Positions 1 to 64,000 of a stretch of 64,000 nucleotides of DNA are shown in pieces (the first letter of the stretch is position 1; the number at the start of each line of letters is the position of its first letter). The notes beneath the pieces are model-generated. The model searched no databases. It was not told where the DNA came from and worked only from the letters and a program-made list of their open reading frames with translations. The stretch comes from a virus (taxonomy: Duplodnaviria > Caudoviricetes), in IMG/VR virus record IMGVR_UViG_3300025401_000648; one strand, 5' to 3'. The position numbers and the translations under genes are program-made.

Positions 1-2
1 TA

Positions 3-743
3 TCTGAATCTGATATTGGCAAGTTAGGGTTGGCCGCTCTTAAAATCAAAGACGATCAACCTGTAATCAAACGTCCGCTAAATTTTGTATTGGAAGAAAG
101 ACCGCTACCTGATGATTGTTTATCCATCGATACCTGGGTAGCAGAAGATTGTCAAGATCCAGAACTGCTGGCTGTAATTGAATATATTGTATCAACTCGC
201 AAAATGTCTTGGGATTGGTATGATTGGCATTGGAGTGCCACCCCCGGTTATAGAGACCGTGTGATTATTCCGTTTTATCATGAAGGTAAAATTGTGGGTT
301 ATACTGGGCGCAAAATAACAGACGGTAAGCCCAAGTATTTGACTGATGCTCAACCAGGATATGTGTTCAATATAGATGCTCAGATCAACAATAGGCAGTA
401 TACTATAGTTGTAGAAGGACAGTTTGATGCTATTGCTATTCAAGGATGTGCTATAGGTCATAATGAGCCTAACGAAACTCAGATCATGCGGATTAACGCA
501 TTGAATCGTGAAGTTATAGTTGTGCCAGATCGAGATCGCCCAGGTGCCAAGATGATAAAAACAGCCATTGAACAAGGATGGAGTGTGAGCTTGCCCCCTT
601 GGGAAGATGACATCAAGGATGTGGCTGATGCTGTAAAAAGATATGGAAGACTGTATACCTTAACCACAATTTTAAAGTACAAAGTGTCAGGCGAGATAAA
701 TTTACATCTATTAAAGAAGAAACTAGAGAATGTCGAAGAATAA
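3..743 (+). CDS. DNA primase (TOPRIM), 5'-truncated by window edge
   Basis: Frame open from nt 3; TOPRIM motifs VVEGQFDAIA and VPDRDRPG; IIPFY..GKIVGYTGR; directly upstream of helicase. Confidence 0.9.
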   Translation, partial: SESDIGKLGLAALKIKDDQPVIKRPLNFVLEERPLPDDCLSIDTWVAEDCQDPELLAVIEYIVSTRKMSWDWYDWHWSATPGYRDRVIIPFYHEGKIVGYTGRKITDGKPKYLTDAQPGYVFNIDAQINNRQYTIVVEGQFDAIAIQGCAIGHNEPNETQIMRINALNREVIVVPDRDRPGAKMIKTAIEQGWSVSLPPWEDDIKDVADAVKRYGRLYTLTTILKYKVSGEINLHLLKKKLENVEE

Positions 744-2178
744 ACAACCAAAACCCAATTACGATTACAACATGCAACGGCTCTACTTGGAAATGTTTCT
801 AAGTGATGCTGAAACTTTTATCAGATGCCAAAATATTTTTGATCCTGAAAACTTTGATCAAAAATTACAAACAGCCGCTGAATTTATTACCAAATATGTA
901 GATGAATATAAGGTCATGCCTGAAGTCAGTATTGTTAATGCCAGTACAAGAAGTGACTTTGCCTCAGTGACTTTGGAACGTGAAAACTATGACTGGCTGT
1001 TAAATGAATTTGAGCAGTTCAGTAGACACAAAGGCTTAGAGCGAGCAATTATTGCTTCTAGCGATTTATTGGAAACTGGTGATTATGGCCCAGTGGAAAA
1101 ATTGATCAAAGATGCTATACAGGTTAGCCTTAGCAGAGACATGGGCACTGACTATTTTGCTGATCCTAGAAGCCGACTGAGCAAGCTCAAAGACAATAAT
1201 GGACAAATTAGCACAGGATGGCCCAGCATTGATAAGAAATTGTATGGTGGATTTAACCGTGGCGAGTTGAATATTTTCTGTGCTGGATCAGGTGGCGGTA
1301 AGAGTTTGTTCTTGGCCAATATGGGTGTTAACTGGGCCTTGGCCGGATTAAATGTTATCTACTTGACATTTGAATTGAGTGAAGGCTTGGTCAGTATGCG
1401 ATTAGATAGTATGACTACTGGCATTAGTACTAGAGACATTTTCCGTAACATTGATGATGTGGAACTCAAGGTTAAAATGCTGGAAAAACGCAGTGGACAC
1501 CTACAAGTTAAGTATATGCCTAGTGGTAAAAATTGTAACGATATTCGGGCCTATTTGAAGGAATATCAGATCAAAACAGGGGTAAAACCAGACGTTTTAC
1601 TCATAGATTACCTCGATTTAATGATGCCTTTGTCAGTGAAGGTAAGTCCCAGCGATTTGTTTGTTAAAGACAAATATGTGTCAGAAGAGATTCGTAATTT
1701 GGCCATGGAAACACAATGTATTACGGTAACGGCTAGTCAGTTGAATCGTAGTGCTGTGGAAGAAATTGAGTTTGACCATAGTCATATTTCGGGTGGTTTG
1801 AGTAAGATCATGACAGCAGATAACGTGATTGGTATCTTTACAAGTCGTGCTATGAAGGAACGTGGACGCTATCAAATCCAGTTTATGAAGACACGTAGTT
1901 CAAGCGGTGTGGGACAAAAAGTTGAATTAGAGTTTAACTTGGATACATTACGCATTACTGACTGTGAAGAAGAACAGGAAGGCAGTTTTAATCAACAGCG
2001 TCAGAACAGTCCATCAAATAGTGTTATTGATGGGCTAAAACGTACTAGTCAAGTCAGCACTAGCACTGAACGAAGTGATCCTAAAGAAGGCTTTGATTTT
2101 AGTAAGTTGCCCAAGCCGCGGACAAATGCTCCAGCAATTAGAAGTATGATCAGTAGTCTAAATCCAGAAAAGGATTAA
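730..2178 (+). CDS. Replicative DNA helicase, DnaB/T4 gp41-like
   Basis: Walker A GSGGGKS, Walker B LLIDYLDL, TASQLNR, QFMKTRSS; overlaps primase end. Confidence 0.93.
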   Translation: MSKNKQPKPNYDYNMQRLYLEMFLSDAETFIRCQNIFDPENFDQKLQTAAEFITKYVDEYKVMPEVSIVNASTRSDFASVTLERENYDWLLNEFEQFSRHKGLERAIIASSDLLETGDYGPVEKLIKDAIQVSLSRDMGTDYFADPRSRLSKLKDNNGQISTGWPSIDKKLYGGFNRGELNIFCAGSGGGKSLFLANMGVNWALAGLNVIYLTFELSEGLVSMRLDSMTTGISTRDIFRNIDDVELKVKMLEKRSGHLQVKYMPSGKNCNDIRAYLKEYQIKTGVKPDVLLIDYLDLMMPLSVKVSPSDLFVKDKYVSEEIRNLAMETQCITVTASQLNRSAVEEIEFDHSHISGGLSKIMTADNVIGIFTSRAMKERGRYQIQFMKTRSSSGVGQKVELEFNLDTLRITDCEEEQEGSFNQQRQNSPSNSVIDGLKRTSQVSTSTERSDPKEGFDFSKLPKPRTNAPAIRSMISSLNPEKD

Positions 2179-2753
2179 AACCAAAGACTGGCTTGATGAT
2201 ACGCACTGGCATCAATAGCCTGTTGCCATTGATGTTCGCCACCATGCGAACTTAGTACTAGATCAACAGTAGCAGGTACAGTTTCCCAACTCATACTGTT
2301 ACGCATGATTTTTTTACTGGGACGGACTGATAGGCTTTGTGCTAGCTCAATTCCTTCCCAACTCCAGTATCCAGCACATGCCCTAAACATGCTAGGGCCT
2401 TCTCCAGCACTCAGCGCAGTGAGTACTGATATATCGTTGGTTATGGATAACTCATCATTGATAGACACTGTTGAGCGACCTGACCAATCTTTACTGTGTA
2501 TGACATGTACTCGATCTTGACCATTTGGGCCACCAAACCATATGGGATCATGGCCGTCAATATCTATACCAATTCTACTACTGATTTCTTGAAGTGTTTG
2601 GTTAGGGATGGCTTGATTAATTTGTATACCAATAGCAATGTCAGGAGTATGACTTACCACTAATATTACACCATGTTCAAGCGCATGGTGGCTGGTTCTA
2701 GGACTAGAACATAATAAGTAGCCAAAATAAGTTTTATTTTTAACTGTTGTCAT
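2175..2753 (-). CDS. yqgE: YqgE/AlgH (DUF179) family protein
   Basis: VILVVSH..GIQIN, FGGP, HVIHS, GYWSW pattern; ATG at 2753 preferred over TTG 2759. Confidence 0.75.
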   Translation of the reverse strand: MTTVKNKTYFGYLLCSSPRTSHHALEHGVILVVSHTPDIAIGIQINQAIPNQTLQEISSRIGIDIDGHDPIWFGGPNGQDRVHVIHSKDWSGRSTVSINDELSITNDISVLTALSAGEGPSMFRACAGYWSWEGIELAQSLSVRPSKKIMRNSMSWETVPATVDLVLSSHGGEHQWQQAIDASAYHQASLWF

Positions 2754-2758
2754 ATCCA

Positions 2759-2778
2759 ATATTTATTGGAATAAATAT
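2759..2778. promoter_or_regulatory. Back-to-back TAAATA late-type promoters (perfect inverted repeat)
   Basis: ATATTTATT-GG-AATAAATAT between divergent ATGs at 2753 (-) and 2785 (+); resembles T4 late consensus TATAAATA. Confidence 0.65.
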
Positions 2779-2784
2779 CCAGTC

Positions 2785-3480
2785 ATGATATCAAACGAAA
2801 TTTCTAAACCCATAGAGTATCACAAGGTGCTTAATCCCAAACTGTGGGATCACAATCGTTTAAAAAGCAATGTTAGGGGTGCCTTGTTACGTATTGCTGA
2901 AGATTTTAAAAATTATATTGAGACTCCATTTCGTGTGGTAGACATAGTGATCACTGGTGGTAATGCCAATTACAATTACACGACGCATAGCGACATTGAT
3001 CTACACCTCATAGCAGACTATGATAGTGTGGAATGCGACAGTACTGCGGCTGAATTATTTGACACCAAGAGATTATTGTACAAACGTGATTATGATATCA
3101 ATATTCACGCTGTGCCTGTAGAGTTATACGTGGAAGATAAAGATCATCCTGCTGTTAGTGGAGGGTGCTATAGTGTGTTACATGGTCGTTGGATCAAACA
3201 ACCCAACTCCAATCTTCCCGACTATGACAAAGAAAAACTAGAGCATATGGTTGCTGTATGGCATGAAATACTGAAAAATGCCACAAAGACAGGTTCTTTG
3301 GATGCATGTAGAAATGCGGTACAGCTACTACGCAAATACCGCAAGTTGGGATTACAAACTAAATCAGGAGAGTTTAGTATTCCCAATCTAGTGTACAAGA
3401 GTTTACGAAACGATCACACACTGGCAGGAATCACAATCTTAATTGATCGACTACACGATCAAGAATTAAGCCTAAAATAA
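2785..3480 (+). CDS. Nucleotidyltransferase, Pol-beta superfamily
   Basis: GGNANYNYTTHSDIDLHL (G[GS]..DxD) plus third acid in VELYVED. Confidence 0.7.
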   Translation: MISNEISKPIEYHKVLNPKLWDHNRLKSNVRGALLRIAEDFKNYIETPFRVVDIVITGGNANYNYTTHSDIDLHLIADYDSVECDSTAAELFDTKRLLYKRDYDINIHAVPVELYVEDKDHPAVSGGCYSVLHGRWIKQPNSNLPDYDKEKLEHMVAVWHEILKNATKTGSLDACRNAVQLLRKYRKLGLQTKSGEFSIPNLVYKSLRNDHTLAGITILIDRLHDQELSLK

Positions 3481-4527
3481 TTATTTGTGTTGGCTTACAA
3501 TTTCAGGCTTAATTATGGCCTGTATGCCGTAAGCATCGTTAGTCCATACAACTAGGTTTTTCAGGGCTGTTATAGTCAACATACTGTCTAATCTCTTTTG
3601 TGCTTGTCGAACTTCGTCGCCCACTAACCAAGGATATGCTCCAACTCTGCTGGTAATAATTTGTTGACTTTCTGGATCAGCAATCATCTTTCGGGCCGCG
3701 GCAATCAATCTATCCTTGTTGGGGTTATTTTTATTGACCCAAATAACTTTTTGTAATACGTCCCTATAGCTTTTGACCAATAGCCAAGCATCGTAAAACT
3801 CGCCACTAGGATCTTTGCCCCATTTGGCCTTATATGCTTCGTTAAATGTACTTTGGCCCTTGGGAAAGTTTGTATCTGAAATTAACTTGCCTGTCTTAAT
3901 GTCCATGAGTCCTGCTGAGAACCATGTTTGATTAAATGCCAATGGTTCAATTTGTTGTTTGTAGAGAAAGGGATTTTCTCTAGTAACATTTAGCTCGCCT
4001 CTGATAAATCCCAGTGCTGTTTCAGAATTTTTCATACCCCGAACATAGATAACATGTTTACGAAAACAATCCAAATAGTCTGCCATCTTGGGCAACGGTC
4101 CACAAACCATCATGGTTATGGCCATGGCATCAGGATTCATACCAGACCCTGCGGCAAACTTGATGATGTTTTTGTAGGGGTCCTGTGTTTTATTATAGCT
4201 CACAATGATAGTTTGATTTTGTGCTAGGATAGGTTCATAGTCGTTAAAATTAAACTTAACATCTTCTAGTAGGTATGCTTCTGCTTGCCCGCCGTTGCTG
4301 TACCACATATAGGAGTCATCATAACGATATTTTTCTGCCCATTTGTTGCCGGCAGGAATATCTCGAGCGCCCTGTATAATTTCTGATCGAATAGGCTCGC
4401 CCAAGGCCTTGGCCAGTTCTGGAATAACCACAGTGGGCCACCCGGTGGCGCTGGGTACTACCACAGTCATATCTGCCAGTGCCAAATTACAGGCACAGAA
4501 TAAAATAATTAGTAAAAGTTTCTTCAT
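3481..4527 (-). CDS. tctC: Periplasmic substrate-binding protein, TctC/Bug-like
   Basis: Signal peptide MKKLLLIILFCACNLALA; TVVVP..G, I.GA..IPAGN, GELNVTRE; adjacent to TctA. Confidence 0.6.
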   Translation of the reverse strand: MKKLLLIILFCACNLALADMTVVVPSATGWPTVVIPELAKALGEPIRSEIIQGARDIPAGNKWAEKYRYDDSYMWYSNGGQAEAYLLEDVKFNFNDYEPILAQNQTIIVSYNKTQDPYKNIIKFAAGSGMNPDAMAITMMVCGPLPKMADYLDCFRKHVIYVRGMKNSETALGFIRGELNVTRENPFLYKQQIEPLAFNQTWFSAGLMDIKTGKLISDTNFPKGQSTFNEAYKAKWGKDPSGEFYDAWLLVKSYRDVLQKVIWVNKNNPNKDRLIAAARKMIADPESQQIITSRVGAYPWLVGDEVRQAQKRLDSMLTITALKNLVVWTNDAYGIQAIIKPEIVSQHK

Positions 4528-4533
4528 TTGTCC

Positions 4534-5991
4534 TCAATGATAGTTAATGGTTGTGCGGTTAAAAAATAACCCGTATACTAGTATTATTACACCAAAAGCA
4601 AGCAGACACAAACTAATTGGATGATGCAGGAGATCTTGAAATTTATACAGTGCCAAAAATTGCCCTGTGGTTAGTTCCAATCTATGACTAAGAGTAAAGC
4701 CTATGATAAAACTGATCCTACTGATTTTGAAATATTTAAAACATAGTCCCACTGCGGTCATTATGGACAATATGGCATAATCCTCCCAGCCGCCTGTATA
4801 GTCGACGCAGGACCAAACAATCAAGGCAATCAAAGGGGCCGCCCAATACTTAAAGGGCACACGGGTTATTGCTGTGGCATATTTTATGAACGCTATACTG
4901 ATAAAAAATGTTAGAACCAAACTTAGCATGAAACCAAAACTCAAGGCATCAAAAAATTTGTGATTTGACAGCAGTGTTTGGCTTCCTAGATCCAATCCCA
5001 CATAGGCCAGTAGGCTCATAACCACTGCTTCAAAAGGAGCCGCAGGTACACCAAACAATACCGTGGGCACATAGGCAGTGGCCTTTTGAGCCAGTGTGGC
5101 ACCCTCAGGACCAATTACACCTTTGACATTGCCTGATCCAAAAGGCATGGTTTCATTTTTGTTTGTGGCCACAGTTTGTCCATAGCTTAACCAATCCACA
5201 ATAGCCCCGCCTATACCAGGCAGTATACCAATTACCCCACCTATGATTCCACCTCTGACACTGATCCATCGGTTCGCCCACCAATCCCCAAATCCTTGTC
5301 GTATTTGTAGCCAATTATCTTGAGATGACTGTAGGTATGTGGTTTTAATTCTAACAGCGTTTATGATTTCAGGCAGTGCCATCAACCCTGCCATGACTGG
5401 AGCAAATTGTATACCATCGGCTAGATAAAACCAGCCACCAGTAAATCGTTCAGCGTTAGTCACAGGATCAGTACCAATCGATCCAGCAAATATACCCAAT
5501 ACCAGTCCCAGTATACCTCTTGCCCAATACTGACTGCTTAAGAAACAGATGCTGGTAACAGCCAAGATTAAAAATGCCCACTGTTCAGGTATACCAAAAC
5601 TCAACACCACATTGGCATAGTAGGGCAATAGTAAAATAGTTAACGTTCCCCATACTACGCCCTGACTCACTGAACTAAACACACTGGCACTCATGGCTCT
5701 GGCAGCTTCACCGCGTTGAGCCATGGGATATCCATCCACCATGGTGGCAGCACTACCCCCGCCTCCTGGTATGTTCATGACCACACTGGCAAACAGATCG
5801 CCCACACTGGCTGATACAACCACGGCAGTGGTAAACACAATAAGACTGTAGGGGTCGCCTCGGAAATAGGATATAAAACTATAGATAGTCAGCAAGGCTG
5901 TGCCGGCACCTGCCACAGGAATAATGCCAAACACAAATCCATATAGAGTGCCCAATAACAGCCAAGGTGTATATTGAATTACAAAGTCCAT
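4534..5991 (-). CDS. tctA: Tripartite tricarboxylate transporter large permease, TctA family
   Basis: 485-aa multi-TM protein; G.VFGIIPVAG, NIPG...SAAT.VDGYPMA.RGEA, GVIGILPGIGG, G...GVIGPE. Confidence 0.85.
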   Translation of the reverse strand: MDFVIQYTPWLLLGTLYGFVFGIIPVAGAGTALLTIYSFISYFRGDPYSLIVFTTAVVVSASVGDLFASVVMNIPGGGGSAATMVDGYPMAQRGEAARAMSASVFSSVSQGVVWGTLTILLLPYYANVVLSFGIPEQWAFLILAVTSICFLSSQYWARGILGLVLGIFAGSIGTDPVTNAERFTGGWFYLADGIQFAPVMAGLMALPEIINAVRIKTTYLQSSQDNWLQIRQGFGDWWANRWISVRGGIIGGVIGILPGIGGAIVDWLSYGQTVATNKNETMPFGSGNVKGVIGPEGATLAQKATAYVPTVLFGVPAAPFEAVVMSLLAYVGLDLGSQTLLSNHKFFDALSFGFMLSLVLTFFISIAFIKYATAITRVPFKYWAAPLIALIVWSCVDYTGGWEDYAILSIMTAVGLCFKYFKISRISFIIGFTLSHRLELTTGQFLALYKFQDLLHHPISLCLLAFGVIILVYGLFFNRTTINYH

Positions 5992-6527
5992 TATCTAAGA
6001 CGCCACTCAGCGTAGATTCGATTGGTTTGATCCCATCGCAATTCCACAATTTTAAAACCAAACACATCGGCAAGTCTAATATGTTCTTCAAAAGACCAAG
6101 GATAAAAATCAATTAGTTCAGTTTCCACAGCACCGTGGTCTTGGACTCCAGGATTACAACGCCAATATATTCTTCCCTTGGGTAACAGTAGATTTTTTAC
6201 TAGGCCAATTTGATTTTCTATGGTTTCCCTTGATCCAAAGTTTATGCTGCCAAGACAAAATGCCACATTGAACTGCTCTCGATTGACTCGAGCAAATTCC
6301 TCCAAGGTCAGTCTATGATCTGCCTCATCAAAAGCAGGATCTATGCCTATTAGATTAGGTATAAGTTTTTTGAAATGATTTCGACCACAACCAATGTCTA
6401 TAACTTGCTCATTGGCGTTAATACGACTGGCCAGTTGTAGCCCAGAATAAATGACCCTGTCTATGTTGCTGATAGGCAGTGTGCTCCAGACTTCTCTGAA
6501 ATAATGTGTTAGTTCCTGTTGATTCAT
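5991..6527 (-). CDS. Class I SAM-dependent methyltransferase
   Basis: Motif I VIDIGCG, LIGIDP, FCLGSINF. Confidence 0.75.
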   Translation of the reverse strand: MNQQELTHYFREVWSTLPISNIDRVIYSGLQLASRINANEQVIDIGCGRNHFKKLIPNLIGIDPAFDEADHRLTLEEFARVNREQFNVAFCLGSINFGSRETIENQIGLVKNLLLPKGRIYWRCNPGVQDHGAVETELIDFYPWSFEEHIRLADVFGFKIVELRWDQTNRIYAEWRLR

Positions 6528-7126
6528 GCAATCCGTACATGTGTGTCATTGGCAATGAAATCTAAAAATTCTTTTGGCGGGGTGATGCCAAGAATTCGGC
6601 ATAGTTCATGATTGTCCCTGATGTCATTACCTGTCCAATATTTTAACAGACAATAGTTCTGAAGAGCAATATGTTTGGACATCGTGTCTAAATCTCGATA
6701 GAATTGATAGTTGGGATAGGTGATATTGAATTCACCGCATTTTATCCACCAATCCAAACAATCGCGGTCATTACGGTAGACTAGAACTATGGGGCAGTCG
6801 GGCCAGTTAGCCCTCAAAAAATCTATATGATAAACAAAATGATGACAGCGTATGATGCGTATACCCTGTCCTGAGAAGGGGCGATCAAATTCTGCCTCGC
6901 ACTGTTCAGGCGTACGATCACTGAGTCGATCAAACCATTGCCCAAATTCCATGCCTGGATCAAAGTATGAACCACCATGAAACCCCGAAATAATTTCGGT
7001 ACCCGCATGACTGTAGGTGCGATCCTCAGTATAGTCGGTGCTGTCAATGTCCACACTGTCTTTGATCAGTCGTGGTATACTGCTCCACCTAGAGCCTGGG
7101 GCGCCGGTTACAAAGATATATTTCAT
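6524..7126 (-). CDS. P-loop / sulfotransferase-like protein
   Basis: N-terminal IFVTGAPGSRWS, later IIRCH and IVLVYR, similar to 5'-PSB/3'-PB layout; function not established. Confidence 0.45.
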   Translation of the reverse strand: MKYIFVTGAPGSRWSSIPRLIKDSVDIDSTDYTEDRTYSHAGTEIISGFHGGSYFDPGMEFGQWFDRLSDRTPEQCEAEFDRPFSGQGIRIIRCHHFVYHIDFLRANWPDCPIVLVYRNDRDCLDWWIKCGEFNITYPNYQFYRDLDTMSKHIALQNYCLLKYWTGNDIRDNHELCRILGITPPKEFLDFIANDTHVRIA

Positions 7127-7134
7127 ATCTTTAC

Positions 7135-8415
7135 TTATTGCGGGGTATCAGCTGTGGGTAAATTATCTGGAAGGGTTAGGCTACGATCTAATTCAGATCC
7201 ACGTTTATGCTGACTGAGAATTTCAGGAATATTGAACACACTGTAACTATATTGTTTGACCGTGGTCTTCATGGTTGTGTAAGTAGCACATTCAGTTTGA
7301 TAAAGAGTTTCAAAATTTGTCATGGCCCAACGTTGAAAATCTTCAGTGTTATAAAATGCTTGAAAATTATTGCCCAGAGTGTTTTTATTCATACGGACTA
7401 GATTATCCAAGTGCATTTGGTATTTGAATATGAATCTAAAGTAGCCGGCCAGTTGATATGCGTATTCAACTGTCATAGGAAACTGACTTAATTTTGGAGC
7501 CACAGCAGAATTATACAGTGCTTGACTCACTGCGGTATCACATTGATGTATTCTAGAATGATTACTTACAAAATAGTCTTCTGCGGATAGATATTTGTCC
7601 GAATCATTCACGGGTGATTTATAAAAGTCATCAATTCTCGAATCGCCCACACTGCCTTGATGACATTTAAAAAATCTCTTGCCCAAACTAAAATTGTGCT
7701 GTAGTACGGGAAACAGTTGATCATTACAGTCACCAGTGATCACAGTCCTATTGCTTACCGGTTGTTTTAAAAAGTCAAAATGTGAGGGCATTGCATCATT
7801 AATAAGATAATTGTTCAAAGGCAGACAATCAAAATTTTGTCGTACATGGTCGTACATCTCAGGAAATTCTCTTTGGCTGTTGGCATCAAAGGCCACACTG
7901 AATTTAATATTGTTTTTGACCAAGGCAGCAAGTATGGCTGTGGAGTCAATACCTCCGCTCCACATGACCACAGGATTCAAATTAGCATAGCTACCAGCAG
8001 TCTCATCCATGATCTCTGCGTAGGTCTTGGCAGTGTAAGTGTCAGACGGTATGGTAATTGGTGATCCGGATAAAAATATTCCTGAACGGTCAGTGAAATT
8101 ATCAGCAGGGTATCTACGCACAGGCAACAAGATCAAGGACCTATAGATTTGATTGAATTCTGAATCATTTTGAATACATTCAGCATCTAATGCCAAATCT
8201 GACATTTCTCTGTCGTCAGTGACGTCATATATGCTGACCAACTGTGTTCTTGGATCCTGAAGATCTCCCAATAATACCAAATCCACAGGATCAGTGAGTA
8301 CAGTGGCAGCAGGTACATAGGTCAAAATATTACCCATATAGACCTTGATTTCGTAGTCCTGGGCATTGGATAGTGACGCAACCTGCTGACGAAGAAGATC
8401 TAATGTATCTGACAT
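7135..8415 (-). CDS. PP-loop ATPase, asparagine-synthase C-terminal-like (no Ntn glutaminase domain)
   Basis: VMWSGGIDST PP-loop and VITGDCNDQLF motif; about 110-aa unrelated N-terminal domain. Confidence 0.65.
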   Translation of the reverse strand: MSDTLDLLRQQVASLSNAQDYEIKVYMGNILTYVPAATVLTDPVDLVLLGDLQDPRTQLVSIYDVTDDREMSDLALDAECIQNDSEFNQIYRSLILLPVRRYPADNFTDRSGIFLSGSPITIPSDTYTAKTYAEIMDETAGSYANLNPVVMWSGGIDSTAILAALVKNNIKFSVAFDANSQREFPEMYDHVRQNFDCLPLNNYLINDAMPSHFDFLKQPVSNRTVITGDCNDQLFPVLQHNFSLGKRFFKCHQGSVGDSRIDDFYKSPVNDSDKYLSAEDYFVSNHSRIHQCDTAVSQALYNSAVAPKLSQFPMTVEYAYQLAGYFRFIFKYQMHLDNLVRMNKNTLGNNFQAFYNTEDFQRWAMTNFETLYQTECATYTTMKTTVKQYSYSVFNIPEILSQHKRGSELDRSLTLPDNLPTADTPQ

Positions 8416-8426
8416 AATTTAATTTT

Positions 8427-8981
8427 TTAATTGTATCTAAAGGTTTGATAGCCGGAACCATTAGAATATGCGGGAGCGTATAATAGCCCTGTATTGGAAA
8501 ATCCTCCCCATTGATAATAACTGTAACCGCCACCTTGGTAATAATAATATGCGCCGCCAGGAGTGGCTGTGTAATTATAACCAGTGAGTGAGTTGAAAAA
8601 ATATCTAGGTGGATAGCCATTCATGATCAAGCCACTATAATAATAGGGGTAATAGTTGTAAACATAAATATTGAACACACTATAGCCGTTGATTGTAAAG
8701 CCAGGATTGTTATAGGTTTGAGATTGGGTGGTGGGGTTGGTGTTGCGATCACTGGTGTAATACCAATTCCAACTATAGTATAGAGTGGTACCATAACTGC
8801 GTCCGTAGAATTGGCCCATGTTGATGGCTTGGTTGGCGCTCTGCCCCACCAGTTGCTCTGGGAAGGTGTCTCCCATGGCAATACCTCCGTGATAGGCATA
8901 GAAAGCACCCAGCTCATAGCCGATGCCATTGGAGGCACCGTCGTTGCCTAATCCCAGTGTTCCGCTTGATGGTAATGTCAT
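8427..8981 (-). CDS. Putative virion protein with MTLPSSG N-terminal module and Tyr/Gly/Asn-rich C-terminus
   Basis: MTLPSSG...INMGQFYG module as in 26047; TAAATA at 8987-8992 just upstream of ATG 8981. Confidence 0.55.
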   Translation of the reverse strand: MTLPSSGTLGLGNDGASNGIGYELGAFYAYHGGIAMGDTFPEQLVGQSANQAINMGQFYGRSYGTTLYYSWNWYYTSDRNTNPTTQSQTYNNPGFTINGYSVFNIYVYNYYPYYYSGLIMNGYPPRYFFNSLTGYNYTATPGGAYYYYQGGGYSYYQWGGFSNTGLLYAPAYSNGSGYQTFRYN

Positions 8982-9006
8982 AGCAGTATTTAGCTGTGTC
9001 AATTAG

Positions 9007-9035
9007 TTGATTTTGTTCATGGGGCCCAGTATAAT
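9007..9035 (+). promoter_or_regulatory. sigma70-type promoter for the nucleotidase gene
   Basis: TTGATT-17 nt-TATAAT. Confidence 0.6.
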
Positions 9036-9070
9036 TACAGTATATAACCAAGAGAAAGAACACACAAAAT

Positions 9071-9580
9071 ATGCCCACAATCTACATAGACATGGACGGA
9101 GTGGTTGCAGACTGGGAGACCGCTGCCGAACAATTTATCCAACAGCAAAAAGACATCAACAGCCTATGGCCCGACGAGGAATGGCAACGAATACGCAGTC
9201 AAGATCATTTTTATCGGCACTTGCCAGAAATGCCCCGAGCACATGAGCTCATGGCTCTGGCTCGTAGATTTAGAGACGAATTGGGTTGGCAGTTGTGCAT
9301 GCTCACAGCCATACCACACAAAAATGACATGCATGAAGTGTTCCATGATAAAATTGATTGGATGGCCGAACGCTGGCCCGAGGTACGTGTACACTTTGGT
9401 CCCTACAGCTATGACAAACAACATCACTGTGAACCCGGGGACATCTTGGTGGATGACCGAACCAGCAACTGTTTAGAATGGCGTGCCCGGGGTGGCACGG
9501 CTGTTCAGGTCACCAAGGACTACGATCTAGCGCTACTAGAGCTGGCGGAATTATTTAGAATCATCAGGCTCGGTGCCTGA
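9071..9580 (+). CDS. 5'(3')-deoxyribonucleotidase, HAD superfamily
   Basis: IYIDMDGVVAD, ILTA-like MLTA, DK, ILVDDR motifs. Confidence 0.85.
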   Translation: MPTIYIDMDGVVADWETAAEQFIQQQKDINSLWPDEEWQRIRSQDHFYRHLPEMPRAHELMALARRFRDELGWQLCMLTAIPHKNDMHEVFHDKIDWMAERWPEVRVHFGPYSYDKQHHCEPGDILVDDRTSNCLEWRARGGTAVQVTKDYDLALLELAELFRIIRLGA

Positions 9581-9814
9581 TATTATGGCCGTGCTGGTGT
9601 CACGGTCTATTGTCATATAACCTTCACAGGTCATATTCCAGTCGTCACCACCCCCACCTGATCCTGTGACGGAATCTGTGACCGTGAGCCCTTCTATGCG
9701 GAAGTGCTTGAACAAGAACTCCCTACCGTTCTCAAACACACGCCACACATGTTCGGCAGTGCCACGTCCCGCCTGTCCACGACTCTTGTTGAATCTTATG
9801 TGATAGGTGTTCAT
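9551..9814 (-). CDS. Hypothetical phage protein
   Basis: 87-aa ORF coupled by 4-nt overlap to the upstream oxygenase. Confidence 0.6.
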   Translation of the reverse strand: MNTYHIRFNKSRGQAGRGTAEHVWRVFENGREFLFKHFRIEGLTVTDSVTGSGGGGDDWNMTCEGYMTIDRDTSTAIISGTEPDDSK

Positions 9815-10524
9815 ATGATCTCAGGCGGCTCGGGTGGGGGCAAAGGCGCCACAGCGAGATTGAAGTGTATGAAGCGTAGAGGCTTCTTACCACCGTGACG
9901 TGTAAAGCTGTGGGGCACATAGCTGTTGGTAAAGAACAACAAGCCTTCACGGGGAGCAAATATGATACTGCCACTGGCCATGGTGGCATCACGCCCATTG
10001 CGTTCAGGGAGATTGGTCATGTTCTTGCCTGGACGTGGATCGTGTAGCTGTATGATACTGGAATCCTTGGGCACGTCTAGGAAGTAAAAGCCCGATAGTT
10101 GACTGCCATGCCCATGTGTGTGATATTCCATACTGCTGTGCAGGTGATGTTCCTGGCACCATACCTCGGTCATGGCAATCTGTAGATGATCCATGGCATA
10201 GCCCTGACTGTTTAATATGTTCCAGCCAGTCTGTGCCACATAGTCCAAGAAGGGCCGTAGTGCCTCCTCGCCAGTGAGATTGGCAGTTTGATACACGGGG
10301 TATAGGGGATTGAGCTTGGTGCTCTTCCTAGTCAGTGACAGATGCTGTAGACTGATTCCTCGCAATGTGTCCAGGAAATCCTGTTTGACTATGGTATAGG
10401 CTCCGGTGACAAAGTGCTGATGTAGACTCAGTAGATCACCCTGCGGAGGTATTGTGGCCTCGGCTGCAGGTGTTTCACCCATGATGACTTCTGCGGTATG
10501 GTCAGTGGCAGTGGTTGATGTCAA
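9811..10524 (-). CDS. 2OG-Fe(II) oxygenase, TIGR02466-like
   Basis: HTH..SQLSGFYFLDVP, HDPRP, LLFFTNSYVPH, FN. Confidence 0.8.
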   Translation of the reverse strand: MTSTTATDHTAEVIMGETPAAEATIPPQGDLLSLHQHFVTGAYTIVKQDFLDTLRGISLQHLSLTRKSTKLNPLYPVYQTANLTGEEALRPFLDYVAQTGWNILNSQGYAMDHLQIAMTEVWCQEHHLHSSMEYHTHGHGSQLSGFYFLDVPKDSSIIQLHDPRPGKNMTNLPERNGRDATMASGSIIFAPREGLLFFTNSYVPHSFTRHGGKKPLRFIHFNLAVAPLPPPEPPEII

Positions 10525-10817
10525 AGTGTGGGCTCTTGAGGTGGTGTGAGTTGACTGCGATGATAGGCCGCGGCTTCAGCTGCCGCTCTAGCTTCAATGG
10601 CTAGGTTGGCCGCATCCTTGGCTGCGCGATTGGCTGCAGCTTCAGCAGTGATCCTTGCCTGTTCAGCTAGATCCGCGGCTGCTTGAATCTTGGCTTCTAA
10701 CTCCGCACGAGCCCGATCCACAGCAGTGGTGGCCATGACTGATTGTTTTTTGGCCTGAGCAAACAGCTCCTGCTCAGTTTGTTCAATGCGTTGATATAAG
10801 GTACTAAACCATCCCAT
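10521..10817 (-). CDS. Ala-rich coiled-coil hypothetical protein
   Basis: AGGAGA Shine-Dalgarno before ATG 10817; AAA..AA.EA repeats. Confidence 0.65.
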   Translation of the reverse strand: MGWFSTLYQRIEQTEQELFAQAKKQSVMATTAVDRARAELEAKIQAAADLAEQARITAEAAANRAAKDAANLAIEARAAAEAAAYHRSQLTPPQEPTL

Positions 10818-10940
10818 GAGATATCTCCTAATGTGTATATACAGCAATTATATAGGTATATTTACCCCAGGTCAATGTGCATGGTAAAAAATTTCTGTAA
10901 AAAATTTCGTCCAGGGGATCTTTAGAACGCTAGATAGTTT

Positions 10941-11204
10941 TCAAGCGCCAAATCTCAGTAGAAACAAGCTGACACTGCTTTCACGACGAAAAGCCACACC
11001 ACAGTAAAAGGCCTGCTTGAGAGTCCACATATCCCACGTCCAATCCCGATAGTGTGGGCCAACATGACGTTCTAACCATGACTCCACACAGTTGACCTGT
11101 TCAATCCAATCGCCCTGTCCTTGGTGTCTAGGATCTTCTATATAGGGCCATGGAGCAACAGCATGATAGGGTAATACGGGATACTTATCCCAAAGCATGT
11201 GCAT
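10941..11204 (-). CDS. Small hypothetical protein (..WL....W....FLLRF type)
   Basis: Same C-terminal pattern as 25800..26021; TAAATA 5 nt upstream. Confidence 0.6.
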   Translation of the reverse strand: MHMLWDKYPVLPYHAVAPWPYIEDPRHQGQGDWIEQVNCVESWLERHVGPHYRDWTWDMWTLKQAFYCGVAFRRESSVSLFLLRFGA

Positions 11205-11364
11205 AGAAATATTTACGCCAAAACGGAAAAAGGGCCGAGAGTTCCAAGGGCCAGAGCGAAGCGCGGAGCGCGAAAAATTTTAGGGAGAAGATTTTCCGGA
11301 GTGGCCGAGGGATAATATCCATAATACTGAACACGGTACAATCCACAGCGCAGTCTACTGTAAA

Positions 11365-11396
11365 ATCTACAGTGGATCTACAGTGAATCTACAGTA
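11365..11396. repeat. Tandem repeat, 3 x ATCTACAGT, 11-bp period
   Basis: Copies start at 11365, 11376, 11387 in non-coding DNA. Confidence 0.8.
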
Positions 11397-11408
11397 TGCC
11401 CACTGACA

Positions 11409-11858
11409 TCAAAACTGCCAAGACCATCCAAAGCGTAGAACATTATTAGTCACAGCAATGCCCTCTACAATAGTGGTCACAGTGAGTATGTCCCTACGAT
11501 ACTGGGGCAATTGATCAGCTAGTATAAAGATCAAAGGACTTAGCATAAAATGAAGATCCAAGGCCTGAGTAGTGGGATATCTACCTAATAGGGGATTGGT
11601 TTCAAAACAGGCATGATGACACCACCCCGTTTGAGCTATAGTACGAGTAGTGTGCCAATCCATGAACAAGAGAGCGCCTGCCGTATAAGCTAGATGTCGA
11701 TCCTGAGGTGTCCAAGATTCTGCGGCGTTGAGCGTGAGATTTAGGGTGCTAGTGGGTTCTAATGTAGCGTCTACAGTGGTATCCCCAGTGTCAGCATGGG
11801 CAAACACGCTAGCACAAGTGAGTAGGAAGATTATGACGTAGCGTAGATATGGCAGCAT
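11409..11858 (-). CDS. Secreted/membrane hypothetical protein
   Basis: Signal peptide MLPYLRYVIIFLLTCASVFAHA, DW.TT, CFETNPLLG; TAAATA 5 nt upstream of ATG 11858. Confidence 0.6.
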   Translation of the reverse strand: MLPYLRYVIIFLLTCASVFAHADTGDTTVDATLEPTSTLNLTLNAAESWTPQDRHLAYTAGALLFMDWHTTRTIAQTGWCHHACFETNPLLGRYPTTQALDLHFMLSPLIFILADQLPQYRRDILTVTTIVEGIAVTNNVLRFGWSWQF

Positions 11859-12073
11859 GTCTATATTTACTCTTAGGGGCCGGTCTATGCATGCATGAAA
11901 ACCTGTGATAAAAAATAAAAACAACCTGGTGATCTAGATCTGGCGGGTTCTAATATAAGTCGGGTTTTTTTGATGAAATTTTTGGCATTGCTTTTGTTGT
12001 TTTTATACAACAGTTTAATATGCATACCAGGCCCCACCAACCAACCCACCGGTGACCCACCATGCCACCAGTC

Positions 12074-12108
12074 AAAAAAAAGCCCCGTCAACGCCAGCTC
12101 AACGGGGC
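12074..12108 (-). terminator. Rho-independent terminator closing the early minus-strand cluster
   Basis: GCCCCGT/ACGGGGC stem followed by 8 T on the minus strand. Confidence 0.8.
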
Positions 12109-12130
12109 CCAAACGCTCTACGCTAGACTC

Positions 12131-12475
12131 TTAGTCCATACGGCTACCGCTGTAGATCTTAGCCTCAGGGAATATGCTACGGAAGTAGCGAGCAAAAGCT
12201 TCTGCTCCTGCTTCCTTAACAGAGATGCTCTGCGTGGGCAAGCCTGCTGGATCCCACAAGGTCAACGTCTTAGGCCTGTAGCTCTTACGGAAGCCTGCAG
12301 CCATAAGCGCCTTTGCTTCCCGGCTGTTAGTACGCTCTACGAAGATGTCCACCCAGCCAAAGCCACAAGCGTCACGCTCGCCTACCTGCGCATACATCTG
12401 CTGGGCAGCCGCCACAGCTTCTTGTTGAGCACCCGCCACAGCAGAGATGATCTGCTCTTTAGTAAAACCTTTCAT
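12131..12475 (-). CDS. Hypothetical early protein (CGFGWV type)
   Basis: Own promoter and AAGGAG RBS; DACGFGWVDI motif. Confidence 0.75.
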   Translation of the reverse strand: MKGFTKEQIISAVAGAQQEAVAAAQQMYAQVGERDACGFGWVDIFVERTNSREAKALMAAGFRKSYRPKTLTLWDPAGLPTQSISVKEAGAEAFARYFRSIFPEAKIYSGSRMD

Positions 12476-12531
12476 ACTAGCTCCTTAGTGTGTTGTGTAA
12501 GTCTATATTATAAGGCCCTTTCGGGCCTTTG

Positions 12532-13359
12532 TCAACCGCAGATTGCGTACTCAGCCAGCTCAGCCCAGTTACGACTGCCTGCCCGGCGGATCTTGACGCA
12601 TTGGATCAGAGTACGCAGGCTCAACTCTTTCACACGGTCCTGTACCTCGGCGATCAAGTCCATGGCGTCCTCTTTGTGGACCTGTTCGTACTCGGGCATG
12701 AACTCACCACTGGTCAGTAGGTGACGCATACGTTCAACCTTTTGCTCTGTGGTCATGCTCAAGTCCACACACAGGCTTCGTGTCACAACGGCTTGATCCA
12801 ATTGTGAGGAGCTCATGTTACTGATGAAGACCACACGACCTTTGAAGAGGAATGAGTTAGGCAGGTCCTCGTCCTTAAAGTCCGCACGCCATGTCACCAC
12901 TCGCTGGCTGTATGAATCCAATGCTGTCTTCAGCAGGCTCAAGCTCACTGGATCTTTGAGTACGCTATCACAGTCGTCGAACACTAAGACTGAGTCCTTG
13001 TTTTCATACAGCAAGCGGAACAGACCCTTTGCTGTACTGTAGCCTTTGACCACTGTATAGCTCTTACGAGCGCGGATCTCACCTGCCTCTTGTAGGGTCA
13101 CGTCCGTGAAGCCCCGGGCTCGGAGTGCTTGGACCACAGTATGGCTCTTGCCAAGTCCACCGGGACCGCAGATGATCACTGACGCTTGATCACCACCAGC
13201 CACCATGTTCACCATGTCAGTGACAAAGCCAAAGCGCTGATTGATTGTGAACTTACTGGGCACCACCACATTCTTGGGTGCTGTATAAGTGATAGAGACT
13301 GGACCGCTACCATCTCTGCGTTGACGGGGTGAACCATCGTTTTTGTAACCTCTTGGCAT
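12532..13359 (-). CDS. AAA+ family ATPase
   Basis: Walker A GPGGLGKS, Walker B VLVFDDCD, FKGRVVFISN, TRS. Confidence 0.85.
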   Translation of the reverse strand: MPRGYKNDGSPRQRRDGSGPVSITYTAPKNVVVPSKFTINQRFGFVTDMVNMVAGGDQASVIICGPGGLGKSHTVVQALRARGFTDVTLQEAGEIRARKSYTVVKGYSTAKGLFRLLYENKDSVLVFDDCDSVLKDPVSLSLLKTALDSYSQRVVTWRADFKDEDLPNSFLFKGRVVFISNMSSSQLDQAVVTRSLCVDLSMTTEQKVERMRHLLTSGEFMPEYEQVHKEDAMDLIAEVQDRVKELSLRTLIQCVKIRRAGSRNWAELAEYAICG

Positions 13360-13397
13360 ACTTGCTCCTAGTGTGTGTAAGTGTATATTATACGGCC

Positions 13398-14114
13398 TTA
13401 GGCCGCTTCTGTCAACCGAATTACGAAGCCTGTGTAGTCTTTTTTGGCACGTCCCTTGGCCTTCAAACCAGCGATGCTGCCTTGGGGATCTAGGAAGCGG
13501 AGGTCATGCTCATCAGCATTGATCACTGGGAGACCCATGTGTTCTTCAGGCAGACGATCAAACACCGCCGCAATATTGAGGCCTTGCTCGATGGCTTTGG
13601 CCACATCCGCATCGTTGCCGTCGGCTTTGGAAAATGTCAAGTGGTAGTTCTTGTACTGGCCGACCTTACGACCCAGGACCTTAGTGTAGTCATAGAACTG
13701 TACAGTAGGGAACAGTTCAAAAATGTTCTTGCCCGCTTCAGCTTCGTACTTCTCCCAGCTCAAGTCTGAGGTACCATTCAAGCGGAACACGGGAGTCAAG
13801 CCCTGCCGTTCTGCGAACTTAATACCCCGACGGATGTCTGCGACCAAGTTGGTCATAAACTCTTCACGATTGAAGAAGAACTCCACTGTCTTGCGGATAC
13901 GAGCCTTTTGGATTGTATTGGTATTCTCACCGCGCTTGAACATGCCACCTCTGCCTGCTGTATTAAGGCAAGCGGATGCGCAACCTGCTGTGGCCTTGGG
14001 GCAGGTGTTGCGCCCGCTAAGGGTGGATGGGGCAAGGTGTAGGATGAATGATAGGTAGCCAAGTTTCGTTCCCTTTTGGATCTTGGGATTCGCTGTACTT
14101 AAGAGCTTGAACAT
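13398..14114 (-). CDS. Gene product 88 (GP88)-like protein
   Basis: ILHLAP, CPKATAGCASACLNTAGRG, RLNGTSD, FYDYTK, DLRFLD. Confidence 0.8.
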   Translation of the reverse strand: MFKLLSTANPKIQKGTKLGYLSFILHLAPSTLSGRNTCPKATAGCASACLNTAGRGGMFKRGENTNTIQKARIRKTVEFFFNREEFMTNLVADIRRGIKFAERQGLTPVFRLNGTSDLSWEKYEAEAGKNIFELFPTVQFYDYTKVLGRKVGQYKNYHLTFSKADGNDADVAKAIEQGLNIAAVFDRLPEEHMGLPVINADEHDLRFLDPQGSIAGLKAKGRAKKDYTGFVIRLTEAA

Positions 14115-14156
14115 AGTGTGTGTCCTTTAGTGTGTGTAAGTCTATATTATAAGGCC

Positions 14157-14378
14157 TTAGCCTAGGCTTGTCAACCATTCCTTAACATCAGGATCAACTT
14201 CCATCATGCGATCAAACTGGGCCGCAACCAGCATGTCACGCATGGCATAGTATTCGGCGCCACCCGCACGGCAGAGATCTTCCACGGCATGCATGGAAGG
14301 CATGCGCCATAGCATCTCGCAGATGAACTTTTGGTTGGGTGTGAGACCAGTGATAGTCAATTCGTCGTCGTCTCGCAT
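14157..14378 (-). CDS. Hypothetical early protein
   Basis: 73-aa ORF, TAATG-coupled to the upstream micro-ORF. Confidence 0.7.
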   Translation of the reverse strand: MRDDDELTITGLTPNQKFICEMLWRMPSMHAVEDLCRAGGAEYYAMRDMLVAAQFDRMMEVDPDVKEWLTSLG

Positions 14379-14467
14379 TAGAATTCTCCCATGACAATCA
14401 TGGCCACGAACATGGCCAACAAGGGTGCTCCTAGGACTACGAACAAGTTGAACAAGGCTGTGAACAT
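14378..14467 (-). CDS. 29-aa hydrophobic micropeptide MFTALFNLFVVLGAPLLAMFVAMIVMGEF (not in ORF track)
   Basis: Own promoter 14496-14524, AAGGAG RBS, stop overlaps next ATG. Confidence 0.7.
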   Translation of the reverse strand: MFTALFNLFVVLGAPLLAMFVAMIVMGEF

Positions 14468-14504
14468 TGGGGCTCCTTTTCTAGTGTATGCCTGTATTAT
14501 ACAG

Positions 14505-14702
14505 TCAATCTATTTGGATGTCAACCAAACGGCCTTCTCTAAAGATAAAGTATTCGTTGATAGGGCGGTTGCTGGATCCACGCCACGACCAAATGCAGTC
14601 GTTGCCGGGCATGAGTTCATATTCCTCGATGCCCCGGGCTTTATAGTGCTCGGTGACCAAGAGCACCTCCAAAGGGTTAAGACGTCCGTCGATCATTACC
14701 AT
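14505..14702 (-). CDS. Hypothetical early protein
   Basis: 65-aa ORF overlapping the upstream gene end. Confidence 0.65.
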   Translation of the reverse strand: MVMIDGRLNPLEVLLVTEHYKARGIEEYELMPGNDCIWSWRGSSNRPINEYFIFREGRLVDIQID

Positions 14703-14908
14703 TCTTTGTGATCTCCCAATGCTTCGTTGTCTCTGTAGCCTGCTGAGTAGGCTGTGATTTCCTCAGCGGTCATGTCTTTGAGCTCTACTAGATCTGAGGT
14801 GCTGGTAGCGCCCCGATAGTAGTGAGGATTGTAGGGTCTACGGTAGTAGCTATCGGCACTGCCCCTATCGTAGGGACCTCCGTGTCGTTGATCATATGAT
14901 GTTGCCAT
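14696..14908 (-). CDS. Conserved small phage protein (HGGPYDRGSADSYY type)
   Basis: Own promoter and RBS; recognisable motif. Confidence 0.75.
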   Translation of the reverse strand: MATSYDQRHGGPYDRGSADSYYRRPYNPHYYRGATSTSDLVELKDMTAEEITAYSAGYRDNEALGDHKEW

Positions 14909-14973
14909 TAGTGCTCCTAGTGTGTGTAAGCCTTAATTATACGGTAAAACCAAAGACCCGTCAACCTCTAGGG

Positions 14974-15084
14974 TTATTGATCTTGTCCTAGTAGGAAATC
15001 AAGTAAGTCTATGTCCAAGCGCCAATGGCTGTCATAGACCTGTGATTCTGCCCACATGAGGAATTCGTCGCTGTACTGGTTCAT
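14974..15084 (-). CDS. 36-aa acidic micro-ORF MNQYSDEFLMWAESQVYDSHWRLDIDLLDFLLGQDQ (not in ORF track)
   Basis: TGATG coupling to upstream gene; fills the gap. Confidence 0.55.
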   Translation of the reverse strand: MNQYSDEFLMWAESQVYDSHWRLDIDLLDFLLGQDQ

Positions 15085-15395
15085 CACATGCTCCAGTAGA
15101 GTTCTGAGCTGGGATCGCAAGCTCTGGGACACTCAGTTTCGATGACTACATCAGCGCCTGTCATCAAGCTCTTCACAGTCTTGTAAGTAGGAAAGTATTC
15201 AAACGAGAATCCGTCCTTGGGCTTATACAAGCTCTTGAGCTCACGGACTTCTCGCTCCATACCTGCTTCGTCCCGCCCCGTGAACTGATAAGTGCCAACG
15301 CATCGTTGTCCTACCTTGTTGCGGCTACCGTACTTGGACACCCTAGTCAAGCGCCGATCTGCCTTGTAGATCCGCAGTGTGTACTCTTGTTTCAT
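15084..15395 (-). CDS. Hypothetical early protein
   Basis: Own promoter and RBS. Confidence 0.75.
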   Translation of the reverse strand: MKQEYTLRIYKADRRLTRVSKYGSRNKVGQRCVGTYQFTGRDEAGMEREVRELKSLYKPKDGFSFEYFPTYKTVKSLMTGADVVIETECPRACDPSSELYWSM

Positions 15396-15438
15396 ATCAG
15401 CTCCTTAGTGTCTATGTGTGTATTATAGCACCATTTGA

Positions 15439-15846
15439 TTAGTCTGTCAACTGTCGATCCTTGAAAGTTTCATCATTGGCTAGAGGCTGTAGGAGATGGA
15501 TCAAGCCACCTTCCATGGCACTGAGTTCAGTCTCGCGCTCTAGTCTGATGTAGTTCAAGGTCCATAGGCTGGGAGTGACATTGAAGTGTTCATTCAACCA
15601 CTGCCAGCCCTTGGGATAGATTTGATGCTTCTTAGGCGCCCCGTGTGCCTTGGGCCAATGACTGTCCTGTCGGCTACGGATGAATCCCTTGCCCACATAG
15701 ATTACTCGTTGTTCTTCATCGGTTAGGATGTAGACTCCACGTAGGGTTCTTGGCAGGCTGGCCCAGTCCTGGAATGGCCGGTGTTCAACACGGCAGTCGA
15801 TGTTAAAGAACTCTTGAACCCTTGTGACTGTGTCTAATACTGTCAT
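15439..15846 (-). CDS. GIY-YIG nuclease family protein
   Basis: GVYIL-x7-IYVGKG, R..SH, E...I..LQP. Confidence 0.75.
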   Translation of the reverse strand: MTVLDTVTRVQEFFNIDCRVEHRPFQDWASLPRTLRGVYILTDEEQRVIYVGKGFIRSRQDSHWPKAHGAPKKHQIYPKGWQWLNEHFNVTPSLWTLNYIRLERETELSAMEGGLIHLLQPLANDETFKDRQLTD

Positions 15847-16046
15847 GCCAACTCCTTAAAGGTTCTGTGTCTAAGATCTATGGTGTAGGGCTTCTTCCAC
15901 AGCTCTACCTGTGTGCTGTCCTGTTTCACATAGCCAATAGCCCGTGCTGTACGTCCCCGAGGCGGCTCTGTGAACACATAGACATGATTGGCTGTGGGAT
16001 GCTCACCCCAGTCTGTGGTCTCTTGAAAAATATAGTGTCGAATCAT
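15843..16046 (-). CDS. Hypothetical early protein
   Basis: ATGA-coupled at both ends. Confidence 0.65.
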   Translation of the reverse strand: MIRHYIFQETTDWGEHPTANHVYVFTEPPRGRTARAIGYVKQDSTQVELWKKPYTIDLRHRTFKELA

Positions 16047-16117
16047 AATTTAGTGAGTATCCATACTTTGATTGCAAATATAGCTGCCACTGCCAGTGTG
16101 ATGTAAAGTGTCTGCAT
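16043..16117 (-). CDS. 24-aa hydrophobic micropeptide MQTLYITLAVAAIFAIKVWILTKL (not in ORF track)
   Basis: Own promoter 16146-16174, AAGGAG RBS, ATGA overlap downstream. Confidence 0.7.
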   Translation of the reverse strand: MQTLYITLAVAAIFAIKVWILTKL

Positions 16118-16183
16118 CTTGGGCTCCTTTTTAGTGTATGTGTTAATTATACTGCCATTTTAGTGAGTTGTCAACCAAAGGTG

Positions 16184-16292
16184 AACCCCGCGGCGTTTCA
16201 CAACGGGCGGGGTTCTATGCCCTTGGGACACTACCCCCTCGGGACTTTTGCTCGGGACACTACCCCCGAGGCTGACCAGCATCGCACTGGTC
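16184..16292. repeat. Structured non-coding element: 14-bp direct repeat plus three stems
   Basis: GGGACACTACCCCC at 16225-16238 and 16254-16267; AACCCCGC/GCGGGGTT (16184-16214); GACCAG/CTGGTC (16274-16292). Confidence 0.7.
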
Positions 16293-16300
16293 GGAGCAAT

Positions 16301-16513
16301 CTATGCTGTCTTAAATTCTTTGCCAACGTAAAAATCAATCAATCTACGTTGGATCATTGTTACCAAATCACCTGCGTCATCGGTCACGATGAATCGTACG
16401 GGGCAATTACCCCAGGTGTGCCTGTTCTGAAACTCAGCAAACCAACGCCTATGATCCCTGTTAGTGGGGTCGAAGGCCACATAGGGCCTTCCCAAATATG
16501 CCAGTTTGCTCAT
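16301..16513 (-). CDS. Hypothetical protein
   Basis: Start refined to MSKLAY, 1 nt after the upstream stop. Confidence 0.7.
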   Translation of the reverse strand: MSKLAYLGRPYVAFDPTNRDHRRWFAEFQNRHTWGNCPVRFIVTDDAGDLVTMIQRRLIDFYVGKEFKTA

Positions 16514-16514
16514 A

Positions 16515-16898
16515 TTAGAAGGATGCTTCTTCCATGTCAGCCAACTGCTTCTCAACTTGAGCCTTGGTAACCTTGGCTGCCTTAATCTTGATACCTTCCA
16601 GTGTGGGCTTGGTCTTCACGGCCTTGGCCACTTTCACTGTCTTAGGTGCTTCACTGCGCTTGTCCAACTCGGCTTCCAATGCTGCCTTGGCCGCAGGGTT
16701 CTTGTCGGCAAAGCCAATCTCCAACAATTTTTGAACTGCCTGCTCCTTGGTCAAAGGCTCAGTGAAGGCTTCAATCTGGACATCAGTGTGTCCGCCCTTC
16801 TCAAGAACCTTAACGCGAAGAGCGTCATTGGCAAATCGTGCTTTGTATTCGCCATTCAGTTTAGAATAGCCAGCGTGTGTAAAAGTCTTAGTAGTCAT
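16515..16898 (-). CDS. Lys/Ala-rich hypothetical early protein
   Basis: Promoter 16953-16981 and AGGA RBS. Confidence 0.75.
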   Translation of the reverse strand: MTTKTFTHAGYSKLNGEYKARFANDALRVKVLEKGGHTDVQIEAFTEPLTKEQAVQKLLEIGFADKNPAAKAALEAELDKRSEAPKTVKVAKAVKTKPTLEGIKIKAAKVTKAQVEKQLADMEEASF

Positions 16899-16988
16899 TT
16901 CAATTTCCTATGTGTGTGTTGATCAATCAGTGGCCCATCCACTGTACTTACTATTATACTGCCTTTTGAATTGGCTGTCAACCATTTT

Positions 16989-17180
16989 TTATGAATTAAC
17001 CGTTTCAAAAGGACTGTATTGTTCCTGGGGGAAAGCATCTTCCCATTCCACATTGACCTGTTCAATCCAATCGTAGACCATGTCAATGGGGCACTCCAAC
17101 ATCATGGCAATGGTCTTGGGACTATAACCTTCAATGTATAGTTGCTCAATGTCGTAGCTCAAATCCTTAATTTCAGTCAT
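16989..17180 (-). CDS. Small HTH-like protein
   Basis: IEQLYIEGYSPKTIAMMLECPIDMV resembles a short helix-turn-helix. Confidence 0.55.
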   Translation of the reverse strand: MTEIKDLSYDIEQLYIEGYSPKTIAMMLECPIDMVYDWIEQVNVEWEDAFPQEQYSPFETVNS

Positions 17181-17388
17181 CGTAGGCCTCCTCGCCCATC
17201 TCTGTTACTCGTTCTTCAACCACAACCAAATCAACAATCCTAGCTGTTTGGTCCACGTCGCTGATACCTTGGAATGCTGTGCGGAAACTTTGGTACTCGG
17301 CCAGGAAGTCAAACACAGCCAATTTGTCCCATTCATCAGGAACCTCAAGCTCCTGTGTCAAAACGGTTTGAACTCGTACTGTTTTCAT
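17173..17388 (-). CDS. Hypothetical protein
   Basis: Coupled overlaps at both ends. Confidence 0.65.
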   Translation of the reverse strand: MKTVRVQTVLTQELEVPDEWDKLAVFDFLAEYQSFRTAFQGISDVDQTARIVDLVVVEERVTEMGEEAYDD

Positions 17389-17861
17389 GCTACCTCCTCT
17401 TCAGCGGCCAAAGCCTCTGCCAACGGCACCAACTGCTTATACAACGCTTCATTGCGTTCATGTGTAGTGCCGCAGTACCAAACACCATCTCGCATGATGT
17501 AGTAGTATTCGCCACAGCAGTTATCAACCTGCTCAAAGAACTCTTCAAATGTGTGTGCTACCTTCCAGCTGACATTCTCTTCGCCGCGATCGCGTCCGTA
17601 AAAGGTACACATATCCTCGGTCAGTTGCTTGAACGCTTCTACTTCCTCTGCGGGCAAGACAAACTGGCTAAAGGCGTGCTTCTCGCCAATGTTAGGACGC
17701 AGGCTACTCAAGTCGCCCAGTGCTACGAGGTTATTGGCTTTGGCAGAGTCGTAGTGCTCTTGTAGGATAGCGCCATTGTGTGCCAAGTAGCCGTCCCAGT
17801 GGCAGTAGACTGACTTAACAATGTCACCGTGCATAATCCCAATACGTGAACGTGTTCCCAT
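17385..17861 (-). CDS. Conserved phage early protein (MGTRSRIG..YCHWDGY type)
   Basis: Recognisable motif; own promoter and RBS. Confidence 0.8.
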   Translation of the reverse strand: MGTRSRIGIMHGDIVKSVYCHWDGYLAHNGAILQEHYDSAKANNLVALGDLSSLRPNIGEKHAFSQFVLPAEEVEAFKQLTEDMCTFYGRDRGEENVSWKVAHTFEEFFEQVDNCCGEYYYIMRDGVWYCGTTHERNEALYKQLVPLAEALAAEEEVA

Positions 17862-17890
17862 GTAGTGCTCCTAGTGTGTGTAAGTGTTAA

Positions 17891-18109
17891 TTATACAGTA
17901 ACTCGATGCCAGCTGTCAACCGAACTAACGGCATCCCAAACAGCTTCGCGCACCGCTGTGTCTGTAGCCTCGCTGTAGACTTCTTCCTTGCTCACAGCAA
18001 TCAACAGGTTCATCACAGTGGCCCAGTTCAGAAAACGCTTGTTGGCCATCTCAACAATGTCGTTGATCACAGCATTGCCAGCATCTGTGAACATTCCATA
18101 GTCTTTCAT
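17891..18109 (-). CDS. Hypothetical early protein
   Basis: Own promoter and RBS; its stop overlaps the next -10 box. Confidence 0.75.
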   Translation of the reverse strand: MKDYGMFTDAGNAVINDIVEMANKRFLNWATVMNLLIAVSKEEVYSEATDTAVREAVWDAVSSVDSWHRVTV

Positions 18110-18170
18110 ATCAGCTCCTAGTGTGTGTAAGTCTTAATTATAACACAGGCCTGAGCCTGTGTCAACTCGT

Positions 18171-18461
18171 TTATGCGTGTTCTTTGTCTTCGACTAAGGT
18201 CAACATGTTAGCGGGCACACGCCAAAGTCCCTGCACGGTCTTGACTGTGACATACTTGATGGCGATCTTTGTAACAAAGCCAGTGATGTTCTGTCCAGTC
18301 TTGTTAGATGTGAAGCTGACGTTGTCGCCAACCATCAAACTACGGATTGTGGTCTTCTGCAGACGCGATTTGGCATACTTGACAGCATCGATGATGCTGG
18401 ACAATTCACTGTTGGTAAACGAACCAAACATGATTGCACTGTTGATTTTTTCGATATCCAT
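18171..18461 (-). CDS. Hypothetical protein with SH3/KOW-like C-terminus
   Basis: VGDNVSF...G.VTKI..K.VTV; own promoter. Confidence 0.7.
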   Translation of the reverse strand: MDIEKINSAIMFGSFTNSELSSIIDAVKYAKSRLQKTTIRSLMVGDNVSFTSNKTGQNITGFVTKIAIKYVTVKTVQGLWRVPANMLTLVEDKEHA

Positions 18462-18513
18462 GATAGCTCCTAGTGTGTGTAAGTCTTAATTATACTGCCC
18501 TTTGGCTGTCTTG

Positions 18514-18741
18514 TCAACCAAAGTACTTGATTAAACCTGCGGCACAGATAGCTATACCCACAACGTTGGTCACAATCTGTGGCTTATTACGTACCCGAAA
18601 GCTCCAAACCAAGTACAGCAGACCCCCTAAGGAGCCTGCCACGATATTCCAAGGATACATGTCCAAGGACATCAAAGTATACATGGCCATGAAGCAGGCA
18701 GTGCCTGCCCACTGGATGATGTCATTAGTCTTCAAGTTCAT
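18514..18741 (-). CDS. Small multi-pass membrane protein
   Basis: Three hydrophobic segments; start refined to MNLKTND (alternative TTG 18735). Confidence 0.65.
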   Translation of the reverse strand: MNLKTNDIIQWAGTACFMAMYTLMSLDMYPWNIVAGSLGGLLYLVWSFRVRNKPQIVTNVVGIAICAAGLIKYFG

Positions 18742-19312
18742 CCTCATTCTCTGCTTCGTATTCAGCCATGCCGTCTGAGATACCAAACATGTCATCCAAA
18801 TCCGCAGGGATCGCATCCTTGACAGTCACACTCGTGTAACCACCAATGTCATAAGTTTCATCACCGTTCTCATCGTGGATTCCACAGAAAGCCATGCCAG
18901 GCTCATAGTAGTAGGCACGCACTGTGAAGCCCTGCTCCATCAGTGCCTCATAGACTCCAGTAGGAGGGCTCCATGCTGAATCAAAGCCAAAGGTAATGCC
19001 CTTGTCATGTTGGGCATCATACTCAACAGTATCGTAGGGATTCACATCCCACTTGGTGCCCCATTCGTTGACACAGAAGTCATACCATGTAGCGTAGCCA
19101 TGCTTCTCACGATTGGCATTCTCTTGCTCTACGAGCTTGATCTGCTCAGGGCTATCATCAGCACCCACGCGGCCAGCCACAATGTGTAGGCTTTCTGGAA
19201 CGGGACGGGCAAAGTTACAGAACTTGCCTTCGTTAATTGCTTCAACCAAAGCATACATCTTGGTCTTGTCTTCGTGGTTGATCTCAACTGTGTTGTTGCA
19301 CCAATTTGGCAT
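18725..19312 (-). CDS. DUF1281/YubB ferredoxin-like domain protein
   Basis: MPNWCNN, EWGTKWD, FDSAWSPP, YYEPG..FCG. Confidence 0.8.
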   Translation of the reverse strand: MPNWCNNTVEINHEDKTKMYALVEAINEGKFCNFARPVPESLHIVAGRVGADDSPEQIKLVEQENANREKHGYATWYDFCVNEWGTKWDVNPYDTVEYDAQHDKGITFGFDSAWSPPTGVYEALMEQGFTVRAYYYEPGMAFCGIHDENGDETYDIGGYTSVTVKDAIPADLDDMFGISDGMAEYEAENEDELED

Positions 19313-19361
19313 ATTCGCTCCTTAAAGTGTGTTAGTGTAAGTGTATATTATACAACCAAAA

Positions 19362-19574
19362 TCATGCTTTGTCAAGCATTCGCATCAATTCATTGTTCAA
19401 AAAGTCCATCTCAGTCCGCTCCACATAGAAGTCTGTGGTGGGATCGTAGTAGGCACCTTCCTGGGGATCGTAATACAAGACACGACCTGAGAAGTTGAAC
19501 GGACCTTCAAGCCCCTTACGGGGGCCATACTTGTCACGCATCCTATCCCCAGTGTCCAAAACGCGATATCCCAT
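19362..19574 (-). CDS. Conserved small phage protein (GLEGPF..YYDP.EG.YYDP type)
   Basis: AAGGAG RBS before ATG 19574; own promoter. Confidence 0.75.
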   Translation of the reverse strand: MGYRVLDTGDRMRDKYGPRKGLEGPFNFSGRVLYYDPQEGAYYDPTTDFYVERTEMDFLNNELMRMLDKA

Positions 19575-19641
19575 TGTCAGCTCCTTTGTTGCTAAGTCTT
19601 TATTATACGATCGGTTAAACCATTTGTCAACCAAAAAAACA

Positions 19642-19716
19642 TGGCGCCGTGGATGGGACTCGAACCCACCTGATACTGATAGACAATCAGTTGCCCTCCC
19701 CGAGGACTACCACGGC
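19642..19716 (-). tRNA. tRNA-Asp (GTC) with encoded CCA
   Basis: GCCGTGG/CCACGGC acceptor stem, ACTGA-TTGTCTA-TCAGT anticodon arm, GTGGG-TTCGAGT-CCCAT T arm. Confidence 0.93.
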
Positions 19717-19792
19717 TTGAATTAGATTGGGCGGGCTGAGCGAGCACCTCGTTTAATGTTCAGCCCTCAGGCCAACACCCTGTAACTAGCTA

Positions 19793-19983
19793 GTTAGAAA
19801 AGAACTAAAGGAACTCCGGACTACTTGCTCTATACCGTCTATAGTGCTAGTGCCTTCGTCATTACTGCCTGCCTTATCCGCCGTTGCTCGAGGCCTTCAT
19901 GCCCTGGATACCAGGTACCCGTCGGTACGCTTCCATCTCTCCAGGCGCCTAGCGGTGTAGGTAACCTTTAATGCTTTCCTAAC
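19793..19983 (-). ncRNA. Candidate structured ncRNA, about 190 nt
   Basis: Own promoter 19997-20025, no RBS/ORF; 5' GTTAGGAAAG-C-ATTAAAGG pairs with 3' CCTTTAGT-T-CTTTTCTAAC; several internal hairpins. Confidence 0.7.
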
Positions 19984-20053
19984 TGTCTATGTCTTTATTA
20001 TAGCACCGGTTTAACCATTTGTCAATCCCGGGCTATAATACCCTTTCTTTCTA

Positions 20054-20125
20054 CTAGGACTTTGGTGCTGTAGGACAGCTCTTAAGTCCGTTCCAGTGCC
20101 ACTTGCGACAATGTGTACATTCCAT
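20054..20125 (-). CDS. 23-aa Cys/His micropeptide MECTHCRKWHWNGLKSCPTAPKS (not in ORF track)
   Basis: Own promoter 20152-20180 and AAGGAG RBS. Confidence 0.65.
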   Translation of the reverse strand: MECTHCRKWHWNGLKSCPTAPKS

Positions 20126-20183
20126 ATGTGCTCCTTAGTGTGTAAGTATGTATTATACTGCCTTTTGGGCGCCTTGTCAACTA

Positions 20184-20393
20184 TTACAACCAGCAGTCGT
20201 CCGCATCTTCCACAGTCTCAGTCTGTCCCCCAATGTAGCCTCCCTGGAAGCCATTGGGGTTTTCCAAAACCAATCGAGTGCGATTGAACCCGCCCTCTGT
20301 GATTCGCACAACGCGACCACTCTGTTCAATGTCTGCTTTGAACGACACCCAGTCGCCTACCCGTACTTCTTGTCCGTCAACGTAGGCTCTCAT
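20184..20393 (-). CDS. Hypothetical SH3-like protein
   Basis: Start refined to MRAYVDG, 1 nt after the upstream stop; VGDWVSFK.DIEQSG. Confidence 0.7.
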   Translation of the reverse strand: MRAYVDGQEVRVGDWVSFKADIEQSGRVVRITEGGFNRTRLVLENPNGFQGGYIGGQTETVEDADDCWL

Positions 20394-20394
20394 A

Positions 20395-20775
20395 TCAGCA
20401 CTCCGGATCAAAGTCATGCCACTCTTGGGCCTCATCGGGTTGGCCATCGCTTTCGCAAAGCCCGTCAAACTCCATCAACTGCTCAAGCGCATCACGCACT
20501 CGCCCACTCTCCGAAGTGTAGAAAGTATACTCGCCCAATGTCGTGCGACCCTCGCCTTCTCGGATGTATTCAAAGCCACCGTAGTAGTCCAAGCGTGAGC
20601 CTGTGTATGACACAATAGTGTCTTCATCTACAAACAACCTTCCGCAACGGCTATCCAAGCCCAAGTGTTCAGCTGGCTCTTGTCGCAGGCCCTGCACGTG
20701 ACGCTCCACTACCTCAGCGATAGCATCCAGCAGGTCTGGTGTTGAATCAAACTGTGTATCTGTAAAGTAACCCAT
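20395..20775 (-). CDS. Hypothetical protein with DGQPDEAQEWHDFDP.C tail
   Basis: Own promoter and RBS; recognisable C-terminal motif. Confidence 0.75.
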   Translation of the reverse strand: MGYFTDTQFDSTPDLLDAIAEVVERHVQGLRQEPAEHLGLDSRCGRLFVDEDTIVSYTGSRLDYYGGFEYIREGEGRTTLGEYTFYTSESGRVRDALEQLMEFDGLCESDGQPDEAQEWHDFDPEC

Positions 20776-20838
20776 TTCAGCTCCTAGTGTGTTAGTGTAA
20801 GTATGTATTATAAGGCCTTTTTAGGGGCCTGTCAATGC

Positions 20839-21045
20839 CTAGCTACAAAATATTTCTTTGCTAAGGATCTTGTCCTCTACCAACTGATAGCAGGCATTTA
20901 GTGTGTAGGTCATGATCAAGTGTGCGTTGGCCCGCTGACTTCGGGGCAAGCTGTCAATCAAAGCCTGGATCTCGCCCAATGATGGGGAGGTGAAAAAATT
21001 GTTACGGGGAATGGGGTTCTGTACCACGTCGTATGTTCCGCTCAT
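20839..21045 (-). CDS. Hypothetical early protein
   Basis: Own promoter and RBS. Confidence 0.7.
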   Translation of the reverse strand: MSGTYDVVQNPIPRNNFFTSPSLGEIQALIDSLPRSQRANAHLIMTYTLNACYQLVEDKILSKEIFCS

Positions 21046-21083
21046 CGCATGCTCCTTAAAGTGTGTTAGTGTATATTATACTA

Positions 21084-21227
21084 TCAATCTGCTAGTGTGT
21101 CAACTATTATTGTCTCAGTAAACTCGTCCTCAACACGCTCTAGTGCTACCTCTAGTGCCTCTGTTTCGTCTGTAGCTTCAACTTCAATCTCAAATTCTCT
21201 TGTAATTTGTACTAAAAATGTTTTCAT
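21084..21227 (-). CDS. 47-aa acidic protein MKTFLVQITREFEIEVEATDETEALE... (not in ORF track)
   Basis: Own promoter 21247-21275, AAGGAG RBS; EVEA.DE.EA pattern similar to DpnD/PcfM-like domains. Confidence 0.7.
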   Translation of the reverse strand: MKTFLVQITREFEIEVEATDETEALEVALERVEDEFTETIIVDTLAD

Positions 21228-21321
21228 CTTCGCTCCTTAAAAACTTATTATAACGCATTCTGTCCAAAATGTCAAATGCGCTATAAAAAGCCCTTACGGG
21301 CTGTAGGGTTATTATATAACA

Positions 21322-21477
21322 TTAATCCACGTAGTAGTCAACCGTTTGCAATAGTGTGCTCATTGCGTTCTCTAACTCGTTAAAGCACTCCAGTTCCACT
21401 AGTTTCTCGCCATCGCATGTTGCTGTTAACAGCATAGCTTCCACTTCCGCTAGTTTAACAAGTATTGCATCTTTCAT
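21322..21477 (-). CDS. Hypothetical 51-aa protein
   Basis: Promoter 21506-21534, AAGGAG RBS before MKDAILV. Confidence 0.7.
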   Translation of the reverse strand: MKDAILVKLAEVEAMLLTATCDGEKLVELECFNELENAMSTLLQTVDYYVD

Positions 21478-21651
21478 TTGTGCTCCTTTTTTAGTGTATG
21501 TGTGTATTATACTGCCAATCCGCCAGCGTGTCAACAAGTTTATTGTAAAGTTTTGTAAACCATGACTGTTGTGAAAATACAACACAAAAAACAGTTGACA
21601 CAGAGCCAGTACTGCGCTATAATACACACTTACACTAAAAGGAGTACTAAA

Positions 21652-21891
21652 ATGGGTCAATACGCTAACACAGTAAACGCATACGCTATGTCCGCCGCTC
21701 GCGCAAAAGTATACACTATGCAAAACACGCTACAGAGCTACGGTCAGACCGCTTATATGCTAAATGTAAGCACAGCCAAGTTCCGTAAGGACATCGAAGC
21801 TAAAAAAGTAAAATTTATTGCCCTATTGGAAAAAGAGCGTGTTGCGCAATTACAACAAGAGCTGGCACGTTTACAAGCAAAAACTGCTTGA
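21652..21891 (+). CDS. Hypothetical early protein
   Basis: Promoter 21595-21623, AAGGAG RBS before MGQYANT. Confidence 0.75.
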   Translation: MGQYANTVNAYAMSAARAKVYTMQNTLQSYGQTAYMLNVSTAKFRKDIEAKKVKFIALLEKERVAQLQQELARLQAKTA

Positions 21892-21943
21892 CATCTCGCC
21901 CCGAAAGGGCGTATAATACACACTTAAACACTAAAGGAGCACT

Positions 21944-22168
21944 ATGTCAAAAGCACTTAACAAACGCATTGCCGACGCCTTCGCTACAATTTACGACCAG
22001 GGCGATAACGGACTAGAGTACATGGACGGCCACACTGCGCTGGACCCGGCTCTAATGGAGCACTTTTACAATGACACAGTAGAGACACTGTCTAAAGCAG
22101 ATCGCACCCGCATGGCCCTAATGTTGGAGACCATTGCCAGCGATATGGACATGGACTTAGAGTGTTAA
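21944..22168 (+). CDS. Hypothetical early protein
   Basis: Promoter 21888-21917, AAGGAG RBS. Confidence 0.75.
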   Translation: MSKALNKRIADAFATIYDQGDNGLEYMDGHTALDPALMEHFYNDTVETLSKADRTRMALMLETIASDMDMDLEC

Positions 22169-22175
22169 AAGTGAT

Positions 22176-22190
22176 GGGGACTAGGTCCCC
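22176..22190. terminator. GC-rich hairpin between convergent transcripts
   Basis: GGGGAC-TAG-GTCCCC; no clear T-tract. Confidence 0.45.
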
Positions 22191-22202
22191 TATACACTAG
22201 TA

Positions 22203-22383
22203 CAGCACGTGAGCAAGTATCTCCATGCTGTCCCGCCTCGCTTGTTCCTGCTGTGATCAAGCTCACCACTAGCCTTAACCTGTTAGAGTTTAGGTCACGA
22301 GTTCGGACTGTGTGCGCCGGATCTATGATCACTAGCTCAATGTGATTTAGCTGACCCGACGGACTCTAACCTCCTGATCAGCA
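22203..22383 (-). ncRNA. Candidate structured ncRNA downstream of tRNA-CAT
   Basis: Nested helices: 22249-22260/22374-22383, GTTAGAGT/ACTCTAAC (22282-22289/22363-22370), 22292-22297/22352-22357, plus hairpin 22203-22230; no RBS-led ORF. Confidence 0.5.
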
Positions 22384-22425
22384 TCACACATCTTTATCCA
22401 CTGGTCCTACGGTTTATCAAACATT

Positions 22426-22503
22426 TGGTGGGCCGTCTTGGAGTCGAACCAAGCACCAATGGATTATGAGTCCACTGCTCTAACCAACATGAGCTAACGG
22501 CCC
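22426..22503 (-). tRNA. tRNA with CAT anticodon, probably Ile2 (lysidine type), encoded CCA
   Basis: GGGCCGT/ACGGCCC acceptor stem, A discriminator, CTCATAA loop, TTCGACT T loop. Ile2 vs Met assignment is an inference from the GGGCC acceptor and G1-C72 pair. Confidence 0.9.
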
Positions 22504-22528
22504 TATATACACTCTATACACTCTATAC

Positions 22529-23061
22529 AGCGGGGTTTTTCTTGCATGCAAGAACTTAGACTACGAGCTCCTGTTGCTGAATCCACTATATACAGTGTGT
22601 ATTAGTATCTTAGTCTATGTACTTATTATACACGGACGCCACGGTGTGAGCAATCAGGAAGTTGTTGACACCGTTGTACACACGCAACACTAGGGTAAAA
22701 TAATGGTAGAAAAATTGTGAAGAAAACACGAGAAATCCCAGTCTAATCCTGGTGTGAAAATGGTGAGAAATGGTGGAGAATCATGGTGTTCTAGCGGGGT
22801 TTTTGGTGTGAAACAGTGCCTAAACTAGGGATTTTTGGCTAAAATTTTTTTGGATGGGTGGAGTCACCGTCGGCTATAGTCAAATGGTCCGTTGAAGATT
22901 CAGTCAAAATCCGTTGAAGATTCACCAGTTCTTCACCAATTCTTCAGTCTGAATCCCGTCACAATCTTCACCAAGTTTCTACCCGTTCTTCAACTGCTTA
23001 CAGCGGGGTTTTCACACTGGATGATGCTGTCCGCGCTGAGTTCGTACAGCGGGGTTTTTAC
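22529..23061. repeat. Non-coding region with 4 x AGCGGGGTTTT and other short repeats
   Basis: Copies at 22529, 22793, 23002, 23049; CCGTTGAAGATTCA x2 near 22890-22925; TATACACTC tandem at 22506-22528. Confidence 0.75.
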
Positions 23062-23651
23062 GCCACTACTTCAAACAGTGTGTTCACGTGTTGAAGTCTG
23101 ATATCACGTTCCTGCAGGCTATTACTAATAGCCATGCGTTCGAATGTGGGTACTTCGTAGGTCCAAAGATTGTTGACGTTATCCTGTCGACGTGCGATTC
23201 TATTAGGCGTTCCATCTGGGCTGAATGGAATTTCCAAATTACCCCGGTCTGTAGTAATATGCTCATACTCACATCGGGGAATAATAAACCAATAAAACTG
23301 GTTGGGTCCTAGATGATTGCCACGTCGATTTAGAATCTGTACTCTGAGATCACCAGTCTTGTTATGTAATCCCGATATGTTAGCTCCATAGCTCTTGCCC
23401 TTGCTGTGTCCACGACAAGTAGCGTATTTGACTTCACTACCATCGCGGATATCCCAACCCTTTTGACTGTCATGCCACCATCCACTGAGGTTAGCCACTG
23501 CCAACTCCATGAGAGTACTTACTTGTAGTCCGCCCAATTTAGCCAGCAGGGTTACAGTTTTTGGATCCATAGACTCACCCCCGGGAATATATCTACGGAA
23601 CTGTTCAAAGTGTAGGCATTCCTGTTCAGTGGCTGATTTAATTGTGCTCAT
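23058..23651 (-). CDS. Hypothetical protein, possible PD-(D/E)xK nuclease
   Basis: MELAVA...GWDIRDGSEVKYAT resembles E..D..E.K; weak. Confidence 0.45.
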   Translation of the reverse strand: MSTIKSATEQECLHFEQFRRYIPGGESMDPKTVTLLAKLGGLQVSTLMELAVANLSGWWHDSQKGWDIRDGSEVKYATCRGHSKGKSYGANISGLHNKTGDLRVQILNRRGNHLGPNQFYWFIIPRCEYEHITTDRGNLEIPFSPDGTPNRIARRQDNVNNLWTYEVPTFERMAISNSLQERDIRLQHVNTLFEVVA

Positions 23652-23677
23652 GGTTCTCTCTCCGATCTTGTGAGGGT

Positions 23678-23875
23678 TTATTTTGTAAATCTTGGCATAC
23701 CTGCCTCAGTGCCTGCATATTGGAAATTATCCAGTAGGGGCACCAGCCGGGCCATGGCCGTGGCATTGTGTCGTTCTATTACTCGATGCTCGCCATCAAT
23801 CAACATGTAATACAAATTAGTTGTACCTTCGTCAACCTGCGGCCCAAAAATATATTCCAAATCTTCTAATATCAT
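23678..23875 (-). CDS. Hypothetical protein
   Basis: ATGA-coupled to the paralog array. Confidence 0.6.
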   Translation of the reverse strand: MILEDLEYIFGPQVDEGTTNLYYMLIDGEHRVIERHNATAMARLVPLLDNFQYAGTEAGMPRFTK

Positions 23876-24117
23876 AGTTCAACTCCAAAATGTTGTTTAA
23901 TCGCTTGTGTGCCCTTGCGTTTCATACTGCCTTGATATGGCACCATTTCTTTCCAAGTATCTACTTCTGCTTCAAACGATTGAGCACATTCTCTCACAAT
24001 CAACTCGGCGAACTTTTCTGAAAATTGTAGCAAGCCTTCATATGTCATGGTGTCCCAGGTGTGACTGAATTCGCTATCTAGTGTCTTTCCCATAAGGGCT
24101 TTAATTCGTTCGTTCAT
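23872..24117 (-). CDS. MNERI/FAELIVREC/HFGVE family paralog 1
   Basis: Start refined to MNERIKALM; shared motifs. Confidence 0.8.
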   Translation of the reverse strand: MNERIKALMGKTLDSEFSHTWDTMTYEGLLQFSEKFAELIVRECAQSFEAEVDTWKEMVPYQGSMKRKGTQAIKQHFGVEL

Positions 24118-24272
24118 AACCCTATCTGCTTTCCGAATAAACAATACACCTCAAACCATCGTGTGGGTGGATTCTCAATGAAGTAAGGATTCACACGGAA
24201 TGTGATTTCCCAATCTCTTGACCACTGAAAATGTCTAGTGCCAAATCTAATATTAAACCAAAGATTGCTCAT
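24114..24272 (-). CDS. 52-aa aromatic-rich protein MSNLWFNIRFGTRHFQW... (not in ORF track)
   Basis: ATGA overlaps at both ends fill the gap exactly. Confidence 0.7.
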   Translation of the reverse strand: MSNLWFNIRFGTRHFQWSRDWEITFRVNPYFIENPPTRWFEVYCLFGKQIGL

Positions 24273-24484
24273 TCTTCAACTCCGAAATGTTCTTTTACAA
24301 ATTTACCAATGCTTTGCCATTTTTCTCTAGTAGCATCAGCATTGTCGGCAACCTCGGCACATTCCCGAACGATCAACTCGGCGAACTTTTCTAATTCGTC
24401 ATTATCAAATACAGTTAGTCCATCATTGTCATTATCAGGATGTTTAAGAGCCTGTAGGGCAAGTTGTTTGGCTTGCTCATTCAT
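24269..24484 (-). CDS. MNERI family paralog 2
   Basis: LEKFAELIVRECA...KEHFGVEE. Confidence 0.8.
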   Translation of the reverse strand: MNEQAKQLALQALKHPDNDNDGLTVFDNDELEKFAELIVRECAEVADNADATREKWQSIGKFVKEHFGVEE

Positions 24485-24687
24485 TATTTGACTCCAAAAT
24501 TTGGATAGTATTCCACAACCTGTTTGATAATAACTGAACCATTTGATTCAACACAGCGGCACACCCGCCCGGTAGAAGGAAATTTCCTACTTACCCAGTC
24601 TGGTTGAACGGTCTCCTGTTCATCAATTTCAAATGACGCATAATACGCCAGCAAATCTTTTTCTTCCGATTCTGTTAGTTTAATCAT
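24484..24687 (-). CDS. Hypothetical protein ending in the family FGVK tail
   Basis: Unrelated body; 3' end TTTTGGAGTCAAATAA shared with 24687..24911. Confidence 0.7.
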   Translation of the reverse strand: MIKLTESEEKDLLAYYASFEIDEQETVQPDWVSRKFPSTGRVCRCVESNGSVIIKQVVEYYPNFGVK

Positions 24688-24911
24688 TATTTGACTCCAA
24701 AATGTTCTTTAATCGTTCTCACACAACCATTAGCGGCACTACGAACATCATTCAAGCGACTGTCATTGGCAATAGCATTAGCACATTCTCTCACAAGCAA
24801 CTCGGCGAATTTTTCTATATCTTCATTAGATTCAACCCAATAGTAACTGTAATCTTTTTGTGATAGAGATAAGCCAGCCTGTTCAGCAAGTTCTTTAATT
24901 CGTTCGTTCAT
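24687..24911 (-). CDS. MNERI family paralog 3
   Basis: MNERIKELAEQAG...FAELLVRECA...KEHFGVK. Confidence 0.8.
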   Translation of the reverse strand: MNERIKELAEQAGLSLSQKDYSYYWVESNEDIEKFAELLVRECANAIANDSRLNDVRSAANGCVRTIKEHFGVK

Positions 24912-25083
24912 CTTTTGTTTTCTTAATGAATAGTTGCGTACCAGCAGGAAGATTCTTAAACATCATGGGCACAGTTCGTTCGTCAGATTGATCGGTATGG
25001 ACTGTATGCCCGTCCCATAATTGTCTAACTTGGGGGAACTTTTCTGTTCCTATCACTCCTGCTATTTCAAATTCTTCGTTCAT
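24895..25083 (-). CDS. Hypothetical protein
   Basis: Starts ATGAACGAA like the family; overlaps both neighbours. Confidence 0.6.
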   Translation of the reverse strand: MNEEFEIAGVIGTEKFPQVRQLWDGHTVHTDQSDERTVPMMFKNLPAGTQLFIKKTKDERTN

Positions 25084-25289
25084 TCTCCAACTCCGAAATG
25101 TTTTTTTATATAATCCGCCGCAATAACAGGAGTGTGCCCGTGTTCGTTTTCAATTTCTACATACACATTTGGAAATAATCCAGCACATTCCCGAACAATC
25201 AACTCGGCGAATGTTTCTAGTAGGTCGCCGCCCTCTTCATAGTGAATTATTCCTGCTTCTAGTATTAATTCCTGAATTCGTTCGTTCAT
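25080..25289 (-). CDS. MNERI family paralog 4
   Basis: MNERIQELILEAG...FAELIVRECA...KKHFGVGE. Confidence 0.8.
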   Translation of the reverse strand: MNERIQELILEAGIIHYEEGGDLLETFAELIVRECAGLFPNVYVEIENEHGHTPVIAADYIKKHFGVGE

Positions 25290-25498
25290 TGTTCAACTCC
25301 GAAATGTTGTTGGATTCTGCGGGCGAGGATTCCCACCAGCTGGGGAGGTTCTGCTTGGGGTGGATTGGTCTTTACCCCAGTTACCACCTGTTCCACGCAC
25401 GCCGCCACAACCAGTTCAGCTAGCCTTTGGGCACGTCCTGCCATTTCAGGTGCCGCATAGCCTGCTTGAAGCATCAACTGTCTTAATCTAGGGTTCAT
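25286..25498 (-). CDS. MNERI family paralog 5 (divergent)
   Basis: MNPRLRQLMLQAG...LAELVVAAC...QHFGVEQ. Confidence 0.75.
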   Translation of the reverse strand: MNPRLRQLMLQAGYAAPEMAGRAQRLAELVVAACVEQVVTGVKTNPPQAEPPQLVGILARRIQQHFGVEQ

Positions 25499-25537
25499 CG
25501 GGGCCTTTCTTTCTCTATATATGTGTGTAAAAACTAT

Positions 25538-25566
25538 ATTATACAGTGAGCTAGGGCCTTTGTCAA
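25538..25566 (-). promoter_or_regulatory. sigma70 promoter driving the paralog operon
   Basis: TTGACA-17 nt-TATAAT. Confidence 0.85.
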
Positions 25567-25627
25567 TCTGCTCAATGTTGTCACAACTCAGTCAACACAA
25601 TGGGGTATTAGGGCGTTATTAGTGTAT

Positions 25628-25768
25628 ATGAGCCTATTTCTACTACAGATAAGGGAATTACTTTCAAGGGGTTTGGATCCCTTGGAAATAGCACACAGGC
25701 TACACTTGGATCCTGATCTAGTAGTTCGTTGTATAGATTTGATCACATCAGCTAGGGATCTAGTCTAA
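25628..25768 (+). CDS. 46-aa HTH-like protein MSLFLLQIRELLSRGLDPLEIAHRLHLDPDLV... (not in ORF track)
   Basis: HTH-like pattern resembling 16989..17180. Confidence 0.5.
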   Translation: MSLFLLQIRELLSRGLDPLEIAHRLHLDPDLVVRCIDLITSARDLV

Positions 25769-25799
25769 AATCTGCGCTTCGCGCCGGACTTCTCAGGGC

Positions 25800-26021
25800 T
25801 TATACTTGGCCCCACTTCAATAAAAACATGGTATAGAGTCTACGGGTCATTGTGACTTGACTGGTCTTGGCTTCATACTGCCATTCCTCACGATTTTGGC
25901 CCAGTAGCCATGTCAGTATCTGATCACTCTTGGTTGAGATACAGGCGCCCCTATCGTGGTCCATGTTGGTCTTGGTGAGTTTTTGCCAAATCACTGGGGT
26001 CTTGGGCTCATGAGGAATCAT
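25800..26021 (-). CDS. Small hypothetical protein (..WL....W....FLLKW type)
   Basis: Similar pattern to 10941..11204; TAAATA 4 nt upstream. Confidence 0.6.
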   Translation of the reverse strand: MIPHEPKTPVIWQKLTKTNMDHDRGACISTKSDQILTWLLGQNREEWQYEAKTSQVTMTRRLYTMFLLKWGQV

Positions 26022-26046
26022 CGCTTATTTAACATAAGGTAAATAC

Positions 26047-26829
26047 ATGACTATGACTTTACCTGCATCAGGCTCACCCATTAGTTTTAGCCAAGTTGAC
26101 GTTGAATTGGGCTATACCTCATCCAACCCCTTGAGTTTGAGTTCGGCTCGACAGCTCAGTGGCGACATCACGGGTGCTATACACATGAGCGACCTCTATG
26201 GTAAAAGCTCATTTGCCCCAAGATATTTTACCTCCAGTACCACTTGGACCAGCACACAGACACTGGCATTGAAGGTTCTGTCTGTGAGTGGTGGCGCTGG
26301 TGGAGGCACGGGCGCAGGAGCAGGCGGGGGCGGTGCTGGTGAAGCTGTGACTTCCAGCACATTCCAAGTACAGACTGGGGACACTTTGATAATCACAGTG
26401 GGCCTGGGCGGCGGCATAGCTTCAAGAGGTCAAACCACCACAGTGGTCAACTCACGCACAGGTGAAACAGTCACTGGCGTATCGGGCTATCCAGGACAAG
26501 CATCACATAGTGGGGTGGGTGGTACGGGTGGTATCACCATCAGCCCCACAGGACAGACATTCTATGGTGGCACAGGATCTGCCGCTGGAGCAGGTGGCGG
26601 GGGTTCAGGCGCCGCTGGCGCTGGTCTCCCGGCGTTTGGCACTATACCTGGCTCAGGCACTGCCGCTCTAGCCATACACATCAATTCAACCACAACCATT
26701 TATGTGAGTGCGGGTGGATCAGGACTAGCACCTGGAGTCGGCGTGGGCTCAGCAGGCTTGGATAACACTGGATCGGGTGGCGATGGCAACAGCCCAGGCG
26801 CTTCGGGTCTAGTGGTTCTTTATACATAA
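26047..26829 (+). CDS. Gly-rich virion/tail-associated protein
   Basis: MTLPASG..ISFSQVDVELG..MSDLYGKS module followed by a Gly-rich domain. Confidence 0.7.
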   Translation: MTMTLPASGSPISFSQVDVELGYTSSNPLSLSSARQLSGDITGAIHMSDLYGKSSFAPRYFTSSTTWTSTQTLALKVLSVSGGAGGGTGAGAGGGGAGEAVTSSTFQVQTGDTLIITVGLGGGIASRGQTTTVVNSRTGETVTGVSGYPGQASHSGVGGTGGITISPTGQTFYGGTGSAAGAGGGGSGAAGAGLPAFGTIPGSGTAALAIHINSTTTIYVSAGGSGLAPGVGVGSAGLDNTGSGGDGNSPGASGLVVLYT

Positions 26830-26849
26830 TACGAGAGTAACAAAGAGAT

Positions 26850-29351
26850 ATGGCAAAATTACCTGGATATAGTAAAATACAACTAAGCTATCTTACCCCT
26901 GGTCAGTACTCCTATACAGTGCCTGCGGGAGTCACAACAATGAAGATTACCGCAGTGGGTGGTGGTGGTGGGGGTGGCGGCTATTTTCAAACGAATCCCT
27001 ACAGTGCTGGCGGTGGTGGCGGTGGTGGCGGTGTGGCTCATACCAACTGCTACCCAGTGACTCCAGGCGAAGTCTTGACTATTACAGTGGGCACAGGCGG
27101 CAATGGTGGTAGCGGTGGCGGGGGTAACAATGGCGGAGATACCTGTGTGAAAAAAAGCGGCGGCTGCAGCACAGTGGCTGGCTTTGGCGGCGGTGGCGGC
27201 AACGGCCCCACTGGCGGCGCAGGAGGCCTAAATAATATTTCGTCCAGCTATGGTGGCGGTACTTACTACCATAGTGGTTGTTTTCCTGGCGGTTACTGTG
27301 CGGGCGGCGGAGGGGGTGGAGCTGGTAACATTGGTGGCGCGGCTACACAGGGTAGTGGTGGCACTGGCGGTATTGGCGTATCAATATGTGTAGCTGGTAG
27401 TACCCTTACATTTGGCGGCGGAGGAGGTGGAGGCGGCTACACTACCGGTGGGGTTGCTGGTTGCGGTGGCGGCGGCCGAGGCGCCCAGGCCTATAGTGCT
27501 AATGGTAGTAGTGCTGTCAGTTCAGGCGGTGGTGGGGGTGGTGGCGGCCCTGGCTATATTTGTTGCGGACTTTATCCAGCAGGTATTGGTGGTGCTGGCT
27601 ACAATGGTGCTGTCTATATCTGTGCTCTAGCTACTCCAACCTGCTGTATATCATTTGCGGAAATCAGCTGTACATTCCACGTTCCAGGCTATAGCCCAGG
27701 CACCAACGGAGTTAGACGCTTTTACAGTAGCAACAACGATGCCGCTACTTTCACCTATACAGTTCCCGCAGGTGTTAATAGCTTAAATGTTGTATTAGTT
27801 GCTGGTGGGGGTGGTGGGGGCGGCACCAGCGGCAATACCAGTTTTTATCCAGGTGGTGGGGGTGGAGCTGGAAATAGTAGTCAAATTTGTTCTTATGCTG
27901 TTACCCCAGGCGAAGTGCTGACAATTCAAATAGGCGGTGGAGGCTACGGTGGCACTACTGGTAGTGGAGGTACAGGTGGAGTGACCAGTATCATCAAATC
28001 CAAAGGCGCAGGCCTTTTCTGTCAGCAGGGCGGCGTTGGCGGAAGCGCAGTGTCTGGTTGCTATGCGGGGGGAGGTGGATCCTTCAGCGCGGGTGGCGCA
28101 GGCTACCCTGGCAATGTTGGTGCTGGTGATTCTTCTGGCGGAGGTGGTGGTGGAACGTGGTGTTACCACCCAGGATGCTGTCATGCTACCCTTCACCCTG
28201 GTTGCCCTGGTACTAACAGTAACGGCGGTAATGGTGGCATAGGCAGAATCTACAGCTTGCCTGGACTTACGATCTATACTGGTGGTGGCGGCGGCGGGGG
28301 TGGTTATCTTTCGGGTGGCGCTGCCAGCAGTGGCTACGGTGCTGGCTGTGGCGGACACTACAATGGAGGAACTGGTAATGGCGCATCGGCACGTGTTGGG
28401 TCAGGTAGTGGAGGCGGCGGTGGCGCCCCTGGTGTGTGTTGCGGTTGCAGCCAAACTCGTGGGGGTAAAGGTGGTCAAGGAGGCAGCGGAGCTGTTTATC
28501 TCTATGCGGCAGGCAGTGGAGGCTCAAGTCCTGATGTGTATTTTTCCAACTACTATAGAAATGGTGCGCTAGTGCCCTGTATACCACAAAATTCCAAAAT
28601 ACCTACCAGCGGACAACTTCAAATTTGTGAGTTCTACGGGGCAGAAAATACTTTCGCCTACACATATTATCTCCCGGCCTGCAGCTATGCCTACAATCTA
28701 TGTTTACCCTGTGCGGCTTCGTCATCAGGTGCTAATATAGCCTGTACCGTTACCCCAGTTTATGCCAATATCGTAATATGTGGAGTACTTGGATCCAATA
28801 TAAACGGGCAGGCTGCACTCAAAATTGGTCCTAGTTCATCTTGGGGTATACCACCTATTGTTAAAATCACAGTGGGCAGTAAGGGTGTTATCACAGGTCG
28901 AGGTGGTAGTTATATTAATGGCGTTCAATCGCCCACTGCGGCCATATGTTTTATCTGTGGCACCAATACCATTGTGACCAATAATGGTATCATACAGGGA
29001 GGCGCTGGTGGGTCATGTCAAAGCTATGGATTTGCCGCTGGGGCAGGGTATGCCTACGGATTGGGACATTTGGGAAATAGTGGGCATGGCAATTATAACA
29101 GTACCTTGTTCAGTGGTGGAGCTTATCAAATCGTGGATACACGTGGTAAGAAGGGTGGCGGATACTACACAGGCGGATGCGGTGGTGGTTGGGTAGCTGC
29201 CGCCTGTCAAAGTAGTAATACCAATGGTTATGGTGGTAGCGGACAAGCACCTGCCGCGGCATTTTCCTCATCCAATGGTAAATCGCCCAGTAGCATTACA
29301 TTTGCGACCAAGGGAGATATTCGTGGTGTCTGTGGTCTAGGCCGTATATAA
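26850..29351 (+). CDS. Gly- and Cys-rich tail-associated protein with a duplicated YTVPAGV/GGGGGG domain
   Basis: Two YTVPAGV...GGGGGG...VTPGEVLTI repeats; internal YYRNG..VP..IPTSG..EFYG module. Confidence 0.7.
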   Translation: MAKLPGYSKIQLSYLTPGQYSYTVPAGVTTMKITAVGGGGGGGGYFQTNPYSAGGGGGGGGVAHTNCYPVTPGEVLTITVGTGGNGGSGGGGNNGGDTCVKKSGGCSTVAGFGGGGGNGPTGGAGGLNNISSSYGGGTYYHSGCFPGGYCAGGGGGGAGNIGGAATQGSGGTGGIGVSICVAGSTLTFGGGGGGGGYTTGGVAGCGGGGRGAQAYSANGSSAVSSGGGGGGGGPGYICCGLYPAGIGGAGYNGAVYICALATPTCCISFAEISCTFHVPGYSPGTNGVRRFYSSNNDAATFTYTVPAGVNSLNVVLVAGGGGGGGTSGNTSFYPGGGGGAGNSSQICSYAVTPGEVLTIQIGGGGYGGTTGSGGTGGVTSIIKSKGAGLFCQQGGVGGSAVSGCYAGGGGSFSAGGAGYPGNVGAGDSSGGGGGGTWCYHPGCCHATLHPGCPGTNSNGGNGGIGRIYSLPGLTIYTGGGGGGGGYLSGGAASSGYGAGCGGHYNGGTGNGASARVGSGSGGGGGAPGVCCGCSQTRGGKGGQGGSGAVYLYAAGSGGSSPDVYFSNYYRNGALVPCIPQNSKIPTSGQLQICEFYGAENTFAYTYYLPACSYAYNLCLPCAASSSGANIACTVTPVYANIVICGVLGSNINGQAALKIGPSSSWGIPPIVKITVGSKGVITGRGGSYINGVQSPTAAICFICGTNTIVTNNGIIQGGAGGSCQSYGFAAGAGYAYGLGHLGNSGHGNYNSTLFSGGAYQIVDTRGKKGGGYYTGGCGGGWVAAACQSSNTNGYGGSGQAPAAAFSSSNGKSPSSITFATKGDIRGVCGLGRI

Positions 29352-29376
29352 ATATACACATATAAAGGTATACAAT

Positions 29377-29718
29377 ATGAAATATCAAATCATGCGTTAC
29401 GATCCAGATAGATTGGTTGCTTTCGTGAAAGTAGCCAGCACATCGTCTAGAATTTTAAATGGCCCTGAAGTGCCAATCAGTATTGAAAATATACAAAGCA
29501 CCAGTGACTTTGAAAAAGCCATTTACATTGCCTATGCGGCCACAATCAGTCCTAGATTGAAAAGTAACTTTAGTCAAGAACTTGAAAATTTTATCACAAC
29601 GGCCACTAATCAAGTCTTGGACTTTTCCATCCCAATCGTGCCAATTGGCACAGCACAAAGTTCAGGGTCTGATGCGCCCACTGACACAGCCAGCACAGCC
29701 ACAGTACAGGTGTTATAA
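29377..29718 (+). CDS. Hypothetical protein
   Basis: TATAAATA at 29347-29354 and AAAGG RBS. Confidence 0.65.
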   Translation: MKYQIMRYDPDRLVAFVKVASTSSRILNGPEVPISIENIQSTSDFEKAIYIAYAATISPRLKSNFSQELENFITTATNQVLDFSIPIVPIGTAQSSGSDAPTDTASTATVQVL

Positions 29719-30275
29719 TGGCAACCAAACGCACATCAAGACAGGTTCTACGTAACGCACAGCTGATCATGACAGCCACCTCATTTGAAAATGGTGGCGA
29801 TTCAGTGACATCTACAATGAACATTACCACCAGCACTCTTGATAAAAGTGTGTATGTTAGACGTCATGTGATAACCAAAGGCCATTTTACAGTGAGTTTT
29901 CCAGGAACGGACACTCCTAGCGAATCAGGCGGCGCAGGTGATGGTTTGGACAAAGTGTTTCCCAAACAGGATTCATATGTGATTTCTAGCTCAACGTTTG
30001 TGGTCACTGCTAACGAACCTAACAGTGAATACTACTGTGTGTTTCCCATCTATCCAGGAGATAACATTGGACAAGTTACCACTGAGTTATCAGCTGGTGA
30101 ACAATATGTGGTCAATACTCGTTCGGTGGCCTTTGTCTACGGCGATGATTTTTCAGTAAATGGTGCCCGTGCCACTGCCAATCCCACAGTCTTGGCCTGC
30201 GAACATACCAGTGCTACAATCACAGCCAATACCCTGGCTTGTGAAATACTACAGTTTGGTGTTCCTGCGCTGTGA
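29718..30275 (+). CDS. Hypothetical beta-rich protein
   Basis: TAATG-coupled 185-aa ORF. Confidence 0.65.
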   Translation: MATKRTSRQVLRNAQLIMTATSFENGGDSVTSTMNITTSTLDKSVYVRRHVITKGHFTVSFPGTDTPSESGGAGDGLDKVFPKQDSYVISSSTFVVTANEPNSEYYCVFPIYPGDNIGQVTTELSAGEQYVVNTRSVAFVYGDDFSVNGARATANPTVLACEHTSATITANTLACEILQFGVPAL

Positions 30276-30808
30276 AAAACTTTGCTCGATTAACGGGCAA
30301 AGTTGATACTAAACCGTTACTTACTGCCTTAGAAAAAAACTCCAATCTTTGGAATATCATAGATCTTAGAAAAAGAACTCCTATCACACATGATGAAGTG
30401 GATGACATCATATTGAGATTTGATGATATTACTAGATATTCGGGAGGGATGGATTGTGTAAATTACTTACCCTATAAAAAACTCTGTCCTGAACTTGATG
30501 ATGCGGTGTTAGCAGTCAAACACATGGTTAATGGTGATCAAGTGGGAAGGCTGATAATTACTCGTATCAGTCCAGGACGAGGTGTCAAACCACACATAGA
30601 TACTGATCGAGCATCGCAGTATTATCGTCGATACCACCTCTGCCTATATGGTGTAGAAGGCAACACCTTCACCGCAGGCGATGAAACTGTGACCATGCGA
30701 ACTGGGGAAGTTTGGTGGTTTGATAACACTGTCACTCACCACTGTTTGAATACAGGCAGTGAGGATAGAATACATCTAATACTTGATGTCAGCGTTTTGC
30801 CAGATTAG
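30272..30808 (+). CDS. Aspartyl/asparaginyl beta-hydroxylase-like 2OG-Fe(II) oxygenase
   Basis: PHID, RYHLCL, WWFDNTVTHHCLNTGSEDRIHLILD. Confidence 0.85.
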   Translation: MKNFARLTGKVDTKPLLTALEKNSNLWNIIDLRKRTPITHDEVDDIILRFDDITRYSGGMDCVNYLPYKKLCPELDDAVLAVKHMVNGDQVGRLIITRISPGRGVKPHIDTDRASQYYRRYHLCLYGVEGNTFTAGDETVTMRTGEVWWFDNTVTHHCLNTGSEDRIHLILDVSVLPD

Positions 30809-31637
30809 CCATCAACTGCTGTGCGGCATTGCGTTTGATCTGTGGCTGGTTGGGTGCTTCTGTGATACTGCGCACTTCTTGACCATTAGGTGCTTCTGTG
30901 GGCAAGTAACTCCAATCTTGTAGCAGTACTGGATTACCATCCACTTTACGATCCCATTTGCGTTTGAAGTACTTGTCTGCTGTCTGTGCTAGATTCAATT
31001 GATCCACCATGTTGGCAAACACACTGTCAATGAGAATCAAGATCTCTGCGCCATTTAGAATTTTAATCCAATCAAAGATATTGTCAGTGACTTCGGTGAT
31101 TTCAATTTGCTGTAGCTCAGGATCAATCTCGCTCAAATCAAAATCGTAGCTGACATCGCTGGCACGCTGTTGATAGACCATGTAGCGTGGTTGTTTGACC
31201 AATTGATCATACAGGGCCTGCTCACGATCATGATTGCGGGTAATACATTGATCCAGTTCCCATTTCTTCTTGAATGGTACTCCGGCGTTGGCGTACTTGT
31301 ACTGATCAAACTTCATCATGGCAAACAAGTCTGGATCAGTCTTCTCTGGTACAGAACTCAAATATTGATATAGATACAAAATGTTATCCCAATCAGTAAT
31401 GCCTTGTTCTGCCAACAGTTTTAGTGGCGTGTCCAAAAAGAAATAGCCTGTGGTGTCTACAGGCACTGGTAGCCAGTTGACCCATGGGGCAGTATCTCGA
31501 AATGATGGAATGAATGGTTCACAAATGGGCCAATATATTTCATAACCCTGTTTGTGATGTTCCCAAGCAATAGGCAGGGCGATGACAATGTCACCATAGC
31601 CCCTGCTCTGTATGATTCCTAGTTTTTGTTTATCCAT
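30789..31637 (-). CDS. Glycosyltransferase-like protein (GT9-like)
   Basis: RGYGDIVIALP; ILIDSVFANMVD. Confidence 0.55.
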   Translation of the reverse strand: MDKQKLGIIQSRGYGDIVIALPIAWEHHKQGYEIYWPICEPFIPSFRDTAPWVNWLPVPVDTTGYFFLDTPLKLLAEQGITDWDNILYLYQYLSSVPEKTDPDLFAMMKFDQYKYANAGVPFKKKWELDQCITRNHDREQALYDQLVKQPRYMVYQQRASDVSYDFDLSEIDPELQQIEITEVTDNIFDWIKILNGAEILILIDSVFANMVDQLNLAQTADKYFKRKWDRKVDGNPVLLQDWSYLPTEAPNGQEVRSITEAPNQPQIKRNAAQQLMANLAKR

Positions 31638-31779
31638 TTATCTGAGTATAGTTAAGTACGTTGCCACGACCATACTGTGCTTCGCCAATCATTTTGGCCT
31701 GCATGGCATTGTCAGCTTGTAGACGAACGTGTGCTGTTTGGAGATTATTCAATCTTACCCAAAGTTCAAAAGTGTACAT
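31630..31779 (-). CDS. 49-aa protein MYTFELWVRLNNLQTAHVRLQADNAMQAKMIGEAQYG... (not in ORF track)
   Basis: Own promoter 31811-31839, AGGA RBS, overlaps next start. Confidence 0.7.
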   Translation of the reverse strand: MYTFELWVRLNNLQTAHVRLQADNAMQAKMIGEAQYGRGNVLNYTQING

Positions 31780-31810
31780 AGTGTGTCCTATCTGTGTGTT
31801 GTAAAATTAT

Positions 31811-31839
31811 ATTATACTGCCAAAATCAAAATTTGTCAA
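31811..31839 (-). promoter_or_regulatory. sigma70 promoter
   Basis: TTGACA-17 nt-TATAAT. Confidence 0.8.
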
Positions 31840-32613
31840 TTAAAAATAATTTCCATTTTCGTGATTGGCAAAGAAACTTTCGTTGCGTTCCATGGGCAGA
31901 TCTCTACGAGTTTCGTAAGCATAGGGTACCCTTAGTCCTTGCGCTATACTGAGTGCCACACTTTGATTTCCCACAAACTGATCACAGCCAGCAATGACTT
32001 CAGCCAACTCCAACATGTTCTTGGTTGGATAGTAGTCCAAGTTCCAACCTGTGAGTTTTTTGAATTCTTCGTACTCTTGGGGCAGTCCCACAAACACAGA
32101 TTCTTGATCCACACCCTCGTCTCGCCATAGTGTCCACTGTGGGTTACAGCCCGGCGGAGTAAATCCTCGGGGTGTGCGATTAACCACCACAGGCTTGCCA
32201 GGAATTGGTTTGGGATTTGGCACACTTAGCCAAGGACCATAACCAACGTCCAAGTGCATGTCAGGATCTGTGATACCAAATGCCAAACAGTATGTGGTCA
32301 CATAGTTAGCTGGGTGCCCTACGAACAAAGGACGGAATCTATCCAAATTGTGCGTAACAGCGTCAGTCTTTGGATCAAGGGGACGAAAATCTGTAATATA
32401 GGGTTGAGCCAACATAAACTCTCGCATGAACTCAAAATCCTTTTCAGTCATGCGTCCTTGATGGAAAGGATCTGGAGCATTGCCGTAATAGTGTTGGGCA
32501 ATCCAATCAACTTGTCCTAGGTGGAGATAAAACTCACCTCCACCAAAATATTTTGTTAAGGCCAGGCCATATACAATATCGCCCAAGGTTCCGCTGTGTT
32601 TAAATGTTTTCAT
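31840..32613 (-). CDS. Glycosyltransferase-like protein (GT9/ADP-heptose transferase-like)
   Basis: HSGTLGDIVYGL; LAEVIAGCDQFVGNQSVALSIA. Confidence 0.65.
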   Translation of the reverse strand: MKTFKHSGTLGDIVYGLALTKYFGGGEFYLHLGQVDWIAQHYYGNAPDPFHQGRMTEKDFEFMREFMLAQPYITDFRPLDPKTDAVTHNLDRFRPLFVGHPANYVTTYCLAFGITDPDMHLDVGYGPWLSVPNPKPIPGKPVVVNRTPRGFTPPGCNPQWTLWRDEGVDQESVFVGLPQEYEEFKKLTGWNLDYYPTKNMLELAEVIAGCDQFVGNQSVALSIAQGLRVPYAYETRRDLPMERNESFFANHENGNYF

Positions 32614-32697
32614 AGTGATTAAATTATATAGGTATTTAATAAAAGGATCAACAGCCTAAAAAAAATGTGGCTAAATATAGGATCAAGGGCCAACTGA

Positions 32698-35682
32698 ATG
32701 ACTATTTTATCACACAACACCTACGATTCAATACAAACAACTGCTAGTATGGTATTGTCTTCGTACTATGGAAATGCTATACAATCATCTGTAATCAGCG
32801 CAGGTGCTTCAATTAAAACATCAGATTGGACCAAACTTTATAATGATTTGGATGCTTGTCTAACTCACCAAACAGGCAATCATGTGGCATTTCCCTGTAT
32901 CACTACTGGTAGTATTATCCGACAGGTGTTTGTAAACAGCCTAACCAATGTGGCCAGCACTGTATATGCCAATCGATCTAATGCCATTAACACTCAGTTG
33001 ACATCACAGCCTACTACCTCTGTTAGAACCACAACCTGGGGCAGTGATATAGCACACCGAGTTGAATACAGTTGGAACTCTGTTGGCGATGTGGCACACT
33101 TTTTTCAAACTGGTGGATATATAGTTCCAAGTTTGGCCATAGCAGTTAATAATCTAAGTAACACACTTAATATCAATTGGTCGCAGTTGATTACCAGTAC
33201 CTACAATGACTTTAATTTTCAAAATTATATCTTTGATTTGGCCACGTATCTTAATCCCCCAGCGGCCTACGTAAACAACAATATCAATATAGGCACTATC
33301 ACTGTAACCTATACATTTACCACACCAACAACATTGGTAGCTTCAATAGTATTTCATCCGGAAGGGGACTATCTATCAATATTGGTATTACCCACCGCAG
33401 GGTTCACTACCTACAAATCCAGTGGAGCTGTATACGCTCCGGCAACCAGTGTTCAATTAATTGAGACATTGGATGTGGGTGGTGCCTCACTGTATCCTTC
33501 TTTATATTTCCATCCAATCGCAGCCAATACTGTAAACCAATTGAGCACCGGCACAGTGTCTGTTCTAGTTACCAACAGCGGCACTGGATACTGTTCAATC
33601 AGTAATCTATTGTTTACACCAGATCCCGCAAGCAATTTTACCACATACCATATCAGTATCAGCACAGCCACCATACAGGCAGGGGCATCTGCCACTTTGA
33701 CTCTACAGTATGGTACTACCAATTCTGCGCAAGGCACGTACAACAACAATTCTATCACAGTAGTCAGCAACAATGTTAATGGAAATGCCAGTGCCACATT
33801 CCAAAGCATAGTTACATTTCCCATCTTTGCTGTCAATATCAGTCCAGCTACATTGACTAGTACCTTGACCACTAGTAATGCTGTGATACAAAATTTTGCC
33901 TTCAGCGCCGGAGCATCTGGTGTTGTCCAAAGTATCACTGCTAGTTTGACCACAAACACAAACTTTGGTCTGTACCTTAGTCAGCCTATGGATACCCCAG
34001 AAATCATATATGTAGAAAGTTTTGGTGGATTTTTTGGTGGGTCGGATTTTGTTATCAATGTCATACCTTCAAAACATTTTCCTGGCAGCATCAGCACAGT
34101 GTTTACACCACCACTGCCAGCCATAAACTATTCAAATACAGCCAGTACTGTGCCACCACCCACATCCATCACTGGTAACTACCCTACACAATTACTGGCC
34201 ACATTCAATCCGGTGGACAATAGACAAACTCCTGTATTTGTTTCAATACCAATAGATTATACGTTGAACATACAAAATCAACATCTGGGTAGTTGGTTGA
34301 GTCCTCGAGACTATACCAATGCCATAGCAGGGTTCAGTTATGATGTTATAGAAGGTCAAAAATATCTAACCATAGGGTTTGGCATGGGTGGTGATGGTAG
34401 TCCTGAATTATACAATAGTGGTACAGCCTTTGTATCTGCTAGTACATTAGGAATTGGTGCTGATGTCAAGCCTGGAGCAGGTATTGCTCTTTATCCTTCT
34501 ACAACTGGCACAAACTATGGTTCATTTTTACAGACATACGGTGCTTGGATCACACCTAATGGTGGTAATGGATACAACACAGATCTAATTGTGGATTATG
34601 AATTTTTTGTTCCGACTAGTGGGACTTATAATTTTGAGTTCAGTGCTGACGCGACTGGACAATTATCTATCAATGGAGTGTTGGTAGCCGATTGGTCAGA
34701 TCCTACTAGTTCGATTACTGGATATACTAATCTAGTAGCAGGCATAAACACAGCCACTATTATATCTAATGCCTATGCCAATACCAATAATCAATCATTA
34801 TACGCAAGTGGTGGAGCATTAAGTAGTAGTACTGTGGTCTATATTGGGCCCGTTTACGAAACAAAAAATAATACCACAACTATTATCTCAGGAACTTCTA
34901 GTAGCGGACTCGGTAGTTTTGGCGTAACAATCAGTGATTTTGGCGGTACAGTGTGGTGGAGCACACTAACGCCACAACGTCCTGCCCTTCAGCCAGCCTA
35001 TGAGTTTTGGGGAGAAGTTTACAGAATTCCAATTTCAGGAGATGCTCGCACATACAACAGTGGTGATTATCCTGTTAAACTAACAGACTTTGCTGGTGGA
35101 AGAACCTATGGTAGTTTTTGTGGCACGGGTACTAATGCTGGTTCTGCGTTTACAATTATTGATGATGGCAACGGTAATTTGAATGTAACATTCAATCCCT
35201 GGCCGGCAACAGCTTCAACAGGATTTTCAGCAGTTGATATAACATTATCCCTATTCCAATATCTACCATACTATTATGAAAATATTCTAGCACGTATTTT
35301 AAATTTAGAAGCTCCGTTTGATAATGCTCAATACACACATTATTTTACGGGATTTGGCAATGATGGTGCTGTAAGAACCAGTACAGTGCCGTTTCCAAAT
35401 CCCATAGTAATAAATGGTGTTCTAGCTGTGGCAGGGGTAGGTGGCACACAACATCTATCATTTTTACAAACTGCTGTACAAGACTTGATTCAGGTAGGTA
35501 CTATTGCCTTAGAAGTAGGCGGCGCCGCTGTGGGAATCACAGCATTGGCAATCGCAGCCGGACTTACTGACGCTATTGGAGCCACGGTAGGCATTGCAGC
35601 CGTCACTGGTGGTTCTATCGCAGGTGGTATTGTAGGAGCCGCTACAACTGTTATTGAAGTACTATCATTCTGTGGCTTTTAA
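32698..35682 (+). CDS. Large structural protein (Thr/Asn-rich, Ig/PA14-like segments, hydrophobic C-terminus)
   Basis: 994 aa; HFFQTGGYI N-terminal module; YNFEFSAD..QLSING PA14-like segment; TAAATA upstream. Confidence 0.65.
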   Translation: MTILSHNTYDSIQTTASMVLSSYYGNAIQSSVISAGASIKTSDWTKLYNDLDACLTHQTGNHVAFPCITTGSIIRQVFVNSLTNVASTVYANRSNAINTQLTSQPTTSVRTTTWGSDIAHRVEYSWNSVGDVAHFFQTGGYIVPSLAIAVNNLSNTLNINWSQLITSTYNDFNFQNYIFDLATYLNPPAAYVNNNINIGTITVTYTFTTPTTLVASIVFHPEGDYLSILVLPTAGFTTYKSSGAVYAPATSVQLIETLDVGGASLYPSLYFHPIAANTVNQLSTGTVSVLVTNSGTGYCSISNLLFTPDPASNFTTYHISISTATIQAGASATLTLQYGTTNSAQGTYNNNSITVVSNNVNGNASATFQSIVTFPIFAVNISPATLTSTLTTSNAVIQNFAFSAGASGVVQSITASLTTNTNFGLYLSQPMDTPEIIYVESFGGFFGGSDFVINVIPSKHFPGSISTVFTPPLPAINYSNTASTVPPPTSITGNYPTQLLATFNPVDNRQTPVFVSIPIDYTLNIQNQHLGSWLSPRDYTNAIAGFSYDVIEGQKYLTIGFGMGGDGSPELYNSGTAFVSASTLGIGADVKPGAGIALYPSTTGTNYGSFLQTYGAWITPNGGNGYNTDLIVDYEFFVPTSGTYNFEFSADATGQLSINGVLVADWSDPTSSITGYTNLVAGINTATIISNAYANTNNQSLYASGGALSSSTVVYIGPVYETKNNTTTIISGTSSSGLGSFGVTISDFGGTVWWSTLTPQRPALQPAYEFWGEVYRIPISGDARTYNSGDYPVKLTDFAGGRTYGSFCGTGTNAGSAFTIIDDGNGNLNVTFNPWPATASTGFSAVDITLSLFQYLPYYYENILARILNLEAPFDNAQYTHYFTGFGNDGAVRTSTVPFPNPIVINGVLAVAGVGGTQHLSFLQTAVQDLIQVGTIALEVGGAAVGITALAIAAGLTDAIGATVGIAAVTGGSIAGGIVGAATTVIEVLSFCGF

Positions 35683-35703
35683 ACAACAAAACCCCAAAAA
35701 CCC

Positions 35704-35732
35704 TTGACTTTGCCCTAATTTCACCGTAAACT
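35704..35732 (+). promoter_or_regulatory. Probable sigma70 promoter
   Basis: TTGACT-17 nt-TAAACT. Confidence 0.55.
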
Positions 35733-35782
35733 AACGGTTGATTGTATAACTATTCTTACCGCGTAAACGAAAAGGAGGTCTT

Positions 35783-36361
35783 ATGACTGATATTGCGAAC
35801 AAGCGAGGAATGGACAAGGTTGAGATACCACGTTCGATTCTCACATTTATTAATCTGATGTTCATGAGTATATTGCTATGGGGATCAGTTACTCTACTAC
35901 AATGGGCATGTGATACTAAATTTGCCCATGCCAAGGCAGTAGAAACCAGCGACATTACCGCTGAATTTAGAGAACACCAATTAGGATGTTTAGCTAAAAA
36001 TATATATTATGAAGCAGGCAGTGAACCATTTGAAGGCAAAGTGGCAGTAGCACAAGTTACCTTGAACCGTGTAAACAGCGGGCAGTTTCCCAATGATGTA
36101 TGTAAGACTATATACCAAAAAAGTGTAGTCTATGAAAAAGTTATTTGTCAATTTAGTTGGGCCTGTGATAGGGCAGTTAAATTTAATCCTATTAACAAAA
36201 ACAACTACGATGAAAGCATGATTGCGGCACAAAAAGTCTTGTTAGAAGACTACAGGCTACCAAGCCTACATGACGCACTTTACTATCATGCGGACTATAT
36301 TAATCCGCATTGGGGTAAGGAAAAAGTAGCAAAAATTGGTCATCATATCTTTTACAAATAA
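35783..36361 (+). CDS. Cell wall hydrolase, SleB/Hydrolase_2 family, with N-terminal TM
   Basis: CLAKNIYYEA.SE..EGKVAVAQVTLNR, CQFSW, YYHADY, IGHHIFY. Confidence 0.9.
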   Translation: MTDIANKRGMDKVEIPRSILTFINLMFMSILLWGSVTLLQWACDTKFAHAKAVETSDITAEFREHQLGCLAKNIYYEAGSEPFEGKVAVAQVTLNRVNSGQFPNDVCKTIYQKSVVYEKVICQFSWACDRAVKFNPINKNNYDESMIAAQKVLLEDYRLPSLHDALYYHADYINPHWGKEKVAKIGHHIFYK

Positions 36362-36372
36362 GGAACTTTAAC

Positions 36373-36705
36373 ATGAGTAAACTCAACAGTATTTTTAATC
36401 TTTTCCAAGCTGGTATCTATGCTGTATACCATTTTGTTAAAAACCATTTGGTCAATGTGTCAGCACACGCACTAGGTTGGATTGTGATTTTGATGTTACA
36501 TTTTGCCAGTGTGCCCACATTCCTAAGCATATTAGCGGCCAAGACAGATGTGCTTCCGCCAATTGACATCATGATCTTCATCTGGGCCGCATTGAGCACA
36601 TTGTTTATCAAGGCGTTACTGGAAAAAGATCGTTTGTACATTGCCACTATCTGTGCTGGGTTTATTGCTCAAACTGTTATGATGGGACTTATCATTTTTA
36701 AGTAA
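36373..36705 (+). CDS. Small multi-pass membrane protein (holin-like position)
   Basis: Three hydrophobic segments, directly after the hydrolase. Confidence 0.55.
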   Translation: MSKLNSIFNLFQAGIYAVYHFVKNHLVNVSAHALGWIVILMLHFASVPTFLSILAAKTDVLPPIDIMIFIWAALSTLFIKALLEKDRLYIATICAGFIAQTVMMGLIIFK

Positions 36706-36716
36706 CTAAATACTTG

Positions 36717-36971
36717 ATGCGAATAAATGAACTATTAGAAAAGAAACTGCCTGCCCCCACACAAAGTCAATGCGATGTGAGGGCAAGTAGACTTTCCAAT
36801 GTAAGGTATGCCCAATGTGTTGGTATGGGTATGCGAGCTCACGACACAGATCATACAGATGGTACTGGTCGCCAAGGCGTCAAAGGCAGTGGCCGCAGTC
36901 AAAACGGACGCAAGATTAAAAGCAAAAAGTATGGTGGCCCTAATACATATTGGCCCGGCAGTAGAAAATGA
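36717..36971 (+). CDS. Basic hypothetical protein
   Basis: MRINELLE start; TAAATA 4 nt upstream. Confidence 0.65.
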   Translation: MRINELLEKKLPAPTQSQCDVRASRLSNVRYAQCVGMGMRAHDTDHTDGTGRQGVKGSGRSQNGRKIKSKKYGGPNTYWPGSRK

Positions 36972-37291
36972 TTAGCATCACAGAAGCAGCCAAAGAAAAA
37001 ATCAACGACATATTATACCAAGAAAAGAACCCCAATGCGGCATTGAGAACATTTGTTCAAGGTGGCGGTTGTAGCGGATTCCAATACGGTTTTACTCTAG
37101 AAGATGTACAAAATGAAGATGATTTTGTGTTGGATACCGGAGTGTTCAAAGTACTTGTTGATGCCATGAGCATGATGTATATGGAAGGCGCTGTAATTGA
37201 TTACAAGGAGGATTTAATGTCTAGCCAATTTGTAATCAATAATCCCAATGCTATTAGCCAATGTGGATGCGGTAGTAGTTTTTCAGTATAA
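36968..37291 (+). CDS. erpA: A-type Fe-S cluster carrier, ErpA/IscA (HesB family)
   Basis: GGGCSGFQYGF, VDAMS, NPNA..QCGCGSSF. Confidence 0.92.
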   Translation: MISITEAAKEKINDILYQEKNPNAALRTFVQGGGCSGFQYGFTLEDVQNEDDFVLDTGVFKVLVDAMSMMYMEGAVIDYKEDLMSSQFVINNPNAISQCGCGSSFSV

Positions 37292-37302
37292 AGGATAATA
37301 CG

Positions 37303-38088
37303 ATGAAATTTGATATGATGGACATAGAAAAAATGGCTGAGGAAAATGACTCGGTCAACGAGCAAGTTACAGCATTTGTCAATAAAATAGAAGCTGATAA
37401 CGAAGTACTATTTGATGTATCAGAAAGACAAGTCAAAAACTTCTACATGAATCATGGAAACAAGGATTTGGTAAAACACTTTACTAGTCGCATGGTCAAT
37501 GAGCGTATGAACATGACTGAGTTAGCCAAACAGATTGCCAATGCTGATGCTGGCATGGATCCAAAAGAATTACAGTTGCTGGCTAAGCAGGCCTTGGATG
37601 AGGCTAATCATTTCCGTATGGTCAAAGATGTAGTTGAACATTTGAATGGCGGCCCAATTGATGTTAAAGAATTCGTTGAATGGGATCAGGCCAATAATGT
37701 CAGCTCAAAAGGTGCCAAACTTATTGCCAAATATGATTGCGATAATGATGAAATGGCCATGGCACTTTATCAATTCATCTGTGAAGGTCGTGCCGCACGT
37801 AACTGGTTCATGATGTCCACATGTGTTACCGATCCATTCATTGCCAATACCTATGCTAGAATCGCCCGTGATGAAAAATTCCATTCAAAGATTGGACGTC
37901 GCAAACTAATGCAACTTTGTGATACTCCAGAAAAACAAGCACGTGCCTTGAAGATTGCCAATCAAATGCGAATTGATCTATATGAAATCAACTGTAGCGG
38001 ATCTGGAGAGATGCCAGGCACTCGTGAGCTAATTGAACAGGCCTACGGCAAGGCAGAAGAGTTTGAAAATAGCAATCAGCCAGCGTGA
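37303..38088 (+). CDS. Ferritin-like diiron protein
   Basis: E(R)..., DEANH, EG, DEKFH: duplicated ExxH ligands. Confidence 0.75.
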   Translation: MKFDMMDIEKMAEENDSVNEQVTAFVNKIEADNEVLFDVSERQVKNFYMNHGNKDLVKHFTSRMVNERMNMTELAKQIANADAGMDPKELQLLAKQALDEANHFRMVKDVVEHLNGGPIDVKEFVEWDQANNVSSKGAKLIAKYDCDNDEMAMALYQFICEGRAARNWFMMSTCVTDPFIANTYARIARDEKFHSKIGRRKLMQLCDTPEKQARALKIANQMRIDLYEINCSGSGEMPGTRELIEQAYGKAEEFENSNQPA

Positions 38089-38611
38089 ATCTGTTATAGG
38101 CGGTAGTGCTCTTAAACACGACTGCCTAGCACAAGTTTGGTACAAGTTTTTAAGCAAACATCAAATCATTCCCATCCCTAATGTGGATGTAGATTATGTC
38201 TACGATTTTGACATGCTGATATTAAGTGGCGGGAATTTTAGTTTTCCCAGGTTCCATACAGAATTAAAATTATATAATCATGCCATGGATAACAATCTGC
38301 CCATATTGGGAGTTTGTCATGGCGCATTTTTTATTGCCGAGTTAACTGGTGCCCATTGCGAGGATATTGACGGCCATAGAGGCTTTGACCATGTTATTGA
38401 ACTAGAAGGTGAAGAAGTGGTTGTTAATAGTTGGCACGGTAGTACCATTAAGTCTTTGGGTCCAGACTATACTGCTATTGGTGTAGACAGTGAGAATAAC
38501 ATAGAAGCATTCAAACATAACTATAAACCTATTTGGGGTTTGTTATGGCATCCAGAAATCATGGTTAATCCTGTGTTGCCTAAAGAATTGGCCGAACTCC
38601 TAAAAATTTAA
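38063..38611 (+). CDS. Class I glutamine amidotransferase / peptidase C26
   Basis: LILSGG, LGVCHG nucleophile, WHPE; likely TTG start (KIAISQR). Confidence 0.85.
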   Translation: MKIAISQRESVIGGSALKHDCLAQVWYKFLSKHQIIPIPNVDVDYVYDFDMLILSGGNFSFPRFHTELKLYNHAMDNNLPILGVCHGAFFIAELTGAHCEDIDGHRGFDHVIELEGEEVVVNSWHGSTIKSLGPDYTAIGVDSENNIEAFKHNYKPIWGLLWHPEIMVNPVLPKELAELLKI

Positions 38612-38613
38612 TA

Positions 38614-40062
38614 ATGAACAATCACTGCCTAATACTGAGCTCCAAGCACATTTATGACCACGGTAGAAATGTTGGTGCTTATAGCATAGCTTCTCATTTA
38701 AGAAGGAATGGATGGGATTGTACGGTTGTGGATTATTTTCTACAATGGAAACAATTAGAACTTATTGAGTATTTAGAAAAACATATTACTAATGATACCA
38801 AGTGGGTTGGAATTTCTTACACATGGTTGTTCAATCAACGAAATACCAATGAGGCACTACCCACCATACATAATCTAATTCAGAACATAAAGAAAATTAA
38901 TCCTAATGTATTGTTGATAGCTGGTGGACAGAGTCCTTACGAACAAGACCTAGGTGTTGACTATTATATCTATGGGTATGCTGAACATGCCATACTTAAG
39001 ATATTGGATTATGAGTTTAATGATGGCGCCCCTGTATTTTACACAAAATTATTTGGAGGCAAATTAGTTGATGCCATGCATAACTATGCGTCTTACAATC
39101 TACCAACCTATACAATAGACTACGAAGATACTGATTTTATTTCTAAGGGAGATGTACTTAGCGTAGAGTTTAGTAGAGGTTGTAAATTTAAATGTGACTT
39201 TTGTACATTTCCTTTTATAGGTATCAAAGAGGATACATCAACTTCTGAAGAACTGCTGTATAGAGAGTTAATGACCAATTATCACACATGGGGTGTCAAA
39301 ACCTATATTGTCGCAGATGAAACAGTCAACGATAGAATTGAAAAATTAATCAAGATTAAGAATGTGGTAAACCGCTTGGACTTTAAACCAGATTTTACAG
39401 CTTTTGCTAGAGTAGACTTATTTAGAAGTCACCCCGAGGCAATTGAACTCATGGCAGAATGTCGTATTTGGGGACATTATTATGGGGTTGAAACATTTAA
39501 TCAAAAATCTGGTAAAGTCATTGGCAAGGGTCAAAATCCTGAATACATAAAAGAATCATTACTTAAAGTCAAAGATTATTTCCAAAAGAATTTGGGGCAA
39601 TATCGAGGTACAATAGGTATGATTTGTGGCTTACCGCACGAATCACTTGATAGCCTTCGTGAGTCATACAAGTGGCTAGTGGAAAACTGGAGTGATCAAA
39701 ACGTCATTTGGTGGCCACTACAAATTGTTGATAACGGTAATTTATCAGCAATGGGTAAAGATTTTGCTAGTTACGGATACAAAAAATTAGATGTAAACGC
39801 AAACACTCACAGATTATCAACCCTGGCATTGAACAATACAGAAATCTATTGGGAAAACGAATATACCAACATATTTGAAATTGATGAACTTATCCAAACA
39901 GAATTCACTCATAAATTCTATTTTGATAATTTTAAACTTTGGTTTTTGTTGCCTTACGCAGAATATGAAAAATGTAAAAACTATCGAGATGGCGATGTCT
40001 GGGCTAATCTAGTACATCAAGCCAAAATACAAGAATACATCAATAATAAAAAACATTCTTGA
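38614..40062 (+). CDS. Cobalamin-binding radical SAM enzyme
   Basis: B12-binding-like N-terminus (G.YSIASHL, VGIS, IAGG); RGCKFKCDFC CxxxCxxC; ADE, GVET, GLPHES. Confidence 0.85.
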   Translation: MNNHCLILSSKHIYDHGRNVGAYSIASHLRRNGWDCTVVDYFLQWKQLELIEYLEKHITNDTKWVGISYTWLFNQRNTNEALPTIHNLIQNIKKINPNVLLIAGGQSPYEQDLGVDYYIYGYAEHAILKILDYEFNDGAPVFYTKLFGGKLVDAMHNYASYNLPTYTIDYEDTDFISKGDVLSVEFSRGCKFKCDFCTFPFIGIKEDTSTSEELLYRELMTNYHTWGVKTYIVADETVNDRIEKLIKIKNVVNRLDFKPDFTAFARVDLFRSHPEAIELMAECRIWGHYYGVETFNQKSGKVIGKGQNPEYIKESLLKVKDYFQKNLGQYRGTIGMICGLPHESLDSLRESYKWLVENWSDQNVIWWPLQIVDNGNLSAMGKDFASYGYKKLDVNANTHRLSTLALNNTEIYWENEYTNIFEIDELIQTEFTHKFYFDNFKLWFLLPYAEYEKCKNYRDGDVWANLVHQAKIQEYINNKKHS

Positions 40063-40087
40063 CTTTTTTATCAAATGATCGTATAAT
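40059..40087 (+). promoter_or_regulatory. sigma70 promoter for DNA ligase
   Basis: TTGACT-17 nt-TATAAT; the upstream stop TGA lies within the -35 box. Confidence 0.75.
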
Positions 40088-40118
40088 ATTAGTATCACAG
40101 TTAGACACAGGACAAACT

Positions 40119-41432
40119 ATGTATCAAATCATTCAAGAGCTTGAAGCAGACAACAGCCGTCTTGCCAAAGAAGCAATTATTTTCCGTGAAGCACAAGCCA
40201 ACAACGTGGAGTTCTTTGAAGGACTTCGTTTGGCATTTGACCCCATGATCACATTTGGTGTTAAGAAAGTGCCCACACATGGTGGCGGTGAAGGACAGGG
40301 TTTGCCATGGGCGGCCTTCAAGGAACTGTGTTTGGGATTGAGCCGTAGAGACTTTACTGGACATGCGGCGCGTGATGCCATTGAGTTGGCCTTGAGCGCC
40401 AGCACTAAGGAACAATGGAATGGCTGGTACCGTCGTATTCTTATCAAAGACATGCGAGCAGGTTTTGGTGAAACCACTGTGAACAAGATGGTTGAAAAAG
40501 CACAACATCCTGAATTTGCTATTCCCTTATTTGAATGTATGTTGGCGCATGACGGTGCCAAGCATGAAAAGAAAATCACAGGCAAAAAACTACTGGAACC
40601 CAAGTTAGATGGTGTTCGAGTTATCACTGTGATCAACGCAGGTAATAAGACAGCCACAATGTACAGCCGTAACGGCAAGTTGTTGGAAAACTTCACGCAC
40701 ATTACCACAGCCATTGAAGCAAATATTGACCTATTTGAGCGTAGCATGGTGCTGGATGGTGAAATGGTATCCAGCTCATTCCAAGCACTAATGAAACAGG
40801 TACATCGTAAGAGTGATGTACAAAGCGAAGACGCACGTCTAATGCTGTTTGATATTCTACCAATGACTGAGTTCCAAGCAGGTGTCAGCACCATGGGACA
40901 ACGCCGCCGTAGCAATCTACTCAAGAGCATGAAAGATACGTTTGATAAGATTGGTAGTATTGACATTATTCCACAAACAGAAGTAGACTTGGACAGTTAT
41001 GTGGGTGAGCTGGAATTTAAACAGTATAACAAAGATGCTATTAAAGCTGGCTACGAAGGCATCATGATCAAGGACATTGATGCTCCCTATGAAGCCAAAC
41101 GCAGTGCCAGCTGGCTCAAGATGAAACCTTTTATTGAAGTTAGTTTGACAGTTACCGCAGTGGAAGAAGGCACAGGCAGAAATGAAGGCAAACTAGGCGC
41201 CTTTATCTGTGAAGGACAAGATGATGGACTTCAAATTCAAGTCAATGTTGGCTCAGGGTTCAGCGATGCCCAGCGTAAAGACTTTTGGGATAGCAAGGAC
41301 ACCCTGGTGGGACAGATTGTAGAAGTTAGAGCAGATGCGGCCACTAAGAACCAAGACAGCGAAGAAGTTTATTCTTTGCGTTTCCCACGCTTCCTCAGAT
41401 TCCGTGGATTCCTAGCAGGCGAAAAACTCTAA
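40119..41432 (+). CDS. ATP-dependent DNA ligase
   Basis: EPKLDGVR, LDGEM, FDIL, EGIMIK, KMK, LRFPRF; start refined to ATG 40119 downstream of the promoter. Confidence 0.95.
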   Translation: MYQIIQELEADNSRLAKEAIIFREAQANNVEFFEGLRLAFDPMITFGVKKVPTHGGGEGQGLPWAAFKELCLGLSRRDFTGHAARDAIELALSASTKEQWNGWYRRILIKDMRAGFGETTVNKMVEKAQHPEFAIPLFECMLAHDGAKHEKKITGKKLLEPKLDGVRVITVINAGNKTATMYSRNGKLLENFTHITTAIEANIDLFERSMVLDGEMVSSSFQALMKQVHRKSDVQSEDARLMLFDILPMTEFQAGVSTMGQRRRSNLLKSMKDTFDKIGSIDIIPQTEVDLDSYVGELEFKQYNKDAIKAGYEGIMIKDIDAPYEAKRSASWLKMKPFIEVSLTVTAVEEGTGRNEGKLGAFICEGQDDGLQIQVNVGSGFSDAQRKDFWDSKDTLVGQIVEVRADAATKNQDSEEVYSLRFPRFLRFRGFLAGEKL

Positions 41433-41471
41433 GACGAGTAAATAATTCTTTAAAGGAGATGGTAGTACATC

Positions 41472-41690
41472 GTGGCAAAGCAAGATAGTATCGAAATGAT
41501 GGGCGTGGTCGAGGAAACACTGCCTAATAGTATGTTTCGAGTTAGATTAGAAAATAATGCTCTAGTATTGGGGCATATCAGTGGCCGTATACGCCAAAAT
41601 AAAATCCAAATCCTACTTGGTGATCGGGTGCGTACAGAAATTAGTCCCTACGATTTAACCAAGGCAAGAATAGTTTTTAGAGAAAAATAA
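41472..41690 (+). CDS. infA: Translation initiation factor IF-1
   Basis: [25 protein letters not shown]...[29 protein letters not shown]. Confidence 0.95.
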
Positions 41691-41712
41691 AAAAGCCCCA
41701 TTAGGGGCTTTT
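41691..41712. terminator. Bidirectional rho-independent terminator
   Basis: AAAAGCCCC-ATTA-GGGGCTTTT between convergent infA and HNH genes. Confidence 0.88.
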
Positions 41713-42224
41713 TATTCTAAGTAACCTTCCCAATTAGAGTAAGGTAAATCCCATCTTAATCTTTTACGCTTTTCAGCCAATTGGAAGTAAGTGGGCTTGT
41801 AGGGCTTGATCTTGGGAACAATTTTCTTATTGTTACCCTTGGTTGAGTTACAGGTAGAACAAGCACATACACAATTTTCAAAAGTGGTCTTACCACCGTG
41901 ACTAACTGGTAGCACATGATCCAATGTAGCAGTCTTGCGGGCAACATCATCTCCGCAGTATTGACATACATAGCTGTCCCGTAGGAAAACATTGTGCTTG
42001 CTGAAACGCACATTGGTTTTCTTCTTTTGGTAATCTTTTAGGATCATAACTGATGGAACACGGGTGCTCCAACGTTCACTTCTAACGACCCAATCTTCAT
42101 GCCATTCCAGAACAGTGGCTTTATCGCTGACAAGATAGCGAATAGATTCTTCCCAAGAGATCACACTTAGGGGAAGTAGACTAACTGGGCTAGCATCCGC
42201 ATTTAAAATTAAACAAGCTGACAA
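41712..42224 (-). CDS. HNH endonuclease
   Basis: CQYCG, TLDHVLP..GG, CVCAC..CN..KG; start refined to TTG 42224 after GAGG. Confidence 0.88.
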   Translation of the reverse strand: MSACLILNADASPVSLLPLSVISWEESIRYLVSDKATVLEWHEDWVVRSERWSTRVPSVMILKDYQKKKTNVRFSKHNVFLRDSYVCQYCGDDVARKTATLDHVLPVSHGGKTTFENCVCACSTCNSTKGNNKKIVPKIKPYKPTYFQLAEKRKRLRWDLPYSNWEGYLE

Positions 42225-42292
42225 AATATCCTCACTAATTCTACAGTATTTACCTGTATAAAAAACAAGCCTTAGTATAACATCATTAAATG

Positions 42293-42580
42293 TCAAAGTC
42301 TATCAATTTCAATATCTGAATCTATGGGCATGTTCCAAATACGTCTACGTTCCACCCCCTTTTCTTGTGCAAATCTCTTGGCATCACACTGGGAGCAAAC
42401 ATGATAATAATCATTGTTTAGACGTTTTTTGTTTATTCTAGCAAGGTCTCGTTCAAATTCAGTTTCACAGGCGTCACACTTTAATATCACCACAGACTTT
42501 TTTCGTGTGTAGGTATGACGACCGCCCAGTTTGCTATCCCGGGTATAAACTTGTGTGGCTTTTTTGATTCCAATGAACAT
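42293..42580 (-). CDS. Small Zn-ribbon-like protein
   Basis: CDAC and CSQC pairs; TAAATA 4 nt upstream. Confidence 0.7.
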   Translation of the reverse strand: MFIGIKKATQVYTRDSKLGGRHTYTRKKSVVILKCDACETEFERDLARINKKRLNNDYYHVCSQCDAKRFAQEKGVERRRIWNMPIDSDIEIDRL

Positions 42581-42645
42581 AGTGTATTTACATTAGGTTT
42601 ATAGAATCCCTAACTAAATATGAGTAATCCACTAAGGAATACCCG

Positions 42646-43749
42646 ATGACAATCCTATATGTAAACACAGGCACAAGTGCTAACGCAGGCAATGGCGACA
42701 GTATTCGATTGGCCTTTACCAAAGTTAATGGCAATTTTGCTGAAATAGTAGGTGATATCGCCGCATTGAACGCAGGCGGGTTTACCACTATAACCGTAGC
42801 AACCACAATGACCAGTCAAGATATTGTATCAACTGGCACAGCCTATTTTAATAATGCATCATTTAGTGGTACAATTACAGGAACAACAGTGTTTGACAAT
42901 ATCACTGTTAAGAATGTTGCCCAAGCCTATCAATTTATTGGCACCAATATTAATGTTACCAACGCAGCCTTCCATGATGTGGCCATTACTGGAAGCCTAT
43001 CAGGCAACTTACAATTTGCCAATTTGACTGTGACTAATACACTCACTGTTGGCACAGTTCATGCTCTACAAACAATCAACGTGGGCGATTATACCATTGC
43101 TCAAACCAATCAATATAATGATTTTAGTATTATTAAAAATGACGTCAATGGATTGGCTCTAGTGTTATTGAACACGCAAGCGGATAGTTTTAACGAAATT
43201 CAATTACAGGATAACATCAGTGGCGGATTGACTCTAGCACACCAAAACAGTACGAATCCATCGGGGCTTTATACAGCTGGGCAAAATTATATCTATGGTG
43301 AAACACCTACAGATGTTATCAATTTTGGTGCTTATTCAGATATTAACTTTTTTGCCAGTGTGGCTAATTACAACAATCCTAATAATACATACAATAATCC
43401 TTTGGCAAATATCAGTGCCGAAACACAACAAATATCATTTAATACCACTGTGTCATTTAACAGTACAGTATTGGGTATCCAACAAGGTGAAATAATACAG
43501 AGTGCTACTCCACCAAGTCCTGCTTCTACTACTACTTTATGGTACGATACAATTACTGGGCGTACCTATGTATACGATAACGGATGGGTTGACTCTAGCC
43601 CATCGGGTAATAATGTGGCCATTGTTAGTCCGCCAGCATACAGTACCAGTACTGGATTTATAGGACAAATAGCTCACGATGCAACCTATGTGTATATCTG
43701 TGTAGGAACAAGTACATGGGTACGCAGTTCGATTGTTGGTGGATGGTAA
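42646..43749 (+). CDS. Baseplate/tail fibre-like structural protein
   Basis: VNTG..AN.G.GDSIR.AF.KVN.NF N-terminus; GQIAHD..YVYICVGT.TW C-terminus. Confidence 0.75.
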   Translation: MTILYVNTGTSANAGNGDSIRLAFTKVNGNFAEIVGDIAALNAGGFTTITVATTMTSQDIVSTGTAYFNNASFSGTITGTTVFDNITVKNVAQAYQFIGTNINVTNAAFHDVAITGSLSGNLQFANLTVTNTLTVGTVHALQTINVGDYTIAQTNQYNDFSIIKNDVNGLALVLLNTQADSFNEIQLQDNISGGLTLAHQNSTNPSGLYTAGQNYIYGETPTDVINFGAYSDINFFASVANYNNPNNTYNNPLANISAETQQISFNTTVSFNSTVLGIQQGEIIQSATPPSPASTTTLWYDTITGRTYVYDNGWVDSSPSGNNVAIVSPPAYSTSTGFIGQIAHDATYVYICVGTSTWVRSSIVGGW

Positions 43750-43771
43750 TACAAATTAGGAATCATAACGA

Positions 43772-46700
43772 ATGGCCCAATTAAATTTCCCACTAAATGC
43801 TACAACTGGGACGCAGTATACTGGCGACAATGGTACTACCTATATATTTGACGGCACAAGATGGATAGGTCATAGTCCTAATTTAGAAATAGCAACTAAT
43901 TCTATCAGTAATAACATGCACGTCATCCAAGTTGATGGTGCTGGTAACTTGGTATTGCCTGACTATGTCTTACCTATTACCACTGGACTACCAGGACAGA
44001 TGCTGACATGGCCTAACACTGGTACAGTACTAACTTGGACTACGGCCACAGGCGAATCAGGTGGTCATGGATTTACTGGCAGCGTAGGTCCTGTGGGTTA
44101 TACTGGATCATCTAGTACAGCATCAGGATACACTGGTAGTTTGGGATATACAGGTAGCATTGGTCCACAAGGCTATACTGGTTCATCTAGTACAGCGTCA
44201 GGATACACTGGTAGTTTGGGATATACAGGCAGTATAGGTCCACAAGGCTACACTGGTTCAGCCAGCACACAAATTGGTTATACAGGCAGTATAGGCCCAC
44301 AAGGGACACAGGGTTATACTGGTAGTGGTGGTTATGCTGGTAGTCAAGGTAATCTAGGTTATACAGGAAGTTTAGGTGATACTGGTTATACAGGCAGTAT
44401 AGGCCCGCAAGGTTACACTGGCAGCATTGGACCATTAGGCTACACAGGTAGTATTGGTCCACAAGGTATCACAGGATACTCAGGTAGTCAAGGCATTATT
44501 GGATATAGTGGTAGTATTGGTCCACAAGGCTACACTGGTAGTGTTGGTGTAAGCGGACCCAGCGGCCCAAGCGGCCCGCAAGGACCTATAGGATTACAGG
44601 GTGTTAGTGTTACTTTAGTAGGTAGTACTAGTACAAGTACACTATTACCAGTAACAGGAAATCCTGGTGATGGTTGGATTGTAACACAAACTGGCGACTT
44701 ATGGTTTTGGAGTACAGCGCATAGTCGTTGGGAAGATATTGGAAAAATTATAGGACCTGCCGGACCTCAAGGACCACAAGGTTATACCGGTTCAGCGAGC
44801 ACACAAATTGGTTACAGTGGCTCAGTTGGTCCACAAGGATATAGTGGTAGTATTGGTCCACAAGGCTACACTGGTAGTGTTGGCACTAGAGGAAATACTG
44901 GTCCAACTGGCCCACAAGGAGCAACTGGATATACTGGTAGCTTTGGTTCATTGGGCTACAGTGGTAGTGCCGGAGTTGTTGGCTATACTGGTAGTATAGG
45001 CCCACAAGGATATAGTGGTAGTCTAGGATATTCAGGTAGTGCCTGGACAGGGACACTAACAACCAGCACACTGGTAAATGGAATTTATTCAGTATCAGTA
45101 GATTCAACAGGCAGTGTTAATTTGGTAAATGCTTCAGATGGAGCAGGCGCTTTATTACAAAGTAATGTTCCTGTTAGAATTGATAGTAATGGCAATGTTT
45201 GGTCATTTAAAGCCGATGGCGGCGAGATACTTACCATTACTCCATTTGGCGGCGATAACTTTGCTAGTCTATATGGACAAAATAATTTAACATTGAGCCT
45301 TGGCAATAATGATGCTGTAATTAATGTTAGTATTGGCGGCGCAATTACTGTTGTTAATTCTGGAACAGGATATATTGCTGGCACATTACCTAGTGTCAAT
45401 GGTGTTAGGTTTAATATCACAACAACTCCTGTTGTCCCTTCTATGGTATTACCAGGGGGTTCAACAATCAGCACAACAGACAGCGGTGAACAAACTATAA
45501 TAGCCAACGGTGTTGCTGATATTAATGTGGATGGCGATAATGGTAGAGTGGTTATAAACGCCAATACCTTTACCTATATTTTTGCTGGCGGATTGACATT
45601 CCCAGACTCAACAGTACAATCTACAGCGTTCACTGGTACAGCAACATCATTGGCCAACGGTGGACCTAGCATCACAGTAGACAATGGTGGCAATCTTACA
45701 GTTCCAGGAACTGTATTTGCCAATGGAGTAACTGTTACTGGTGGAATAACTATACCTAACAATGGACAGGCTGGTAGCATTCAATCACAAAACGGCCAAG
45801 GTAATATATATTTTAATACTGATAATAGTTTAATATTCATTATCACTGGAACTTATCAAGTATCATTTAATCCCGACGGAACTGTTACATTCCCTGGTTA
45901 TATATTCCCTGAAGGTACTCCTACTGCTGGACAAGTACTAACCGCTAGTAGTGACAATCCATTATACCTAGAATGGGATACTCCTAGCGGCGGATCTGGA
46001 TTTGCTACAACAAGCACATTAATCAACGGAACTAGTACATTTACTCTAAATGCTAATGGTAGTTTAACATTCCCAGACTCAAGTGTACAAACCACAGCAT
46101 GGACTGGAGTATTGCCTAATCCGGCATTTGTTGGAAGTACCTATACTGGTTTAGCCAGTGCTGTGGCCTTAAACATAAACAACACAGGGCCAGTAGGTCA
46201 AGTTAAAACACAATTAAACTTGATCAATACCGCAGGCAACGCAGGTACTGGTAGTGCTATTGATTACTTTACCTATGTTGATCAAGGTAACGGTTTGCCT
46301 GGTGCTAGACTACAGGCAGTAGACGACAACGCCTATAGTGCTAATTTCAGTATAGCATTAAAAGGCAAAGGCAACACTGGCAACAACGGATTAACAACAG
46401 TATGGAACTTTGGCTCAGATGGTACGCTAACATTACCCGGTCTAATCAACTTTGGTCAAAACAACGCTACTCTTGCTCCGCCACAGCCCGGAGGTGCTAC
46501 TGATAGAATTCGTATATGGGATTTCCAAAATGCTAACCCAAGCGGAGTTAATTATGCTATCGGTGCTGAAGGTAGCCACATGTGGTTTGCCACAGATGTT
46601 GTTGATAATACAGGTGGTTTTAAATTCTACAGCACAACTACACAGGTATTCAAAATTGGTGGAGATGGTAGTCTAAACTTTGCCGATGGTAGCATACAAA

Positions 46701-47668
46701 CCACAGCATGGACAGGATCAACAAGGTGGAGTGTTACTCCAGCAGTAGAAGGATGTCCGATCTACACAGAACTTACTCCGGATCATTTTTATGCTTATAC
46801 ACAACAAAGTCACGCTGAATTAGAAAATACTGGCTATTGGAATGTTGGTAGTAATTACTACGGAACTTATGTAGGGAACGATTATAATACTTTAACCAAT
46901 CTTTATATCATTGCTAATGATACTACTGGTACTGTTTCTATTTTAACCGCTGGGTTAACAAATAGATGGACATTTGGTTCAACTGGTACCTTAACATTAC
47001 CTAATGGTGGTGCTATTGGATCTACTAGTGGTAATGGTATTGCGTTAACTACAGACCGTGGCACAGTATTATTTGGGAACAGTCCAGAAATCTGTGGTCC
47101 TACCGGCGCATCGCATTTCCACATAATGAAACAAGATCCTACGCTGGTGGATCTATTCTTTGGTGATGACTTTAACAATCTTAAACTACCAACAACAGGT
47201 GGAGTTTCTCTACAGGCGTTTAATACGCAAACCACTATCAGTAGCACCTGGACATTTGGTACAAATGGTACCTTAACAGCACCAGGAGATATATTACCTG
47301 CTACTAATAAAACACAAAGTTTAGGATCTCCTACACAACAATGGAAATCCTTATATGTAAGTACCAGCACAATCTACATGAACAATGTTCCGTTGACTAT
47401 TGACACAACAGTCAACCAGATCATAGTTGGTAATCAAGATACTGGCAATGTAGTCAATGTGGCCAGTGAAGCCTATGTGGCCCAACAGATAGCCACAGTA
47501 TCTCGCCCTATGGCAATAGATGGTGGAGGTTCTAGCACATTGTACGAAATAGAAACAGCCTACGTAGATGGAGGTACAGCCAGTGTAAGGCATGGAAGCC
47601 AAGACTCTGTGTTTGATGGCAGTTACGGAAATAATTATAGTTTGAACGGCGGAGGCGCAAATGGCTAA
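43772..47668 (+). CDS. Collagen-like tail fibre (GYTGS repeats)
   Basis: LNFP....GTQY N-terminus; G-X-Y tracts about 44070-45045; repeated LTFPD.TVQTTA modules. Confidence 0.8.
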   Translation: MAQLNFPLNATTGTQYTGDNGTTYIFDGTRWIGHSPNLEIATNSISNNMHVIQVDGAGNLVLPDYVLPITTGLPGQMLTWPNTGTVLTWTTATGESGGHGFTGSVGPVGYTGSSSTASGYTGSLGYTGSIGPQGYTGSSSTASGYTGSLGYTGSIGPQGYTGSASTQIGYTGSIGPQGTQGYTGSGGYAGSQGNLGYTGSLGDTGYTGSIGPQGYTGSIGPLGYTGSIGPQGITGYSGSQGIIGYSGSIGPQGYTGSVGVSGPSGPSGPQGPIGLQGVSVTLVGSTSTSTLLPVTGNPGDGWIVTQTGDLWFWSTAHSRWEDIGKIIGPAGPQGPQGYTGSASTQIGYSGSVGPQGYSGSIGPQGYTGSVGTRGNTGPTGPQGATGYTGSFGSLGYSGSAGVVGYTGSIGPQGYSGSLGYSGSAWTGTLTTSTLVNGIYSVSVDSTGSVNLVNASDGAGALLQSNVPVRIDSNGNVWSFKADGGEILTITPFGGDNFASLYGQNNLTLSLGNNDAVINVSIGGAITVVNSGTGYIAGTLPSVNGVRFNITTTPVVPSMVLPGGSTISTTDSGEQTIIANGVADINVDGDNGRVVINANTFTYIFAGGLTFPDSTVQSTAFTGTATSLANGGPSITVDNGGNLTVPGTVFANGVTVTGGITIPNNGQAGSIQSQNGQGNIYFNTDNSLIFIITGTYQVSFNPDGTVTFPGYIFPEGTPTAGQVLTASSDNPLYLEWDTPSGGSGFATTSTLINGTSTFTLNANGSLTFPDSSVQTTAWTGVLPNPAFVGSTYTGLASAVALNINNTGPVGQVKTQLNLINTAGNAGTGSAIDYFTYVDQGNGLPGARLQAVDDNAYSANFSIALKGKGNTGNNGLTTVWNFGSDGTLTLPGLINFGQNNATLAPPQPGGATDRIRIWDFQNANPSGVNYAIGAEGSHMWFATDVVDNTGGFKFYSTTTQVFKIGGDGSLNFADGSIQTTAWTGSTRWSVTPAVEGCPIYTELTPDHFYAYTQQSHAELENTGYWNVGSNYYGTYVGNDYNTLTNLYIIANDTTGTVSILTAGLTNRWTFGSTGTLTLPNGGAIGSTSGNGIALTTDRGTVLFGNSPEICGPTGASHFHIMKQDPTLVDLFFGDDFNNLKLPTTGGVSLQAFNTQTTISSTWTFGTNGTLTAPGDILPATNKTQSLGSPTQQWKSLYVSTSTIYMNNVPLTIDTTVNQIIVGNQDTGNVVNVASEAYVAQQIATVSRPMAIDGGGSSTLYEIETAYVDGGTASVRHGSQDSVFDGSYGNNYSLNGGGANG

Positions 47669-48401
47669 TAGAATACAACTTAGACGAGATACCTACGCTA
47701 ACTGGACTAGAGTAAATCCTATCCTGGCAGACGGTGAACCAGCATTAGAAATAGACACAGGTAAGATCAAGTACGGTGATGGTAATACAACCTACAACAC
47801 CTTAACATATTCAGCAATACCAAATCAGTTAGTTGAGGGTGATTACACAGCAACATTAGATGCTGAAGGTAACTTGACAATTCCGGGTACTATTGTTGCA
47901 TCTACTGCGGCCAATATTATTGTTAACGGTAATACACTGACATTTGATAGCAATGGCAATTTAAGTGTTCCTAATAATCTGTTACTAAATGGAGTTGGCA
48001 TTGCTAGTATAACTAGTCCTACAAACATTACCTTAACAGCGGCCAATAAGGTTGTTGTTAACGGAGCACTGACAGTTGGACGTTTTACAGGTACCAATGC
48101 TGTAACAGCGGCTAACGGTGATATTATATATAATACCACATTGGGCGTGTTTCAAGGATACGCGGCTGGTACATGGACATCGTTGGGATCTTATAGTTCT
48201 ACAACAAACATTTATACTACTGCTACCGTTGATGAGCCAATGGATCTTGTGCCAATTGACGGTGGTAGTGCTGGAGCAGTATTTGAAATAAACAAGGCCT
48301 TTGCCGACGGCGGTACAGCGGCCAATGTATTTGCGCCCAGTGATTGGGTGTTTGACGGTAATATAAGTTCTAGATATACCTTAGATGGTGGGGCGGCCTA
48401 A
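47661..48401 (+). CDS. Tail protein with Mtd_N-like domain
   Basis: RIQLRRDT.ANW..VNPILA.GE...E.DTGK.K.GDG. Confidence 0.8.
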   Translation: MANRIQLRRDTYANWTRVNPILADGEPALEIDTGKIKYGDGNTTYNTLTYSAIPNQLVEGDYTATLDAEGNLTIPGTIVASTAANIIVNGNTLTFDSNGNLSVPNNLLLNGVGIASITSPTNITLTAANKVVVNGALTVGRFTGTNAVTAANGDIIYNTTLGVFQGYAAGTWTSLGSYSSTTNIYTTATVDEPMDLVPIDGGSAGAVFEINKAFADGGTAANVFAPSDWVFDGNISSRYTLDGGAA

Positions 48402-50353
48402 TGAGTAATAAAATACAGTTAAGAAGAGATACCGGTACAAACTGGACACGAGTAAATCCTACACTAAGCATGGGAGAACCCGGCTTTGAAATTGACACAG
48501 GTAAATTTAAGATCGGTAACGGCTCAGACAGTTGGAATTCGTTATCTTATGTTGTGGGTAACAGTTCTGGTATCACAGTATTAACAGCAGAAGAAATTGA
48601 AACAGCATTAGGATTTACTCCTATAGCATCTACATCAACTCTACATAATGGCACTTGGACTTTTGAATTATCTAGTATCGGAAGTGTAGTTACTGATGGC
48701 GCCGTATTAACTCCTTGGGGTGGACTAATAACCAGTGATGGTACTAACTTTTATCTAGGAGCAACTGCCGGAGCAAGCGTAAAAATTGGCAGTGATAACA
48801 ATAATGAAATTTGGACATTTGGTACGGATGGTGTATTAACTCTTAGCACAGCATCAGTAATACAAGGACAGGGAACAGATCCTAATGTCTATGTAGAAAC
48901 ATTTGGTAGTGGAACAACTAGCACTTGGACATTTGGTACAAATGGTGTGTTAAAATTGCCTGCGGCAACTCCGATTATACAAGGTAGTGGGTCAGGTACC
49001 GCAGTTACGATTATTGCTACTACTGGTACTAATACAGCCACTTGGGTATTTTTACCCGATGGTAACATTATATTCCCAGACACATCGGTACAGACTACAG
49101 CCTACACAGGTGCTACTGGTCCTGCTGGATTCTCTACAACAAGTACATTAATAAATGGGTCTGACTCATTTACATTAAATGCTGATGGTAGTTTAACATT
49201 ACCACAAGGTGGAACAATCACAGAAGGCACAAGCCCTGCTGGATTAGGTCATACTATAACTCTTACCCCTGCTGGAGGCAACGATTCTAATCAGCAATTA
49301 TTAATCTATCCAACCGTAACAGAAGGCAACCATCTACACTTAACCAGCGGAGCATTAGGTACTACAAGTATTTTCCTTGGTAATGATAATCAATATGTAA
49401 GAACTCGTGCCGACGGCGCTATGGCTATTGGTACCAGTGACTCACAACCGGATACAAGTGGGCTTGGACACCGCTGGGTATTTGATACTTCTGGAGTTTT
49501 AACATTCCCAGACGGTACGACCAACTCTGGCTCTACTGTAATTGCTCCTGGCAATTATGATATTCAAAGTATCGGTTATACAGAAATTCAAACTAGTGCT
49601 AATAGTGGTGCTAAAACCTGGACCTTTGGAACAGACGGTATTTTAACTGTTCCTATAACTGCCAGTGGCGCTGGACAAATAAGTGGTGGAACTAATGGAC
49701 TAGAGTTAGTATCTAACAGCAACACCTGGGGCTTTGGCACAGATGCGAGTACAACAATACCTGGCATCGTAAACTTGCCTTACCTTGGACAAATTGGTAG
49801 CATTGGTGGTCAAGGATATGGTACAGAGATTAAAAACACTGACGGATATGTTGGCGGAGTACAATTAAACTGGACTGATACAACCAAACTTAGAGTTGAC
49901 AATGACGGTGTAAACATCACCACAGGCGGCAGTGGACCTAACTGGCATTTTAGTGATAGTGACGGCGGTACTTTATCACTACCTGGCGGCATTAACATAG
50001 CAGGCAATCTTACAACTAATAATTCTACACCAATAAGCACGATCGGCGGCGCCCCGGTAATTATCTACACAGCTACTTCTGTTAATATTCTTGCTGTAGA
50101 AATCGTAGTAAGAGCACTGGTTGACTACGGAGGTAGTGTAGAACTGGCCACTATACATGCTGTCAAGTCAACTGCCAATAATACTGCCAACATAATTGTT
50201 TCGGGACAGGTTAGACAAAGTGGCGGTAGTGGCAATTACGGTGACACTACATATACTGTATCATTAGATGGTAGTAATTTCCTTCAGGTCACTGCTCAAC
50301 CGCACGGCAGTAACGATGCTAACTTTATAATCTCAGTAACAGAGTTTAATTAA
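48401..50353 (+). CDS. Tail fibre with Mtd_N-like domain
   Basis: Same N-terminal module; WTFGTDG.L repeats. Confidence 0.8.
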   Translation: MSNKIQLRRDTGTNWTRVNPTLSMGEPGFEIDTGKFKIGNGSDSWNSLSYVVGNSSGITVLTAEEIETALGFTPIASTSTLHNGTWTFELSSIGSVVTDGAVLTPWGGLITSDGTNFYLGATAGASVKIGSDNNNEIWTFGTDGVLTLSTASVIQGQGTDPNVYVETFGSGTTSTWTFGTNGVLKLPAATPIIQGSGSGTAVTIIATTGTNTATWVFLPDGNIIFPDTSVQTTAYTGATGPAGFSTTSTLINGSDSFTLNADGSLTLPQGGTITEGTSPAGLGHTITLTPAGGNDSNQQLLIYPTVTEGNHLHLTSGALGTTSIFLGNDNQYVRTRADGAMAIGTSDSQPDTSGLGHRWVFDTSGVLTFPDGTTNSGSTVIAPGNYDIQSIGYTEIQTSANSGAKTWTFGTDGILTVPITASGAGQISGGTNGLELVSNSNTWGFGTDASTTIPGIVNLPYLGQIGSIGGQGYGTEIKNTDGYVGGVQLNWTDTTKLRVDNDGVNITTGGSGPNWHFSDSDGGTLSLPGGINIAGNLTTNNSTPISTIGGAPVIIYTATSVNILAVEIVVRALVDYGGSVELATIHAVKSTANNTANIIVSGQVRQSGGSGNYGDTTYTVSLDGSNFLQVTAQPHGSNDANFIISVTEFN

Positions 50354-51181
50354 ATGTCAATAACCATACGATCAGCACAGACTATAGGCAACGGAGTTAC
50401 ACTACAGGGAAATCCCTATACTCCTCCTTATGTTACTGAAGGATTAATACTTTATTTAGATAGTCGAGTTCCAGCCAGTTGGCCAGGGTCAGGATCAACT
50501 TGGTATGACCTAAGCGGTCACGGAAATAACGCTACTTTTTATGCTAACCCTAGTGCTTTAGATAATAACGGAACTATTATTGATGGCAATGTCTTAGATA
50601 GTTCAACAATGTCCACTGACGGCCAAGGTGATATCAGATTCAATGCGGCCACTTGGCAATATGCCGCACTACCCAATATAGGCACCAACATAATACAATG
50701 GACTGTTAATACTTGGTTCAATGCTGTAACTTGGCCCCCTAGTGGTCTATTACCTCAAATATTTGGCGGAGAGTATTTGGGCGGAGCATCGGGCATCAAT
50801 ACTGTTAACATGACATTAACATCATATAATGGTAGCGGAACTAGTGACAACTATATTCGAGCTGGATGGTTTGATGGCAATGGGTCAGCTTGGCAGTTGA
50901 CTAACGGATATCCGATCACTACAGGTACTTGGTATAATTTAGTAGGCACTTATGACGGCAACTATATAAAATTGTATGTTAATGGTAGCTTACAGGAAAC
51001 TTCTCCTAATGTTCCTTCAACAACATTGGGCAGTACATTAGGGTATCGTATAGCTCGTCGATGGGATGGTCACGATACGTTCGATGCTTATATTCCTGTA
51101 GTTATGTGTTACAATCGTGCGTTAACCGATCAAGAAGTTGCCTACAACTTTAACAGTTACAGATCAAGGTACGGAGTATAA
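50354..51181 (+). CDS. LamG/ConA-like domain virion protein
   Basis: LILYLD...S.PGSG.TWYDLSG; WYNLVGTYDG..IKLYVNG; YNRALT. Confidence 0.82.
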   Translation: MSITIRSAQTIGNGVTLQGNPYTPPYVTEGLILYLDSRVPASWPGSGSTWYDLSGHGNNATFYANPSALDNNGTIIDGNVLDSSTMSTDGQGDIRFNAATWQYAALPNIGTNIIQWTVNTWFNAVTWPPSGLLPQIFGGEYLGGASGINTVNMTLTSYNGSGTSDNYIRAGWFDGNGSAWQLTNGYPITTGTWYNLVGTYDGNYIKLYVNGSLQETSPNVPSTTLGSTLGYRIARRWDGHDTFDAYIPVVMCYNRALTDQEVAYNFNSYRSRYGV

Positions 51182-51182
51182 T

Positions 51183-51893
51183 ATGAGTCTAATCATTAAT
51201 TCAGGATTTGCGATAGGACCGGGAGTTATATTAAACTCTGGACACCCAACATCTTTGGGTCCTAGTTACCCAACTGATAGTCTAGTACTTTATCTTGATG
51301 CTAGCAATACAGCAAGTTATCCGGGAACAGGTAGCAATTGGAATGATTTAAGCGGTGCTGGAAATAATTTTGTGTTTAATAACGGTGTATCATTTACCAG
51401 TGCTGGCCAACAAAGTTATTTTTACTTTGGCGGTGTAGCAGAAGGCGGAGCAATATTAAATTCCACTTCTTATACTAAGATTGCTATATTCCAAGCGGCG
51501 GGTGCTTTTAGTAATATTATCAGCGCCGACGGTAGCGCCGATCATGCTTTCTGGGGAGCCGGTGGTACAATCCTTCAATCTGGACATAATGGTAGTTGGT
51601 ATACTATACAAAGTTCTACACCGGTTACCCCTAATCAATGGACATTTGGCGCTGTGAGTTTCAATACTACAACAGGATGGAAATTATATCTACAAAATGA
51701 AGCACCAACTACAAGTGGTGATACAACACCGCCTAATACTAACCCTGCTACTGTAGAAATTGGCGGATTTGAAGGTAATACTAACAATATGAACGGAGAT
51801 GTAGCCCTAGTTATGATCTACAATCGTGTGCTTACTGATGCTGAAATAGCAGAAGTCTACGCATATTTCCAAACAAGGTTTAGCCTACCTTAA
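51183..51893 (+). CDS. LamG/ConA-like domain virion protein (paralog)
   Basis: LVLYLDA...SYPGTG.NW.DLSG; IYNRVLT; start refined to MSLIINSG. Confidence 0.82.
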   Translation: MSLIINSGFAIGPGVILNSGHPTSLGPSYPTDSLVLYLDASNTASYPGTGSNWNDLSGAGNNFVFNNGVSFTSAGQQSYFYFGGVAEGGAILNSTSYTKIAIFQAAGAFSNIISADGSADHAFWGAGGTILQSGHNGSWYTIQSSTPVTPNQWTFGAVSFNTTTGWKLYLQNEAPTTSGDTTPPNTNPATVEIGGFEGNTNNMNGDVALVMIYNRVLTDAEIAEVYAYFQTRFSLP

Positions 51894-51926
51894 AGTAATA
51901 AATAAGAACATCGGAGAATTTACAAA

Positions 51927-54900
51927 ATGGCAAGTAAAATACAATTAAGACGCGATCTAGCCCAAAGTTGGACATCAACTAACCCAATTCTAGCCCAAGG
52001 CGAACCTGGTTTTGAAACAGATACCGGTCTATTTAAGATAGGTGACGGTACTACAGCATGGGTAGATTTAACCTACGCAGGCGGAAATAGCGGCGGTGGC
52101 ACATCAGAACAGTGGGTAGGACTATTGGGCATTGGTCCAGATGGTCTATGGCCAGGAATGACATCAATTAGCCAAGATGGCAATAATTGGACAGCACCAA
52201 CTCCTATTGTACATTGGAACGGAGCAGGAGTAGGGACAAGTAATGGATTCTATGCCTATAATCTAGCAGTCGGCGGCGGCAAAGTTGTTTATCTAATGGG
52301 ATACGGACCTGGTACTGCAATAGCATCAGCCGCAACGGCCTTTGACAGTCCTTTAGTTAGCATTCAAGAATGTACTTACTGTACTCCCGATGAAAACCAA
52401 TATCCAGTTTGGTGGAATAACATACAGTATGTCAACGGGTATTTTGTGGCCACGGGCTACTATTACACAGACGGCGATGCTCCGTATGAGTATTTTCCCT
52501 GCTTTATCTATAGCCAGGACGGAGTCAATTGGACATGGGGTAATATAGACGAAACCTATGTTAATAGCCTAGCAACCGCTTCATACAATAGTAACCCTGA
52601 ACTTCAAGGTGTAATGGCCACTAGTGCCAGTTACAACGGAGAAGGTTGGGTTATATCATTAGGATGGTACACAGACGGATACTATGGTACTCCTGGAAGT
52701 CCTGGTGCTTACTATATTACTGGCCTAAACCAAGCATGTAATTCTTCTTCATGGTTTTCAACTGGCGGATCTCAATACAATTACAGTGATATCCAATGGA
52801 CTGGCAATGCTTGGGTAGGTACAGACTACGAACAAAGTATTTTTAGCAATAACAGCAGAAATCCTACACAAGGCTCATGGACCACTATCAGTGTTACTAG
52901 TGCCACATTTGCCGCGTTTGGCGATAATGACAGTAACATAGAAGGTTATGGTGTAGTTGGACAAGGTGGTACAGTTGACGGTAGCGATTGGTGGGTATTA
53001 GGATTAGAAGATGGTAGATTGTTAACTACCAAAGACGGCGGGGTAACTTGGCAAGGATTTACATTCCTACCTGCTTATGATCAAATGACTTCAATATCAC
53101 AGGCAAGTCCTACTGTTGTTGGCTTTGAAGGTTCTCCAACTAATCAAATTAAAGTAACAGGTTTACCTGTAGGAACATTTGGTACAGGTGCTAATGCCGC
53201 AACCTACACAGGTGGATCAGGTACATTCTATGTAAATCAAGATACCTATGGGTTATATTCAGATGTTAATCTAACAACACCAGTAACTAGTGGTGCGGCT
53301 TTTAGCACTATTTCTGTATCATTAAGTGGCGGGTATGAGGTGACTGGTAATACTATGATAGTACCTGACTTGGCATCTAGTGGCATCTTGATAGGTATGC
53401 AGATTTATTTCGACAGTACGTACACTCAAGATGATTTTGGTCCAACTATAGTAACAGGTATTAACACCTCTACAAATACAATTACTTTTAGTAATGCGAT
53501 TACGGCCAACGAAGACATTGATTATGCTTATTTTGGCCCAGCGGTAAGTTACAGTACAAGTGTTTGGAACCCTTTACAAACGCTTATAGCCGGAGGCAAA
53601 TTGATAATCGGTGCTCAGTACGAAGATACATTGTGCTACCTATCAACTACAGATCTGGTCAACTATAATTACAGTTTTGGTTACAATTTTACCAATGCTA
53701 TCAGCGCATATATAAATGAGTATGAAAGCAATTGGTGGGATAATGAATGGTCATTTGGAGATTGGCCGCCAGCAGTGGCCTACGGAGAAGTTGGTAATGT
53801 GGCTAACTTATTAATATCGAATAACGCATTGGCAACTCCTCCTCAAACATTTCTAGCAAATGATTATTGGTTACCACATAGTGAAGCCAGTGGTGTATCA
53901 AATTCATTGAGCCTAGGTGATGTACTACAGGTTAACCTGTTTGGTTACAATGATTATACTTCAGGTGGATCAGTTGTTAATCAAAACTTCTTAATGGATC
54001 CTAATACAGGCATATGGAGTATAGGCTCAACTAACATAAATGGAGAAGGTCAAGTACTAGAAATGGGAGGGCCCTACAATGTATCCAGTATCAGTAACGG
54101 TGCTTATCGCAATCAATACTATAACAGCGGTCAAAGCCAAGGTGGATTAACTGATATTTTAATCTCAGCAGGTTATAATCCTGATAATTGGTGGTTTACT
54201 GCTTCTACAGGTGACTATCCTAGTACCCTAATAATGCCCGCTGGTGGCACTATTGGCTATGATAGTGAAGGTACTGTGGAAAATGTTATCACAGTTGGCA
54301 CAGATGGTACTATATCAATTGGTGCCAATGCTGGAACAACAAGTCAAGCATATGATGCTATTGCCATAGGTAAAGGTGCTGGTAATTATAATCAACACGG
54401 TGAAGCGATTGCTATCGGTCGTGGTGCTGGAGCCGTTAACCAAGGATCTAATGGTATTGCTATCGGTCGTTGGGCATCATCACAAGGTCAAGGTAATAGT
54501 GCTATTGCTATTGGACACTATGCGGCTGGTGTAGAAAATGCTACTACTAGTACAGGTGGCACAGTACAATCTCCATATAGTATTGTTCTAAATGCTACTG
54601 GGCAAGCAGTACAAGATGCTGGTACAAGCACATTTGTAGTTAAACCTGTTAGAAACAATATTGGTCCTACAAGCCTGTACTATGATTCATCTAGTGGTGA
54701 AATTACATACGGTACTGCCCCGGGTCCAATTAACAGTGGCTGGAATAATTCAAAAGGCACATCAATCACAAAAGATTTTATTGCTTACAAAGTTGATACC
54801 GGTACTGGTGGACTACAGTTATTTGTCCAATCAACATCTACATCGACTCTTATTACATATTCAGGATCTGCTATTACTACAACAGGCGGAACTACTTCAA

Positions 54901-55106
54901 TGACTCCATTCGCATCAGCCGCAGAAGTTCCTATTACCGGATCAGCATGGTCGCCTATTTCTACTGCTATCAATATTGAATCAGATACTATAACAGTACT
55001 AGTATCTGATGTTAATAATGATACTATTCATAGAGTCACTGTAATTACTACACCTGGTACAAATGGTGACGGAAATAATACAATCATAGTCGAAAAATTG
55101 CTATAA
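51927..55106 (+). CDS. Long tail fibre / receptor-binding protein with Mtd_N-like domain
   Basis: Mtd_N-like start; propeller-like S.DG.NW motifs; YadA-head-like AIAIG repeats near 54350-54540. Confidence 0.78.
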   Translation: MASKIQLRRDLAQSWTSTNPILAQGEPGFETDTGLFKIGDGTTAWVDLTYAGGNSGGGTSEQWVGLLGIGPDGLWPGMTSISQDGNNWTAPTPIVHWNGAGVGTSNGFYAYNLAVGGGKVVYLMGYGPGTAIASAATAFDSPLVSIQECTYCTPDENQYPVWWNNIQYVNGYFVATGYYYTDGDAPYEYFPCFIYSQDGVNWTWGNIDETYVNSLATASYNSNPELQGVMATSASYNGEGWVISLGWYTDGYYGTPGSPGAYYITGLNQACNSSSWFSTGGSQYNYSDIQWTGNAWVGTDYEQSIFSNNSRNPTQGSWTTISVTSATFAAFGDNDSNIEGYGVVGQGGTVDGSDWWVLGLEDGRLLTTKDGGVTWQGFTFLPAYDQMTSISQASPTVVGFEGSPTNQIKVTGLPVGTFGTGANAATYTGGSGTFYVNQDTYGLYSDVNLTTPVTSGAAFSTISVSLSGGYEVTGNTMIVPDLASSGILIGMQIYFDSTYTQDDFGPTIVTGINTSTNTITFSNAITANEDIDYAYFGPAVSYSTSVWNPLQTLIAGGKLIIGAQYEDTLCYLSTTDLVNYNYSFGYNFTNAISAYINEYESNWWDNEWSFGDWPPAVAYGEVGNVANLLISNNALATPPQTFLANDYWLPHSEASGVSNSLSLGDVLQVNLFGYNDYTSGGSVVNQNFLMDPNTGIWSIGSTNINGEGQVLEMGGPYNVSSISNGAYRNQYYNSGQSQGGLTDILISAGYNPDNWWFTASTGDYPSTLIMPAGGTIGYDSEGTVENVITVGTDGTISIGANAGTTSQAYDAIAIGKGAGNYNQHGEAIAIGRGAGAVNQGSNGIAIGRWASSQGQGNSAIAIGHYAAGVENATTSTGGTVQSPYSIVLNATGQAVQDAGTSTFVVKPVRNNIGPTSLYYDSSSGEITYGTAPGPINSGWNNSKGTSITKDFIAYKVDTGTGGLQLFVQSTSTSTLITYSGSAITTTGGTTSMTPFASAAEVPITGSAWSPISTAINIESDTITVLVSDVNNDTIHRVTVITTPGTNGDGNNTIIVEKLL

Positions 55107-55115
55107 GGATAACAA

Positions 55116-55724
55116 ATGACAACAACATCAACAAACACAGCAAGTTCAGCAACAGTAGTCATACTGAACCCCACTATCACTAGTACTACTGGTGTAATTG
55201 GCTGTTCAACATTGGCTACCGCGCTAACTCCGGGACAAATAGTAACTATTACTGGCGCATTTTCAAGTGGCGGTATCGCAGGCTACAATAGTACTAGCAC
55301 AACAGGTACTACCTACTATGTAATCGGTGCTCCAACTACTACAGCATTTCAGTTGTCGGCAACTAGAGGCGGTGCCGCAGTTACATCAACTGTAAGCACA
55401 GGTGTAATTACAGGCGCTACTATGATAGCGTCACATGAAGTGGTAATTTATACAGGTACAGGATGTAGAGCCAGTATTTCTGCTAAAGCACTATTGAAAA
55501 GTAACAGCGTAAACTTCAAAGAAGTTAGAATAACTGGATCTAGTAAGAAACGCAAAGAGATGCAGTCAGCGACAAGCGCAACACACAAAGTAACTCCTCA
55601 GGTAGTAGTCAACGGTGTACATATTGGTGGAGCAAAGGCATTGAAGACTAGTTCGTTTATCAATCCACACGCTATGGCCGCAAAACCAGCACCAAAAACA
55701 TTTAATATTAAGAAAAAATCTTAA
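55116..55724 (+). CDS. Fusion of a Thr-rich virion beta-domain and a glutaredoxin-like domain
   Basis: VIYTGTGCRAS..AKALL..N.VNFKE; TPQVVVNGVHIGG. Confidence 0.7.
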   Translation: MTTTSTNTASSATVVILNPTITSTTGVIGCSTLATALTPGQIVTITGAFSSGGIAGYNSTSTTGTTYYVIGAPTTTAFQLSATRGGAAVTSTVSTGVITGATMIASHEVVIYTGTGCRASISAKALLKSNSVNFKEVRITGSSKKRKEMQSATSATHKVTPQVVVNGVHIGGAKALKTSSFINPHAMAAKPAPKTFNIKKKS

Positions 55725-55734
55725 TACTTAAAAC

Positions 55735-58713
55735 ATGAGTCTGGCAAAAAAGAAAACATCAATCAAGCCAAAGACACAGTCAGCACCGCAATATCACGAT
55801 GGACAAGAGTATGTTGTTTGTTTGGTAAAAGGGGTTGACTATGACTCAGTTTGGTCAGCACTAGAAACAGAAACCTACGGTCTAGCGACTATTCCAAATC
55901 GAGCCGCTCGTATTCTAAATGATCGTAAGGCCAGCCCTCGCAGTTGTCATTATAGTCTTACTAAAGCAGAAGCAGATCAGATTAGGCGTGATCCTCGAGT
56001 ACACTCTGTAGAAGTACCTCCGCAGTATAATCCTCGACTAGTACCTAGACACAAGGCTGTACAAACTGCCAACTTTAACAAATCAGAAAACACTCCTAAT
56101 AGCAATTATGTCAACTGGGGGCTATGCCGTGTAAATTCTCCTACCAATAACTACGGCTACACTCTTTCTCCAACTTCAGAAACTTATGCGTATGTATTAG
56201 ATGGTACAGGTGTTGATGTTGTTGTACAAGACAGCGGACTACAAATAGACCATCCAGAGTTTGCGGGTCGTGTACAACCTATCGATTGGTACACAGCCAG
56301 TGGCGTGGTCAGTTATAATAATATTGCCAGTATAGGAATTCCAGGATCACCTAATTATTTAGAAATAACTCCGGGCCCTGTCGCATCAAATTATGTAGCC
56401 GATCGTAACAGTCTATACTTCAATGGACATGATTGGCTCGGCTTGGCTTATAGCGTTAGTCTAGGTTCAGGTGATTTTAGCGCAGAAATGTTTTTCAAAA
56501 TAGATTCTAATGTCGATTTAACTACAACACAGATGGCATTTTTTGGTCCTAATGGAGACTATGGATTTGGAGTGTATACTGGAACCGGTGTTGGTGGTCC
56601 CACAAGCACAGATATTACTGTTGATTTGAATGGCCACGCTCACGCCAGTTTCCATTTTCCTACTATAACAGTTGGTGTATGGCATCATTTAGCAGTGACT
56701 CGTCAATCTGGTTATATGAATATATACCTAGATGGTGCTCAACCTTTGTCATACAATCAGGCCAACACTTATGATTTTTCCGGAGGGCTAGGTAGCATTG
56801 GAAATTGGGGTGGTGTATATTCTTTCAAAGGACACATAACCAATGTAAGAGTATCTAATGGTACTGCTCTATATGCGGCAGGTACCAGTAATATAACTGT
56901 CCCAACAGCACCTTTGAGCAACGCATCAAGCGTTGTTCTATTGATTAATTGTCTGGACAGTAGTACACCATTCTTAGATACTTCCAGTAGTCCTATTCCG
57001 CTTGAAAACGGTCACAATGACAGCACATCAGTTGTTACATTTAGTTCAGGAACTGGCGCACCTGAATTTACTGTAGAGTTTTGGTTCTATCTATTTACAG
57101 ATCCAGCAAGCCATCGCCATGCGTTTATAGGATCAAATAACAGCAGTGGACTTTCTATATACACCGGACAGGAAGCAAACTATGGTAGTGGTAATAGCAA
57201 TCACGCAATTAGTGTAGACTGGTACGGAACAGGCGGCACACAATTTAATTTTACTGCCACAATGACTACTGAAACTTGGTATCACTGTGCTCTTGTTCGA
57301 GACAGCAATTTTAATCAACAAATGTTCTTAAATGGAATCGCTTCGACCAGTACTACCTACGGACCTAACAACACAGTTAACCCCAATGGACATATTATAG
57401 AAATTGGTCATTGGGATTATGGCAATTTCTATCTAAATGGCGCAATCACTGATATTAGAGTGGTACAAGGTCATAATGTATATGATGCTACTACCAGTAC
57501 AATCACTGTGCCTACACAGATGCTGACTGCTGTAACAGGCACACAATTCTTAATGAATGTAACTTATTATACAGCATATACTGGTCCAATTGATGCCACA
57601 GGACTTAATACGATTTCTAATCCTGATAACGCAATTATCGAATTAGGTGACGGCCCAGTCGGAGTTCTTTATCAAAACTTTCAGCCGCCTGAACACTACA
57701 TGGATACTGTAGGACATGGTACGCATTGTACAGGCATTGCGGCTGGTAAAACATTTGGTTGGGCCAAAGGCGCTGATGTATATTCACTTAAAATCGCAGG
57801 CCTAGAAGGTCCAGATGATCCGGGCACGGGCATATTTTTTCCAGACAGTTTTGACGTTATCACAAAATGGCATTTGAATAAACCTTTAGATCCAGTAACA
57901 CAGACCAAGCGCCCTACCATTGTAAACATGAGTTGGGGATACGAAGGTGCTTATGGGTATAATACAACCAGTTATATTGTAGGTGGTAATTATAGAGGTA
58001 CGGCCTGGACCAGTTCTACATTACAAACACAGTATGGTATGATTATCAATAACGAGCCTGCTATAGACAGTGCATATCCAGCAAGAGATCCAAGTACAGA
58101 TGTTGCCTTGGAAGAAATGATCGATGCTGGTATTACAGTTTGTATTGCCTCAGGTAACGATGGTTACAAAATAGATTTGCCATCTGGTCCAGATTACAAC
58201 AATTGGTGGACTGACGGAACTTATCAGAATTTTTATCAACAAGGTAGTAGTCCATACAGTCTTCGTGCCAACATGGTTGGTGCTATTGATAGTGAGCCTT
58301 ATAGCACTTCAACAGAACAGAGAGTATTTTTTAGTAACGGCGGTCCGGGTGTAGATTTTTACAGTCCCGGAGTAGGTATTGCCAGTGCTACAAGTAATGA
58401 TCCAGCAGGGTTAATATCAGATGGTTATGCTGTGGGCAACTACTTCTTAGATCCTGCGTACAAACAGGCAATGGTTGATGGTACAAGTCAAGCAACACCA
58501 CAGGTTACGGGTTTGGGCGCACTATTTCTACAGATGAATCCTACTGCTACACCTGCGCAGGTTAAACAATGGTTCTTAGATAACGCACAATCTACGCTAC
58601 ATTCTACAGGTGTAAACAATGATTATACCAGTACAAACAGCGTTTGGGGCGGAAATCCTATAATGATTTTTAACCCTATTAATACTAGCACGGTGGCGGT
58701 CATCGGCGGCTAA
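55735..58713 (+). CDS. S8 subtilisin-like protease with inserted LamG domains
   Basis: VDVVVQDSG, GHGTHCTG, IASGN, GTSQATPQV; two LamG-like blocks between Asp and His. Confidence 0.88.
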   Translation: MSLAKKKTSIKPKTQSAPQYHDGQEYVVCLVKGVDYDSVWSALETETYGLATIPNRAARILNDRKASPRSCHYSLTKAEADQIRRDPRVHSVEVPPQYNPRLVPRHKAVQTANFNKSENTPNSNYVNWGLCRVNSPTNNYGYTLSPTSETYAYVLDGTGVDVVVQDSGLQIDHPEFAGRVQPIDWYTASGVVSYNNIASIGIPGSPNYLEITPGPVASNYVADRNSLYFNGHDWLGLAYSVSLGSGDFSAEMFFKIDSNVDLTTTQMAFFGPNGDYGFGVYTGTGVGGPTSTDITVDLNGHAHASFHFPTITVGVWHHLAVTRQSGYMNIYLDGAQPLSYNQANTYDFSGGLGSIGNWGGVYSFKGHITNVRVSNGTALYAAGTSNITVPTAPLSNASSVVLLINCLDSSTPFLDTSSSPIPLENGHNDSTSVVTFSSGTGAPEFTVEFWFYLFTDPASHRHAFIGSNNSSGLSIYTGQEANYGSGNSNHAISVDWYGTGGTQFNFTATMTTETWYHCALVRDSNFNQQMFLNGIASTSTTYGPNNTVNPNGHIIEIGHWDYGNFYLNGAITDIRVVQGHNVYDATTSTITVPTQMLTAVTGTQFLMNVTYYTAYTGPIDATGLNTISNPDNAIIELGDGPVGVLYQNFQPPEHYMDTVGHGTHCTGIAAGKTFGWAKGADVYSLKIAGLEGPDDPGTGIFFPDSFDVITKWHLNKPLDPVTQTKRPTIVNMSWGYEGAYGYNTTSYIVGGNYRGTAWTSSTLQTQYGMIINNEPAIDSAYPARDPSTDVALEEMIDAGITVCIASGNDGYKIDLPSGPDYNNWWTDGTYQNFYQQGSSPYSLRANMVGAIDSEPYSTSTEQRVFFSNGGPGVDFYSPGVGIASATSNDPAGLISDGYAVGNYFLDPAYKQAMVDGTSQATPQVTGLGALFLQMNPTATPAQVKQWFLDNAQSTLHSTGVNNDYTSTNSVWGGNPIMIFNPINTSTVAVIGG

Positions 58714-58737
58714 ATACCATAAACGGAGACCAATAAC

Positions 58738-59058
58738 ATGGCAGTCATTCTTAAAAACGGTGCTTTTTATCCAGGCACAACACAAAATAGCATAACATCT
58801 AGTACCAGTGTAGTTACTAGCGCATTTGGGCCCACTACAAGTATTATTCGTGTAGCAGTTCAAAACGATACTTATGTTCAACCAGTTGCTTCAACATCTA
58901 CTACAGCTACAATAAACAGCATGATTATTCCTGGCGGCGGCGTTGAATTTTTAGCTGTTCCATATGGATCTTATCTAGCGCATTTACAGGTTAGTTCCAG
59001 TGGCTGGATCAGTATTACAGAATTGGCAGGAACTACAAGAGATCATCAAGGTAGTTAA
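58738..59058 (+). CDS. Small structural hypothetical protein
   Basis: TAAATA and GGAG upstream. Confidence 0.65.
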   Translation: MAVILKNGAFYPGTTQNSITSSTSVVTSAFGPTTSIIRVAVQNDTYVQPVASTSTTATINSMIIPGGGVEFLAVPYGSYLAHLQVSSSGWISITELAGTTRDHQGS

Positions 59059-59303
59059 AGATAATGTGGAGACGTCCAGGCCATCCTAGAGCAGAAAGTA
59101 ATTATACAGTTGCTAAACAGCCAAATGGATTGTGGCTATAGGAACATATGATGCTTGTAGCCTTAATCAAAATCTACGTGATGCATTGACCAATTATTTC
59201 AATGACACTGATTTTACTAATACATGGATAAGTCAACGACAGAGTCAAATGTTTCTTGGCAAACGTAATGGTATCACATAAATACTGGAACTAGGAAATT
59301 ATT

Positions 59304-59645
59304 ATGAAAGCAAGCGATATTATTCAAGGATTGGCAGATTTAATTGCTGTTATCCAACGAGACGAACAAGCACAGCAGTTCCAAGAACCCTCAACCGTGG
59401 CCAAACCAGAAGTTGTTGCGGTGGTTGAGCCAGAAACTCCACAAGCAGAATTGGATGCTGATAAATTTGTTCCTCCCCTACAAGCAAAAATTGAATTATT
59501 AAAGAAAGCTGTTGATGTTCCTAGCACATATGATGGTGAAGGCGAAAAGGATGAGTTAAGCCGTATGAAACAAATGGCCGGAATTCAAAAGCCACACCCT
59601 GTGGTCCAAGATATGGCAGGTGAAGACGAACCAATGGACGTCTAA
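59304..59645 (+). CDS. Acidic hypothetical protein (VPPLQ..ELLK motif)
   Basis: Motif shared with 62567..62854. Confidence 0.7.
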   Translation: MKASDIIQGLADLIAVIQRDEQAQQFQEPSTVAKPEVVAVVEPETPQAELDADKFVPPLQAKIELLKKAVDVPSTYDGEGEKDELSRMKQMAGIQKPHPVVQDMAGEDEPMDV

Positions 59646-59657
59646 TAGGAGACTCCA

Positions 59658-62558
59658 GTGGCAATTACACAGAAAATATTTTCAAGTAGAGCAAATAACG
59701 TCAATTCCGCAAACTATGTGGGTGAACGCGGACATTTATTCTACGCTCAATCAACACAGACTGGAGTTAGTCCAAGTATACGTTACAGCGATGGCGTTAC
59801 TCCAGGCGGTTTGCCAATTGTTTCTGAGTCACCCCTACCTGCTAATGCCAATGGTATTTTGTATGATGATGGCTTTGGCAATTTAAGTTGGATTGGTATT
59901 GGTGCTTTCCAAGGCCCTCCAGGACAAAACGGTATTGCTTCTTTGAGTTTGGGTACTGGGCTTACTGGTAATATCAATAATAATGTATTGAGTTTAAGTG
60001 CCACTGGTATTGAAGGTGTTAATGGCACTACAAATCAAATTAACGTCGTGCCAGGATTGGGTGGAACAGTTACATTAAGTACTCCACAAAACTTAAACAC
60101 CACTGCTTCAGTTACATTTAAAAACATCACAGTGACCGGCAACTTGAACGTGTCTGGCACAGCTACCATTGCTACCAATGCCAGTGTTGAAGGTAAAATG
60201 TTGTATTTGGCTACCAGCGCTACAAATAGTTCTCAAATTGACGGTGGTGGTATACAATTGGGAACCAGTACTTTTGCCCAAACTTTGTTGTACAGTCAAA
60301 GCAACAACTGGTGGTCCACCAGTGACGATGTGGGATTTAATACCAACTTGTTGTTTGCGTCCACAGCCAGCATATCGGGGCAATTGAATGCCAATGGTCC
60401 TGTCAATCTAAACACGCAGTATCTCACAGTTGATTATCCCAACAGTCCTCTACAGATAGATGACAACATCAACAGCTACGCACAGGTTATTACACAAAAT
60501 CACTTCACTGGTACTAACGCATCAACAGACTTTGTAGCTACAAATGACATAGGCAATGATACTAGTCACTACATTGACATGGGTATCAATAGCAGTGTGT
60601 ACAGCACCAGTAGTTGGACAGTGAATGGGGCCAACGATGGCTACCTCTACGTTAATGGCGGCAGTGTGGCTATTGGAACAGACACACCTGGTAAAAACAT
60701 CACCATGTTTGTGGGTGGAACCACGGCCAGCAACATCATCAGTGTGGCCACTGCGTCACAGATAGTATACAACGTGAGTTTGGTTCCCGGCACGGATGTG
60801 ACTTATGACCTAGGTTCCGAACAATCGCGTTGGCGCACACTGTATGTGGGCACCGGATCTGTGTTTATCCAAGATGCCACTCTAGGGACCAATGCTGAGA
60901 TCACTGTCAATAATGGCGTGTTCCAAATCAACGGAGCCCCACAGGCCATATTGCCAGTAGTGGCTCTCAATACACTAACTTCAACTGGCAGTGCCGTCAG
61001 CTTAAATATTGGCAATGTGGGAGATACGGGTGGGATACAGCTACACAGAACGCTGACATTTGTCAACGGTACCTCTCAAATCACAGCCTGGAACGCCACA
61101 GCCACAGTGACATGGAGTCAGATTACTGGTGCTCCTAACGTAACAGGCTACACAGGCAGTGCTGGAACCGATGGCTATACTGGCAGTGCTGGGACTAATG
61201 GCTACACAGGCAGTGCTGGGACTAATGGAACCAATGGCTATACTGGCTCAGCAGGTACTAATGGGTATGCCGGTTCCGTGGGATTAAATGGCTATACCGG
61301 TAGTGTTGGCCTGCAAGGTTATAGCGGTAGTGCAGGTGTTAACGGATATACAGGTAGCATTGGATTACAGGGCTATGCTGGTAGTACTGGTGTAAATGGT
61401 TATACTGGTAGCGCCGGCGTAAATGGGTATACTGGCTCAGCAGGTACTAATGGATATACTGGTAGCCAAGGCCCACAAGGTCCTGCTGGTACCAGCGTTA
61501 ATATCAAAGGAAGTGTTGCTACAGCAAGCACAGCCACATTGAGTGCCATTGACCCTAGTCCCACAATAGGCGATGGATATATTGCCCAAGATACTGGTCA
61601 CTTGTGGGTTTATACAGGCGCAGGGCCTATAGACGGGTTTGTTGATGTGGGTAATGTTACTGGACCTGCCGGAGCACAAGGCCCCACTGGATATACAGGT
61701 AGTCGCGGCACTACTGGCTACAATGGTAGTACAGGTGCTACAGGTTACTCAGGCAGTATTGGATCAGCTGGTTATAATGGTAGTGTTGGTTCTATAGGAT
61801 ATACTGGAAGTATAGGTGGTCTTGGATACACTGGTAGTATTGGATCAATTGGATACGCAGGTAGCGCAAGCACTGTTGCTGGTCCACAAGGAACAATTGG
61901 ATACGCAGGTAGTATTGGTCCAATTGGATATACTGGAAGCCAAGGCATAATAGGTTATGTGGGTAGTGTTGGTTATACTGGCAGTGTAGGAGCACAAGGG
62001 CCGCAGGGCGTGACAGGATTTACTGGCAGTTTTGGTACAGCAGGGTATACTGGTAGTTTTGGCGCTAGTGGATACACGGGCAGTGCCAGCACAGTGAGCG
62101 GACCACAAGGTCCAATAGGATTTACAGGTTATACTGGCAGTGTTCCAACATCATATGTTAGCAGTATAACAGCAGGGTATGATATTAGTGTATCAACATC
62201 AACTGGCGCTGTAACAGTTAACAATCTATTCCAATCATCTACATCAACCAGTGTTAGTGGACTTACTGTCAGTTTTACTGGTAGTAGTTTTATTTCTTGG
62301 GCACCGTCAGCTGGTGGTGCTGAAACAATTACTCTAAGTAATTTTACAGCAGGTAGACGAGTAAAGTTATTCTTAACACCGCACGGAGCCCCTGACACAT
62401 TTACAGTAACAAGCCTACCTCCTGCTCAAAGTTTCAATGGCACTAACAGTTTCAAATTAGTGGGAGGAGCCGGAGCTCCAACTGCTATGTTGGTAGAATT
62501 CTTTTGTACAACTAATGCCATTGGCGGTGTTTATATGTATGTAACAGGCGGACAATAA
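59658..62558 (+). CDS. Collagen-like tail fibre (GYTGS repeats)
   Basis: YVGERGHLFY..IRYSDGVTPGG N-terminus; G-X-Y tracts about 61140-62140. Confidence 0.8.
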   Translation: MAITQKIFSSRANNVNSANYVGERGHLFYAQSTQTGVSPSIRYSDGVTPGGLPIVSESPLPANANGILYDDGFGNLSWIGIGAFQGPPGQNGIASLSLGTGLTGNINNNVLSLSATGIEGVNGTTNQINVVPGLGGTVTLSTPQNLNTTASVTFKNITVTGNLNVSGTATIATNASVEGKMLYLATSATNSSQIDGGGIQLGTSTFAQTLLYSQSNNWWSTSDDVGFNTNLLFASTASISGQLNANGPVNLNTQYLTVDYPNSPLQIDDNINSYAQVITQNHFTGTNASTDFVATNDIGNDTSHYIDMGINSSVYSTSSWTVNGANDGYLYVNGGSVAIGTDTPGKNITMFVGGTTASNIISVATASQIVYNVSLVPGTDVTYDLGSEQSRWRTLYVGTGSVFIQDATLGTNAEITVNNGVFQINGAPQAILPVVALNTLTSTGSAVSLNIGNVGDTGGIQLHRTLTFVNGTSQITAWNATATVTWSQITGAPNVTGYTGSAGTDGYTGSAGTNGYTGSAGTNGTNGYTGSAGTNGYAGSVGLNGYTGSVGLQGYSGSAGVNGYTGSIGLQGYAGSTGVNGYTGSAGVNGYTGSAGTNGYTGSQGPQGPAGTSVNIKGSVATASTATLSAIDPSPTIGDGYIAQDTGHLWVYTGAGPIDGFVDVGNVTGPAGAQGPTGYTGSRGTTGYNGSTGATGYSGSIGSAGYNGSVGSIGYTGSIGGLGYTGSIGSIGYAGSASTVAGPQGTIGYAGSIGPIGYTGSQGIIGYVGSVGYTGSVGAQGPQGVTGFTGSFGTAGYTGSFGASGYTGSASTVSGPQGPIGFTGYTGSVPTSYVSSITAGYDISVSTSTGAVTVNNLFQSSTSTSVSGLTVSFTGSSFISWAPSAGGAETITLSNFTAGRRVKLFLTPHGAPDTFTVTSLPPAQSFNGTNSFKLVGGAGAPTAMLVEFFCTTNAIGGVYMYVTGGQ

Positions 62559-62566
62559 ATAACACT

Positions 62567-62854
62567 ATGAGAGCCCGAGAATTTACTATCAACATTCCAA
62601 TTCACATCACACTTAACGGTGATGGCGAACCTGAAATAAACATGGGTGGCGATTCTGCCACGGATCTACAACAGAATCCTGTAATGGTTCCTCCCCTACA
62701 ACAGGGGTTGGAATTGGCCAAGGCCACCTTGGGCAAAGAAAGTCCAGTTATCGATAAACTAACTCAAAACGAACCCGAGCTTGGTAAAGAAGAAGATGAC
62801 TCAACTGGCATTGATCTAGAACGCATCAAACAACTAATCTCCCCTAGTCCCTAA
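62567..62854 (+). CDS. Acidic hypothetical protein (VPPLQ..ELAK motif)
   Basis: Paralog of 59304..59645; TAAATA 5 nt upstream. Confidence 0.7.
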   Translation: MRAREFTINIPIHITLNGDGEPEINMGGDSATDLQQNPVMVPPLQQGLELAKATLGKESPVIDKLTQNEPELGKEEDDSTGIDLERIKQLISPSP

Positions 62855-62871
62855 TACCAATAAATACTGGT

Positions 62872-64000
62872 ATGGCAATTTATAAGATCAAAGCAGGACA
62901 GATTCCCACTGTCCAAGCATCCACCTATGTAGGCGTTGAAGGTACAATCTTTTATGATCATACCGGACTCCTGCGCCTAAGTGATGGAGTTACGCCCGGT
63001 GGTATTCCCATTTCAACCAGCGGCGGCGGCGGATCTGGCAACGGTTATACTGGTAGCCAAGGTAATATTGGATATACCAGTTCATCGGGATATACGGGTA
63101 GCCAAGGTTACAGCGGATCAATAGGGCCACAAGGGCCATTGGGGTTTACTGGTTATACAGGTAGTATTGGCGTACAAGGTTATAGTGGCAGTGCTGGCTA
63201 CAATGGGTCATTAGGGTTTACTGGCAGTGTTGGTTATACAGGTAGTGCTGGTTATAACGGATCAGTTGGCTATTATGGCAGTGTTGGTTATACAGGTAGT
63301 ATTGGCGCACAAGGTTATAATGGTAGTGCGGGCTATAATGGTAGTACTGGACCACAAGGCCCACAAGGTTATAACGGAAGTTTGGGATATACTGGTAGTA
63401 CTGGACCACAAGGCCCACAAGGTTATACTGGATCAATAGGTCCACAAGGTCCACAGGGCTATGCTGGCAGCGCCGGATTTTGGGGTTCAGTTGGATACAC
63501 TGGTTCGCAAGGACAAATTGGATTTGCTGGAAGTGTTGGGCCACAGGGGTATAGTGGTAGTAACGGATTTACAGGCAGTGCAGGCTATAATGGCAGTGTT
63601 GGCTATACCGGATCAGCTGGTTATTTTGGTTCAACTGGGTTTACTGGTAGTGCTGGATATAATGGTAGCGTGGGCTACACAGGTAGCCAAGGTTCGCAGG
63701 GATACAGCGGCAGCGCAGGTCCAGTTGGTGGTAGCAGTGGGCAAGTATTATATAATAGTAGTGGAGTTGCCACAGGCACAAATAGTTTAACATTTGATGG
63801 CAACAACGTAAGCCTAACAGGGAATTTGACAGTTAGCGGTAACATAACATTCAACGGCACTGCTACTACCATTGTCAGCACTAACACATACTATACAGAC
63901 AACATATTAGAATTACATGTGCCTCCAGGCGGGGTAAACAGCCAGTGGACTACAGATGATCTCAAAGATATAGGTTTTAGATTTAACTATTATACCAATA
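62872..64000 (+). CDS. Collagen-like tail fibre, 3'-truncated (missing from ORF track)
   Basis: MAIYKIKAG..YVGVEGTIFY..LRLSDGVTPGG then GYTGS repeats; frame open to the window end. Confidence 0.85.
   Translation, partial: MAIYKIKAGQIPTVQASTYVGVEGTIFYDHTGLLRLSDGVTPGGIPISTSGGGGSGNGYTGSQGNIGYTSSSGYTGSQGYSGSIGPQGPLGFTGYTGSIGVQGYSGSAGYNGSLGFTGSVGYTGSAGYNGSVGYYGSVGYTGSIGAQGYNGSAGYNGSTGPQGPQGYNGSLGYTGSTGPQGPQGYTGSIGPQGPQGYAGSAGFWGSVGYTGSQGQIGFAGSVGPQGYSGSNGFTGSAGYNGSVGYTGSAGYFGSTGFTGSAGYNGSVGYTGSQGSQGYSGSAGPVGGSSGQVLYNSSGVATGTNSLTFDGNNVSLTGNLTVSGNITFNGTATTIVSTNTYYTDNILELHVPPGGVNSQWTTDDLKDIGFRFNYYTN

Follow-up and report, generated by a model that had tools for sequence, protein, structure and literature searches.

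The metalloenzyme gene string of an uncultured freshwater jumbo phage is probably a mosaic of a backbone ErpA gene and two unrelated cargo modules

Viral A-type iron-sulfur carriers have already been described (PMC5332604, PMC13760526), and viral genomes that encode them are reported to carry multiple radical SAM genes as well (Nishimura et al. 2017, PMC5332604). Literature searches found no phage-specific work on B12 radical SAM enzymes, nor any on a phage pairing of diiron and C26 proteins or on TTT transporters in myophages. Here we describe a string of metalloenzyme genes at 36707-40062 of a 64-kb stretch of DNA (the window) whose source is an uncultured jumbo phage of freshwater. Searches with the region, the radical SAM protein or the diiron protein by blastn and tblastn returned no match in cultured phages. 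We conclude, with a probability of roughly 0.7, that the string is a mosaic, in which a backbone ErpA gene is followed by two unrelated cargo modules, and not a pathway operon. The genes and signals of the string and its borders are as follows.

36707-36712, plus strand: TAAATA, a late-promoter-like motif found in the sequence
36714/36717-36971, plus strand: orf85, a small basic backbone protein, likely start ATG 36717
36968-37291, plus strand: ErpA-type A-type Fe-S carrier, a backbone auxiliary gene, with a 4-nt ATGA overlap with orf85
37292-40058, plus strand: 2.77-kb cargo insertion, from the ErpA stop codon to the ligase promoter
37303-38088, plus strand: predicted ferritin-like diiron carboxylate protein of a virus-dominated family, 11 nt after ErpA
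38063-38611, plus strand: class I glutamine amidotransferase/peptidase C26, TTG start, 26-nt overlap with the diiron gene
38614-40062, plus strand: B12-binding radical SAM protein of a virus-specific family, 2 nt after the amidotransferase gene
40059-40087, plus strand: sigma-70-type promoter of the DNA ligase gene, TTGACT-17-TATAAT (11/12 match)
40119-41432, plus strand: ATP-dependent DNA ligase (PF01068, PF14743, phrog_114), backbone, outside the cluster, start revised to ATG 40119

A preliminary description had listed these genes with spacings of -4, 11, -26, and 2 nt, all of which hold on the plus strand together with the coordinates, and its assignments to ErpA, ferritin-like diiron, class I/C26 amidotransferase, and B12-binding radical SAM families are borne out by the profile scores and catalytic motifs given below. 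The TAAATA that it placed ahead of the string is indeed present. This motif is enriched ahead of genes in the window, with 18 of 32 copies lying no more than 60 nt upstream of a start and a usual spacing of 25 to 33 nt; here only 7 to 10 nt separate it from the start of orf85, so that its role as promoter of the string is doubtful. The TTG start of the amidotransferase gene at 38063 is preceded by a purine-rich Shine-Dalgarno sequence and backed by an MKI/MRI..SQR N terminus, with which 25/25 relatives also begin. At the other end, the ligase promoter sits within the over-called 5' end of the ligase open reading frame, and the string stops at 40062 because the ligase gene that comes next has this promoter of its own.

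The first two genes of the string belong to the phage backbone. Homology of orf85 starts at 36717, and the protein, which had no family match in profile scans, is 56 to 73% conserved in six related loci (L001, L110, L119, L172, L174, and L185), always after an endolysin and a membrane protein. ErpA scores 143.8 bits against the NF010147 equivalog cut-off of 117 and 74.4 bits against the PF01521 (Fe-S_biosyn) threshold of 26.3, also matches phrog_17776, and retains the cluster-ligand cysteines (Cys35 in GGGCSG, Cys99 and Cys101 in QCGCG). It has 147 viral relatives, whose usual neighbors among 80 loci are Fe/Mn-SOD (45), UvdE (33), and IscU (24); neither IscU nor SOD is present in the 64-kb window. 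The backbone order in this lineage is endolysin, membrane protein, orf85, ErpA, early-type promoter, DNA ligase, and IF-1, and these genes (lys, TM110, orf85, ErpA, ligase, and IF-1) are common to L107, L110, L119, L172, L174, and L185.

Radical SAM enzymes require 4Fe-4S clusters. We infer that ErpA most likely moves Fe-S clusters from a host (or phage) scaffold into apo-proteins during infection, this direction of transfer being the one we favor, and that it would serve Fe-S clients in general, among them phage radical SAM enzymes. The earlier suggestion that the phage supplies its own cluster carrier is plausible as a genome-level service to phage Fe-S enzymes, a role already published (PMC5332604), and finds no support in comparative genomics as part of a dedicated pathway.

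Because relatives run from ErpA straight into the ligase gene, we regard 37292-40058 as a cargo insertion made up of two modules. In L107, L110, and L174, ErpA is followed by promoter and ligase at a distance of about 80 to 450 nt with zero genes between; the TTGACA-17-TATAAT of L107 lies 4 nt past the ErpA stop, and its promoter-and-leader plan matches 40059-40118 of the window. Lake metagenome contigs of relatives likewise join 37128/37219 to 40236-40347 at a depth of 40 to 47. Other relatives hold something else at the same hotspot: a different B12 radical SAM protein of 655 aa in L119, and an IscU-like gene with a glycosyltransferase in L185. In L001, the variable cargo is the radical SAM gene of the window's family (55% identity), placed between TM110 and orf85. 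The promoter-bounded slot between ErpA and ligase is one that gathers unrelated cargo.

The preliminary description had gone on to infer a single compact pathway. Stated in full, ErpA would load the radical SAM protein, and the diiron enzyme, the amidotransferase, and the radical SAM enzyme would act in turn on one substrate, be it a base, a tRNA, a virion protein, or a small molecule. We consider this very unlikely, given that the four genes are not co-conserved: among 186 related viral loci fetched, mostly fragmentary contigs with flanks of 6 to 8 kb, not one other locus had the set as neighbors. ErpA, the diiron protein, or the amidotransferase occurred within 8 kb of the radical SAM family at 0/26 loci, the diiron protein or amidotransferase at 0/80 ErpA loci, and any B12 radical SAM at 4 of those 80. 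Each of the three modules has a separate conserved home elsewhere, the cargo is wholly absent from the backbone relatives (L107, L110, L174, and the metagenome contigs), and the diiron gene was found nowhere on the large radical SAM contigs (0/5). Gene-neighborhood analysis had been proposed as a check on the pathway, and the only conserved unit that emerges from it is the pair of diiron and amidotransferase genes. The mosaic reading thus draws on gene identities, catalytic motifs, synteny, and co-conservation or its absence, all of which were observed, and every substrate named in what follows is a candidate.

Two observations run counter to the mosaic reading, and both speak for one pathway. 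The genes are co-directional and tightly packed, with overlaps and gaps of 2 to 11 nt and no plus-strand terminator between them; they are probably cotranscribed in this phage, to judge from the sequence, and could cooperate despite their mosaic origin. In addition, metal-cofactor cargo beside ErpA, the carrier of the clusters that a radical SAM enzyme needs, recurs in the lineage (the window, L119, L185, and L125/L131/L134), a hint that insertion is not wholly random. At the contig level, ErpA-like genes are present on 4/5 radical SAM contigs and 4/5 diiron contigs, and radical SAM relatives on 4/5 diiron contigs; a looser genome-wide link is therefore possible, with the limit that these counts come from phages that are kin and are not independent.

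The first cargo module begins with the ferritin-like protein. Its Pfam matches are only subthreshold (PaaA_PaaC, 17.6; DUF455, 18.6), but the ligands E67, E100-x-x-H103, E161, and E191-x-x-H194 are invariant in 22 sequences, and the AF2 model is a helical bundle with a pLDDT of 91. Ligands and model together indicate membership in the ferritin-like diiron carboxylate superfamily. The family has at least 223 viral relatives, and its Atlas clusters, of about 850 members, are 95 to 100% viral. Known subfamilies fit poorly. The PaaA/PaaC epoxidases were rejected on scores of 17.6 against 28.5 bits (PF05138) and 23.1 against 280 (TIGR02156), and ribonucleotide reductase R2 on the lack of a PF00268 match, a Val four residues after H103, and weak R2 fold matches. 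A profile search of the family against the PDB gave no match even at an E value of 10. Foldseek searches of PDB, Swiss-Prot models, AFDB clusters, and BFVD with the model turned up only unnamed matches of a generic diiron or heme-oxygenase-like kind, the best at an E value of 5e-4. A wide VIA fold search gave Z scores of 12.7 to 14.7 to CADD, TenA, ADO-like proteins, UndA, BesC, and PaaAC, a range that is common for helical bundles and spans many unrelated families.

The second protein of this module matches PF00117 (53.6 against 22.8 bits) and PF07722 (54.3 against 20.5), and its triad Cys85-His163-Glu165 is invariant in the family alignment. Among solved structures it is closest to Lin1909 (69 bits) and GuaA subunit A (64 bits). 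The best NCBIfam model for 26/26 members is NF045546, the gamma-glutamyl-CDP-amidate hydrolase, with a best E value of 2.3e-27 against 1e-17 for the GMP synthase glutaminase. This raises the idea that the protein is a gamma-glutamyl-NDP-amidate-type hydrolase and that the module takes part in a phosphoramidate or PAPS-like group transfer resembling Campylobacter O-methyl phosphoramidate synthesis, in which transfer would fall to sulfotransferase-like proteins and capping to a methyltransferase-like protein. Such genes are the commonest partners in the cassette described below, and a fusion of a P-loop kinase (weak APS-kinase match) with a HIGH-type nucleotidyltransferase is encoded at 16 loci. 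The idea nevertheless strikes us as very improbable indeed. At 84.8 bits the protein falls far under the equivalog cut-off of 250 and was rejected as a member of the Cj1417 equivalog; we saw no homologue of a glutamine kinase; the constant diiron partner has no part in the O-methyl phosphoramidate pathway; the sulfotransferase-like label comes from motifs only, the PDB profile search for that family being empty; and a sulfatase in the bacterial clusters points to sulfate chemistry.

In aquatic phages the two genes are conserved as a unit. The amidotransferase gene accompanies the diiron gene at 74/80 diiron loci and directly adjoins it in 59 of 65, at a median gap of 12 nt. The pair is normally embedded in a larger cassette that also encodes a TctA/TctC-type importer, cupins, and sulfotransferase-like and methyltransferase-like proteins, families that recur at 63 to 70 of the 80 diiron loci. 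In L027 and L028, which hold the closest diiron relatives (88%), the pair lies inside a TctC/methyltransferase-like/sulfotransferase-like cassette without ErpA or radical SAM. In the phage studied here the cassette is split, and the pair sits about 30 kb off, in the hotspot between ErpA and ligase, next to an unrelated radical SAM gene. The remainder of the cassette was located with tblastn of the cassette families from the 80 diiron loci.

3481-8415, minus strand: the part of the cassette away from the pair
3481-4527, minus strand: binding protein with a predicted signal peptide
4534-5991, minus strand: TctA (Pfam TctA, 272.6 bits)
5991-6527, minus strand: methyltransferase-like protein, from cassette-family tblastn
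6524-7126, minus strand: sulfotransferase-like P-loop protein, from cassette-family tblastn
7135-8415, minus strand: PP-loop ATPase with an SGGIDS motif

In the PDB profile search, the PP-loop family gave only weak generic PP-loop matches, and cassette families c4, c13, c14, c19, c22, and c36 had no NCBIfam or Pfam match. Chromosomal copies of the cassette are found in Massilia, Janthinobacterium, and Tahibacter, surrounded by ordinary metabolic genes and a sulfatase, with no phage structural genes.

What might the pair do? We tentatively prefer, at somewhat less than even odds, a scheme in which the thiol amidohydrolase would cut a glutamine-type or gamma-glutamyl amide of a small molecule, which would also be oxidized or hydroxylated at the O2-activating diiron center. 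The pair would then work with the importer (TctA and binding protein) and with the PP-loop, sulfotransferase-like, and methyltransferase-like genes at 3.5 to 8.4 kb. Somewhat unlikely, by comparison, is that the amidotransferase serves as a glutaminase subunit giving ammonia; its sequence alone does not decide between hydrolase and ammonia donor. As a donor for the PP-loop enzyme in particular it is disfavored, as the PP-loop gene is present at only 9/80 diiron loci, compared with a constant diiron neighbor. A complex prediction for the diiron protein and amidotransferase scored 0.00, which counts neither for nor against a partnership. It is unlikely that the pair is a new glutamine- or gamma-glutamyl-dependent diiron system at the core of an import-and-tailor pathway (TTT importer, PP-loop, sulfotransferase-like, methyltransferase, and cupin proteins) in jumbo phages of aquatic habitats and in a few members of the Oxalobacteraceae and Xanthomonadales, a pathway that would yield an amidated, oxidized, or sulfated metabolite, in phages during infection.

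The second cargo module is the radical SAM gene alone. Its product matches PF04055 (58.8 against 29.5 bits) and PF02310 (41.8 against 32.1), and the motif C190-x3-C194-x2-C197 is invariant in the family, whose Atlas clusters are viral only and which we found at 26 viral loci. Membership in described subfamilies was rejected for PhpK (61.7 against 600), BchE (20.8 against 481 bits), and the HpnR/HpnJ and ladderane groups (27.6 against 650, 33.3 against 578, and 49.5 against 360). The BchE score, together with the lack of co-conservation, also led us to drop a parallel with AcsF and BchE, two cyclases of chlorophyll synthesis, of which the first is an aerobic diiron enzyme and the second an anaerobic B12 radical SAM enzyme. 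The enzyme would most likely methylate an unactivated carbon of its substrate. Its neighbors elsewhere are SPASM and other radical SAM proteins and Asp/Asn-hydroxylase-like cupins, and in other phages it belongs to islands that combine several radical SAM genes with genes for cupin hydroxylases.

These islands bear on a further explanation, namely that the diiron, amidotransferase, and radical SAM enzymes and the PP-loop, sulfotransferase-like, methyltransferase-like, and cupin enzymes all decorate one class of target, for example Tyr/Gly-rich virion fiber proteins, as separately moving, interchangeable parts of a posttranslational modification toolkit. Mutually related cupin (HxD...H) families do occur in both diiron cassettes and radical SAM islands, the combination of SPASM/B12 radical SAM proteins and Asp/Asn-hydroxylase-like cupins is typical of systems that modify peptides or proteins, and the radical SAM relatives on most diiron contigs fit as well. 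We nonetheless find it quite unlikely, given that the TctA permease and signal-peptide binding protein of the cassette point to an imported small molecule and that the bacterial copies keep metabolic company.

Our mosaic reading implies that tight packing in a phage genome may mislead about shared function. Viral ErpA and the richness of phages in radical SAM genes were already known; set apart from these are an uncharacterized diiron and amidotransferase pair and an uncharacterized viral B12 radical SAM family, for neither of which a close solved or named relative was found. The tie of the pair to a phage-encoded importer and sulfotransferase-like enzymes makes it a concrete target for expression and metabolomics, and the culturable Massilia, Janthinobacterium, and Tahibacter with chromosomal copies offer a tractable genetic way in.

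Compared with known systems, the diiron protein shares with PaaA, aldehyde-deformylating oxygenase, R2-like oxidases, and CADD/UndA/BesC a helical bundle with the E, ExxH, E, ExxH pattern. Its predicted site has two His and four carboxylates, in contrast to the three-His sites of AurF or CADD, and lacks the R2-type tyrosine four residues past the first His; unlike all of these enzymes, its family is almost wholly viral and constantly paired with an amidotransferase. The amidotransferase resembles Cj1417, PuuD/Lin1909, archaeal GMP synthase subunit A, and PabA in its class I fold, Cys-His-Glu triad, and length of about 180 aa, but falls far under every equivalog cut-off and is partnered by a diiron protein in place of a synthase or a capsule pathway. 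The radical SAM protein has the N-terminal B12 domain and CxxxCxxC core of the class B enzymes TokK, CysS, PhpK, BchE, and HpnR, yet matches TokK at 38 bits only, and its family clusters are viral only. ErpA is alike to E. coli ErpA and to the auxiliary A-type carrier and IscU genes of viruses in its 107-aa length, equivalog score, and three cysteines, and differs from those viral genes in being a backbone gene, set beside the lysis genes and the ligase.

Between 36.7 and 40.1 kb the window carries five co-directional genes:

36717-36971, plus strand, orf85
36968-37291, plus strand, ErpA
37303-38088, plus strand, ferritin-like (diiron) protein
38063-38611, plus strand, class I (C26) amidotransferase
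38614-40062, plus strand, B12-binding radical SAM protein

The spacings in the preliminary description (-4, 11, -26 and 2 nt) match those in the window exactly, and its family calls were borne out: ErpA, the amidotransferase and the B12 radical SAM by scores above cut-offs, and the ferritin-like protein by its ligand set and model. ErpA keeps its three cysteines and scored 143.8 bits, against 117 for the curated ErpA equivalog cut-off. The amidotransferase passed both the PF00117 and PF07722 thresholds, and its Cys85-His163-Glu165 triad is invariant among relatives; TTG 38063 is its true start, since all relatives share this N-terminus and a purine-rich ribosome-binding site lies upstream. The radical SAM protein combines a B12-binding domain with a radical SAM core and an invariant CxxxCxxC. 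The ferritin-like protein reached no family threshold (PaaA_PaaC, 17.6 bits; DUF455, 18.6 bits); its E, ExxH, E, ExxH ligand set is invariant in 22 relatives, and its model is all-helical and confident (pLDDT 91).

These genes, orf85 apart, had been read as a single compact metallo-enzyme pathway. We took 186 related viral loci with the radical SAM, diiron protein and ErpA as queries and searched their neighbours by tblastn. ErpA, the diiron protein or the amidotransferase was found within 8 kb of the radical SAM at 0 of 26 radical SAM loci, the diiron protein or amidotransferase at 0 of 80 ErpA loci, and any B12 radical SAM at only 4 of those 80. The diiron gene was also absent throughout five large radical SAM contigs (124 to 238 kb). 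Given this low co-occurrence at radical SAM and ErpA loci, the set as a whole is not co-conserved, one of the outcomes that the preliminary description gave as refuting its reading, and a single pathway is not supported. At the level of whole contigs, ErpA-like genes occur in four of five radical SAM contigs and four of five diiron contigs, and radical SAM relatives in four of five diiron contigs. We therefore place ErpA-like, radical SAM and diiron genes in an accessory repertoire that related jumbo phages have in common, the genes lying tens of kilobases from one another; as these phages are kin, such co-occurrence does not demonstrate a functional link. We read the cluster as a mosaic in which one known auxiliary gene adjoins two cargo modules independent of each other. 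The preliminary observation stands, and its interpretation is supported in part.

The known auxiliary gene is ErpA. A-type carriers and IscU are published viral auxiliary genes (PMC5332604; see also PMC13760526); in PMC5332604, one carrier-bearing T4-like marine viral genome has 12 radical SAM genes, and viral carriers were already suggested there to act for Fe-S proteins that the virus itself encodes. Across our 80 viral ErpA loci, the usual neighbours are Fe/Mn superoxide dismutase (45 loci), UvdE (33), IscU (24), PTPS (17) and ribonucleotide reductase (16).

The order endolysin, 110-aa membrane protein, orf85, ErpA, DNA ligase, IF-1 is common to the window and six ErpA loci (L107, L110, L119, L172, L174 and L185). 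ErpA and ligase are separated by about 80 to 450 nt in L107, L110 and L174. In L107 a TTGACA-17-TATAAT promoter begins 4 nt past the ErpA stop, and a short leader and the ligase ATG come next (L107:6326-6390); the same promoter-and-leader plan occupies 40059-40118 of the window, where the promoter reads TTGACT-17-TATAAT (11/12 match) and lies within the 5' end of the ligase ORF called at 40059-41432. This ORF is therefore over-called, with ATG 40119 as the likely start. Because the L107 promoter directly follows the ErpA stop and that of the window comes only at 40059, 37292-40058 is a 2.77-kb insertion running from the ErpA stop to the ligase promoter. In a lake metagenome, contigs of relatives join ErpA (37128/37219) directly to ligase (40236-40347) at a depth of 40 to 47; as these are relatives matched at 85% likeness, their junctions serve as supporting evidence only.

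The ErpA neighbourhood is a cargo hotspot. The radical SAM (55% identity) lies between the membrane protein and orf85 in the viral locus L001, a different B12 radical SAM of 655 aa lies between orf85 and ErpA in L119, and an IscU-like gene and a glycosyltransferase take that position in L185. The 469-aa protein adjoining ErpA there (L185:4543-5952, minus strand) has two separate NifU_N matches; possibly it is an IscU split by an intein or another inserted domain.

Two sequence signals were also noted. TAAATA (for example at 26040, 29349, 32672, 36707, 41439, 42615, 51899, 58711 and 59279) is strongly enriched 5' of genes: of its 32 copies in the whole window, 18 have a start no more than 60 nt downstream. 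Its spacing to the start falls into two classes, 25 to 33 nt and 7 to 14 nt, and a normal leader would not fit into the short one, to which orf85 belongs. A strong bidirectional terminator-like hairpin (41690-41713; 10 pairs, A and T runs on either side) lies between IF-1 and a convergent HNH endonuclease gene.

The first cargo module is the conserved diiron and amidotransferase pair. At least 223 relatives of the diiron protein occur in IMG/VR; the protein collection has 322, none of them with an informative name, and the Atlas clusters of the family are 95 to 100% viral. The amidotransferase was found in 74 of 80 diiron loci and, among the 65 where both ORFs were called, directly adjoins the diiron gene in 59 (40 co-directional, 18 divergent, 1 reversed; median gap, 12 nt). 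Clustering of neighbours across the 80 loci defined the families of a recurrent cassette.

Cassette families and the number of diiron loci carrying them
Methyltransferase-like, 63
Cupin-like (HxD...H), 50
P-loop with sulfotransferase-like GxPGSxWS motif, 48
217-aa family, no assigned function, 35
TctA, 23, with a signal-peptide binding protein (20) or TctC (18)
PhoH, recurrent

In L027/L028, the loci nearest to the window diiron gene (88%), the pair is embedded in this cassette, and neither ErpA nor the radical SAM accompanies it. Part of the cassette is present in the window itself, 30 kb from the pair and on the opposite strand:

3481-4527, minus strand, signal-peptide binding protein
4534-5991, minus strand, TctA
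5991-6527, minus strand, methyltransferase-like protein
6524-7126, minus strand, sulfotransferase-like protein
7135-8415, minus strand, PP-loop ATPase (426 aa, motif SGGIDS; no family above threshold)

Eight further loci have PP-loop relatives within their diiron cassettes, and one additional copy is truncated; in L049 the relative sits between the diiron and amidotransferase genes. Chromosomal diiron homologues in Janthinobacterium, Massilia and Tahibacter (L188 to L190) are accompanied by the sulfotransferase-like, methyltransferase-like, cupin and 217-aa families, with no amidotransferase at these three loci; the Massilia locus also has a sulfatase, a LigT-like phosphoesterase and a glutaminyl-cyclase/5'-nucleotidase fusion. 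Sixteen diiron loci (L069:10543-11397 and 15 others) encode a 284-aa protein in which a P-loop kinase (weak APS-kinase match) is fused to a HIGH-type nucleotidyltransferase (weak NMN-adenylyltransferase match); it may provide the sulfotransferase-like proteins with an activated, PAPS-like donor.

Structure comparison of the diiron model gave a generic diiron bundle: its best matches (CADD, TenA, ADO-like, HrmI, UndA, BesC and PaaAC) have Z scores of 12.7 to 14.7, not above what is common for helical bundles, and at the sequence level no solved structure was matched. For the amidotransferase, the gamma-glutamyl-CDP-amidate hydrolase model was the top match for all 26 members (85 bits, with the cut-off at 250); among solved structures the family comes closest to the C26 protein Lin1909 and to archaeal GMP synthase subunit A. 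We tentatively favor a hydrolase (probability roughly 0.45); a role as ammonia donor seems less likely. As a hydrolase, it would act as a thiol amidohydrolase on a glutamine-type or gamma-glutamyl amide, coupled to an O2-dependent diiron oxygenase on the same small molecule, with the pair working within an import-and-tailor cassette.

The second cargo module is the B12 radical SAM, whose family is confined to viruses in the Atlas (clusters with 99, 65 and 71 members). In other phages it belongs to islands that contain a second copy, further radical SAMs (SPASM-type among them) and Asp/Asn-hydroxylase-like cupins. At seven loci (L003, L004, L007, L013, L014, L018 and L025) the islands have two B12 radical SAM copies, SPASM and other radical SAMs, one of these carrying an HMPTM-type zinc ribbon, and several small cupins, a gene content reminiscent of pathways that modify peptides or proteins. 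By family precedent, the chemistry would most likely be C-methylation. The family lies far from the class B enzymes that have been characterised, matching TokK at 38 bits and scoring 62 bits against 600 for the PhpK-family model.
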